DNA from: Octopus vulgaris | Taxonomy: Eukaryota | NCBI GenBank assembly: GCA_951406725.2 | Contig: OX597828.1 | Span: forward strand, 75,144,001 to 75,208,000 | Length of the DNA: 64,000 bases | Direction of reading: 5' to 3' | In this document: positions 1 to 64,000 of the stretch, piece by piece | Layout of the letters: every line of letters begins with the position of its first letter | Position numbering within the stretch: the first letter of the stretch is position 1 | Position numbers and translations under genes: made by a program | The notes under the pieces: model-generated | What the model saw: only the letters and a program-made list of their open reading frames with translations | Database searches by the model: none | Told to the model about the DNA's origin: nothing

Positions 1-31
<31 letters not shown>

Positions 32-195
32 CGAGGAGTAGAGAGAGTGAAGGAAAATGTAACTTAAAGTGTGAGAGTAGAGTCAATCAGGTAAACTTTG
101 TTATGTAATTATTCTTTTTTACTCCCACCACCTCTGCTAATCTCACTCTCCATCTCTTTCTTACTCTTTCAAATACGAGTATGCTGATGCATAGA

Positions 196-227
<32 letters not shown>

Positions 228-434
228 ACCTGGCTTTCTATTTAATTGCATTTTATTAATGGCAATGGTGAGCTGCCGCACAACCTTTGTTCCAGGATCA
301 ACTTTGGAAATGAAGATTGTGGATTTCACCTTAGATGCATTTAGTTGTGTGCATGTATGTATGCATAAATGTAAGCATGCATATATGTATTTATGTGTGT
401 TTATATATATGTACACACACACACACAAATATAT

Positions 435-498
<64 letters not shown>

Positions 499-762
499 AA
501 GCATAAATATATATACATACATATCATATATATATTTTTTATGTATTTAGGTATGCAAGCATGCATGTATATATATATGCATGTATGTATGCATGTATGT
601 ATGTATCTATGCATATATATATGTATGTATGCATATATGTGTTTATATATATATGTGTGTGTGTGTGTATGTATATATATATGCATATATGTATGTAAGT
701 GCAAAATATTCTTACAATATCAGAACCATCCAACAAAAAAAATGACATAAGCTCCCCCGTCA

Positions 763-815
<53 letters not shown>

Positions 816-1384
816 TACATATATACACATACATGAGTGTGTGTGTGTGTAAGTGCCTCACTGCATCCAGTGAGTTGGTGCTTCAGTGTGGCTTCTCAGT
901 AACAAAATAAATTGGATATTGTGTGTAAGTCTGTCGGAAATATAAATTCTCCAAAAAAAAAAAAGATGAAAAAATAAACAACCAAGCACCACCCACCTGG
1001 TACCAAGGTGAACTGTGGCAATGTAGAAGGAAGTCTTTTGCACAGAAACATAAAACAACTAATGAAAGAGAAAGTCTGTAAGATGATTGAACTAAAGACA
1101 CTCTCCAAGATGAAGTTAGTTTTAATACTGTAGCCAATGGTCTCTCAGAACACTTCGCTCACCTCCCTCTTCACCTCACCCCAAACGTTCTTAACAAAGA
1201 GTGAAAATTAAATTCTTATTTCAGAGAGTAAAAAAAAAGGCAAAAAAAAAGAAAGATTAAAGTCAACTAAATATAAAGCAAATATGAAGAAAAGAAAATA
1301 TGACATCAACAACAACAGCAAAAATAAATTTTAAAAAAATGAAAATTAACAAAAATTGGATTTAAAGGAAACAAAAACAGAGTT

Positions 1385-1615
1385 ACTTAATCATCATCAT
1401 CAACAACATCATCATCATTATCAACATCATCTATATCATCACCATCATCACCAGCATCATCATGAGTGACATCATAATCGTCATCGTCGCCATCATCTTC
1501 AACATCATCATCATCAAGTTGATGGTGATGATGATTAAAATGTAATGATGAAGATGACGATGATGATGATGATGACAGTAATAATAATATAATAATATTA
1601 ATAATGATATACAAG
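1385..1615. repeat. (CAT)n/(GAT)n low-complexity trinucleotide tract
   Basis: Degenerate catcat run followed by gatgat/aataat runs. Confidence 0.9.
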
Positions 1616-1691
1616 AATATAATTACTTTATTAAATTTGCAGAAATATTTTCATTAAAACAAACAAATCTGCATGCACACACACACACACA

Positions 1692-1724
<33 letters not shown>

Positions 1725-2134
1725 CATACATACATACATGCTCACAAACCAACTTACATATGCACACATACATATTGACAGAAAAAAGCAGCCAGACACA
1801 TGCAGATATGCAAGTGCACACTCTTTTACACTCACACACACATACAGAAAAAGTCAAACACACACATTCACACACGCAAGCACAACATGCAAAAACATCT
1901 TCACTCAAAAAAAACCACATCTCACACACACAGACACACACAGACACCCACAGGCAGACACTGATACACACACACACACACACACACATATATATGCACA
2001 CAGACATGCAAAACACATACACAGCCATAAATAGACAAATAAGCACACACAAACAGAATCACATACACACACATATACACACACACACATGTACACACAC
2101 ACACATGTACACACACACACATATACATACACAC

Positions 2135-2560
2135 ATAATTAGAAACAAACGGAATTAGACATACAGACACACACACACACACACACACACAAATAGAGAA
2201 TTAGATACAGACACACACACATAATTAGAAACAAACACATACAGAATAAGACATACAAACACACACACACTCAAAGTGAATTAGATACAGATGCACACAC
2301 ACACACACAGGCACACATAATTAGTAACATAAACACATACAGAATTACACATACATGCTCATACATAAACACACACGGAGAATTAGATACAGATACACAC
2401 AGTTACAGACACACACACACACGCATGCACATAATTAGAAACATAAACACACAAAGAATTAGACACACAAGCTCACACACACACACGCACACACACACAC
2501 ACACAGAAACACACTCATTTACAGAATTGAATACATAATCGCAGACACATATGCATACAA
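2135..2560. repeat. Degenerate minisatellite (aattagatacagac + CA run)
   Basis: Motif aattaga(t/a)ac recurs about ten times, separated by (CA)n. Confidence 0.75.
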
Positions 2561-2759
2561 ACACGCACAGTATATTCCATGCTGTGAAATCAAATATTCA
2601 TTAGTTTATCCATAAATTTACATGTCTGGTCAACCTGTTTAATTCAATTTAACGCAAAAAACTTGGGTTTAACTTTTCCTCCTGAGGTTATGTAGTGGAA
2701 TGTAGGGTGGCGTGGTGGTTGGAGTCAATGCGGGGTGAAGGTTGGGGAATATGAAGGAA

Positions 2760-2938
2760 GGCAATGATGATGATGATGATGATAATAAGGAAAAGAAGTG
2801 GAACATTTGGATATAGAATAATAATAATAATAATAATGATGATGATGATGATATTGCTGATGATGATGATTTAACAACAAAAACAACAGGGAAAAGAGGT
2901 GGAACGTTTGGATATGAACAAAAGAAAGAATACTACTA

Positions 2939-2972
<34 letters not shown>

Positions 2973-3013
2973 CAGTAAAAATAAAAATGAAAATAATAAT
3001 CATAATAGCAATG

Positions 3014-3056
<43 letters not shown>

Positions 3057-3545
3057 GAAGAAGAAGAAGAAGAAGAAAAAGAAGAAGAAGGATATGTAGA
3101 AAATAAGAAGAAAGAGAAGCAGCAAATATTAAAGGAAAAAAATGAATGATTAAGAGTGAGAAGAAAGAAAAGAAAAAAAGTGAAGAGGAATAAGAATAAA
3201 GACTAAAGAGGAATGAAAGAAATATGAAAATGAAAAGAAGGAAAACTATGATGATGATGATGGCTTATTATTATGATGATGATATCAATGACAACTATGA
3301 TGATATTAATGATGATGATGACTATTGCGATGATGACGATGATATCAATGATAACTATGATGATGATGACGACAATGATGATGATGATGATGATGAAGAT
3401 GCCAATGAAGAAGATAATACTAATAGTATTGATGACGGAAGTGGTTATGATGATGGTGATGCTGATGAAGATCACAACAATGATGACGGCGATGATGATG
3501 ATTCAGTTGATATTGGTAATAGTGATGATGATGATGATGAGACAG
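2760..3545. repeat. Compound (GAT)n/(AAT)n/(GAA)n microsatellite region
   Basis: Directly visible trinucleotide runs; source of the D-, N- and K-rich pseudo-ORFs. Confidence 0.9.
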
Positions 3546-3849
3546 TGATTGTGGTGGTGGAAGGCCAGACGGTCATTGCGTTCCTCGGATGTTCCTCTGA
3601 TGTTAACTACAAGACAATGAAAAAAATATCTATGTCATTGCTTGATCGTTCAGAAATAGCAGCCAAACCCCTCTGAAATGACAGCTAATTGTTTTTAAAA
3701 AATAAGGAGGAAGGACAAATTGGCTCACATTGTCCTAGATAAAACTTCTTGAAATAAAGATGGGATGGTCACATGCAGGATTGTCTTTGGTCATACGTTA
3801 GTCAATTCAGAGCTTAGTTCTGGCTAAACAACAATAACAATAACAAAAA

Positions 3850-4024
3850 TTTTTAATTTTGGATCAAGGTTAGTTATTTTGAGGGGAGGGGCAAGTCAGT
3901 TACACTGAGCCTCCGGTACTTGAAAGGATGGAAAGCAAGGATTTGAACTCAGAAAGAAATGTCTTGGAAGAAATACTGCTAAGCATTTTGTCCAACGTCC
4001 AAACAATTCTGCCAGCTCACCACC

Positions 4025-4073
<49 letters not shown>

Positions 4074-4685
4074 TAATATTCTTTTCTACTAAAGGCACAA
4101 GGCCTGAAACTTTGGGGGAGAGGGATAGTTGATTACATTAACCCCAGGACTCAGCTGGTACTTAACTTATTGATCCTGAAAGAATGAAAGGCAAAGTTGA
4201 CCTCGGTGGAATTTGAACTCAGAACATAATGACAGGTGAAATATCGCCTTAATAGAAATAACAACGATGATAATAATAATTTATTTCTTTATTGCCCGCA
4301 GGGGGCTAAACATAGAGAGGACAAATAAGGACAGACAAAGGGATTAAGTCGATTACATCGACCCCAGTGTTTAACTTGTACTTATTTAATCGAACCCGAA
4401 AGGATGAAAGGCAAAGTTGACCTCGGTGGAATTTGAACTCAGAACATAACGACAGATAAAACACTGCCTTAATAATAATAATAATAATCCTTTCTGAAAT
4501 TTTGGTGGAGGAGGCAAGTCAATGACACTGGCCCCAGTACACAACTGGTACTTTCATCACCAACTCTGAAAAGATAAGAAGGCAAAGTCGACCTTGGCAG
4601 AATTTGAAATCAGGATGTAAGGTTGGAGGAAATGCTGTGAAGCCTTTCGTCTCTCATGCAAATGATTCTGCCAGTTTGTTGCCTT
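3850..4685 (-). mobile_element. Cluster of four SINE family A copies separated by (AAT)n
   Basis: Core gaaaggcaaagt(t/c)gacctcggtggaatttgaactcagaac recurs at about 4185, 4405 and 4578, with a decayed copy at about 3930; same core as 19685-20449. Confidence 0.85.
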
Positions 4686-5265
4686 AACAACAGCAACAAC
4701 AACATTAGAAACTTGAAAATGAAAATAGAAAGGAAATCAAAGCCGTTGGCTATTTTGAATTTCTGGACAGTAAATTTTTTTTTTTACCAGGGGAGATAAC
4801 TGCGCCAACATAACAATTTGAAATGTTCTTTGATTTTATTTTTGAACTAAATCAATAAAATTAGAAACTAAATTCTATTCAGTTCAATAAATATATTTTA
4901 AGCCTTCATGAAATTTGATTATTTATTGTCTCTCCCCACCACCACACCGAGGTGAATATAATTGATTGATTAGTTCACTGGTTTTAAATAGCCTCCATAT
5001 TTCATTCTTTTAATCTGATCTCATTCAACAACTTTTGAGTGTGTGTGTATGCATATGTATATATATATATGTGCATATACATATATGTATATGTATGTAT
5101 TATATATATATATATATATATATATGTGTATATATGTGTGTGTGTGTATATGTATATATATGTGTGTGTATGTGTGTGTGTTTGTGTGTGTATATATATA
5201 AGTATCTACACATATATTTATATCATTCTATCCATCTCTATATATGTGTGTGTGCGTGTATGTGT

Positions 5266-5297
<32 letters not shown>

Positions 5298-5687
5298 GAA
5301 ATCATCATTATTTGATGTCTTTTCCTATGCTGGACAGTCTGACGGGATCTGATGCACGTGATGTATGCTTCAAGCGCCAGAGTCCGTTTTGGTATGATTT
5401 CTTTGGTTGGACACCCCACTTCCCAACCAACTGACAGCATTGTTAGAGTATTGTCTTGCAATATTTGTTTCCGTGCTTTGTGTTCTGAGTTCAATCCCTG
5501 CTACGGTTGTATTCATCTTTCTGTCAACCCCCGTACATGACTGGTATGTATTTTATTGAACCCCCTCGCCCTTGAAGGATGAAAGGCCAAATCGGTCTTG
5601 GTGACATTTGAGCTCAGAACAAAGACAGATAGAATGCTGTGAAACATTTTGTCTGGCAAGCTACTGGTTCTGCCAGCTTGTTGCCTT

Positions 5688-5727
<40 letters not shown>

Positions 5728-5981
5728 TACTCATATATATATATGTAAATATAACATCAGTAAATCATGATTCTAAAAAAAAAGCACACTCTAAGTTTTA
5801 GAATGGTAAAGTATTTACTGAATGATAGTTATGTCTGGTTCATAGGGTTACCCAGGATTTTGCATCCATAAAGCAATTGGCTTTGCAAGCTCTTTATGGA
5901 TGTGAAACCCTGGGTAGGGTGACCCTACAAACCAGCCATAACTATCTTTATATTTATATATATATATATATATGTATGTAT

Positions 5982-6192
5982 ATAACGGGAAGGTTTACGA
6001 AAATAAACAAAAGACGAAGGCAGGTGGAGTACAAACAAACAAATGTATTAGTATGGTGCTCAGGAATAGAAATAGAACAAGTCTTTTATGTTTCAAGCCT
6101 ACGCTCTTCGACAGAAAGATACACAGAAAAGAAACAAGGAGAGAAAAAAATGCGTGTAGGAGCTAACGGTCTATCATGGCTAACAGTCTATC
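5982..6192 (-). mobile_element. Short (TA)n-embedded element with variant hammerhead motif (PLE-derived)
   Basis: Minus strand 6119-6082: tcttt-CTGTCGA-A-gagc/gctt-GAAA-CATA-aaaga. Downstream ttcctgagcaccatactaatac resembles ttcctgagcgtcaaataatac at about 40200. Confidence 0.6.
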
Positions 6193-6266
6193 ATATATAT
6201 ATATGCTTTTGGTGCGAATGGTTTTGTTAAACGGTGCCGTGTTTTACAATCCTGTAAATAATAATG

Positions 6267-6524
6267 ATGGTATTTTTCTATAAGCTTAAAGTTTATGGCA
6301 ATCACCTTGCAATGACTAAGGAAAATAGTCTAATAAAGGGGCACATAAGTCCCTGATAGCAAAAAGAAGGCTTTCCTATCCACATGGACACAAACCCACA
6401 TCCCTTTGCTACCTACAGGAAATCCTTTTTTCTGTCGAGGGTTTATGTGCTCCTTTATTAGACTATTTTCCTAAGTCATTGCATGGTGATCACCATAAGC
6501 TTTAAGCTTATATAAAAATACCAT
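6267..6524. repeat. Imperfect inverted repeat, arms about 110 bp
   Basis: atggtatttttctataagcttaaag... pairs with ...ctttaagcttatataaaaataccat; spacer about 6380-6415. Confidence 0.9.
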
Positions 6525-7149
6525 TGTGTATATATATATATATGTAAAACATAGTAATTCATATCCACTTGTGGACTTCTGTTCAGTTACAGAGCATATT
6601 CCACACAGGAACCAAACTGGGGAGACAGAGACATCAACAGAGATACATTTTCATTGAAAACCCGTATGTACTGCAATGTATTCTGTCTATAACTTGTTAT
6701 TATTTACCCATGAAGCTGTCTGTAACTAGACTCACTCACACGCACACACATACAGCCAGATAATCCTTAACATTTAGTAACATTCACGTAATATCTGTCA
6801 TCAGTTTCAAAACACATTTAGAGAATTTATGAGACCAGTTCAGTTTGTCAGTAAATATAATAACAACTTTCCTATATTAAATTTCAGAGTAACAATGATT
6901 TATGGACTTCAAAACAATTTTGTATCAACTTAAGTCAAATCATAGGAAAATTCTTTTTTTGTAAATTGCTTTCAACTTTATTTAGGTTAACTAAAAAAAT
7001 ATTAGAATTACATTTTTGAAAATATAAAATATATTTATAAATGCGAATATGGAAATTCCACCAACTCTGGAATATTGACTGCAAAGTATATTACAAAAGG
7101 TTTGGTACTCGTAGAGGAAGAACTGCAAGAATATGCTAGCAACTCTTAA

Positions 7150-8450
7150 ACAATATTCTTACTGATCTTCCTCAAAAAGTACCAACCTTTTAATTCAAGA
7201 GGAGTTGATGGAATTTCTGTATTTACACCTGTAGCCTGCTGTTGCCCTAACAGCATCAGCTTCTCATTCAATAAACTCTCGTTATGGGACACTTCTTCAA
7301 ACCACACACATCTTTTCCTGTTCATGAAAAACTTGCAAACCATTCATGCAACCTAGACATACATTTTCCTGAGCATCATTCAAATTGAGGGTTTTGTTTC
7401 ATCCCATGACTCTGGTATGATATCCACAGCTTTCATTACCTTGAATTTCTTCCAGTAGTCACTGATTATAAATTGATCCTCAACTCTAAGTTGATTTTAT
7501 AAGTTGTTTGAATGTTCTTCTCAAGTAACATACCTTGAAGTTAACTATTACACCTTGATCTCTTGGCTGGAGCAAAGAAGTTGTATTGTTGGAGATATGC
7601 TTTATTCTTTTATAATCGGAAGGCTCATTTAACCCCTAAAGTGCTGGGATTTGCACTCACATAGCATGGACTACTGAGCACATTTTTATGAAAATGAAAC
7701 TACCAGGCACACATAAAAAACAAAAAAAAAATAGTTAAAATATCTTCTTAGTAGATAAGGGTGGCAAGTCATTAGTTGAACTACTAGTCCTCTTGCATTC
7801 TGGGGGGTATCAGAGCATTTGAGTGACATTAGACCCCAACAAATGCCCATAAATTAAATGCATCTATCTGGGCCACGATCGTGGCCTATTGATCTGTGCC
7901 TGATGGCCACAAACGTGGCCCATTGCACTTTATGTGTTGAGTTTGCCGAGTGACTTGGTACGGTGTTTAAAAGGAGCAATGCTTTGCAGAAAAATATTAT
8001 CTCTGGGGCTGAAGTTTTCTACAAAAGGATAAAAAAAAGGTTTATAAACCATCTCTCAAAAAAGGCTTTTAGTCATCTATGCCTTCATTTTTCTCAACCA
8101 TTGGAGCACAAAGCGCTCCTCATGAATGCAGTTCATGAGATGACTGTGATCTGTAAAGAGTTTTGAGTAGGAACCGGAAAAGGAAGAACGAACATGCAAT
8201 GAACATGTGCACACTGAATATGTAAAATGGAAGTCAAGAATAAAAATGCAATGCACATGTCAAATTAAAATGGAAAAGAAGAATAAAATGTCAATGTCAA
8301 GCCAGTTATATGACGGTCTGTATGCTAGGTCTGACATTTTCAGAACGATACACAACTAGGGACTTTAATTTCATAACATCAGCAGCATTTTCTCGCAGAA
8401 GTGTCACATTGCATTGAGTCTGATCTTTGATCCGCGCATACTCATGAACC
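7150..8450 (-). pseudogene. Degenerate pogo/Tigger-family DDE transposase fossil
   Basis: Minus-strand peptides match Tigger DDE_1 motifs in the correct order: TLLRENAADVMKLKSLVVYRSEN (about 8330-8410), KA*MTKSLF..RWF...KALLLL (about 7970-8090), NNTTSLLQPRDQGVIVNFKVCYLRRTFKQL (about 7500-7590), YWKKFKVMKAVDIIPESWDE. Stops and frameshifts are present. Confidence 0.85.
7633..7966. mobile_element. TTAA-flanked insertion (piggyBac-like non-autonomous element) nested in the Tigger fossil
   Basis: TTAA at 7629-7632 and 7967-7970; begins CCC; removing it restores ALLLLNEP in the transposase frame; TIRs are decayed. Confidence 0.6.
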
Positions 8451-9635
8451 ATTCCATTTTTAGGCATCACATCAAATCTATCTATAGAAAAAAAATGTAA
8501 GTTAACAGAGTGGCCTCTTGATTTATTTTTGTTGCTATGGTTACATATTGCAGCCATATTTGGCAGCTGGGGTGATTTTTATCTCCTCCATGAGGTCCTT
8601 TTAAATGAGGGAGTAAACTATCCAGTATAATCTCTTTATAGTTTCTCTTAACACTTCTGCCTTCCGTTCCATCGTGAATGGTTTCTTTCCAGACATCAGG
8701 AATGGTAAGTAAGTCCAACAGTAGCCATACTTGGTAATTATCCGTAACAAATATGTTGTGGGAAAAAAAATTGAGCACAGAGAAAGAAATGTTTTGTGAG
8801 ATCAAAAAGTTGATGTCATATTTCTATGGATGTAAGAATGAAGATGAGAAGATCAAAGACGAAAGGGTGAAGAAGTGAGGTAGGAGGGAGTACTATAAGG
8901 GTTACTGTTAGCTGAAGGGTTACCAGGTTCATGGCCATTTCACCCCTTGCACCTCTAACTTGAGCAATAAAAGCTATATGCTACATCACTCTCTCTCCCT
9001 TACACTCACACACACACCATTGTGTAGATACACAACATATGTAGCTACAGACTTTGCTACTATGCTGACGCTATTATTGTTGCTGCCAGTTAGATTTTCA
9101 ACAGTTGGTGGGTTGCCAGTGGTGGTGGCGTTGGTTTTGGCGATGATAATAATGGTGGGGTACTGGCGGTAATTGCTTTATCATTCTTATTAATTGTATT
9201 GTTGTAGCTGTTTTGTCTCATAGACCTAAAATCAATCATAGGTCTTTCCCAACAGACCTAACATCAAAGAGACTTCATTCAACTTTTAAAATACACTAGG
9301 GTACCACATCATTTCATATGATTGTCTTTTATTTTAGATGGTGTCGCTTATCTTTTTCATACCATTGTTGCTGCGGTTGTTGGTCATTAAGGAGTTGCTG
9401 GGTTGGTCTTGGTGGTGGTGAACGTTTATATACATACATGTGTGTGTGTGTGTATGTGTACATATAGATACGTAGACAGGCGCTCAGTCTCACAAAAGAG
9501 AATATATATACACACAGACACACAAATAATCACAGTGACAAATTTCACTTCAGACTCTGTGAGCATTTATAGCAGTGCATTCACAAACACTTGTGTGTGC
9601 GCACGCATGCACACACACACACACCCACGCACACA

Positions 9636-9667
<32 letters not shown>

Positions 9668-9934
9668 TTGTGATTATAGTTTTTCAGATAGTTAGTTATA
9701 CTTTGATCTTAGCTAAAACAATAAGAATTGGCATTTTGGTTAAGAAGTAAATGTAGTTTTTAAATTGTTGAAATTAATCTGAGTTTGTGTCAGAGGGAAA
9801 TTACAGACCTTACACTGAAATCAGTCATCACACATCACAGTTTGCACAAGTGCAAAATCCTGCAACCTATATAGCAGAGAGAGAGATGTGGGGGAACGTG
9901 GTTTAGCGGTTGAGGTGTTAAGCTCGCTCGTTTA

Positions 9935-10320
9935 TTTTCTTTTACTTGTTTCAGTCAATTTCACTGCGGCCATGCTGGAGCACCACCTATAGTCGAACAA
10001 ATTGACCTCAGAACTTATTCCTTGTAAGCATAGTACTTATCCTGTCAGACTATTTTGCTGAACTGCTAAGTTACGGGGGTGTAAACACACCAACATCAGT
10101 TGTCACATGATGGTGGAGGGACAATCACAGACACACAAATATATATATATATATATGATGGGCTTCTTTCAGTTTCCGTCAACCAAATACACTCACGAGG
10201 CTTTGGTCGGCCTGTGGCTATAGTGGAAGACACTTGCCCAAGGTGCTACGCAGTGGGACTGAACCTGGAACCATGTGGCTGGGAAGCAAGCTTATTACCA
10301 CACAGCCATGCCTGTGCCTA
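9935..10320 (-). mobile_element. tRNA-derived SINE family B (internal microsatellite, CORE-like segment)
   Basis: Minus-strand head has A box tggctgtgtgg and B box ggttcagtccc, then ccttgggcaagtgtcttc; homologous to 57035-57382 and 59370-60240. Confidence 0.85.
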
Positions 10321-10329
10321 TAATCTGTG

Positions 10330-10560
10330 TGTGGGTGTACAGGTTTGGGTGTTAGATTCATGATCCTAGGTTTGTGGTTTCAATTCCTGGACTGGGCGAC
10401 ATATTGTGTTCTTGAGCAAAACCCTTCATTTCACATTGCTCCAGTCCACTCAAATAGCAAAAATGAGCAAAACCCTGAGATGGACTGGCGTCTCATCCAG
10501 GGGGAGAATTTATATGCCATGGAAACTGGGAAACTGGCCCTTATGAGTTGAAATAACTCG
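10330..10560 (+). mobile_element. tRNA-derived SINE with V-domain-like segment
   Basis: ggtttcaattcctggactgggcg ... ccctgagatggactggcgtctcatccaggggg; similar to 37210-37420. Confidence 0.6.
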
Positions 10561-10604
10561 AGAAGCTAACCTCCACCTTTACTGGAGTGAGATGCCCATA
10601 GGTA

Positions 10605-10895
10605 TCATCATCATCATCATTTAATGTCCACTTTTCCATGAATGAAACAGAATGTGCTGAAGCAGATTTTCTATGGCCAATGCCCCCATCTGGACATCAA
10701 CCCTCACCTGATGCCAAACAAGATAATATTTCCTCACTGTCAGGCATGTTTGTTACAGAAGACTGAAAAATGAACGTCACCGCTTGTATGACAGGGATAC
10801 TCATTTACAACCATCACATAATATCTTGGTAAGGATATGCATACACACACATGTGTGTGCATACACACACACATTTATATACATATAATACACAC

Positions 10896-10938
<43 letters not shown>

Positions 10939-11100
10939 TCACGATCATTTAACGTCCATTGTCCATGCTGGCATGGGTTGGACAAGCTGACCAGAGCTGG
11001 GAAGCTGTCCAAACTCCAGTTGTCTGTTGTGGCATGGTTTTACAGATGGGTGCCAACCACTTTACAGAGTGTGCTCGCTGCTTTTATGTGGCACCACTAC
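10605..11100 (-). mobile_element. Two 3' fragments of a (GAT)n-tailed SINE/RTE-related repeat
   Basis: catcatcatttaa(t/c)gtcca..ttccatg motif at about 10615 and 10945; same motif at 5300-5330, 57808-57845 and 57960-58005. Confidence 0.65.
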
Positions 11101-11119
11101 CCCCCCCCCCCCACCACAC

Positions 11120-11700
11120 ACACACACACAAAAGGCTTCTTTCAGCTTCTGTCTTTCAAGTCCACTCATGCCTGAAGCTAGAGTGGAAGATACTTGCTCA
11201 AGGTACTGTGCTGTGGGAATGAACCCAAGACCACATGGTTGGGAAGTAAGCTCTTTAACCACACACCCAAACCTGTAAGAAAAAGAATCAAACTTGAAAA
11301 ATAAAGTGTCGGAGGATGATTTGTTCGATTAAAACCTTCAAGGCTGCCCCAGCATGGCCACAGTCAAATGACTGAAACAAGTAAAAGAATGAAAGAAAAA
11401 CTGGTAGAAATATTGCAAAGCACTTTGTCTGACTCTCTAACCATGACCCTCACCCGCTGCAAATTTTGAGAAGAGAAAGCTTATTTTGTTTATTTAATCT
11501 TTTATCTGCTTTTATAGATTTTAGCCATAGGACTGCGACCATACTGGAGCAGCCTTGAAGATTTTAATCAAACAAATTGATGCCCAACACTTTTTCATTT
11601 TTCAAGTCTGGTGCGTTTTCTTTCAGTCTCTTTTACTGAACCGCTACATTGTGGGGATGTAAACAAACCAACTCCAATTGTCAAGCAGGGAACACACACA
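11120..11700. mobile_element. SINE family B fragments (both orientations)
   Basis: Head fragment 11120-11275, 3' end in the opposite orientation 11330-11400, body fragment 11490-11700, all similar to 9935-10320. Confidence 0.7.
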
Positions 11701-12680
11701 CACACACACACACAAACATGTATGCGTGAAAGAAAGAAGAGCCTACTTCAAAGTTTACGTGTTCACATTGGTCCTTTTATTGTGTTAAGCAGAGTTATTT
11801 CCTCCTGATGATGAAAGAACCTCCGTTGATGGAGGGGAACAATCGCAAGTGACCCTTTTACAAATGACTTAAGTAACCAAGCAACTAACCAACTTACTAA
11901 TTAACTTATCCACTAATTAACTTATTGCCTTTCATTGTTGGCTCCTTTTGTTGTTGCCTCTCTCTCTCGTTCTTTGAATCAGTTTTTAGCTGACTAATGA
12001 AGCTTCACCACAATTATTTAAACTCTCTTGTTTCAATAGTTTCCCTCATGTAACCTTGGCAACAATGAATTCTTCTGACCCCCAAAGTTAGTGGTCATTG
12101 ATCAGTGGCAGCAGTGATGATGGTGGTGGTGGTGGTGAAACAAGCAAACTTTTACGATTCTTCATGTTTTCACGAGGAAGCTTCGTGCCGTATTTAAGAT
12201 GACTTGTTAGTCAAGCTTTGCCATCAATAACTGCACAATAAACCTTCCGATTTTTCGCTGGGATCGATGCATAGAAACGAACTAATCTAATTATGTATTC
12301 GGAAATTAAACACAGCAGGACATAACTGATAAACCGAACGATTGGGAGTAGCTTAGTGGAAAGAAAATGCAGCTTTTTTTTTTAAATACACCAAAATATC
12401 TCCTGCTACTTACAGCTTCTTCTCTCTCTCACTCTCTCTCTCTCTCTCTCTCTCTCTGTCCTTCTCTCTCATTTTCTAATTATTTCTCTCTTATTCTCTC
12501 TCTCTAGTTTTTCTGTCACTTTCATTTCTACATACATCCTCTCTTTCACTCTCTTTTAATCTGTCTGTTTAATTGTCTGTCTGTCTCTGTGTGTGCATAT
12601 GTACATCTCACTTTCTGCATCTATGTGTGTATGCATATGCACACACATACATTTGTCTAGTCTATATTTATGCAACAAAA

Positions 12681-12720
<40 letters not shown>

Positions 12721-12884
12721 GTACACATACACGCACACTCACACTCATCTACATACATACAACATGCATGCATCATCTATGTGTGTGTGCGTCTGTGCAT
12801 GTGTGTTTAAAAATATATAAACAGACATTTACGTTTCCATGCATACGAGCACTTACAAACACAGTCTCCTTTCTTGTATACATA

Positions 12885-13237
12885 CACACACACACACACA
12901 AACATATATAGAGACACACACCCATACAAACATATATAGAGACACACACATATACAAACATATATAGAGACACACACACACACAAACATATATAGAGACA
13001 CACACACACACAAACATATATAGAGACACACACACACACAAACATATATAGAGACACACACACACACAAACATATATAGAGACACACACACACACACATA
13101 TATATAGACACACACACACACACACACAAACATATATAGAGACACACATACACAAACATATATAGAGACACACACACATACATGTATTTAAACACACACA
13201 CACATATATAGAGACACACACACATACATGTATTTAA

Positions 13238-13260
<23 letters not shown>
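12885..13260. repeat. Minisatellite of about 24 bp, (CA)n-aacatatatagaga
   Basis: More than ten visible tandem units. Confidence 0.9.
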
Positions 13261-13290
<30 letters not shown>

Positions 13291-13531
13291 TATATACATG
13301 CATATGTATATAAATACATGTGTGTATGGATCTATATATATATTCCTGAAGAGATTTGTTCCTCCTCATTTACTCAACCGTTTCCCTACATTTTATTGGT
13401 TTGTTTCCTACATTCTTTCTCTCACTCCCCACTCTCTCCCTCCCTCCCTCTTATTCTCTCACTCTACATCTCTAACACCACCTTTCTTATACTGCTCTAT
13501 CTATCTATCTATCTATCTGCTTGCCTGCCTG

Positions 13532-13564
<33 letters not shown>

Positions 13565-13974
13565 CTATCTGTATGTATGTGTTTATGTCCGTCTGTCTGT
13601 TTGTGAAATTTTTCTTTCCCAGTCTTTCTCTTCTCACTTATTCTCTGGAAATTATTCCATTCTACACAAGTCTATCTCACCATCTCCCTCTGCATCCCCC
13701 CCCCACCAATTATTCTCTACCATTGATTAAACACAACGCCCAGTTAACTACAAAACGTGAAGCATCTGCTTTAATCTTTACCAAAGACTAATTCTTTCCG
13801 AAATCTTTTAATGAAATGTTCCTGCCATAGATTCCCACAATTGCTTTCACTAACACAAATTTACGCCATTCATTTCATTCATTTCCTTCCTTCCTTCCTT
13901 TTCTTTTTCTTTTCTTCTTTCTGTCACATTATTTCCCATTTTTTAAAAATTTCATCTTCATTTGCTTCTCTTCT

Positions 13975-14132
13975 ATCATCATCGTTGATATCGTTGTCAT
14001 CATCATCATCGTCCTCTTCATCATCATCATCATCGTCGTCATCATCATGATATCCTCCTCTATCATGGCCACCATAATCTTCATCATCCCCACCGCTATC
14101 ATTAATGCTTTCATCATCACTGTCATCGTTGC

Positions 14133-14163
<31 letters not shown>

Positions 14164-14245
14164 GTCATTATCACTGCCATTGCCATCATGATTGCAATGA
14201 TCACCACCATCATCACTGTCATCATCATGACCATGATCATCATCT
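13975..14245. repeat. Degenerate (CAT)n tract
   Basis: Directly visible. Confidence 0.9.
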
Positions 14246-14349
14246 CATTCTTTCCTCCTCCTCCTCTTCTTCTTCCTCAGAATTTGTTCAACAGAAATCT
14301 GAAGTTGTGAATCAAGAAGACGAGAGTTCACATCCACATCCAGGCACCC

Positions 14350-14790
14350 AACAAGCTTTTCCTACGTGGTCGAATGACCTGTTAGAAACAGCAGCCAAAC
14401 AAATGGAATCACATATTACCAGAGCAAAAAGAAAAAGAAAAAGAATTTGGATAATAAAATCTTTTAAATATCCGGAAAAAAATAGCAGATCATTTCAGTT
14501 GGGACATCTTTTTGCTTGAACAGGTTTGACCCGGGGTTAAACAAAAGCACCATTGACAGGATGTGAACAGTGAGTTGTAGGTATAAATCTGTTGTTCAGC
14601 TCCAGATGAACTTTGATCAACAACGGTCCAATTGTGACCTTCTCATCTTTTTTACATGTGCTTAGAATCTTGTGCTACATTATTAAATATGTCTTTTTTT
14701 TTTTGTTATTAAGATGGTGGAATATGAATTGGAAGAAATTTTGGCTGTTATTTTCAGTCAGTCAAGTTAACATATAGAGGCTTTTTCATT
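14350..14790. mobile_element. Two inverted copies of interspersed repeat family D
   Basis: Plus copy tagaaacagcagccaaa...gacccggggttaaacaa, then minus copy with ttggctgttatttt. Related copies at about 3640-3835, 20900-21000, 36930-37130, 37670-37870, 53480-53670 and 55300-55560. Confidence 0.65.
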
Positions 14791-14899
14791 CACTGGATGA
14801 CAGAAGGTTGCTTGAAGTAGGTAATAATAACCATAGTAACATTACCAGCCGCAGCACCATCACCACCACCAGCAACAACAACAACAGCAGCAACAGCAG

Positions 14900-15257
14900 T
14901 GGAGGCCCAATGGCCCAGTCGTTAGGACAGCGGACTTGCGGTCGGAGGATCACGGTTTCGATTCCCAGACCGGGTGTTGTGTGTGTTTATTGAGCGAAAA
15001 CACCTAAAGTTCCATGAGTCTCCAGCAGGGGATGGTGGCGACCCTTGTTTTACTCTTTCCCCCCAACTTTCTCTCACTCTTTCTTTCTGTTTCTTGTCTC
15101 CGACTTCCTACGCGACCGCTGAACCTAAATGCGCATTCATCCATCCGTCGATGCTCTCGGTGTCGGGGGTTGACCTGCTTTCTCTTCTGCGGGTCTTACG
15201 AATAGCAAAGGACCACGTTTCGGACTTCTCCCACTCTGGGATGAAGACCGCTTCGCT
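14900..15257 (+). mobile_element. tRNA-derived SINE family C
   Basis: A box-like tggcccagtcg and B box-like ggtttcgattccc; head and gagcgaaaacacctaaa shared with 42930-43155; flanked by (AAC/AGC)n. Confidence 0.8.
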
Positions 15258-15429
15258 CAACAGCAACAGCAGCAGCAACAAACACAAAAACATCCCCAAC
15301 AGTACCTTAAACATCCTGGGTCGAAGTCTTGAAGTAATTCAATGCCTGGAGCTACATGTACCAACACTGTCAAAGTTTCATAATTTGGAACCTGGACAAA
15401 ATCATAATTCTGGAATCTATATCTATATA

Positions 15430-15645
15430 TATGGTGATTCAAAAGTCTCCATGTATCAACGACAACAGGTATCACCAGGTGTGCTATTACAAGTTCACAA
15501 CGAGTGAAGTAAACGTATTGTAATGTTTATTCAAAACAAAGGTAAACATATTGAGCCTGTTAAATAAAAAAAAAAACTTTTTATAAACTGTTTTCTTATA
15601 AAAAAATAAATTGTTCCCATGTATGGCGACTTTTGAATCACCCTG
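15430..15645. mobile_element. Tc1/mariner-type MITE
   Basis: TIRs ..ggtgattcaaaagtctccat / atggcgacttttgaatcaccctg, followed by TA. Confidence 0.85.
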
Positions 15646-15811
15646 TATATATACATAATGGCCAACAGCCTTGTCAGAAACCAAATGCAGTGGAACCATG
15701 TCAATAACCAGGTCGTATTTGGTGCCATGGAATTTTGTTACCAAATAATAAGTGTTTAAGTGAAGTTAACAATCTGGGTGTGATTTTGAATAACTAATAT
15801 GTATTTTTGAC

Positions 15812-15975
15812 GCTTTCACTTTATACACGCCAGCTCAATTTGAATCGTCCTCAGTCGAAAGACACCTGTTGTTATATTCTTGTTGTTTGTATTTGTAATT
15901 GTGTACCATGTTCTCCGTTTTTTGTCATTGTTGTGGACACATTCGCTAGCTTTCTTACAAAACAATCTAATGCTA
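15812..15975 (+). repeat. 164 bp dispersed repeat, copy 1
   Basis: Matches 18851-19014 with two substitutions. Confidence 0.9.
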
Positions 15976-16029
15976 TTACATTATCTCAGATCAAATCACA
16001 GACCAAAATTCTTCTAAAGTACCCCTCCT

Positions 16030-16438
16030 GGTGCTGGATTAACTATTAAGCAATATAAGCACGTACTTAGGGCATCAAGAGAATTGGGGGCACCAAAGAA
16101 ATGGTAAATGGTTTATGGTACAAAAGAAATCCCTTTAAACTTGCTAAAATAATAAATAGTGTAGAAGCAGATGTGTTATGTAAAATTAATTTTGAGGATC
16201 TAATCAAAGACTTAGCAATTAAAAAAAGTTAGAAAAAACTTTTCAAATATAAATAAAGGAGGATACAAAAGAAAGAAAATCATTATTTTCTATCCTAATG
16301 TCCGTTTTGTTTCATTTTGAAAAAATAAAAATTTATTTTATGGTTTATTATTGTTTGTGTTTTGAATTACATATATATAGGGACACCAAAATCTTTCAAG
16401 TGTCTAGGGTTTGTCTCTGTGGGTTTTAATCTGCACCC
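16030..16438 (+). mobile_element. Internally deleted hAT-type element
   Basis: Ends gtgctggattaa / ttaatctgcac; internal peptide SVEADVLCKINFEDLIKDLAIKK (about 16158-16226) resembles the hAT C-terminal dimerisation domain. Confidence 0.65.
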
Positions 16439-16519
16439 CTACCAAAAAGAAATGTGAAATATCATCATATTCTTGTAGATAACCCTGCCCGCCTAAAACA
16501 TTCCAGACAGCTTAATCCA

Positions 16520-16934
16520 TATGTACACTATTTACATTCGACGGATATTTGTCCTCATCTTGTTTTGTTGTTAACACATTTCAGCTGACATACTCTCCAG
16601 TCTTCTTCAGGAGTCTTGGGGAAATTTCGAACCTGGGTTCTCATTCCTAAGGTATTTTTTTGATGTTGTTATTATTATATGGGCATATAGCATATTGGCA
16701 TATGGCATAGTGGTTAAGAGCGCAGGCTACCAACCCCAAGATTCTGAGTTCGATTCCAGGCAGTGACCTGAATAATGATTAATAACAACAACATCCAAAA
16801 ATACCTTAGGAATGAGAACCTAGGTTCGAAATTTCCCCAAGACACCTGATGAAGGCTGGAAGGTATATCAGCTGAAACGTTGTGTTAGCAACAAACAAGG
16901 TGAGGACAAATATCCATCAAATGTAATGTACATA
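16520..16934 (+). mobile_element. tRNA-like head + hammerhead-bearing tail with an upstream inverted tail copy
   Basis: Inverted arms about 16520-16676 and 16780-16934; A box tggcatagtgg 16703-16713; B box gttcgattcc 16748-16757; hammerhead motif 16841-16886. Confidence 0.8.
16841..16886 (+). ncRNA. Minimal type I hammerhead ribozyme motif
   Basis: gacac-CTGATGA-A-ggctgg/tcagct-GAAA-CGTT-gtgtt; palindromic AACGTT in place of stem III; GUU cleavage triplet. Confidence 0.75.
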
Positions 16935-17377
16935 ATTCCTCATCTCTTAAATATAGAATTGTATTAGGTTAATCCTTGATATCAATATTCTGAATAAATC
17001 TCCCTTCCAAAGTACAACATATATTGAGGCCGCTACATCGTGGCCACCACATCGCTCACAGAGAAAATCACGATGGAATCAACAACAAAAATATTCCACG
17101 TTTACCATTCTAAGACACAAAGACCACAGCAGTCTTCGACTTCATTCTTTGTTATGTTCGTCCTTCAACGGAATGTATTCACTATCACATGTCAAATACA
17201 CACACACACACACACATGATTGGGGTAATTCAAATGTCCCTTTGGCACGAATATAAATCTGCTAACAATAGAGGACAATTGAGATCATTCAGTTTTTTAA
17301 TATGTCTTACGATTTTTCCCTCACACCTCCTATCTTTTCCCCCATCCTTCTCTCATAGTATATATATATATATATAT

Positions 17378-17641
17378 TTCGTTTTTGTATTTGGTTTGCA
17401 AGATTCTTTATGTGAATTCGTGTGTTGAAGCATTTTTTTAATGTGTCTAGGAAGAGTCATTCTCTTTTAGTACCTTATTACTTAACACACTCACCGGTTC
17501 GATTTCCACTCATTTGCTTATTTATTTTTACTAAAATCTTCTTTGCCCCTGCAACGAATATTTTAGTAAAAATAAATAAATGAGTGGAAATCGAACCGGT
17601 GAGTGTGTTAAGTAATAAGGTACTAAAAGAGGATGACTCTT
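17378..17641. repeat. TA-adjacent element ending in a fold-back of about 90 bp arms (17452-17641)
   Basis: aagagtcattctcttttagtaccttattacttaacacactcaccggttcgatttccactcattt pairs with aaatgagtggaaatcgaaccggtgagtgtgttaagtaataaggtactaaaagaggatgactctt; loop about 4 nt. Confidence 0.9.
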
Positions 17642-18422
17642 AACAGACACAATAATACACACACACACACACACACACACACAGATATATATTTATATAT
17701 ACATATGTATACACACACACGCACGCATATATATATAAAATGTTCACCAATTGTGATATATATATATATATATATAAATAAATCTAATGAAAAAGGAATC
17801 AACCAGAGCGTATAAACACAGACAGGTGTTATTAGATGAAGAAAGGAGGCATAAAAAGGAAACAAAACATATGACCACCACTACCGATGGCATATAAATC
17901 GTTCACCATCGCTATCGTCATTATCACCATCTTCCGCATTACCACCACCACCTGTAAAACAATCATTATCGTTTCATAGAACCCACCTCCGCCGCCGCCG
18001 CATTGCCACTACTGCTGCCCCCACCCCCCCGCCGCTGCTATCCCCTACAACCCCCACCACAGGCGCAACACTGCGGCCGCCACCACCTCTTTACTTTTCT
18101 CTTCCTTTCCCCCCTGCACCACCGTCACCACCACCATCGACTTAGGTATCATAACACCACAGCAAACAACCAATAATGAAATAAAAACGAACGAACATAT
18201 AAAAAATAGAAATGATTATTGATATTGTAGGAAGCACACACACACACACACACAAAAAGAAAACAGCACAGACAGCAATAACAACAAGAACAACATGCAA
18301 GTCTGAGACAAACTGTAATCACAGAGAATACAGCCTACAACTAACATGGCATCATGGAGTGAATTGAAATCAATAAAGGAAAACAAACGTTCACGCACAA
18401 CATATAGAAGGACACGAATCGC

Positions 18423-18464
<42 letters not shown>

Positions 18465-18544
18465 CATACATACGTACATACATACACACAAACTGTTTAT
18501 TGCCTCACAAACACATTTACATGCAAAATGTATTCGCATATATA

Positions 18545-18575
<31 letters not shown>

Positions 18576-18623
18576 ATCCACATGCACGCACACATCAGTA
18601 CAACCCATTATATATATATATAT

Positions 18624-19225
18624 TTCTTTATTTGTGAATTAAGGATACCGTTGGTTCCATGTTAAGAAAAGTAGGAAAATAGCTGTCTTAACAATTTTCC
18701 AAGCCAATCACATGGAGAAAGGTGTTCACCTATTTCACAAATAAAGAAGTTGCATATCCACCAATGCGGTGTTGAGCACTCATTTCTTTCTTGCCTTGAC
18801 TACCGACCGCCAACACCTCTTATGTCCATCTCCTATTTTCCTGCCTTTAGGCTTTCACTTTATACACGCCAGCTCAATTTGAATCGTCCTCAGTCGAAAG
18901 ACACCTGTTGTTATATTCTTGTTGTTTGTATTTGTAATTGTGTACCATGTTCTCCGTTTTTTGTCTTTGTTGTGGACACATTCGCTAGCTTTCTTACGAA
19001 ACAATCTAATGCTACTAGCTTAGACATTTTTGAGGGCAACCAAATCGAAGTCTCAAGTGTAACTGCCCGAAACTGTAAGGACATCCGGAAACCTGACTGA
19101 CGAAAGAAGGCCACGAACGACCCGTCCTTTCTGTTTTCTGTCCCTCTAATTGTTTTTCCTGTCCGCCATCGTATTGTCTATCTGTCCCGTTGTTTTCTTG
19201 TCTTCTGTTGCTTTTTTGTTGCATT
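18624..19225 (+). mobile_element. Composite of repeat fragments between microsatellites (short IR, 164 bp repeat copy 2, truncated hammerhead)
   Basis: IR 18624-18638/18734-18748; 18851-19014 duplicates 15812-15975; gggca/tgccc-GAAA-CTGTA at 19034-19077. Confidence 0.55.
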
Positions 19226-19296
19226 ATATACATACATACATACACACATACATACATACACACACACATACATAATACATATAATAAAAATAATAA

Positions 19297-19577
19297 TGTT
19301 CGTCCTTTGGGTTCGAAGATGACCATTGACATCATTTGGTGGAATTGCTGCTATGAGACCGGAGGTGGCTGGTGAGGCCAATCCGGGCAAGAAAGCCCCT
19401 CCCACAGGTGGGGCAGAAGTGGGTAGGGGCTGCGCTATTGGTGCAGGTGGCTCTGGCTTTCCGCATCTGGCGTTTCTGTTCTGCTGACTGAATCCGTCTC
19501 TCCTCGGCTGACTTTGCTCCTGTGGTGATTGCGCTGCGCCAGGATGAGCGGTCGGCAGCAAGTGTCTCCCAAGTCAT
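19297..19577 (-). mobile_element. 3' end of an RTE-clade LINE (5'-truncated)
   Basis: WETLAADRSSWR...CPTCGRGFLARIGLTSHLRSH is a typical RTE C-terminus with a C2H2 finger; short 3' UTR then (ATT)n. Confidence 0.9.
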
Positions 19578-19595
19578 AATTAATTAATACATACA

Positions 19596-19629
<34 letters not shown>

Positions 19630-19684
19630 CACACATACATACATATATTAGTATTCATGAGAATAATTTTTTTTAAACATATTA

Positions 19685-20449
19685 GTTTCAAATTTTGGCA
19701 GGAGAGGCGTTAAGTCGATTTACATCGATCCCTCCAGTGCTCAAACTGGAACTTATTTTATCGACCCCGAAAGAATGAAAAGTAAAGTCAACCTCGGCGG
19801 AATTTGAAATCGAAATGGTAAAGACGGACGAGATGCCGCTAAAACTTTTGTCCGGCATGCAAACGATTCTTTTCTTTTCTTCTCTAGGCACAAGGCCCGA
19901 AATTTTTGGGTGGCAGTCGATTACATCGATCCCAGTGCGTAACTGGTACTTAATTTATCGATCCCGAAAGGACGAAAGGCAAAGTCGACCTCGGCGGAAT
20001 TTGAACTCAGAACGTAGCGGCAAACGAAATACCTATTTCTTTATTACCCACAAGGGGCTAAACACAGAGGGGACAACCAAGGACAGACATAGGTATTAAG
20101 TCGATTACATCGACCCCAGTGCGTAACTGGTACTTATTTCATCGAGCCCGAAAAGATGAAAGGCAAAGTCGACCTCGGCGGAATTTGAACTCAGAACGTA
20201 GCGGCAGATGAAATACCTAATTCTTTATTACCCACAAGGGGCTAAACACAGAGGGGACAAACAAGGACAGACATAGGTATTAAGTCGATTACATCGACCC
20301 CAGTGCGTAACTGGTACTTAATTTATCGACCCCGAAAGGACGAAAGGCAAAGTCGACCTCGGCGGAATTTGAACTCAGAACGTAGCGGCAAACGAAATAC
20401 CGCTAAGCATTTCGCCCGGCGTGCTCACGATTCTGCCAGTTCGCTGCCT
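19685..20449 (-). mobile_element. SINE family A: one monomer plus a tandem trimer (184 bp period)
   Basis: gtcgattacatcga at 19916, 20100 and 20284; units nearly identical. Core gcctttcatcctttcggggtcgataaa resembles the Meta/MESC SINE domain. Confidence 0.9.
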
Positions 20450-21257
20450 ATCTTCTTTCAAACATTAAAATCACGACCGTGTTTCGAATTCTCTATGAAG
20501 CAATAGTTTTATTATATTATGCCAGTTTAGTTTTATTTTTATCTGTTATATATCAATTAGTAATTATATATTAACTGTGTTACTATAGTTTAGTGCAGTT
20601 ATACATCACGCTGTATGATGGTAGGTGTGTCTCGTTTAGACCTTTGTGAGATTTAATAGCAGTTTTAGGGTTACTTCACCTTAAATTGCATCGTACTGAT
20701 TTATGAATGTCACAGACACATTGCAAATTATGGTCTTAGATACACTATGCTGTCAGAAAGATTAAGGCAGAATGGTCTCGGCTGGAAGGCTGTTGACCAG
20801 TGTTCTTGCTTGATGTGTCTGTCACGGGGAATAACAACAACAGCAATAACAATGATGACGCCACAACCTTCGAAGCACACCCGGCCAGCCATCGTTTTGA
20901 AAAAGAGAGAAAAAGAAGAGAAGGTCGCAATTGGAATGTCTTTTAATCATAGGCCTGCTTGGTCAGAACTGACCTTGGGTTAAACAGCAGTAACAACAGT
21001 AACAAGAAAAGAAAAATCTCAGTATTGTTGATGTTGTTTGTTGTCTAAAACACGATCTTGCTGTCTGTGTAGTGAGGAGGACGGCGGTTTCAAGTGCTGA
21101 CCGTCTTCACTATTTAACGTGAAACATGTTCAGTCTGTGATAAAGAGCGGAAGGAAAAAACAGTTCACGCAGGAACACACACACACACACACACACGTAT
21201 GCAGACACACGAACATACATGCAAATATAAACACTTTTATCCACATGATCGCTTTGG

Positions 21258-21398
<141 letters not shown>

Positions 21399-22320
21399 GT
21401 GCACACACACGCCCACATTTTAATATAATCCGGGAAAAATTGTGATATGTGTAATAAAATATGTTCCATCCATCTTCTGTCATATATATATATACACAAT
21501 ATATACATATATATACATACGTATATACATTATCCGGGATTCGATTTGATATATAGCAGTTCGCACCTGAAGGAAAGGCAGATTGCATCATAAATTATGA
21601 AGTAATTTATTCTCATAATATGGATTTTTTTCTGCTTTGAAGACAGGCGTAGAGTATAACTGCACTTATCCATTCCTTTATTTTATATATAGAATTATAT
21701 TTTCCACATATATAATACATAAATGCAAATGGTTTTTGCTAGTTCCACAAGCACAGATATCCTTAATATAATTCCAAACCAGGATCAGCGTGACTTTGCG
21801 TAACAACACCAAACCTTTAAATTACAGGCTGTCAGTATAAGGCGATTCAACAGTTTTACTCGCACTGCTTGGATCAGCCTAAAGCTAGAGTATAAAAGAT
21901 ATTTGCTTAAGATGTCACGCACAGAAAGTGAACTTAGGACCTAGCATTGCAACCACCTATCCACATAGCTAAATATTGGAGACAAAGAAAGTGTTTCTGT
22001 GATATATTTGGTAAGGTGGTTATTAAACACTCCATGTTTGGAAACACAAAGTCAGGATAGTGACAGCTGAAGAGCTTTTTGATCATAGTTCCGGTCAATC
22101 AGAACTGACCCGGTGTGGAACATTGGAGAGTAATAGAGGCGTTAGAAAGCTGGGTCAACTTGGAGGAATAACAGAACTGGTAGAGAGTGGTATAACGTAT
22201 TCTCTGGCATACAAATCGAAGTTTACAGGGAAACATTTAAAATGAGACAGAGGTAGGTCGACATATAGGTGCAAACGACTTTTGGAATCCCAAAATTCTA
22301 TGTGAAATTCAGGAGGATTT

Positions 22321-22367
<47 letters not shown>

Positions 22368-23342
22368 GTGTGTGTGTGTGTGTGAGAGACGATGTTTGAA
22401 TGTCTACACTGTATGATTACACCATTATACCACATGGTATTGTATGCCAGAAAATTTGGTGAAAAGAGTAGCTGAGGCGTTACCAAGCTGGAACAACTTG
22501 GAAGAATAGCAGAAATGGTAGAAAGATGGACTGAACTCGAGGAATAGCAGAAATGATAGCAAGCTGGACTAATGTAGAGGAGGTGTAGAATTGGCAGAGA
22601 TCTGAATTAACATTTTTTGCAGTATTTAGTTACGTTTTATATGTCCCTGACTTCAAATCTTGCCGAAGTGAAGATTTGATTTTAATACCTCTCTAGCTGT
22701 CGTTATAAATTGCTGTTATTATACCTTATATCCTAAAATTCTTGTGTTCTTATTCGAATATAAAGAATGGCAAAACTACTGCGGAGTCTGTTTCGTTAAA
22801 AATAAAATAAAGAATTACTCAAATAACAATAACAACAACAGAAAAGCGAAAAAAAAAAAAATGCCAAATTCTCCAAGAATATGCAAATATTCAAATTTAC
22901 AAAGATTCCATCTCATCCATTGCAAAAATGGGGAAATAAACTTAGAAAGAAAGCACTAAAGACAAAATTATGCAATGGAGAAAAGAGCTACATGAAGTAG
23001 TTTTGTTTGGGAGAGAATTCTTAGAAACATCGTTAAAATTGAGACTGTTTGGATATTGAGGAATAAATTGTTAAATTAACTTTAATGTTAAGACTAATGT
23101 TATGACTTTAAAGTTAAAACTGAAATATCAAGACAAAATATAAGACTGTGATATTAAGAAACTAAGATTAAGACTGATTTAGTACTGCAATATTAAGACT
23201 AATGTTCATCTTATATTAAGGACGTCATACGTGTAATGTTAAGACTAAAATTTTGAAACTACTGTTATTGTTATGCTAAGATTGTAGTATAAAAAAACTA
23301 ATGTTAAAAGTAAGTTGTTACTGTAGTATGAAGACTAATATG

Positions 23343-23703
23343 AAGGCGGCGAGCTGGCAGAATGGTTAGCACGTTCGGAGTTCAAATTCAGCCGAGGTCG
23401 ACTTTGCCTTTCATCCTTTCGGGGTCGATAAATAAAGTACGAGTTACGCACTGGGGTCGATATAATCAACTTAATCCGTTTGACTGTCCTTGTTTGTCCT
23501 CTCTGTGTTTAGCCCCTTGTGGGTAGTAAAGAAATAGGTATTTCGTCTGTCGCTACGTTCTGAGTTCAAATTCCACCGAGGTCGACATTGCCGGTCATCC
23601 TTTCGCGGTCGATAAAATAAGTACCAGTTACGCACTGGCGTTGATCTAATCGACTAGCCCCCTCTTCTAAAATTTCGAGCATTGTGCCTAGAGTAGAAAA
23701 AGA
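23343..23703 (+). mobile_element. SINE family A dimer
   Basis: aaggcggcgagctggcagaa head; two gagttcaaatt...gaggtcgac cores joined by the tgtccttgtttgtc...gaaataggt linker. Confidence 0.9.
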
Positions 23704-23850
23704 ATATTAAGACTAAGATGTCAAGACTTTAAGGTTAAGATTGTGTTGATAAGATTTTTTAATGTAAAGATCTTACTGTCAAGACTGTTGATCTTAAGAC
23801 TGTTATAATGTAATGTTAAATCGTAAAGTTAATTTCAAGACTGTAATATT

Positions 23851-24062
23851 CTTTTCTATTCTAGGTACAAGGCCCGAAATTTTTGGGGAGGGGGCCAGTC
23901 GATTAGATTGACCCAGTACGCAACTAGTACTTAATTTATCGACCTCGAAAGGATAAAAGGCAAAGTCGATCTCGGCGGAATTTGAACTCAGAGCGTAAAG
24001 ACAGACGAAGTACCGCTAAGTATTTCGCCCGGCGGGTCAACGTTTCTGCCTGCTCGCTGCCT
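23851..24062 (-). mobile_element. SINE family A monomer with TSD
   Basis: Full-length copy; gactgtaatatt is present on both flanks. Confidence 0.9.
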
Positions 24063-24385
24063 TTTTAGGACTGTAATATTAATCAAGGTTAGGATTGTGA
24101 TATTAAAACAAGTAATGTTAAAAATAATACTAAGACCGAAAATTATAAGAGTGGAGCGCCGGACTAGTTGCTTCGTAGTGTTTAGTTTTGTCTTGTTACG
24201 TTTCCATTTGGAAATTCACCAGGGTTTGTCTTTTTTACCTTTTATTGCTCTGAACAGGATTGATTCTAACAAATATATCCCTAAATTTACAAAGGTGTGG
24301 CTTTATGGTGAATGTAAGAAAGTACCGCAGGAACTGTAAGACATGACGACGTGGTAGGACTGGTAGAACATTGGCTATAATGCCT

Positions 24386-24750
24386 TATTACCTTCGCCTT
24401 AGCGAAGGCGGAGGTATTGTTTTCAGTTGTATTTGTTTGTCCGTCGACAACATATCTCAAGAACCGTTGGGTGGATTCGGATGAAACTTTCAGAGATGTT
24501 TGGCCTCGTGACTGGTACGAACCGAATAGATTTTGGGATCGATCCGGCACCGGTCAAGGATTCTAGATTATTTTTCCTGTTTTTTTTTTTATTTATTTAA
24601 CTTTTGAGAGTGGTTGGGTTCATTTTTAGTATTCTCGTTTGTGAGAGCAGTCGAGTTTATTTCAGATGTTCTCATTTTGAAAATCATCTCCTGCTAACCG
24701 TTGCGAGGTGTTACCTAGGCGGAGGTTTGCGCTCTCTGAGTGCCCTTGTT
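24386..24750 (+). mobile_element. Helentron-associated non-autonomous element (HINE/DINE-1-like)
   Basis: 5' accttcgcc (24390) with inverted ggcggaggt at 24407 and 24718; 3' hairpin gcgctc-tct-gagtgc; TT at the ends. Confidence 0.75.
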
Positions 24751-25109
24751 ATACTTGTTCCAGCTTTTAACGTTCAGAGGTCAAATTCCACCGAGTCCAA
24801 ATTTGCCTTACATTTTTGTGGAGTCAGTAAAATACGAGTCAACTATTGAAATCAATATCTACGACTGTTCTTTTCCCTCAAATTATTTGGCTCTCTAACT
24901 TTGTCAGGAATCATCATTATTATTGTTCTTTAGAATGTTATATTTATTGTTGTTTTTAGTAATTTATTTATCAAATATTGTCATTATTAATCTTAGACTT
25001 TTATTCATGTAACGCCCCCCACCCTCCCCTACTCTTGTCTTGCTGTTTTCTTTTCCAGTTCGACGTTGTAATAACTCCAATGTATTGGGTCTTCGCAGCC
25101 AATTACAGA

Positions 25110-25142
<33 letters not shown>

Positions 25143-25518
25143 TATTATTATTATTATTGAGGGGGTGGGAGGAAGAATAGGTAACGCATCGGAAAAACCC
25201 TTGCAGTTTTCACTTATTTCTTACTTTAATATTCATAATTAAATTTTCACAATAAATGTAATTACATTTTCCCCGTTTATTTAATAAAGAAAAAAATGTT
25301 TATTAGATTACATTTAATACAACGCAGCATTCAAATATATAGCAACAGGCTCCCTATTCGTTGACTATAGCGTCCCTTAAAATACATGTCCTTATAAATT
25401 ATAGTTATTACTAAGTGGTAAGGTGGAAGAAAACTGTGGAAAACTAGGGTAGGTGGCTTACAGTACTTCATAGAGTCCTAGGTTCAAATATTGCAGGGTT
25501 GGTGTTAACCTTTACATA

Positions 25519-25735
25519 AGGCGACGAGCTGGCAAAATCGTTAAATGCCGGATAAAATGCTTAGCGGCATTTCGTCCGTGTTTACATTCTGAGTTAAAAT
25601 AGCACCGAGGTCGACTTTGCCTTTCATCCTTTCAAGGTCGATAGAATAAGTACCAGTTGGTCACTGGGGTCGATGTAAAACCGACTTACCCACTCTCCCG
25701 AAATTGCTGGCCTTGTATCAAAACTTGGAAGCGAT
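25519..25735 (+). mobile_element. SINE family A monomer
   Basis: aggcgacgagctggcaaaa head and gaggtcgactttgcctttcatcctttc core. Confidence 0.9.
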
Positions 25736-26157
25736 ATTAACCTTTACAGCATCAAGATCTAATAGATACCAGCTTTGTACTGGGGTCAGTTTAGTCATGT
25801 AGTCTCTACTGCCCACTCTGCGATCTTTTTAGTCTTGTACAAGAGTAATGTTAACAGTTAAATCTTAGCGATTAAAACTTGAGATTAATTCTAATTTTGA
25901 TCTGTAGTTAGTTGGAGGCATCTGAGTGGATTTGATCGTACATTGAAAGATGAGCAATGAAGTGATCTGTGGATGAAAGATTTGGTCGTCGAAGTGTTTG
26001 GAAGGTTTTGTTGGAAAATAATGGGTGAGGAGGTTGATGATGGGGAATAAGATGGGAAAATGTTGTAAAAGACAAAGGAAGCAAAGCGAGAAAGAAAACA
26101 ACGGAAGAGGGAGGACATTAGCGAAATAAATGCTGGACGAAGGGAAAATATAGAAAG

Positions 26158-26211
<54 letters not shown>

Positions 26212-27169
26212 CTGAAAAGAAAAGGCAGGGGGACCGAGATAGAAGAACAATAACAATAAAATAATAGACAGAAGACATAAGAAAATTCAGAAAAACACAC
26301 AGACTGGAGAAGGACATAAATACAGTGGATAACAGAGAAGGTTCGAGAGAAGGACAGAATATAAAGCGGTAGAAAATAGAAAATAGGACACAAGATACAA
26401 CAGCTTAAAAAAGAAGCAGAAATTAGAGTTTAGAAGTGAACAAGCGAAGACATGAGAAGACAGAACATGTGAAATAGAGAAGAGGAAAAAAAATAACCCA
26501 AAAAAACAAAAGACAAAACAAAATGAGAAAGATAATTCAGGGGAGTTGAAAACAGACGGTTGCCTATCATGCAAAGGGGAGATAATTTACCACTACTCAT
26601 AAAACGATAATGTTTTCCTGAAGTGTAAGAACTGCCTTTTGGTTGCAATAAAAATAGTGAGACACTGGTGCTCACTGACCGATATAGATATTGTAAATCG
26701 ACCAGAGTTTAACCCAGTTAAACGGATCGATCGCGACGAGCATGAAAGGCTCTTTCAGTAGTTTCGGTCTGTCAATTTCATTCACCAGATTTTGGTCAAC
26801 CAGAGGCGATAGTATACACAAATTATATACACAAGACACCATGCAATGGATCGATCTCATAACCTGCAGGTTGAGAAACGAACTTATTAGCCACACAGCT
26901 ATTTGTGGTAAATTTTCAGAAATTTTTTTTTTCTCCAATATTTGACAATCTGAAAATAACAATGAAAATGCTTTTGCAGGAGGCACCATTTTTGGGAAAT
27001 GGTAATGTCACATGGTCGGCCTCAGCATGTGACTGGTATTGTAGAATATCAACCTAAGGAGGATGAAAGACAAAGGTTTGAATTTCAGAATGTAAAGGAA
27101 CGTAACAAAATACCGCGACGTGTTTTGCTTGAAAAACCTACCGATTGTCGTTGCAATAGTAATAATAAT

Positions 27170-27387
27170 GGTTTCAAATTTTGGCACAGGGACAGCAGTT
27201 TTTGAGGTGGTGGGGAGGAAGTCAATTACATTGACCCCAGGGCTCAACAGTTACTGATTTTACAGACTCCAAAAGGATGAAAGGCAAAGTGGACCTTGAC
27301 GAAATTTGAAATCAGAACGTAAAGACCGAAGGAATACCATTAAGTATTTTGTCCGGTGTGCTAACGATTCTACTAGCTCACTGGCTC
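27170..27387 (-). mobile_element. SINE family A monomer
   Basis: aaggatgaaaggcaaagt core; AAT repeats on both sides. Confidence 0.8.
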
Positions 27388-27433
27388 AATAATAATAATA
27401 ACAACAACAACAACAACAACAATAATAATAATA

Positions 27434-28767
27434 AAAAGAGAGCTCAATGCTAAAAACAAGATAATAGGTATTAACACTTTAGCCGTCCCAGTTATAAGTT
27501 ACAGCTACAATACCCTTAACTGGACGCTAAATGAACTAACCAAAATAGATAGGAAAACAAGAAAAATAATGACAGGATCTAGGATGCATCACCCAAAATC
27601 TGACATAGAAAGGCTATATATACAACGTATAGAAGGTGGTAGAGGCCTTATAAAACTGGAAAACTACTATAAAATAACCACCACAGGACTGCAAAAACAC
27701 CTCCTTCAGAAGCAAGGAAAACTGATACAAATAGCGGCAAAACACGAGCAAAACAAAAAACTGTTCTCAGTATTTAAGGAAGCTGAAAAATGCAAACAAG
27801 AAATCATACCACCTAACAAATATGAAGAAAAAGAAGAAGATGAAGAAACAACAAAAGCTATAAAGCAAATGAAATCAAAACTAAAACTAGAACAGCAACG
27901 GACCATGATAAAACGATGGCAAGAAAAGCCCCTTCATGGCAAGTACTGGACTAAATTAAATGCAAAAGAAACAGACAAAGAAAAATCCCAGCAATGGTTG
28001 AGAAGCTCAGGACTCAAAGCAGAAACAGGGATTTTTAATTGCAGCACAAGACCAAAACCTCTCCACCAGAAATTACCAAAAACATGTAATGAAAAGAAAT
28101 ATAACAAGTAACTGCAGAATATGTGGAGATGGACAAGAAACAATAAATCATATTATCTCTGGCTGCCCAGTCCTGGCTAAGAAGGAAAATATTCACAGAC
28201 ACGACAGAGTTGGGACCTACATACACTGGAAGCTATGCCAACATCATGGAATAACAACAGTAAAAAAGATGGTATAGGCACACACCAGAAAAGGTCACAG
28301 AAAACGAGAAAGCAACCATACTCTGGGATATGCCGATACACACAGATAGAGACATTAAAGCCAACAGACCAGATGTAGTTGTCAGAGATCATGAAAAAAA
28401 AATGCTTTCTAATTGATGTATCAATACCGGCAGATGACAACGTGTCTCTAAAAGAAATAGAGAAACTTTCAAAATACAAAGACTTGGAAATAGAGGTAAC
28501 TAGAATGTGGAATCTAAACACAGAAACTATTCTTATCATAGTAGCATGATAAAAAATATTCAGACAAATACATAACAAAAACACCAGGACTTACAAACAC
28601 ATATAACATACAGAAAATTGCACTACTAGGCACTGCACACATCCTACGCAGAACACTTTCAATACAGTAACCATCAGAGCATCACAACAAATCACAGCAC
28701 ATACCCAAGGCACACAGAGCTGCGCTCGGTAGTGAAGTGAAAGCACGCTATAAAAATAAAACTACTG
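27434..28767 (+). mobile_element. 5'-truncated R4/Dong-type non-LTR retrotransposon (post-RT region, CCHC finger, restriction-like endonuclease), frameshifted
   Basis: ELNAKNKIIGINTLAVPV...HHPKSDIERLY...GGRGL; CRIC...ETINHIISGC...RHDRV; NRPDVV...IDVSIP...KYKDL; stop at 28668-28670; about 100 bp 3' UTR; (AAT)n on both flanks. Confidence 0.92.
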
Positions 28768-28785
28768 AATAATAATAATAATAAT

Positions 28786-28827
<42 letters not shown>

Positions 28828-29043
28828 TCTTTCTACTGAAGGCACAAGGCCTGAAATTGTTTTGGGGAGGGGACTAATCGATTGCATCGACTCCAATACT
28901 CAACTGGTACTTAATTTATCGACGCCAAAAGAATGAAAAGCAAAATCGACCTCGGCGGAATTTGAACTCAGAACGGAGCGGCAGACGAAATACCACTAAT
29001 CACTTCGCCCGACCTGTTAACGATTGTGTCAGCTCGCTGCCTT
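28828..29043 (-). mobile_element. SINE family A monomer in (AAT)n
   Basis: Full-length copy with AAT repeats on both sides. Confidence 0.9.
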
Positions 29044-29091
29044 AATAATAATAATAATAGTAATAGTTATAATAATAATAATAATAATAGT

Positions 29092-29144
<53 letters not shown>

Positions 29145-29146
<2 letters not shown>

Positions 29147-29698
29147 GCCCTTATGCAGTATCAGACAGTGGCTCTAATGGCTTCTTAACTGATTGGAAGT
29201 GTTATCATGTACATTGTTTTGTCTTGGTATAAATGACGGGCTACAGCTAATATTCTGCTCAATACCACAGATTTGCTTGTCACTTGTTTGACCATAACCA
29301 GCTGAGCATGTCCCTTTGTGGCTGACGATATGTGCATCTCTGATCACGAGCAGAAGTAGTTGGGGAGCATCATAGCCATGTGTTGAGAGGAATTTTGGAG
29401 TGTTTGAATAATTCACTTCTGGAAACATGGGTGTTTCGTTCAACATCCTCAAACAAACCCTTATTTAGGGACCTTTTGAGCGGGTTGGGCTACGAAAAAC
29501 TGAAGAAAATTCTAACTGGACCCCCACCTGCAAGGTCATGTGTTGTTTTATCCTGATATGAAATTACCATGTCGCGACATATGGTTGTGATGCATGTGCC
29601 TGGTGTACCCTTATCAGACGGGTAGTCAGGATGGGTATACTGAGCTTCGTATATTTTACCCCAGTGTCACTTTGATGGTATGCACTGCTTTCTCACTC
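29145..29698. mobile_element. Unclassified element of about 555 bp flanked by (AAT)n
   Basis: Complex, higher-GC sequence with sharp borders to long (AAT)n on both sides; no credible ORF. Confidence 0.55.
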
Positions 29699-29747
<49 letters not shown>

Positions 29748-29750
<3 letters not shown>

Positions 29751-30333
29751 TGTATTATAAGCACAAGACCTGAAACTTTTGGGAAATGACCAGTCGATTA
29801 TATCGACCCCATTGCGTAACTGGTACTTAATTTATCGACTTCGAAAGGAAGAAAGGCAAAGTCGACCTCGGCGGAATTTGAGCTCAGAACGTAGCGGCGG
29901 ACGAAATACCTATTTCTTTACAACCCACAAGGGGCTAAACACAGAGAGGACAAACAAGGACAGACAAACGGATTAAGTCGATTACATCGACCCAAGTGCG
30001 TAACTGGTACTTATTTAATCGACCCCGAAGGGATGAAAGGCAAAGACGACCTCGGCGGAATTTGAACTCAGAACGTAACGGCAGACGAAATACCGTTAAG
30101 CATTTCGTCCGGCGTGCTCACGATTCTGGCGGCCCAAGAGCATCAATTTTGACGGGAAGAGATTAATCGATGCCACTGATCCCAGAACTTGACTGCTACT
30201 TTATTTTATCAAACCTGAAGGGAAGTGAGGCAAAGTTGATCTCGGCGGGATTAACTCAGAATGTAGAGTGCCAGAATAAATACCACAAGGCATCTATCTT
30301 TCTGACACTAACGATTTTGTCAATCCATCGCCT
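29748..30333 (-). mobile_element. SINE family A dimer plus an older monomer
   Basis: Three gacctcggcgg cores at about 29864, 30048 and 30238. Confidence 0.88.
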
Positions 30334-30391
30334 TAAATAATGGTTAAGGCTATCATCACTATCCCCTTCATCAAACATTATAGTCGCAGGG

Positions 30392-30429
<38 letters not shown>

Positions 30430-31196
30430 AAAAGAAACAACGTTTTCTTTCTTTCAGAGAAATATTTTGTTTTTCCCTTTCAGAAATCAATTTACATATA
30501 ATTTCCATATATGGAGATACTCAAAATATATGTAAATTGCTTCAATCCCCATGGTAGGTGCTTGCAAGAAACCTACCCTTCCCCCCCCACATATATGAGT
30601 GGGTGTGCGTGTGAGCGCGCACGTGCGTATACACACATGTAGGGGACACACAATTTTACATACATTTCCTTATATATACATGCAAGGCATACACACACAC
30701 ACACACACACACATACGTGAGTACACAAACTTTATGACATACATATATTCATGTATAATATGCATACGCACATAAATACATATATATACCAATTTAAATT
30801 CGATGCGATTAGTGGAAGTCTCCATGCATATATCATATGTATGTATGTATGTTATAATGTATAAAATATATATTGTATATATAACATGTCCTTGTACTTT
30901 TCTTGATTTAGTCGTTGTTGTTGCTGTTGTTGTTGTTGTACATCTTCAATAATATTCTGTGGTTGATAAAATAATTCCCCCAATAGAATGTCTTAATTTA
31001 ATCAAGTCTTTTCTTCGTTTTTACTCCCCACCCACTCCACCAAATAAGTGCGCTTCTTTCCATGTACTACTGCTGCTGCTACTACTACTGCTACAACTGG
31101 TGAAATAAATTTATGGTTTGAGAAATGCACTGAGAGTTTTCCTCCCTGAAACAAGTATGAGAAACATTGAAGAAGAACCGTTCGAAGGATTGACAG

Positions 31197-31465
31197 ATGT
31201 TAACGATGTTCAGGGTTTAATGAGGTGATCATAATTACGATGTAAAGATGATGTTCATAATTTAACAAGGTGCTTACAGTGAACATTTATGTTCATGGTT
31301 TAATAAGGTGATCATAGTTAAAGTTGTTCATGTTTTAACGAGACGATCACAGTTATTAAGGCTGTTCATGGTTTAACAAAGTGATCGTGGTTAACACGGA
31401 TGCTCATGGTTTAACAAGGTGATCGTGGTTAACGAGGTCGTTCGTGGTTCATGGCAATGTTCAAC
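31197..31465. repeat. Degenerate minisatellite of about 36-40 bp
   Basis: gttcatggtttaacaaggtgatc unit repeated about 6-7 times. Confidence 0.85.
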
Positions 31466-31881
31466 GAAGAATCTAGATCGGTGCATTGACGCTTATCAAA
31501 GATTTTCAAGATTTATAAGAATGCTGAAGAAAATTTGGACATACTTGCACGCACGCACACACACACATAAACCTGACCATAAACACACACACATTTGAAA
31601 TCAATGAAATTAGTGAAGGTCTCTCTCTCTCTACTTATATATATTTGTTTATCTCTCACAGTTATACGTATAAACATTTCCGATGAAAACAATTACACTG
31701 AATCGTCGAGTGTGGATTGAACCTGCCATCTTCATGACGAGGTTTGACTGAGCTTTTAAAATTGGATACCAAGAGTACCTCAACTAATACAGTAAGGACT
31801 GAGCTACTCAGAGAATACTGTTTCAATATGGAAACAAAACTCGCAAAGAAGTAACCATTTAATGAGTATATAATGAGTATA

Positions 31882-32410
31882 CAGTAATCAGTCGCCATGT
31901 TGCGGTTCACCTATCACGCCCTCACCACATCGCAGATTTTTCTGTCTAATATATGTAAATTTATATCAGCGACTCCTTAGTGTATCGAAGGTTTCTGCAG
32001 CCGATTGGTATTTATATTTTTTTTTAGATTTTAATTATTTCTGTGGTAAAATAAACATTTTTCACGCCTAAAAATTAATAAATTAATAAATGAAAATTCA
32101 GTACAGTACTGAATTCAAATATATTAAAAGAAAATACGTAATGTACCGTAGATGAATAAACAAAGAACCGCACATACTGAATGGAAAACGAAACTCGGGA
32201 GGCAAGAAAAGAGAAGACACGGGTACTCCCGAGGGTGAGGGGAAAATTTATAAAAGCTTAAATATATATAAAAAAAATAAAGTAAATATATACAAATTAT
32301 AAAAATGATAACAAAAAATATGCAGTACAGTACGGTTTCTATTTCGCGGATTTTCACATATCGCGGTGGGGTTTTGGAATATAACACCCGCGATAGTCGA
32401 GGGATTACTG
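31882..32410. mobile_element. pogo/Tigger-type MITE
   Basis: TA-cagtaatc...gattactg-TA; subterminal cgcg-rich hairpins typical of Tigger ends. Confidence 0.8.
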
Positions 32411-33312
32411 TATAAACATTGATCTGTAGACTAGCGGATTGTGAAACGAATACATGAACACTGGTGTATAAATATTAGAATGTATACGAGTGCAAAATAA
32501 AATGAGTATATAACATTTGGCATATATAATATTGTGGAATATATATATATATATATACATATATATATACACACACACTGGTATATAAAAATGGGTATAC
32601 AAATATTGCCATATATATTTGTGCAATGTAGAAGGAATGTGTAAATATTGGTATATATAAACGTATACATATATACGTTTATATATACATATATCGGCAT
32701 GTATATAAGTGTAATGTGTAATGTGAGATCTTTGGTGCCGTTGCTAGCACGCTTCCTTCACCAGCAAGATGTGTTACGTGAATCCGAGTGTTACTCACCA
32801 TTCTAAATCTCTTTATCTGCGTGTATATAGAAGGAAATTTTGTGAATGAATTTGTTATTTGCCAATAATTCCGTGTTAGCAGCAATAGGTATATGAAATA
32901 TTTCAATGAGCATTAAGTAATATATTTAATTTTACATGTCTCAAATGAACAAGTTGACTAAAATGGATTGTAATTCTTGTGGGAATGTTACCTACAATGG
33001 ACTGAAGTCCTATAAAGACTTTGACAACGTCTCTTCTGAATATTAGCTTATGTATTAGTGAAAGAGCGCCAGCAGGATTTCTATAGCTCCGTATTCTAAA
33101 GATATGTTTGATGTGGCATTCAATTGCAGCAAATAATTAAATAGTGTAGCAAAGTGTTGAGGCTTCACTGAATTTAGTATTTCTCTCTCTCTCTCTCTCT
33201 CCCTCTTTTGGTGCAACTCTTTAAACATCCTGATATTTGGAAGCAAAGTCAAAGACAGAAACAACTAGAAAGTTGGATCTCTCCATATATTCTATTCCAA
33301 TACTTCGATGAA

Positions 33313-33315
<3 letters not shown>

Positions 33316-33380
<65 letters not shown>

Positions 33381-33471
33381 ACGTATATATATATGTATGT
33401 ATATATATATATATGTATATATATACGTATATATATATGTATGTATATATATATATATGTATATATATACG

Positions 33472-33511
<40 letters not shown>

Positions 33512-33570
33512 CGTATATATATATATGTATATATATATATGTATATATATATAATATATATATATATATG

Positions 33571-33649
<79 letters not shown>

Positions 33650-33690
33650 GTATACGTACGTACACACATATGTGTGTGTGTGTGTGTGCG
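33316..33690. repeat. Long interrupted (TA)n microsatellite
   Basis: Directly visible, about 350 bp. Confidence 0.95.
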
Positions 33691-34412
33691 TGTAGTATGT
33701 GTGTATACTCATTCATACACCACTCATGGTGTTACGTGTCTCTGACAGTGTTGTATCTTGCTCCATCTAATTTCACTCTCCCCTCATCTTTTCTGCTGCT
33801 GCTACTCCTCCTCCTCCTCCTCCTCACTACCACCACCACCACAGTATTATCATCATCATCACCATCAGCATCATCCACATCATCTTTACAATTACCATCA
33901 TCATCGCCATCATCAACATCAATGCCATTTTAGGAAATGGTTAATGGCTTCTTGTTGTTTACAATTGCTGAGAAGATTTGACTGTAGAATCGGTAAAGAA
34001 GGCAAAGAAAATAGTTTGCAGAATTTCTTTGAGTCATTCATTTAAAGTTCTGAAGTGGAATCTCTGTGGGTTGGACTTAGTCATTGATATAATTTTGTGT
34101 TCGATTACACATTTGAGACCAAATATTATCGATTATACCCCACTCTTTTACCTGCAAACATTTGGAACCACCATTAGCTTCACCAACGTCGAGGCGACTA
34201 AATACAGCAAAGAGATAATATGTTAGTCAGGGCTTCGAATCCTAGCAGGGTTCATTATATTGTCCTTTTACACACACATGTATAACAAGTTACATAACGA
34301 ACACACACACACATATATAAAGAAATAATTAAGATTCAGTTGAATTAGATACTTAAGTTGAAGCACCAAGTCAGAACGGTATTATCCGCTCAGCTCGAAG
34401 TAAGGTGAATAA

Positions 34413-34519
34413 AATCAAAATAAGCCACAGGATATCAAGTAGTGATACAGTACGATCGTTTCAACCCTTGAAATGGTCGTACGGCATCACTATTTGATAT
34501 CCTGTTGGTTATTTTGATT
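34413..34519. repeat. Fold-back with arms of about 52 bp and a 3 nt loop
   Basis: aatcaaaataagccacaggatatcaagtagtgatacagtacgatcgtttcaa-ccc-ttgaaatggtcgtacggcatcactatttgatatcctgttggttattttgatt. Confidence 0.9.
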
Positions 34520-34690
34520 ATATATATATAAAATTAATAATATGAGGGTAAAATTAATTGATCAAATTAATTAATCAATCAATTAATTAATAATTTTACC
34601 AAGTAGATCGATACTTTACAATAACCTTTATAGGTAAAATTGTACAAATATTCTATAATTATAAACAAAATTATAATTAGCTATTATATC

Positions 34691-34729
<39 letters not shown>

Positions 34730-34766
34730 AAAAAAGGAGATGTCGAACAAGAGTGGTGATATATAA

Positions 34767-34957
34767 AAAAGGAAATGAAGAAAATGCTGACAAATAATTG
34801 AAGTAATTTAAGTAATTTAATTAGGTGAAAGTTCTTTTTACCGGTTGCGCATTTGTTATGCTTATAAGCATAACAAATGCGCAACCGGTAAAAAGAACTT
34901 TCACCTAATTAAATTACTTAAATTACTTCAATTATTTGTCAGCATTTTCTTCATTTC

Positions 34958-34962
<5 letters not shown>
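34767..34962. repeat. Perfect 196 bp palindrome (98 bp arms, no spacer)
   Basis: Centre ctta|taag at 34864/34865; the ORF track gives identical N-terminal peptides on both strands. Confidence 0.95.
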
Positions 34963-35005
<43 letters not shown>

Positions 35006-35936
35006 CATACACACATATTCAGAAAGCCAAAATCAAAAGACCGCATTTTGACAAAGTCGCTACACTAAACAAAAATGGAAAAAAAAAGAAGAAAAATACA
35101 TAATTTCCTCTCGACAGACACACAGACAGACTCACTGGCTTGCTGGCTAGTTGGCTGGATGGCTGTCACCGAGGCAGGCAACGGTATTCCATTGACAAAT
35201 CTTATCGTTGATTGTGTATTTATTTATTCAATCGTCGACACATTCGTTCCTTCAATAAATTTATCTTTTTATATTTATTTATATATTTTCAAGGACCTTC
35301 TCGAATAAAACCCCTGAAATATCTTCCTCAGTCATGTATGAAATATTTCCATTCGTTTATCCTAATTTATGATCCTCTCCCGTCCTTGCATGTTACGTAT
35401 ATATATATCTATCTCTCTCTCTCTATATATATATATATATCATTTGTTGCTCGATGCCTTCTCGACTCTGTTCAATAGTTTAGTCGCCATTTTCTGCCTT
35501 TCACAGTTGAATCACTGATGGAAAGCATTGATGCCATTGTTGGACGACAGCAGCAACAACGAAGACGGCAGGAACTAAACTGATTGATAAACCAGGATGG
35601 CTTAATTGCATATGTATGTATGTATGCACGATCGTATGTATGCAATCATGCATGCATATAATGTATGCATACCGTATGTATGTGCACACACACACACATA
35701 TATATATGTAAGTACATACGAATGCTTGTATGTGTGTGTGTGTACGCATGCATGCGTATGAGTATGTATGTGTTTATGTATGGTTGGATGGAGCAGCGGA
35801 TGGCTGACTGGATCTATGTGATTTGAATGTATGCGTGTGTATCTACGCATCTTGGTATGTACGTATGTTTATGTGTGTGTATAATATGTGACATGTGACG
35901 TATATGATGCATGCGCATGTATGTATGTATGGTTGC

Positions 35937-35972
<36 letters not shown>

Positions 35973-36048
35973 TCATATATTATGTATATGTGCATGTATG
36001 TATGTAAATTCTTATGTACGTAAGTACGAACAGAAATATGAATGTTGG

Positions 36049-36085
<37 letters not shown>

Positions 36086-36775
36086 GTATATATATATAAA
36101 AGCATGAATGCATGTACGAATGTATTCACATAGATATATATGTACGTTGGTATGTATTTATACGAATACATACATGAATATGAATAAGTACCTATGTACA
36201 CATACACACACACATAACACACACACACACACTCACTCACTACTGTAAGCTATCAGTTGAAATAAATCGCATTCAATAATCTTATTCAATATTCTTTAAA
36301 ACAACAACAAAGACAAAATGATGTAAAAAAATATATAATGAAAAAAAAGCGAAACAACAACAATAAACAAACCAAGAACTGTATACCAAAGTCACTTTGA
36401 TGTTGACGCCAGACAAAGAATTGCAAACAAAGGCCATTTTGTTGCTGTACAACATATTTTTACCATAGAATGCACACCACTGTGAGTTGGCTGGAGGTGT
36501 GCGTATGTATATGTATATGTATACACACACACACACTTATATAATACATATGTATATACGTATATGTCCATGTATGTGTTGAATATACATTTGACAAAGC
36601 GTTCGATGTTTCTCCAGTGTAGCTTCGACGCTGCAATTTATATTGTGAGCAATTTCGTTTCTGTAACATGCATTCTGAATATATTATCTCTCAGTGATAC
36701 ACTTCATGATATTGATGCATGTGGTTGTGATGGGAGGGATACTCCGTTTTGAATATTCCTCTTTGGTCAAGGAGA

Positions 36776-36835
<60 letters not shown>

Positions 36836-37209
36836 CTTATGGGGGTAGGTTTCATAGAATTTTGCATTATCGCTTCGTCTCACATCACATGATATCGCAT
36901 AACAACATCCTAACGCAGGAGCCTCTACACGGTTGCTTGACCAGCTAGAAATGTCAAGCACATCTCCCATATCAAACCCATATACAACCGTCTTAGAGAA
37001 GGACACATGCGATAATGCGGTCACAGATTTCCAGCACACTGAACAAAAAAGAAAAAAAAAAACAGGAGGGTCACGATTGGAATGCCTTTGAACATATATC
37101 TGCTCATCGGGGCTTATCTGGAACTAAAAATGATCTCACCACACGACAACATATCTTCACACAGCACACCGCATAACAAACATTAGGCACCACACCTCAC
37201 CATACAATG

Positions 37210-37420
37210 AAGGCGTATGGCTTAGTGGTTAGGGCGTTGGACTCATGATCGTAAGATTGTAGTTTCGCTTCCTGGACCGGGCGATTCGTTGTGTTTTCGA
37301 GCAAAACATTTCATTTCATGTCCACTCAGCCGGTAAAGAAAAGTAGTCCTGCGATGGATCGGTGTCCTGCCCAATAAGGGCAATATACACGTTAGGGAAA
37401 CTGGTTAACCGACCTATGCT
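37210..37420 (+). mobile_element. tRNA-derived SINE with V-domain-like segment
   Basis: A box tggcttagtgg, decayed B box, cctgcgatggatcggtgtcctgccc. Confidence 0.7.
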
Positions 37421-38182
37421 CTTTACGATTAATGTGGACTAACCCATACCATTGTTGAAACCCCCTCCTCCTAATTAGAATGCTACCTAGAAGACCCTAC
37501 CAAACTTAAGAAACTCTTCAGCACCAATGGTGTTGATAAGGTGAGAGATATTTAGACATACGAACTGTGGGATAAGGTACTAGTCTACCGGAGTGACGGA
37601 TGAAGTCGAATAGAGTTATGATTTGCACTGAACAAGGATTACAGCAACAAGAAGAACAATAGCGATTGAATTGCTTGCTAGAAACAGCAGCCAAAGTTGC
37701 TTCACGCCACAATCCTACAGCAAAAAAAAAAAAAAAATTAATGAGTAGCCATGTTAGGAATGTTTTCGAAGAGGAATTATGTTCGGAAATAAGAGGGTTT
37801 TACATCATGTTTAAAGTGTCTGCGATCATTGGTCTGCTGGACCAAGACAGACATGAGGCGAAACAACAACAACAACACCACCACCACCACCACTGCCACC
37901 ACCACCACCACCACTGCCACCACCACCAACAACAACAACAGTTCAAACAATTAAAACAACCGAAGCAATTGAATCTTCCAGTGGCTTTCAGCGGATTGCT
38001 GCTTGTACATGGAGCTAAATGGATCAAAATCCTTCATACATACATATTGATATACATATATATTTATATCCGTGCAAAACATCTATATATGTTTATATAC
38101 ATGTATACATATATATAGATATATAAATCCATGCATATATATATTCTTATGTATGTATATTTATATATATATTCACACACAT

Positions 38183-38231
<49 letters not shown>

Positions 38232-38247
38232 CCATATATATGTACGT

Positions 38248-38301
<54 letters not shown>

Positions 38302-38681
38302 CTCTATATTTGATATCCAGTTACAATATCCTTTCTATACACGAGTCCAATAATGTAATACCGTAACATTAAACCTGACGTATTTTCAATACAGCTTTCG
38401 TACTTTATCGAACACCAATCCAACAGCCATGGGTATCATGTCAGAAGGTTTTAGTTTGTCAATAGTATTAGGATCCAATCAGAAATCAATCGATAGGTAT
38501 GACTAAAAGTAATCTACACACACACACACATGCGTAAATGTGAGTATGTGTGTGTGTGTGTTCTCAGAAAATATCCGTTGTATGTTCTTGACAATTAGTG
38601 ATATATATCCGGTGAATAATCTATTTTAATACAATATATTCTTTGAAGACTTACACTAAGCTCGCATTTCCACAAAAAGGA

Positions 38682-38742
<61 letters not shown>

Positions 38743-40148
38743 TGAATGGTCTACATGTATCCAGCGCGTTGTTCATTTATGTTTTTATTTTGTATACGTT
38801 CCATTGAATGCAGAATGTATAAACATATTCATCCAGTACATAGCTTCTATCATTCATATATCCCAAGCCAGAGTACGGCTTACCCCCCCCCCACCACATG
38901 CATAGATATATATCTGTAGACTTTCCCTTGCATGTGCACACGTTTCTAGGAACTCAAAGAACATATAGACAGCAATAAGAACATATAGACATCTGACAAA
39001 TACACCTGCAAACAGAGAAATGTTTCCAGAAAAAAAAATGATAATTCCATCCACCCAAAACAAGATCCCACTACAGCCAGGTGACATGCACACTACAGAC
39101 ACAAATAACTGATGGTTATTTATTATGCTTAAATTTTTATTTATGTTTGTTTATTTAAAAACGCAACACAACAGAAAACATTTGGCTATAGAAACACGAG
39201 TCATTGAAAACAGATATCTCGACAATATATCTTAAATTTCATAGCTAACATCACTCATGAACAATCTTAAACTCACTCCACCCGCTAACACACATTTTTA
39301 TTTATGTTCTTTGACCACTGGCAAAATAAATACCCAGCACTAATTTAGATAATAGCTTGGCAACGCCAGATGGCCATAATCTGCCAAGCGTTCTTACACA
39401 GATAATTATTTCCTCCAAGAAATGTAACACCACCCCACAACCAAATTCTAAAGAAATACAAACTGCCGAACAAGTACACACTTTTTCCAAAAACAAGAGA
39501 AACAAAATTCTATAAAAAAAGCAGCTGCTTTTTACTCACAAAGCAATCGCCCGAAATCACTCAGCCATGCTAAGTGCTGTTCAATAGGGATATAGCTTAT
39601 AGATGTCCTTACGTTTTCCAATAATTTATTCTTGATAAACTTTCTTTCTTACGTACGCCCACAAGAGAGAAAACCTCATCACCAACTCACCAACAAACCC
39701 TAAACAAACTGATAGCACGTCATTCTTCCGACAATAGCCAGAAATACAAACACTACATTACAACAATAACAAACAACGAATGGAGAGACCATAAAAAAAA
39801 CATCACCCAATCAATAGACACGGGAAGGTAAGCAAGTAAACAAACGCATGCGTTAGATCAAAGGATATAAGTAAACTGGGAATATCGAGTTGTAACAGTT
39901 TTCGCCTGAAGAGATTACAGTGATGTGAAACACGATTTGCAAGACAAAACCCTTAGTTTCGGTTTCATTAAAAGTCCACATTCTCTACAACATCTATTGA
40001 GCGTTCACCTTTCAATTGTTCGATAAAAACCAACGTACACACATACACAAATATATAGAAAGAGGGGGGGATAAAGGAAAGAAAAACTAAATAAATGAGA
40101 AGTATATGATTATATGTTTTCCCTTCTCGGGATCTTTCCTTCTCCTGT

Positions 40149-40183
40149 GTTTCCGACGAAGAGCTCCGCTCGAAACGTTAAAC
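40149..40183 (+). ncRNA. Minimal type I hammerhead-like motif (U4C variant)
   Basis: gttt-CCGACGA-A-gagc/gctc-GAAA-CGTT-aaac inside an element at about 40118-40282 that ends at (TA)n. Confidence 0.6.
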
Positions 40184-40277
40184 CCCCCCTTCCCTTCTTT
40201 CCTGAGCGTCAAATAATACTTTAATTGTTCCACGTCCTCGCGTTGCTGTGTTTTTTTCTGTGTTTTCTTGTTTGGAT

Positions 40278-40335
<58 letters not shown>

Positions 40336-40631
40336 GATGTGTGTATTTTCCCCTTGTTAACAATTAATACGGAAAAAATAGCTAAATAGTTATCAGGGTA
40401 GCAAATATTTTTCCTAGTCTATATGGTTTTATTTAATATACATATAATCATATACTTCTCATTTATTTAGTTTTTCTTTCCTTTATCCCCCCATTCTTTC
40501 TATAGGCTACCTCTGACATTATATCCTGTAACGTTTTTTTTTGAAACAATCTTAATAGCGTTCAGTTAATCACGTTAATGCATATCCATCGTTTTCTGTT
40601 AAAATGTCTTATTGATGAGCTTCATTTCTTC

Positions 40632-40720
40632 ACTTCCCTGAAGAGAAGATTGCATTGTTTAACACCATTTTATTCTTTTGGAATAATACCAGTGATATCT
40701 TCGAAACATGTGTCGGAAGT
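40632..40720 (+). ncRNA. Type I hammerhead ribozyme motif with intact core
   Basis: acttcc-CTGAAGA-gaagat...atcttc-GAAA-C-atgt-GTC-ggaagt: 6 bp stem I, extended stem II, GUC triplet. Confidence 0.85.
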
Positions 40721-40749
40721 AAAATAATTTAAATAACACTAGCCTTTAA

Positions 40750-40838
<89 letters not shown>

Positions 40839-41144
40839 CAGCAAAGGCGATTAAGAGTATATTAAATATAAAGCAAAAATTCTTGATTTATCAAAACGAT
40901 CTCCACTTCCTGGCATTGTACATCAAACGTTTGGTGGCAATTGGGACTAACACCAAGAAGAGAGATTAAAATCATAGTGACTTCTCCGAAATTGATAAGC
41001 CATCGACGAAGAGACATTCTGATTTTCTGAAGACAAGTGAACAGTTGTGGATGCGTGTTTCTGCCTCAACAGACGTCATCAGCGCAGCAATCGTCCTACT
41101 TTATTTCCAGCAGACAGCACGCACTCACCCACTCGCTCGCTCAC

Positions 41145-41180
<36 letters not shown>

Positions 41181-42478
41181 ACATAATGCTGCAGATCTAC
41201 GTCCACCTAGTTCCCCAATTTCGTCTGGTTTAGTCGTGCTTCGGTTTTCAGCTGAATCCCCACGAGTAAGAAAATGACAATTGTGAAAATACTCCTGGGT
41301 TTTGAACTTTAGACATCAAAGCTTCCGAACAAAGTTGTTCTTGAAAATGACAGCAATATATTTTTTATAATAAAAACACTACAAAATGACTATAAAGTGT
41401 ATAAAATTAAAGAATTACAACTTATTTGCTGATTTAAAACATAGCAATTAATGAATGTGTCTACTTTGTCATTTATCATTCGCACAACTGGGATGATTCA
41501 TGGCATTTCAGGCAGTCACTGACAATTCATCTGGGTTTTTTGAAAAGAATATCCAACATTTCGATAACGAAAATGACAAATATCATCTCTGCTGAGTATT
41601 TCCTGAGATGGTACTCTAACATTGTATCAGGCTCTTTCCCATAAGCCATAAAAACAATAACGACAACACACACACACACACACACACACACACATTACAG
41701 GTACCACAACTTATCAAAACTGCTCTACATCTTCTTAGGTTCCTACTGGTTCATTCCAATTTCTATTGGTCAAAGAAGAAGCTGCATTGAACTTGTGGAT
41801 CGTTGCTAGTCTTAGAAAATCTGTCAGAAAATACTATGGAACACGCACACGCGCGCGCACACACACACACACATACAGCAAAAGAGAGATCAAATAAAAT
41901 TTAACGATCTTGACATCAACCTCCATAACAAAAATGCCAATTGCATAAGACATCAATACCGAATCACAGTAATGTTACGCAAGAACCAAAGTTAAATCTA
42001 AGGAATTACAACGAAGTAGTTGTTGAATTATGACACTCAAAGAATATTTCCATCGTCATTTGCAATTGATACAAGGGGAATTGAGAGACATTTCATTTCT
42101 GTACAGATACTGACAAATTACCTCGAAGGATGGCCATTAGTACGTTCCAGAAAAATCTAACATTTGATTTTGTAAATATCGTTCGGGCATTCTCGCACAG
42201 CGTTAGTTAACTTTGAAGAAATTTGTTAACCTTAAACATATTTGCGAAAACTAAACGTTAATTTTAGCTCTATGCGTCCTTGTTAGCGCGAATTCTTCCA
42301 TCCATGTTTTTCACTGAATATTTTTGGTAACCTTAAAAATTCTTTTAATGTCTAACATAGTTATGCGTGTTAGCCAAGATGTAACGAATTCTTGTTTACT
42401 GAAAAAAATCACAACTCTTGATGCATTTCTCAAATCACAAATAATAATAATAATAATAGCAACAACAACAACAACAAC

Positions 42479-42520
<42 letters not shown>

Positions 42521-42929
42521 GCACAAAAGCAGAGAAAATTAAAATTTTATAACGGAAAGGATAATTCTTCAAAAGAATGCGAAGAATATGTCTTCAGTTT
42601 AAGGGTGAGCATGTGATAATGATATTTATTACAGAACATGGAAGATGCGAGCTTCCAAGAGTAGAGAAGAAAATAAACAACCACTTCAGCTACAACATCA
42701 ACTGCAATTACAGCAACAACAATTGCAACATCAATTATAACACACTCATGTCTCCTACATACTGCGCGCACACACATAGATACAATCTACACCCATATGA
42801 GTGTATACACACACATACACATACATATATATATAGGCGCACATAGATACATATATACTAAATGCATATATCCTCTGTGTGTGTGTGTTTGTGTGTGTCT
42901 ATATATATATGTATGTATGTAAGTGTGTG

Positions 42930-43155
42930 TGAGGCGTAATGGTCCAGTGGTTAGGGCAGTGGGACGCGGTCGTATGAACGTAGTTTCGATTCCCAGACTA
43001 GGCGTTTTGAGTGTGAGCGAAAACACCTAAATCTCCACGAGGCTCCAGCAGGAAGTGGTGGAGTGCTCGGCCACTTCCACGTTAATTTCACGAGCAGACT
43101 GTTCCGTTGATCGGATCAACTGAAATGCTCGTCGTCGTAACCGACGGAGTGCCAC
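42930..43155 (+). mobile_element. tRNA-derived SINE family C (shorter variant)
   Basis: tggtccagtggttaggg...gtttcgattcccagac...gagcgaaaacacctaaa, as at 14900. Confidence 0.8.
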
Positions 43156-43207
43156 GATATGTTACACATACGTATATACACACAATTATATATATTAATA
43201 TATATAC

Positions 43208-43296
<89 letters not shown>

Positions 43297-43555
43297 CTAA
43301 AAAACTATAAAGATCGTTGCTCTGAGTTTCTAGTAACCGATTTTGAGATGATGAAAAATGTACGATGGAACTTTGTGTGTATTAATCAGGGAGTGAAAAT
43401 ATATACGAATATCATAGCAAATGCTGATTGGCTGATATGGAATAAGACAGACAGCGATAGGAGCGTTGCTTGAAAGGTAGGTGGGTGATAAGAATAAGTA
43501 GTATATATATACGTAAACATTATAAAAATTATATATAGGTTGATGTTTGCGTGAC

Positions 43556-43619
<64 letters not shown>

Positions 43620-44750
43620 ACATGCCAAACTGTATAAAAGGAATAATTCTTTTGTGTATTTTGTTGCTCCGATCATTGGGAGGCACACAATGTCGAGGTA
43701 GGTTCTTTGAGGTATACCTGTAGAAATCTTACATCGCCGATCATAATTATAACCTTAAAATTATAATTAAACAGATTGCTGCAACAATTTGTAGAAAAAA
43801 GACCATCTCCCTAAAAGTAGATAAACCGAGGATTAACTAATAATCTTCAAATGATTATATTCGATTTCTTTAAGCTCAAAATGAATAGGGAGAGGTTTGT
43901 AGAAAGTTTTCTGTTTGGGTTATCAAAAATGAATATGTTGATAAAAAAAAACAACATGCATTAAAAGAATTCTATACGTCATCGGTATAATTTCTGGTAT
44001 TGTAATCATTGTTGCGTTGGAGTTTAACACAACAACGTAATAATCGTTAAGGAGGCAACAGCCAAGGGAAGAGGCGATTGTTGTTGCTGTGAGAAAGGTC
44101 TTACATTAATGGTGTTTCTGTTAAAAGTCAATCACTTATATCACAGATTTCAACAATGCGGGATGTTTTTCTTTCGCTGGTTTGTACATATGTGCTTACA
44201 CACACGCATATACATACACACATATATATACAGATGCTCAATGGTAACATAGTCGCTTGGCAAAGGATACATAAAAGATTTGGATCCCGGCAAGGAAGCG
44301 TCTCTCTTTTTGGGCGCATAAATTGCTCCGTTTAAGCAATTCGCGTTGTAAAAACCTGCTTCGAGTATCTTCATAGGCTGACGATTACTATGATATTTTA
44401 CTCTCGCCTCAGACTGACTAACGTCTGTGTATGCTTCTGTGGGTTAAGCGTATGGGAGCGTGTGTGATATGGGAGAGTGTGTGTGGCATGTATGTGTGCG
44501 TGGGCACGAGTACGTTGGAGCGTGTGTGTGTGTGTAAGTGTATATATCGGATTAAATAGCTACATGAAAAAAAAAAAAACCCAGCAAAAGTTTGATATTG
44601 CGTTATATCTCTTTAATCTAAAACAGAACTTGGCCATTCGATAAATGGAATCGATAGCCTTTCGATAAAATCAACAAAAAACCTTTGAAGACAGCGCACC
44701 ATCATGTCCGGTAGTCTAAAGACCAAAACAATTAACGAATACAAAGAATA

Positions 44751-44753
<3 letters not shown>

Positions 44754-44804
<51 letters not shown>

Positions 44805-44830
44805 CTTTATATATATTGAATTTGTATATA

Positions 44831-44877
<47 letters not shown>

Positions 44878-44903
44878 CTTTATATATATTGAATTTGTAT
44901 ATA

Positions 44904-44934
<31 letters not shown>

Positions 44935-45114
44935 TCTTTATATATATTGAATTACTATTTAAGCACTATAAAATATATCCACTGAATTTAAGAGCCTAGT
45001 TATTATCATATCGTTAAATTCCAATAAATTATTACAATGTGTGTGTATATATATATTTATATATATATGTATATATATATTTATATATGTATATATACAC
45101 ATACATGCATACAT

Positions 45115-45147
<33 letters not shown>

Positions 45148-45179
45148 TTATATATGTATATATACACATACATGCATAC

Positions 45180-45214
<35 letters not shown>

Positions 45215-45499
45215 TAGATATGTATATCTTCATATACATATACACATGCATATATAAATATATTCATATATATATACGCTTATATACAAATATATATTTA
45301 TATACTTATAGAAATAAATTCATATATACGCTTATATACATATATATTTATATACTTATAGAAATAAATTCATATATATATATATATATATGTTACATGC
45401 ACATATATGTATACATATATATATGTATGCGTATATATTTATGAATTTATAAGTGACTATATGTATATGAATATATATGTATATATGCCTGTGTATATG

Positions 45500-45537
<38 letters not shown>

Positions 45538-45560
45538 CACACATGTTTATATATAAATTC
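44754..45560. repeat. (TA)n field with higher-order duplications
   Basis: ttctttatatatattgaatt occurs three times (44802-44954); tatacttatagaaataaattcatata occurs twice. Confidence 0.85.
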
Positions 45561-46864
45561 ATATATATTAGAATTATGGAAATAACTGTCAATTTTTATT
45601 ACTAAAAGTTTCAAAGGTACTCAAAGTGATTAAGAACTACTTGCCGGGTACAGTTGACACATACCCCTCGTGTTGCTCAAGAAAGCGGTTTGTTTGGACT
45701 GAAATGGAGTTGCTTATGCTTGTGTTTGTGATTTGAACCTTTTTCATCGAAAAAATTGTTTCCTCTAATGTTAAAAAATTTGAACCACATACTGTTGTAA
45801 AGGAACAACCATTTGTGAATTAATCCAAATGCGCTAATTCACTTGAGCGTAGACCTGGTGACTTACGTTGAATATAATTGAAAGATTTCTTTAGAAATAT
45901 TAAAAGTTTAAAGGGAAAAGTGGGGCTTATATAAAGTGCATAAGTCCCAGTTCTTCAAAGAGAGAAGGAAAGAGAAAAAAATAAATGTATCATAGAAAGT
46001 AAAAAAGATTACCAATAAAAAAAAAATTCTGCACATCAAAAAGTGACTAGTAATACAAGAGACTCACTTGAACAAATATATATCTAAATGCCAATTTTAG
46101 AGGAATTTACTCAAAGTAAACATGGTGATAAGTTCATATGACATAACTGAACACAACCACTTTGAATGAGGCTGTTTATTTAGGAGATCTCAGTAACGAT
46201 GTATTTTGAACTTATTTTTTGTAAATTTTGTTCCATTTTCTCAATTTTTTTCTTTGATCTATTTATCTTCAATCTTTTTGAACTGAGACTCATAGCAAAT
46301 TGTAACCTATGCATTATATATATATAATTTACAAGTTTTTTAAAAAGGGAATTTTAAATGTATATTCAGTGATCATCAGTAGGTCAACTATCAAGGGAGT
46401 TAAAAGCTTTTCAGTTTATCCGTAAATGACGTTCCTAAACCACATTTTGCATTTAAAGAATAAAACAAACAGAAGTGGAAAATTTCCATTTCCCCCGAGA
46501 AGGGTCATTGCACAAACGGATTTGTTTCCAAAACGATCATCTGTTGAGTTGGGTACCACAGACGACACGACGATAAGTACTCAATCAGTAACCATTAGTA
46601 ACATAGAGAGAGACAAGTTTCTATCGTAATAAATAAACTAACTCTGTATTCATTATTTTGAGTACTTGTCAATTTGACATATGAATCATGCTTCATTACC
46701 AACATAAACATTTATTGTCGAAGCATCAAATGATTCGACTACTGAAGCTAAAATAAATTGTAATTTTGAATTCTTTGCAGTTTTAATAAATATTTGTATT
46801 ATTGAGAATTGAGTTTGTTGTACCCGTTGTGGTTTATAGTTTAGTACAATAATCCGTTGTGGTT

Positions 46865-46911
<47 letters not shown>

Positions 46912-47506
46912 AAACATTGTTAATCTTAAATGCACACTCGTATATGTATATCTACATAAATCTATATACACATGTGTGTGTGTGTGTAAGTATCTCTGTG
47001 TGTATGTATTATATATGTAATATATATTTTTAAGTATAAAATTTGTGTACTTTAAATAAATAAGAATCGGATTTATTTCCAGATTTTTGTTAGAACTCAA
47101 ATTAAATTATTAAAAAGAATTGTTTTACGAGAAATATTTCTGGATATTATACAAATTTGATTTCTTCGTTTTCCTTGTTTTTTTAGAGTTATTTATTTAG
47201 TTTGGTTAATCGATCAACTGACTGATTTATTTGAATTGTTGGTGTTTTTTTTCTGTTTATTGGTGGCAAAAAGAAAACAAAAACTAACAACAATAACAAT
47301 TACAACAAAAATTCCTCCACAAAACGCAACGAAACCAAAACGATATATTCAATAATATTTATCAAAATTTATCAAACTAAAAAAAAAGAACAAAAACAAC
47401 AAAAAAGAAAAACAAACAAACGAAAACAAATTGGTACTCCTTTATACTCCGCACATGGCATCGGCAAAGGAGTTAAGACAATAGATTTTTTTAATAAATG
47501 GGATAG

Positions 47507-47539
<33 letters not shown>

Positions 47540-48232
47540 ATTATTAAAATTATTATTATCATTACTTTTATCTTCATCGATATGATCATAATTATGATTA
47601 ATATTATGATATTTGTTATAAATTTTATTTTTATCTTCATTATTTTAATGATTACTTTTATCATTATTGTTATTATTACTGTTATCGTTATTATTATTGT
47701 TATTGTTATTATAATTATTATTTCAAGCAAGATGAGAAAGTCTGAGGATGTAGAATGACTCACTTATTCCAGAACTGTCGGCAGGAATAAAAGAAAGAGC
47801 ATAAGTTATTGGAGAATTCGGCACAGGTAAATTGGCTTAAAAAAAATCATTAAAAAATAAAATTTATATTGTTTCGATATATATATGCATATACATATAT
47901 ATATATATATATATGCATATATATATATATATGCATATATATATGCATATATATATGCATATATATATGCATATATATATATGCATATATATATATGAAT
48001 ATATATATATGCACATAGTATATATACATGTATATTTATGCACACATACATGCATATATATACAGACACACACACGCACACACACATGTATAGGTGCATG
48101 CATAGGTATACATATGCATGTATATGCATATTTACATATATGCATATAAGTATACGCATGTATATAGATATACATATATGTATATGCATGAATATATATT
48201 TATGTATATGTATGCGTGTATATATAAGCATG

Positions 48233-48264
<32 letters not shown>

Positions 48265-48632
48265 TGTATATATATATATACTTTCGTACTTAAACAAAGA
48301 AGTGGTCAATATACACCTATGTTGGATATGTGTTGAGTATTAAAACTGTATAAAAGTAAAGCAGATTATTTCACCATACAGACAATGTGCCGTTGATTTT
48401 GCATTCAACCATACACAGTGAATTTCAAATAATCTTATTGTCGACTGACTGCAGAATTCGGTCCACTTTGAATTCAATCGAGCGAAAATTTTGGTATGGA
48501 GAAGTAACCCTGAATACAGACATACAATCATATACACTCACTCTCACATGTATGGACACACACACACATTTCATATATATATTTCTATACACATACATAT
48601 ATGCATATATTTATATGTATAAATATATTTAC

Positions 48633-48674
<42 letters not shown>

Positions 48675-49116
48675 ATATACATGTATATGCATACATATGT
48701 TTATATATACATGTATATGCATATATATGTATTTATATACAAATATATACATATACAGGCATATGTATATTTTTACATATACCTGCATATATACATATAT
48801 ACATGCATATATATATATATGTATATATACGCATATATACACATACATATATGTGCATATATGCATACACACACACACATATATAAGCATAAATATGGAC
48901 ACACACACACATATATGTATATACACATGTAATACTAAACATATATAACACAGACACATTTACATATGTTCATATGAACATGCATACATGCACACAAAAA
49001 TATTTTATGAAACACGTTCGTATTTTCGATACAAAATATGTAAAAGAAAGGCTGCTTGCCACACAGACGCACACACACACACAAACGTCCACAGACATAC
49101 ACACACAGAGACGCAC

Positions 49117-49216
<100 letters not shown>

Positions 49217-49223
49217 TATATAC

Positions 49224-49254
<31 letters not shown>

Positions 49255-49473
49255 AATGCAATTTGAATGAATGATTTCAATTTAATCTTTGTGTGTTCTG
49301 AGATAGAAGTTTTCGGTTTGTTATCTAAAAAATGTTGACCCCATTTGAAGGTAGATTTTGATGCATTTTCCTGCCTTTAATTGGTCTGTTGTGTATCTTT
49401 GATTTCTGAAAGATCAGCTTTGGAAAATTTCTATTTTTTAACTATCTGGGGGCAAAATAATGAAAGATTATGC

Positions 49474-49533
<60 letters not shown>

Positions 49534-50138
49534 TGTATTTATGTATGTATGTGTAGTAAATGCATAATCGTATATATTAATATAATATATATATATTATA
49601 TAAATAAATAGGTAGATGGATAGAAAACTGTACTTAAAGCTTTTATATATTATATATTTTATGTACGTGGTTGTGTGAGTGTGTCGAGTAGGTATATGAC
49701 TAATCGCGAGTATAGTATTCATGCAATTGCTATATATACATTAATATACGCATATGGAGGTAACAAGATATATATATTTATCTACGATATTATTGTGTAT
49801 AACTTTACATATATGTACGCATGTGTGTATCTATGGATGTATTCTTATAAACGCAAATAGGGAAACGTATCGATTTCTTTGTCCACGTTCATATGCGAAT
49901 TTATTCCTTCCATTCCAACAGCGATTGCGTGTCAGAATTATGTATGTATGTATGTATGTATGTGTGCACGCATATATGTGTGTTATATGCGCATACACAT
50001 ACGCGTGTATACATGTACATATATATATATATATACACACACCTACATGCATACATATATTTATCTATAAGTGACAAATATATGTACACTATACATATAA
50101 AATTTGTGAATATGTATGTGTATATGCATATATATATA

Positions 50139-50173
<35 letters not shown>

Positions 50174-50869
50174 ACTCAATAATTGAGATAGTTAATAACT
50201 GATCTGTGTAATCTTGTGGCAAAATAAAAAAATAAATGAAAATATTCAATAAAATAGAAGTTCCATTTCTTTGTGTTTTTAGTAAGAAAAGTTTAAAAGG
50301 CGAAATATTTCCTGGCAAAACAACAACTTCTGAACAAAAGTGGAAGACTCTGAGATTTCTAAATATAGTGGTGGTTGCGATAAGTGTTGAATGGTGCGAA
50401 CGATGGGAAGGGAAGAGCAGTCGAAGAAATTGTGATGTTTGTAAGCATTTACAGAATATTAGAAATAGCATGTAAATTGTTCTTATTGTGCTTAGGAATC
50501 GAAATTCAGGCTCAGGTTAATTTTGAATAAGAGAAGATAACTGGACAACGTCACTACGGCATTCTGGAAATATTCTTCGAAACAATTGAGGTCAAAATCG
50601 AGGTCAAAATGAGGGAAGAACCTGGAAGAAGTCTTAAGTATCTGGTGCTATCAGTTGCTGGAATATAAGCATCACACTTTATTCCACGGTGCTGATCAGG
50701 TGAAGTGGCGATAAAATGGTTAAATTCCAGAATGCGCTGAATCTGTTTTAGGTTTTTGACGTAACAACTTAAATTTTCCATCTTGAACAAGTGCGTATGC
50801 TCACAACATTAATAATTTTTCTTTTGGGTGCAGCGAATGCATCATCATCATCATCATTATTATTATCGG

Positions 50870-51104
50870 TGGGTTGGCATGGCAGAGTCGTTAGCAAATC
50901 AGATAAAATGCTCAACGGCATTTATTTAAAACGGGGTGAGCTGGCAGAATGGTTAGCACGCCGAGCCAAATGCTCTGCAGCATTTCATCTGTCTTTATGT
51001 TCCGAGTTCAAATGCTGCCGGGGTCGACTGCCTTTCATCCTTTGAGCACTGAGGTCGATGTAATCGGCTTACTCCTTACCCCCAAATTGCTGGCCTTGTG
51101 CCAA

Positions 51105-51152
<48 letters not shown>

Positions 51153-51390
51153 TATTATTATTATTATTATTACTTAAGGCGGCGAGCTGGCAGGATCGTT
51201 AGCATGCTGGATGAAATGCTTAGCAGTATTTCGTCTGCTGCTACGTTCTGAGTTCAAATTCCGCCGAGGTCAACTTTGTCCTTCATCCTTTCGGGGTCGA
51301 TAAATTAAGTACCAGTGAAACACTGGGGTCGATGTAATCAATTAATCTCCTCCCTCCCCCAAATTTCAGGCCTTTAGTGGAAAGGATTAT
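50870..51390 (+). mobile_element. SINE family A cluster (partial head, deleted copy, full copy)
   Basis: gagctggcag heads at about 50938 and 51185; core and (AAT)/(ATT) junction. Confidence 0.85.
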
Positions 51391-51774
51391 TCTTAATCTT
51401 CCTACTGTTGTTGCTGTAGCATGGGTGTAGCAGAAAGGTAGCTTACCAAAGTGAATGCCTTATAAGTATTTAATTTTCATCCTTCAAGCTTTCTCAGCAA
51501 AAATCCTGCTATCTTCCACTAAGCTCTCCGCTCCGTCCAAACTCAATGGGAAACTGACTTGTAATGTCGAATCCGGCTTCTTTCTTTCTCTGTCAAAGTC
51601 ATTCCATTTCTTTGTGTCTTGGTGGTTGTTGTTAAACCCCAAAAGATATATGAAGGAACAAATCTATGGCACCAAAGGTATTTCAAAGATAACAGGTAGC
51701 ACTACCATTCCTATTTCATGAACCAAAAAGCAAACTTCATCTAAACAACTTTATTCTTACTCAAGCACTTACAG

Positions 51775-52022
51775 TAGCGATTCTCAACCATTTTTGCCTA
51801 AGGACCTCTTTTATTCCGACTTTATTCTATTGGACCCCATAGCTATTCAAACCTTTAAAAAAATCTTATATTTAATTAGGAACTGTATAAAAAAATTGTT
51901 AAAAGATTTTGTGTATTGTAGGAGTATAACTAATTTAGTGCACATAAGTTTTCGCATCAAGCTCTTATACGCCCCCCACACACACACCAAAGGGCCATAT
52001 GGAGTCCTGTTGAGAACCACTG
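51775..52022. mobile_element. hAT/Charlie-type MITE
   Basis: TIRs tagcgattctcaac / gttgagaaccactg; 8 bp TSD acttacag / aattacag (7 of 8 match). Confidence 0.88.
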
Positions 52023-52677
52023 AATTACAGCGTGGAAGGGTTTTCAAAAGTACACACAAACTTAACTTTTACTTAAGCATTCATGATTTGATGTCAAACT
52101 TTTGCGATTGGGTTATTGATACGGTTCTAAATAATAAAGTTTTAAGTGAAGTTGACAGTCTCTTCGTAACAAGCGCCTTCCACGTTGTAATTGGTTTCGT
52201 TTCAACACACGGTATCATGGCAGACAAGCATATCTCTTTTATTCATACAGTTTTAAGAATTTAATAAAGGTTTCGAGGAAGAATTGGCTGTTATTTCTTC
52301 CTTCAAATAATTCCCATATTTCGATAATGGTTACAGTAATTTTCACTGGTACATTCTTCTTATTTAACAGGTTCTCCACTCACTTTTATGAATTTCTCCG
52401 CAAAAATTATATTTTGCATCAATGACTTCATTTGCTTTGAGAGTTTTATCACAAATGTTTTCTCTCTCTCTCTTTTTTTTTTACTTATTAATTTTATTTT
52501 TCCATTCACCTGCTGAATGAAATTTCTGATTTTCATTTATATATTATTTTCTTATATTTATTTATATTTTTTTTTATTTTCCTTTCATTTGCGATTCGTG
52601 TTCATCCATAATTTTACGCTTTTGTGTAGTGTTTGCTATTTTATTGAGATTGTTTTTTCATCTCATAGTGTTTATAC

Positions 52678-52729
<52 letters not shown>

Positions 52730-52767
52730 ATGTACACATACGCACATACATACATACATACATACAC

Positions 52768-52808
<41 letters not shown>

Positions 52809-55033
52809 AACTGTTAAATCTTTTCTCTGGTTGATTCTACATCCTATATTTGCTTTCCTGTCTCGCTGTATGTAACAACTTTTATTTTTGTTCATATTTT
52901 TCATAGATTTCTTCTCTGTGTTTTCTCTATTGATTTCGGTATCGGCTGCTTCAGTTGCTACACGGACGGGGCTGTAGAATAAATTGGCTGATTTATACCA
53001 CTGATATTTGTCAATTCATTTTGCCTTGTCATTATTTATCGTCTGTCTTTACCTCGCTTCATTAATGCTATGCTTTTTAACATTACGTAAATGTCTTGCT
53101 ATAGTTTCGTATTCAATGACGTTTTGATCACGTGAGACGTGATAACTACACCTACACACACACAGACACACACACACATATATATATGTATACACACATG
53201 TATATATATATAGATATATATGCTCACATAATATATTTGTACACATATGTATGCATACATACATACTTTATATATACATCATCCACGCACTATAACAAAT
53301 CACTATGAAATGCTGATGTTCCTGCCTTATTAGCACCGCTTTACAATTAGACAAACTGTGGCAAATGTTGGCTATTGACGAGTATAATATTAGATTGGGA
53401 CAGAAATCTTAGCCCTGTCAACATGGCTTTCTACAGTAATCTTATCTAGAGATAAAGAGTGAGCTTTTAAATGGTCCTTAAGTTTTCTAGAATTAGCAGC
53501 AAAATCTTCTTCAGATTACACTTGTGCATCTTAAATAAAGGACACTTGTGTATACCGGATAATGTAGTTCTAGATACATTACACGTTAAACAAAGAACGG
53601 GTGATCATGGATGGGGCGTCTTTAATTTACTGAATTAGGGCTGACCAAGGGATGAATAGCAACAACATTAGTAACGAAGTGTGGTGCTTAGATATTGGTC
53701 AAATGTACGAGAAATTGTTGGTAGTGGGCTGGTTGTCAAAATGTATTTACTGCCCCGAAACTCTATTACGATCCGCAATGGACAGAGTATGCATCTACAC
53801 CATTATATATTTATTAATCTCCACTCTGGTTTCAGCGCTATGTATAAATATGTTTTGTTTGACCATTTGATCATTTACTTCCCGGAAGTTTATTCATTTT
53901 AATCAGCCATTAATGTTCTCTCGCTTCATTCATTAGCATAGGCCCTTAGAAATACCGGACTGGTGCCCAGCCTGTTGGAAAATCATTGGGAGTGATTTAA
54001 CGCTTTCGTTAAAGAATGTATCTAAAACTGGTTTGAAATCCAGGTTACATCTTCTCGGACAATCGGTGGAGAATTGGTCAGCGAAACCTCTGCGACGGTT
54101 GTCAGTTGACAGCAAGATGAGCTGTGACGGACCACACTATCCCAAATTGTGTATGTATATGACCAGGAACCACATGTGAACTTGTATTCCTATTGAAACT
54201 CCGAACATGAATTACTCGTTGGTCGGAGCTGGCACAACCCACCTCGGGGGAATGCCGCCGTAAGTACAAGTAAGTACTCGCTTCATTCAGAACAGAAGAT
54301 CTAATTTGTTTTATGAAATCGTTAACTACTGTTACTGACCCCAGATGTGAGCAAAATTACATTTACCTTGACCAGCTGCCCATCACTATTAAAACTGCAA
54401 CTATAATTATTTTCATTAGATACAAATTACCAGTTAATGACGTGAATGTCACAAGTGGTCTACAACATGGCTTGACCATCAGACAGTTGTCTGTTAAAGC
54501 TCTCTGTCTGATTCTCAAACTCGAGAGACGTCCAATTAGAACGGCGTGTTTTCCTTTTCCCACCACGCTATTTGAATGTAGAAGGAGAAATCAGTGGCTG
54601 TGCTGAAAGAGGTGAGAGAGATAGAAAATATTACAAAAGGGGCCTTGGATTAGATAGACAGTGACTGAAAGTGAGAGAGAGAGAGACAGAAAAATAACCA
54701 AGTAACCAAGTGAGACAGACAGTCAGGCGAGAAGATTGAAATATGAGGAAAAAAAGAGTACAAAGAGAGGAAAGACAGAACTCTATATTAAGGGGAAAGA
54801 AGAGCCAGAAACAAGGGTTGGGTAAAAAGAGTGAAAAGGAAAATAGAAATTGGTCTTTCACTTGTATATACGTATGCATGTTTATATAAGTATGTGCATG
54901 AATGTGTGTGTGTGTTGATGTACATGCTTATGAATATACATGTGTACACATACACACATGTTGTCAACTAGAGCGGAAAAGAGTGCTTCATCAGTGAGAC
55001 AAAGAAGTCGATGGCGAGATTGATAGAGAACGT

Positions 55034-55101
<68 letters not shown>

Positions 55102-56019
55102 AATGGACACATACATGAAAACACACACACATATATATATGTTGATAGATTGGTAGACAGAGAGGGCAGGGGAAAGAGATTCTAAGGAAAGAAGTGGGAG
55201 GGAGCATCATCCATTAAATGAGCGTATTCTGTCACACTTGTCTATATACCCCCCACCACCGCCAATCTATAGACCATTTGAAGAAAAGCCACGAGAGTCG
55301 GTTGCTCTGGAGGTAAGCAACATAACTTTGACAGAACGAGTCTCTCCAAGAGCAAACAGATTGTTTTTGGTGCCAGTTCAGTCAATGACTGACGAAATCA
55401 ATGATCAAAAACATTCAAACTGTAGCCATCCAGTTTTTTAGGGTCTATCTGGAACAACATTACGTAATGTGGCACTATTTCTTTTAATTACAAGACTAAT
55501 GTTTAATAAGTTCGTAGTTAGAGGAAGATTTGAACTATTTCGAGCAGGTCGCAGCCATAAAAAAATGTCTTTCGTTCGTCCTTTAACTACGTAAGTACGC
55601 CACTGTGGTACTTTCCATTAATTCCTGTAAATATCGACGGCAGTTGTGGAACACATGAATTTCGTTGCCTCAGTAGAAACGAAATTACATTGCTTTAGTA
55701 GAACGAAATCTTGCATTGTAACGGTTTGTTAATCTAAAACGGAAGGTTATCTTTTTTTCTTCGTCAAACTACAGAGGGACTTGACATGAGCGCTGACGAC
55801 GCAAAAGTATTTTCCTTCAGATTTAGAAGAAAAATAACAAAACAAAAAGCCCACCAAAAAATTAAAAAGAACCCCCAACCCCTAAAAACCCGAAACAAAA
55901 CAAAAGACTACAAAAATAAGAACTTAAATATGGGATCCATTGTAGTTTAACGGAACTTTTAATCATAACCAAAATAAATAAAAGCAACTGAATGAAAACG
56001 AAACAACAACAACAACAAC

Positions 56020-56068
<49 letters not shown>

Positions 56069-57034
56069 GTAATAATAATAATAATAATATACAATATATA
56101 GATCAAACATCAAAACAAAGTGCAGATATTACAAAGAGATTTGGAGAAAGATTACACAAACAGACAGGAAATTAATTTAATGTAAAATATTACGGCAGCA
56201 ATCGAGTTTTTTTTTCCGACACTTTTTTCAAAGGCAGCAAAACCTATTTGTGTGTGTGTGTGTGTGTGTTTGTGTGTGCGTGCGCCATTTTGTATGCATA
56301 AGTATATGTGTTTTCTTTGTAAGCATACACGCACGCATTTGATCATAAAGCGATCCTATTTCTATCCATAGCATGGTACTTAATAACATGCTTATCCTGT
56401 TTCTAAATATTTGCATTTCCCGATATATAATGTATGTATGTGTGTGTGTGTAAGAGAAAGTCAAGATACAAGTATCAGAGTGTAAATATATTCATTCCAT
56501 GCTTTTGATATTTACCCTCAAAGAGGGGTCTTCTTATGGGTCGTCTCACAGTTTCTTGACCGCTTTCCAAAGAAGAAGTATCCGGTTTCCTTCCTTCGAT
56601 CAAAACGCGGAATATTCAGCTGCTACAAACACACACGTATGCCACCCGCCTCCACAGAGGATGCGTTTCCATACATTTCTTTCATATAAGTTTCTGTTGA
56701 AGACATTTGCTCAAAGTGTCAGGCAATGGAATCGAACTAAAAAACACGTGCATATTCAATTTTCAAAATATCAGTTTTATATATAACAGATGGAGTGTGG
56801 TTCACTACAGCTGTTTCAAACGTGTTTTTCATTGATGAACAGAAGTGTTATATCACGCTAAAAGCACTCCCCTCCTTTCATCAGGTGAATACAAGTAACA
56901 ATTAACAATTAGAACTTCTCAATAACAAAGATACAGTTCCAAATGACTTGACCGTGTAAAATTCGGTCAGAGTCAATTATATCGGAACCTCTGGGTCTGG
57001 AGTCTATAAATGGCGGTGCAATAAGTGCAGTAAG

Positions 57035-57164
57035 CCGGATACTTATTCTATCGGTCTCTTCTGCCAAACCACTAAGTTACGGGGACGTAAACACACCAAA
57101 ATCGGTTGTCAAACGATGGTGGTGGTGGTGGAAAACACAGACACAAAGCCACACACAAATATAA

Positions 57165-57220
<56 letters not shown>

Positions 57221-57382
57221 GCGGGTTTCTTTTAGTTTCCATCAACCAAATCCACTCCAGAGGCATTGGTCAGTCTGTGGCTATATTAGACGACACTTGA
57301 CCAAGGTGCCACACAGTGGGACTGAACCCGAAACCATGTGGTTGGGAAGCAAGCTTCTTACCACACAGCCACGCCTACACCT
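57035..57382 (-). mobile_element. SINE family B
   Basis: Homologous to 9935-10320, including the internal (TA)n. Confidence 0.88.
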
Positions 57383-57893
57383 ATATGTATATATATTTGA
57401 TATACAACAATACGCACGCGCGTATCCATCCATCCATCTATTTATCCATACACACACACACAGTTATGCAAAATATTTATACATGCACATATGATATTAA
57501 AGTGCCTGCCACTGTGAATACCGGTTGGTTGAGTTGTGTTGTTCCTTTATTTCAAGGGGCAACTTGACCTTTTGCAGGGATAACTACAGGAATGAAATTT
57601 GTCTTGGGTCAATGAACAAAGTAGCCGTGAAGGCAGTGTTCGAACAAGCCGCAGGGAATGATCGATCTCAATGAATAAAATTATGAGAGAGGGAGGGAAA
57701 GGGAGGGAGAGGGAGGGAGAAAGAGAGAGAGAGAGTGAGAAATAGAGAGAAAGATGCTGTAATGAGAAGTAGTCCTGTGGCTTGACGAATCCTGTCAAAC
57801 TGCCGAACCCATGCCAGCATGGAAAACGTACGTTAAATGACGATGATTAAGATATATATATACAGTTAGGTAGGCATGTACATACGTTACATA

Positions 57894-57939
<46 letters not shown>

Positions 57940-58092
57940 AGCACACTGTATAACACACATCATCATCGACATTTAACGTCCACTTTTCCATGCTTGCATG
58001 GGTCGGATGGAATTTGTTGAGGTACAACTGCTTCCTTGTAAGGTAATATTTTCTCATAGCTAGACATGATTTTACACATAAACAACACACAG

Positions 58093-58141
<49 letters not shown>

Positions 58142-58172
58142 CACACATATAAATATACAAATACACACAGAG

Positions 58173-58238
<66 letters not shown>

Positions 58239-58868
58239 GTATATATATGCAATTCGTTCATATACGCGAACATACGTACATTATATACATAAATACATAC
58301 TTCTACACATACACAACGCATATATATATAAACATATACACAAATCTACATACACCCATACACAGCGATTGTATATGTGTGTGTGTATAGGCATTATGAA
58401 GTTCACATTTATGTTTGTTCTTCTTTTGGTATTGGTGGCGGGGGGTGGGGGGAGAGCATTGGTCAAAGTAAGAACATGATACAAAAGTCGAAAATGATGG
58501 AGTTTAAACGTGGGAAGCAATTGTGAGACGTAATTGTGTTCAATTACGAAGCTAAGTTTATCGAGGCTTGAATGCTTCGATTGGCTCATAATCAAAGGTA
58601 ACCGAACGGATGATGAATGAGGTTTGTGTAACTAGTGGCGCCCCACACTGGGAAAAGACAATTAAAAAATTGTATGTTGTATGTGTGTGTGTGTGTATGC
58701 ATATATCTACACGGTGGCCAGTTCTTCTGGACAACCCGAATATATTACTGCACTCAACATTAGTATTAAGTACTTTTCCGGATTGTTATCCAATAAGGTA
58801 TGTATGTATATATATATGCATATATATATATATGCGCGCCACGCGTGTATGTGTACACACATACACAT

Positions 58869-58914
<46 letters not shown>

Positions 58915-58937
58915 TTAGACGTATACATAAATAATAG

Positions 58938-58976
<39 letters not shown>

Positions 58977-59369
58977 ATTATACTTACACAAACATATAAC
59001 ACACTGTAGAATCTCTTTACTGCATTCTTTCCAGAAAAAGTGCGACGTCTAACAATATTTAATTGTTCACAAATCCGTAGGTTCCATCAACACACAAATA
59101 CGCAGACATCGAAAGAGAAAAACACATGTGCAAAGGTGTACAGACACACACACACATGGAGAAATAAATTAAACTCACCCCCCCCCCAATGCTAAATTCT
59201 AAAAGCTATGAAACGGTTGAATCCAAGACCGGAAACCACTGCAAAGCAATTACGTCTATTGAAATCCCCCAAACATTTGCCGGATGACAGTTAATCCCAG
59301 TTTAGATGACCCATCGTCTCAATATGGATTACTGGATTACTGGATTAATCAATTAAGGTTTTGCATTTA

Positions 59370-60036
59370 TTCTTTTACTGGTTTCAGTCATTTGGTGCAA
59401 GAGCGTCGTCTTAAAGGATTTTTAGTAGAAGAAATCGACTCCAGGAGTTATTCATTGTAAGCATAGTTCTTATTCCATCGGTCTCTTTTTGCCGAACTAC
59501 TAGGTTACCGCATTTTTCCCATTAAAGAACGGTATCTAAGAAGATTTAATCGTACACAGACACGCAGACATCGAAAGATAAAAACGCATGTGCGAGAGTG
59601 TACATACGCACATACACATGCACAAACACACGCTTACACACTCACGTGGAGAAATGAATAAAATTCCCATGATGAACTATAAAGCTATGAAAGACTTCTA
59701 AAGATACCATCATCGGTTATCAGGTGATAGCAGGGGAACAAATACACACACACACACACACATACACACACACACGACAGTTTCCGTCTGCCAAATCCAC
59801 TCTCAGGGCTTTGATCGGCTCGAGGCTAAAGTAGAAGACACATGCTCAAGGTACCACGCAATGGGACTGAACTTGGAACCATGTGGCTGGAAAGCAAGAT
59901 TCTTACCACACGACCACGGTTTATCTTTTATTCGTTATTTGTTTCAGGTTTTGGATTGCGACCATATTGGTTTAAGGGGTTTAGTCGAACAAATCGACCC
60001 CGAAACGTTTTAAAAGTCTGGTAATTAATCTTTTGG

Positions 60037-60069
<33 letters not shown>

Positions 60070-60240
60070 TACACACACACACACATGCATGACGGGCTTC
60101 CTTCACTTTACGTCTACCAAATCTTCTCACATAGTTTTGGTCAGACTGAAGCTATAGTAGAAGACACTTGCCCAAGATACCACGCTGTAGGGCTGAACCC
60201 ACAACCGTGTGGTTACGAAGCAAATTTGTTACCAGATTGC
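59370..60240 (-). mobile_element. Two SINE family B copies, the first interrupted by a local duplication
   Basis: Heads at about 59830-59918 and 60150-60240; bodies match 9935-10320. Confidence 0.8.
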
Positions 60241-60769
60241 CACAAAACCTTGCGTTGAAACAGAAACTGGTTGTTGTACTCTTTGGACGGTCATTTTACC
60301 AACACACACACACGCACTCGTTGTAGTTCACTTCTCCGTTGTTATTTAATTTTATTACAAATAAAAGTTTTGGCCAAAACCAGTTGGCAAGTTTCTATTG
60401 GCAGAATGACACACAAAGTACACAGAGCACCACATTAGCAGTGATTAAAATCATTGATACCACAAGGTTGTATTGCAGATAGAGAGGCTGACGTTCAATT
60501 GCTGTTGCCTGGGAGAGTGAGCTAGCTTAAATATTAGAACTGACGAACATTAGAAATTTACTTGTTAAAGGACCAAAATCCGAAGCAGATACGGAGGCTG
60601 GGATTACAGTTCTGAGTAAGATTGATGTTTAAACTAGATTATTTCAAGGAGATTAGGGAATTTTTAAAAATTCAAATTCCGACCAATTCAATGTTTCAGC
60701 TTGAAGAGAAGAAGCTTGAGTCGCATCATGATTGACATCCGTTTATACAGACACTAACACACAAACACA

Positions 60770-60827
<58 letters not shown>

Positions 60828-60831
<4 letters not shown>

Positions 60832-61030
60832 GTAGGAAGAAATGGAGCTGAACGAAGATTTAACAAAATTCCTTTTTATTATTTTCTACATATGTTTCGA
60901 AGGCTGCAAAGTCCCTAATTCGGATTGAATAAGGAGTCCACTTTGCAGCCTTCTCTTCAGGAAAATCCAGGAACTTAATTGTCCAACAAAATCTCCGTAA
61001 TAAGATAATTCATTTATCTACTTCAATAAC
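60828..61030 (-). mobile_element. Element of about 200 bp inside (TA)n carrying a hammerhead
   Basis: Sharp borders with (TA)n on both sides; hammerhead at 60881-60966. Confidence 0.8.
60881..60966 (-). ncRNA. Type I hammerhead ribozyme motif with intact core
   Basis: attttc-CTGAAGA-gaaggctgcaaagt...actttgcagccttc-GAAA-C-atat-GTA-gaaaat: 6 bp stem I, perfect 14 bp stem II, GUA triplet. Confidence 0.88.
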
Positions 61031-61070
<40 letters not shown>

Positions 61071-62499
61071 CATATATCACTATATATATATGCATATATT
61101 TATGCGTGTGTGTGTATGCATGTGTGTGTGTGTGTATATATATATATACATATACATATATATATATGTATATATGAATATGTGTGTATATATATGTGTG
61201 TGTGTGCGAATATATATATGTGCGTGAATATATGTGTGTGTATATATGTGTGTGTATGTATATGTACATATATGTATGTATATATATATGTGCGTGTGTG
61301 TAGGTATATATATATATACACTCAAACACACGCAAAAACACAGCAATTCAAACACACACACTTTGTCCCTTTGCTCTCCCTTGATCTATGCATTCCTCCC
61401 CACTCTCTTACACACACACATACACACACTCACACACACGCACACGCTGTTAATTGCCATGTAGCGTGCTAAAAGACTCCTAGTATCTCAGTCGCAAAAC
61501 ATGATTATGTCCGAAGACTCTCACACACACACAAACACACACAGAAGGACACTCAAATTAATCTCCATGTAGCGTGCCACATGTTTCCCGGTTTCACCGT
61601 TACAAAACATGAAAGCTATCGACTTGTCCAAATTAACTTTATGGCCGCCAGTTGCAAGGTGGGGCAAAGAAAGATGGTGGGGTAGGTGGAAGTGAGGAAG
61701 TATTCGGAGGCAAGGGCAGCAGAGATGCGTCGGTGTGTGTGTGTATTTCTATGTATGTATGTATGTATGTATGTATGTATATATGCATGTATCTACTTTT
61801 GCACGCGTACACGCACACATATACAACTATATTGAAGTGTGATTGTTGGAGAGAGGGAGAGAGAGAAAGAGAGAGAGAGAAAGAGAGAAATAGAAATATA
61901 GTTATCTGCTTTGTTGTATTACATAGGAAGATAGAAATTTGGAGAGCAAAATAACGAAAGAGAGGGAGAGAAGAGAGAGAGAGGTGGAGAGAAAGGAGGA
62001 GGATGTAAATGAGAAAGAAAGAGCATTTACTTACAAACTTGTGTCTGTGTGTGTCCCCCCACGTGCCTGTGGGCGCGTGAGTGCGTGCGCATATACGGAG
62101 TATTTGTAATGAGTAATGCTGAGCTGTGAACCAGCAGTGTATTCAACATAGGAAAGTAGATACAGTCAGCTTTGATATACAAAAATACACAAATATATTT
62201 GACAGCAATACACACACACACACACACACACAGAACTATTATATATATATATATGTATGTGTGTGTGTATTCACACATATTTGTAATATATGTAAGCATA
62301 CATATATAAGTAATGAAGATGAAAAAAAGAAAAAAGATAAAAGTACTCAATACACAAGTTGTGTGTCATTATTATTGTTTTTGGTAGTCCTGAGATTACT
62401 GTCAGTTTGGCGAATTGCTTTTCATGCAACGTGAAAAGAATCACTCATGAAACTCGGAGTTGGAACAGATAGTCATCTCTATACACACATACACGCGCG

Positions 62500-62553
<54 letters not shown>

Positions 62554-63129
62554 ATATTTATGTGTGTGTATGTGTATGTTTACAGGCATATATGTTTGTA
62601 TATAAATATATATCTCTGCGTACCCCCCCGCCCCCACATATACATAGTTTTGAGAAGAGAGGATGTGTGTGTGTGTGGTGGGGGTAAATAATGTTAAAAA
62701 TGAAGGCGGAGGTGTATGTTCTGGTATATACATAAAATGTGCCAGCTTCGATTCTCATAAATAAGGAAATTACCTCGTAAAACATGATTGCAGATGTGTG
62801 TATATATAGCTCTGCGCATACATCGAATTTGTCAATGCATAGATATATACAAATACAAATATACAAACGCCCACAAATACACAAACACACACATATAAAA
62901 GTGTAAATACGCAGATAGGTACACACAAAAATATATATCATAGAAATATACGTAGCTAAAAATCATCTACAATATATGTATTTACCTATGTATGCATATA
63001 ATATATATATATATATATATATATTATATACATATATACCTTTATGTATGCACATATATGTTTTACATGTTAAAATGCACATACACACATATACATTGAC
63101 ACGCACATATATATACATACATGTGTGTA

Positions 63130-63197
<68 letters not shown>

Positions 63198-63355
63198 CAT
63201 CTGTATTTGTTTAAATATGCTTCTCCAAATACAAAACAAAGGAATTTCCATTTAATTGTGACTGTGTGTGGTTTGTGAGTGTATAAATGTATACACCCAC
63301 TGCTTGTTTTGCAGCTTTTGGAATATGTAATTGATTCAGTTTATACACACACACA

Positions 63356-63405
<50 letters not shown>

Positions 63406-64000
63406 GTGTGTATCTATTTCTCTGACGTAAATATATATATATATATATTTATACACACACAAGTATACATCTCTTTCTATATATAGATGGATATCGAAAG
63501 CGCTGATCACAAGCCAATATGCTAATTCAGTCTCTGGCATAGCACATGTACTTATGAGGCATTTTTTTAAATGATAGTTAACCATTTCCAGTATTGCTTC
63601 TTCTATAAAAAGTCTAGCAACTCACATAAAAAAGTGCGATACAAAAATATTTTGGAATATTCGCGAAAGATGTATAGTTGCGATACAAACAGTATCATTT
63701 GATATAAAAAAACTTGGATTCATTCTAGATAAGATTTTAAACACTGTATTTGTAGGATGCCGAGTAACTGTTGCTTGGCGCATTTCTTTGTATTTAGTTT
63801 GGAGTTGTGGGTGTATGTGAGTGTGATTCAATGTCAAAATAAATGAATATATTTTGTTTATATGAATGTTTGTCAATGTACACATGCATTTTTCATATGC
63901 ATAACGCTTGTAATATTTACAATATATATATACATAGTGATTCTATGTATATGACATGTCGAAAAATATAATTAAGTTAATGACGTAGTTATTTACTGCG

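Follow-up and report, generated by a model that had tools for sequence, protein, structure and literature searches.

Head-to-head pseudo-LTRs of a Penelope-like retrotransposon with a tRNA-like 5' end in Octopus vulgaris

Results

The window insertion and its parts

We analysed a 64,000-nucleotide stretch of Octopus vulgaris contig OX597828.1, hereafter the window, which carries a repeat with a tRNA-like head and a hammerhead ribozyme motif. The insertion is almost certainly a head-to-head pair of pseudo-LTRs (pLTRs) of a protein-coding Penelope/Poseidon retrotransposon. The pair was probably copied by the element's own reverse transcriptase (RT) from the 5' end of the element RNA, and the solo copies of such pLTRs are likely dead-end by-products of the full element, not a self-propagating SINE.

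The sequence-only reading of this locus had described a tRNA-like head with A and B boxes, an AAT/AAC linker and a minimal type I hammerhead, all of which are present where it had placed them (Table 1). The inverted copy of the tail directly upstream, with a hammerhead that has lost 3 nt after GAAA, was confirmed, as was the lack of a T4 run between head and ribozyme, which is true for the + strand. The element had been ended at 16934; the family match runs on to about 16965, up to the edge of the target-site duplication that flanks the whole insertion, and the shorter version would drop the diagnostic tail of ~34 nt. The + strand hammerhead has an extra A between positions 9 and 10.1 and a palindromic stem III of 4 nt, and a U replaces C11.1 so that a G-U pair stands in place of G10.1-C11.1. 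The copy of the ORF frame in the window has an in-frame stop at codon 4. At this locus, neither the tRNA nor the hammerhead is matched by Rfam (gathering and E-value thresholds) or ARAGORN; the Rfam hammerhead models suggested earlier thus gave nothing here. The predicted fold of the monomer is not better than those of shuffled sequences (z -0.7 and -1.2).

Table 1 Features of the pLTR insertion in the window.
Feature	Position	Strand	Remarks
Target-site duplication, left copy	16509..16520	+	12 bp, 2 mismatches relative to the right copy; mostly 12-13 bp in the family
Inverted pLTR arm, 5'-truncated, without tail	16521..16677	-	spans the AAT linker through the first end site
Broken hammerhead in the inverted arm	16573..16615	-	3 nt missing after GAAA
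Putative abortive extra head start at the arm-arm junction	16681..16694	+	read from the sequence
tRNA-like head, 5' part of the Penelope pLTR	16697..16768	+	boxes retained, stems decayed
A box	16703..16713	+
B box	16748..16757	+	tRNA spacing from the A box
AAT/AAC linker	16771..16792	+	length differs between copies
First ~50 codons of the PLE ORF frame	16812..16965	+	first ATG 16812; inferred start
Minimal type I hammerhead	16841..16886	+	core 16846, GAAA 16874, predicted cut 16881/16882
Predicted stem-loop, A/C/U-rich loop with the first end site (~16930)	16898..16945	+	z -1.6, weak
Penelope tail, ~34 nt, between both end sites	16931..16965	+	on the + arm only
Target-site duplication, right copy	16966..16977	+	direct repeat of 16509..16520

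Elsewhere in the window, two direct copies of another dispersed repeat, 167 bp long and 98% identical, lie at 15812-15978 and 18851-19017. They bracket a 3-kb stretch with the pLTR insertion, the left copy being a cut piece of the longer right one; this repeat has 2,219 candidates in the genome, its other copies are 89-93% identical, and no RT match lies nearby. Further fold-back repeats are found at 34759-34970, 17438-17655, 6267-6524, 23537-24014, 34409-34523 and 11273-11626, one of them of 212 bp at 99% identity. A loose pattern picks out hammerhead-core-like motifs at 39906 (+) and 41082 (-). A 244-codon open frame at 27377-28111 (+) presumably corresponds to the C-terminal part of a LINE reverse-transcriptase ORF, which it resembles.

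The pLTR belongs to an autonomous Penelope-like element

The route to the autonomous partner led through L005, L010, L021 and L072, four loci with common sequence upstream of the head; this sequence encodes the C-terminal domain of a Penelope-type ORF. Among the 30 best loci carrying the GIY-YIG end of this ORF, 26 run into the head after a spacer of ~40 nt (counted from the printed sequences), while the remaining 4 break at or before it. On the other side, the tail continues in frame into the ORF N-terminus at L148, L174, L179, L182 and L186, L174 being a partial tandem. The pLTR thus stands at both ends of the element, where it overlaps the ORF start, and partial tandems are present; one unit measures ~2.6 kb. 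The RT domain is recognized by PF00078 (E 1.4e-10), and the C-terminal domain aligns with relatives bearing the domain set of Penelope-like elements (PLEs), giving an RT followed by a GIY-YIG-type endonuclease in one ORF; the Pfam GIY-YIG profile did not score on the piece from L010. No fully open ORF occurs among the copies examined, the longest open stretch being 569 aa.

Among named relatives, RT/PF26215 proteins from Anolis, lamprey, sea urchins and beetles are the closest. In a quick tree, whose reference elements do not come from every clade, the element groups with the Anolis, lamprey and urchin proteins, apart from the two other PLE families of the genome. Its N-terminus, which overlaps the hammerhead, aligns with the N-terminus of the relative P0009 (39% over 198 aa), and a query with a distant relative fetched 30 loci that all belong to the family of the window element. 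The expectation of mobilisation by a Penelope-type rather than a LINE enzyme, with a partner (RT and GIY-YIG) sharing the tail, was borne out. The idea of a separate SINE with its own head was not: the head is that of the autonomous pLTR at 26 of 30 ORF ends.

A partner search through the Pfam GIY-YIG profile returned other PLE families, with frames of 781 aa, and the tail had no match in those 30 loci. One of these is a second, younger PLE family (L037, L042, L053 and others) with many open frames of this length and tandem repeats in its 3' region; by the pattern used, it has no hammerhead core. The search for DNA of related PLEs in other organisms gave one uninformative metagenome locus, none in viral contigs and one distant locus, L294. 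The latter (L294:3001-4125) holds a fragment of a Penelope-like RT; its contig bears the title of a bacterial metagenome-assembled genome, but the fragment is likely host DNA.

Family size and divergence

The 25-mer at 16835-16859 has 5,017 exact matches in the 2.8-Gb genome and a 20-mer from the head has 5,148, against 0 for the reversed-pattern controls of both. Since only 11-44% of the sampled arms hold the exact 25-mer, we estimate the total at roughly ten to fifty thousand arms. Head and tail are joined well beyond this locus, in 40 of 40 scored copies (5,421 candidates in the genome). When loci are picked by the head, the tail lies downstream in 24 of 30, in one case only via a neighbouring copy. 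In the remaining 6 the match stops within the linker or ahead of it, and no other shared tail follows; chance nesting of a SINE beside a PLE end was rejected on this sample.

Divergence from the majority sequence is ~5% for the tail and ~10% for the head, which is rich in CpG. The family is star-like: at least three shared derived non-CpG changes were found in 3 of 8,132 between-insertion pairs, one of them a likely segmental duplicate. Derived variants are shared four times more often within the arms of one insertion than between insertions (0.61 versus 0.15 per 100 nt).

Four copies of the spacer-head junction, spaced at 150-300 bp, form a small tandem array of part of the element at G000:C2:16238319-16238941. 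One arm is interrupted at L091:1090-1190 by a piece that we take to be 5S-rRNA-like, with a LINE fragment behind it.

Arms, end sites and target duplications

Following genome order, we sampled insertions within the first 51 Mb of a single contig (n = 86, that is 90 loci less 4 second arms, drawn from 100 listed exact 25-mer matches with the last few omitted), and arm boundaries were taken from merged BLAST hits. Pairs make up 52 of the 86 insertions and 51 of these 52 are head-to-head, so that the upstream inversion noted in the window is a recurrent feature (51/86); two other common repeats from these loci, used as controls, are paired in this way in 2 of 100 and 1 of 87 copies. Head-to-tail repeats are single cases (L021, L092 and L215), which does not favour the circle or dimer once suggested as template.

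The 3' ends of arms fall at two fixed sites inside the ORF frame, with no SINE-type simple-repeat or A-rich end. With positions counted from the first base of the head, 76 of the 142 arms have their end close to +235 and 61 close to +268; 2 end close to the cut site of the ribozyme. The ~185-nt RNA ended by self-cleavage that the sequence-only reading had expected is not the template, because copies do not end at the cut. RNA reads of three runs have, independently, loose ends at +234/235 and +268/269, and these delimit a tail of 34 nt. Tailed and tail-less arms are combined in 44 of 48 pairs, where 50% would be expected (p 7e-10; 3 pairs with eroded ends excluded), a pattern typical of Penelope.

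At the 5' side, 56 of the 86 insertions reach the head start; 43 stop within -16 to +17 and 13 continue, 6 of them beyond -550. A palindrome lies just before the head, where 364 exact fold-backs compare with 375 exact read-throughs into the spacer, and 10 unpaired copies start at the head start. Of 43 pairs, 15 have a tail-less arm that extends beyond the 5' end of the tailed arm by at least 30 nt, and the reverse holds in 14 (L106, a full-element 5' end, excluded). Target-site duplications flank 16 of the 24 pairs that could be scored, versus 3.7% of shuffled partners, and 11 of the 16 are 12-13 bp long; 20 more pairs, whose end motif was unmatched, were skipped in this scoring.

The hammerhead across the family

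The family core of a minimal hammerhead with palindromic stem III, as proposed from the window, is kept: 48 of 138 arms have the core with the G-C closing pair, and 30 of 138 are fully canonical. Judged by motif, the pLTR hammerhead of the family fits the minimal type, with an extra nucleotide between 9 and 10.1, the pair G10.1-C11.1 and palindromic 15.2-16.2, features described for minimal PLE hammerheads (PMC4209133). A modelled dimer did not adopt the hammerhead fold in RNAfold. In RNA-seq of three runs, uncut reads span the cut site, in a run type that is blind to ends and strand and against a reference lacking 3 nt there; no RNA joint at the cut occurs among the joints listed from this fragmented RNA. 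A genome search with RF00163 gave 6 matches, all in other families. Among these other loci, L112, L113 and L116 are Rfam Hammerhead_1 matches with a long stem II insert, apparently of one family, and L114 and L115 are short.

The tRNA-like head and T4 runs

Compared with 30 sampled genomic tRNAs of 6 isotypes, the head is nearest to tRNA-Arg (z 7.1; other isotypes 3-6.6), which is not decisive. Changes among copies amount to 5.2% in the A box, 3.1% in the B box and 5.9% in the rest; the boxes are not clearly better kept, as neutral decay predicts. The A and B boxes are likely the promoter (Pol III) of the element, and the Pol III promoter first proposed for the head remains plausible. The cluster of 5' ends would agree with an RNA that begins at about -6 to +3, as from a Pol III start, and the palindrome could contribute to it. 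Indeed, 5' palindromes also occur in pLTRs without tRNA heads, so a stop there need not mark a start site (PMC3846280).

We also compared runs of four identical bases over 2.4 kb of 88 copies. No T4 is common to more than 12% of them, where 6.4 are expected from the protein and the codon-position composition (P0 0.0012), while 29 A4 and 6 C4 sites are shared. Pol III read-through of a whole element requires that its sense strand be free of T4. The two other PLE families of the genome, of equal T content, have 6 and 8 T4 in 1.8 kb. G4 runs are likewise scarce (P0 0.037; one site in 31% of copies). When codons were shuffled under the element's own usage, the T4 deficit was not significant (0 versus 1.5, P 0.17), nor was it for a single copy with three private T4 runs (P 0.12-0.15), and the distant relative L294 has zero T4 in 1,125 coding nt (~2 expected). 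T4 scarcity is therefore suggestive of Pol III transcription without settling it. RNA-seq gives no sign of an own transcript, because both mate directions are about equal in the three runs and starts or ends do not pile up; the label of these runs names a species possibly other than that of the window.

Discussion

A model for the origin of the pairs

The arms of the 15 non-nested pairs (of 43) cannot be mutual copies, and each was likely primed separately; even so, they have master-type variants in common. In the mechanism that we consider probable, the element RNA would start at the tRNA-like head, and the enzyme would nick both target strands ~12 nt apart. From each nick, a cDNA would be primed on the uncleaved RNA at either of two internal start sites and, extending at most to the RNA 5' end, the two cDNAs would be joined head to head, often via the palindrome just before the head. 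Solo copies would then have been reverse-transcribed from the RNA of the autonomous element, over its first 235 or 268 nt. The PAc enzyme of the anole nicks both strands, uses two internal RT start sites and is a predicted dimer (PMC11167929), which by analogy fits separate priming in the octopus. The same study does not demonstrate joining of the two cDNAs, which counts against the mechanism (PMC11167929).

An inverted arm might instead arise by fold-back, in which one cDNA or an antisense template primes itself, a proposal made for the elements of Adineta (PMC3846280). The 364 exact fold-back junctions at the palindrome and the equal 5' reach of both arms in 11 of 44 pairs agree with such an origin, which we nevertheless find unlikely: the copy of a strand must be contained in that strand, and in 15 of 43 pairs each arm holds at least 30 nt absent from the other. 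Priming at both nicks, as opposed to a simple fold-back, is favoured by the non-nested arms, by the use of one end site per arm and by duplications of 12-13 bp. Far less probable still is a ~185-nt Pol III RNA, ended by hammerhead cleavage and perhaps circular or dimeric, as the template. The family does keep a proper minimal hammerhead (48 of 138 arms, 30 fully canonical) and circular retrozymes exist (PMC7229834), but 2 of 142 arms end near the cut and the pairs are head-to-head in 51 of 52 cases, not tandem. Moreover, retrotransposition of the anole element is independent of hammerhead cleavage (PMC11167929), minimal PLE hammerheads cleave poorly, dimers included (PMC4209133), and the RNAfold dimer lacked the hammerhead fold. 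The ribozyme does not set the template end. That solo pLTRs form a true PLE-mobilised SINE, transcribed by Pol III from their own A and B boxes and serving as templates for new copies, is about as improbable as the fold-back. Solo pLTRs outnumber ORF-linked copies (13 of 86 insertions, and 1 of 30 head-picked loci, go past the head) and have intact boxes, no T4 and both end sites on tailed arms; non-autonomous PLE derivatives are also known (PMC8557442; preprint 10.64898/2026.07.22.740005). Against this, the family is star-like, and the variants of solo pLTRs recur in ORF-linked ones with similar frequency (36/74 versus 13/34; 17/118 versus 9/42), with no solo-specific variants or sub-lineages seen. 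The exact-25-mer picking of the solo sample favours young copies and weakens the comparison of divergence (exact 25-mer in 3/28 and 5/29 ORF-picked arms versus 17/39 head-picked ones). The anole enzyme requires RNA as far as ORF nt 172, past the sites where it starts (PMC11167929); under the same requirement in the octopus, that stretch would be missing from solo copies.

As to the promoter, Pol III RNA is uncapped and hard to translate, a point for the passenger view, in which the 5' UTR once captured a SINE head, the element uses an ordinary internal Pol II promoter, and the 5' ends cluster through RT stopping or arm joining at the palindrome. Such a promoter, LINE-like and internal to the pLTR, is known from Drosophila Penelope (PMC2377424), palindromes at pLTR 5' ends are known as well (PMC3846280), and the scarcity of G4 and the T4-free L294 fragment also agree with a passenger head. 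This view stands against the absence of a shared T4 despite 29 A4 and 6 C4, the T4 runs of the two other PLE families, and the unpaired copies that also start at the head. We hold it to be a real but not a favoured possibility; it alters the promoter only and leaves the pLTR identity unaffected. Transcription of the whole coding element by Pol III is no better than a tentative proposal, with about the same standing. In its full form, which we advance just as tentatively, Pol III would make the full 2.6-2.9-kb template RNA from a captured tRNA promoter, the ORF would have been purged of T4, internal priming would remove the need for a defined 3' end, and priming at the first pLTR would shed tens of thousands of SINE-like solo pairs. 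What is new here is the combination of 5' ends piling up at the tRNA-like head (43/56) with the lack of a shared T4, which hints at Pol III.

Relation to known elements

The heads of the octopus SINEs OR1 and OR2 derive from tRNA-Arg, and schistosome SM-alpha has a tRNA-like promoter. The octopus element resembles OR1/OR2 in its tRNA-derived head and is set apart from these CORE-SINEs, by description, in that everything behind its head is PLE sequence. Like non-LTR retrozymes and SM-alpha, it includes short type I hammerhead repeats tied to PLE pLTRs (10.64898/2026.07.22.740005; PMC7229834); retrozymes, as described there, form head-to-tail arrays that canonical hammerheads cut into circles, whereas the octopus pairs are head-to-head and their ends ignore the cut.

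Its architecture agrees with that described for the Penelope/Poseidon PLEs PAc of Anolis carolinensis (PMC11167929), Pen2/Pen3 of Adineta (PMC3846280) and Penelope of Drosophila virilis (PMC2377424): an ORF with RT and C-terminal GIY-YIG, a pLTR with the ORF start and a hammerhead, an inverted 5'-truncated arm, a one-arm tail of 30-40 nt, a target-site duplication, a palindrome at the pLTR 5' end and partial tandems. In the anole element, the hammerhead and the RT start sites lie within the ORF start (PMC11167929). As far as these descriptions go, the octopus element differs in the tRNA-like 5' part of its pLTR with intact A and B boxes, in having no shared T4, and in that most copies are solo pLTR pairs; the motifs described for the known PLEs are those of Pol II-type promoters (PMC11167929, PMC3846280, PMC2377424).

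A small-RNA-derived Pol III promoter inside a terminal repeat, here a candidate, is shared with TRIMp3 elements (Cassandra, Helenus, Ajax), which differ as short non-coding LTR elements from the octopus repeat with its coding ~2.6-kb unit (PMC10886601). An autonomous retrotransposon with a tRNA-like sequence is also seen in RTE-1_DAn and relatives, RTE-1_DAn being a LINE of the RTE clade (PMC5786205). The literature searched held no description of a PLE with a tRNA-derived pLTR; the family may be named in Dfam, Repbase or SINEBase.

Implications

The thousands of short insertions bear on how PLEs acquire inverted repeats with a one-sided tail, a matter left unresolved in PMC8557442 and PMC11167929. 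Automatic annotation would file such solo pLTRs as tRNA SINEs, and one octopus annotation has 893 recently active families under unclassified SINE (PMC13282606). Were the head to work as a Pol III promoter, this would contradict the expectation that autonomous retrotransposons must use Pol II, the author of the TRIMp3 work holding that autonomous partners must do so (PMC10886601). It would also raise the question of how the protein is made from an uncapped RNA or, alternatively, from a separate transcript. If the Pol III reading is true, a Penelope-to-SINE route would have been caught half-way.
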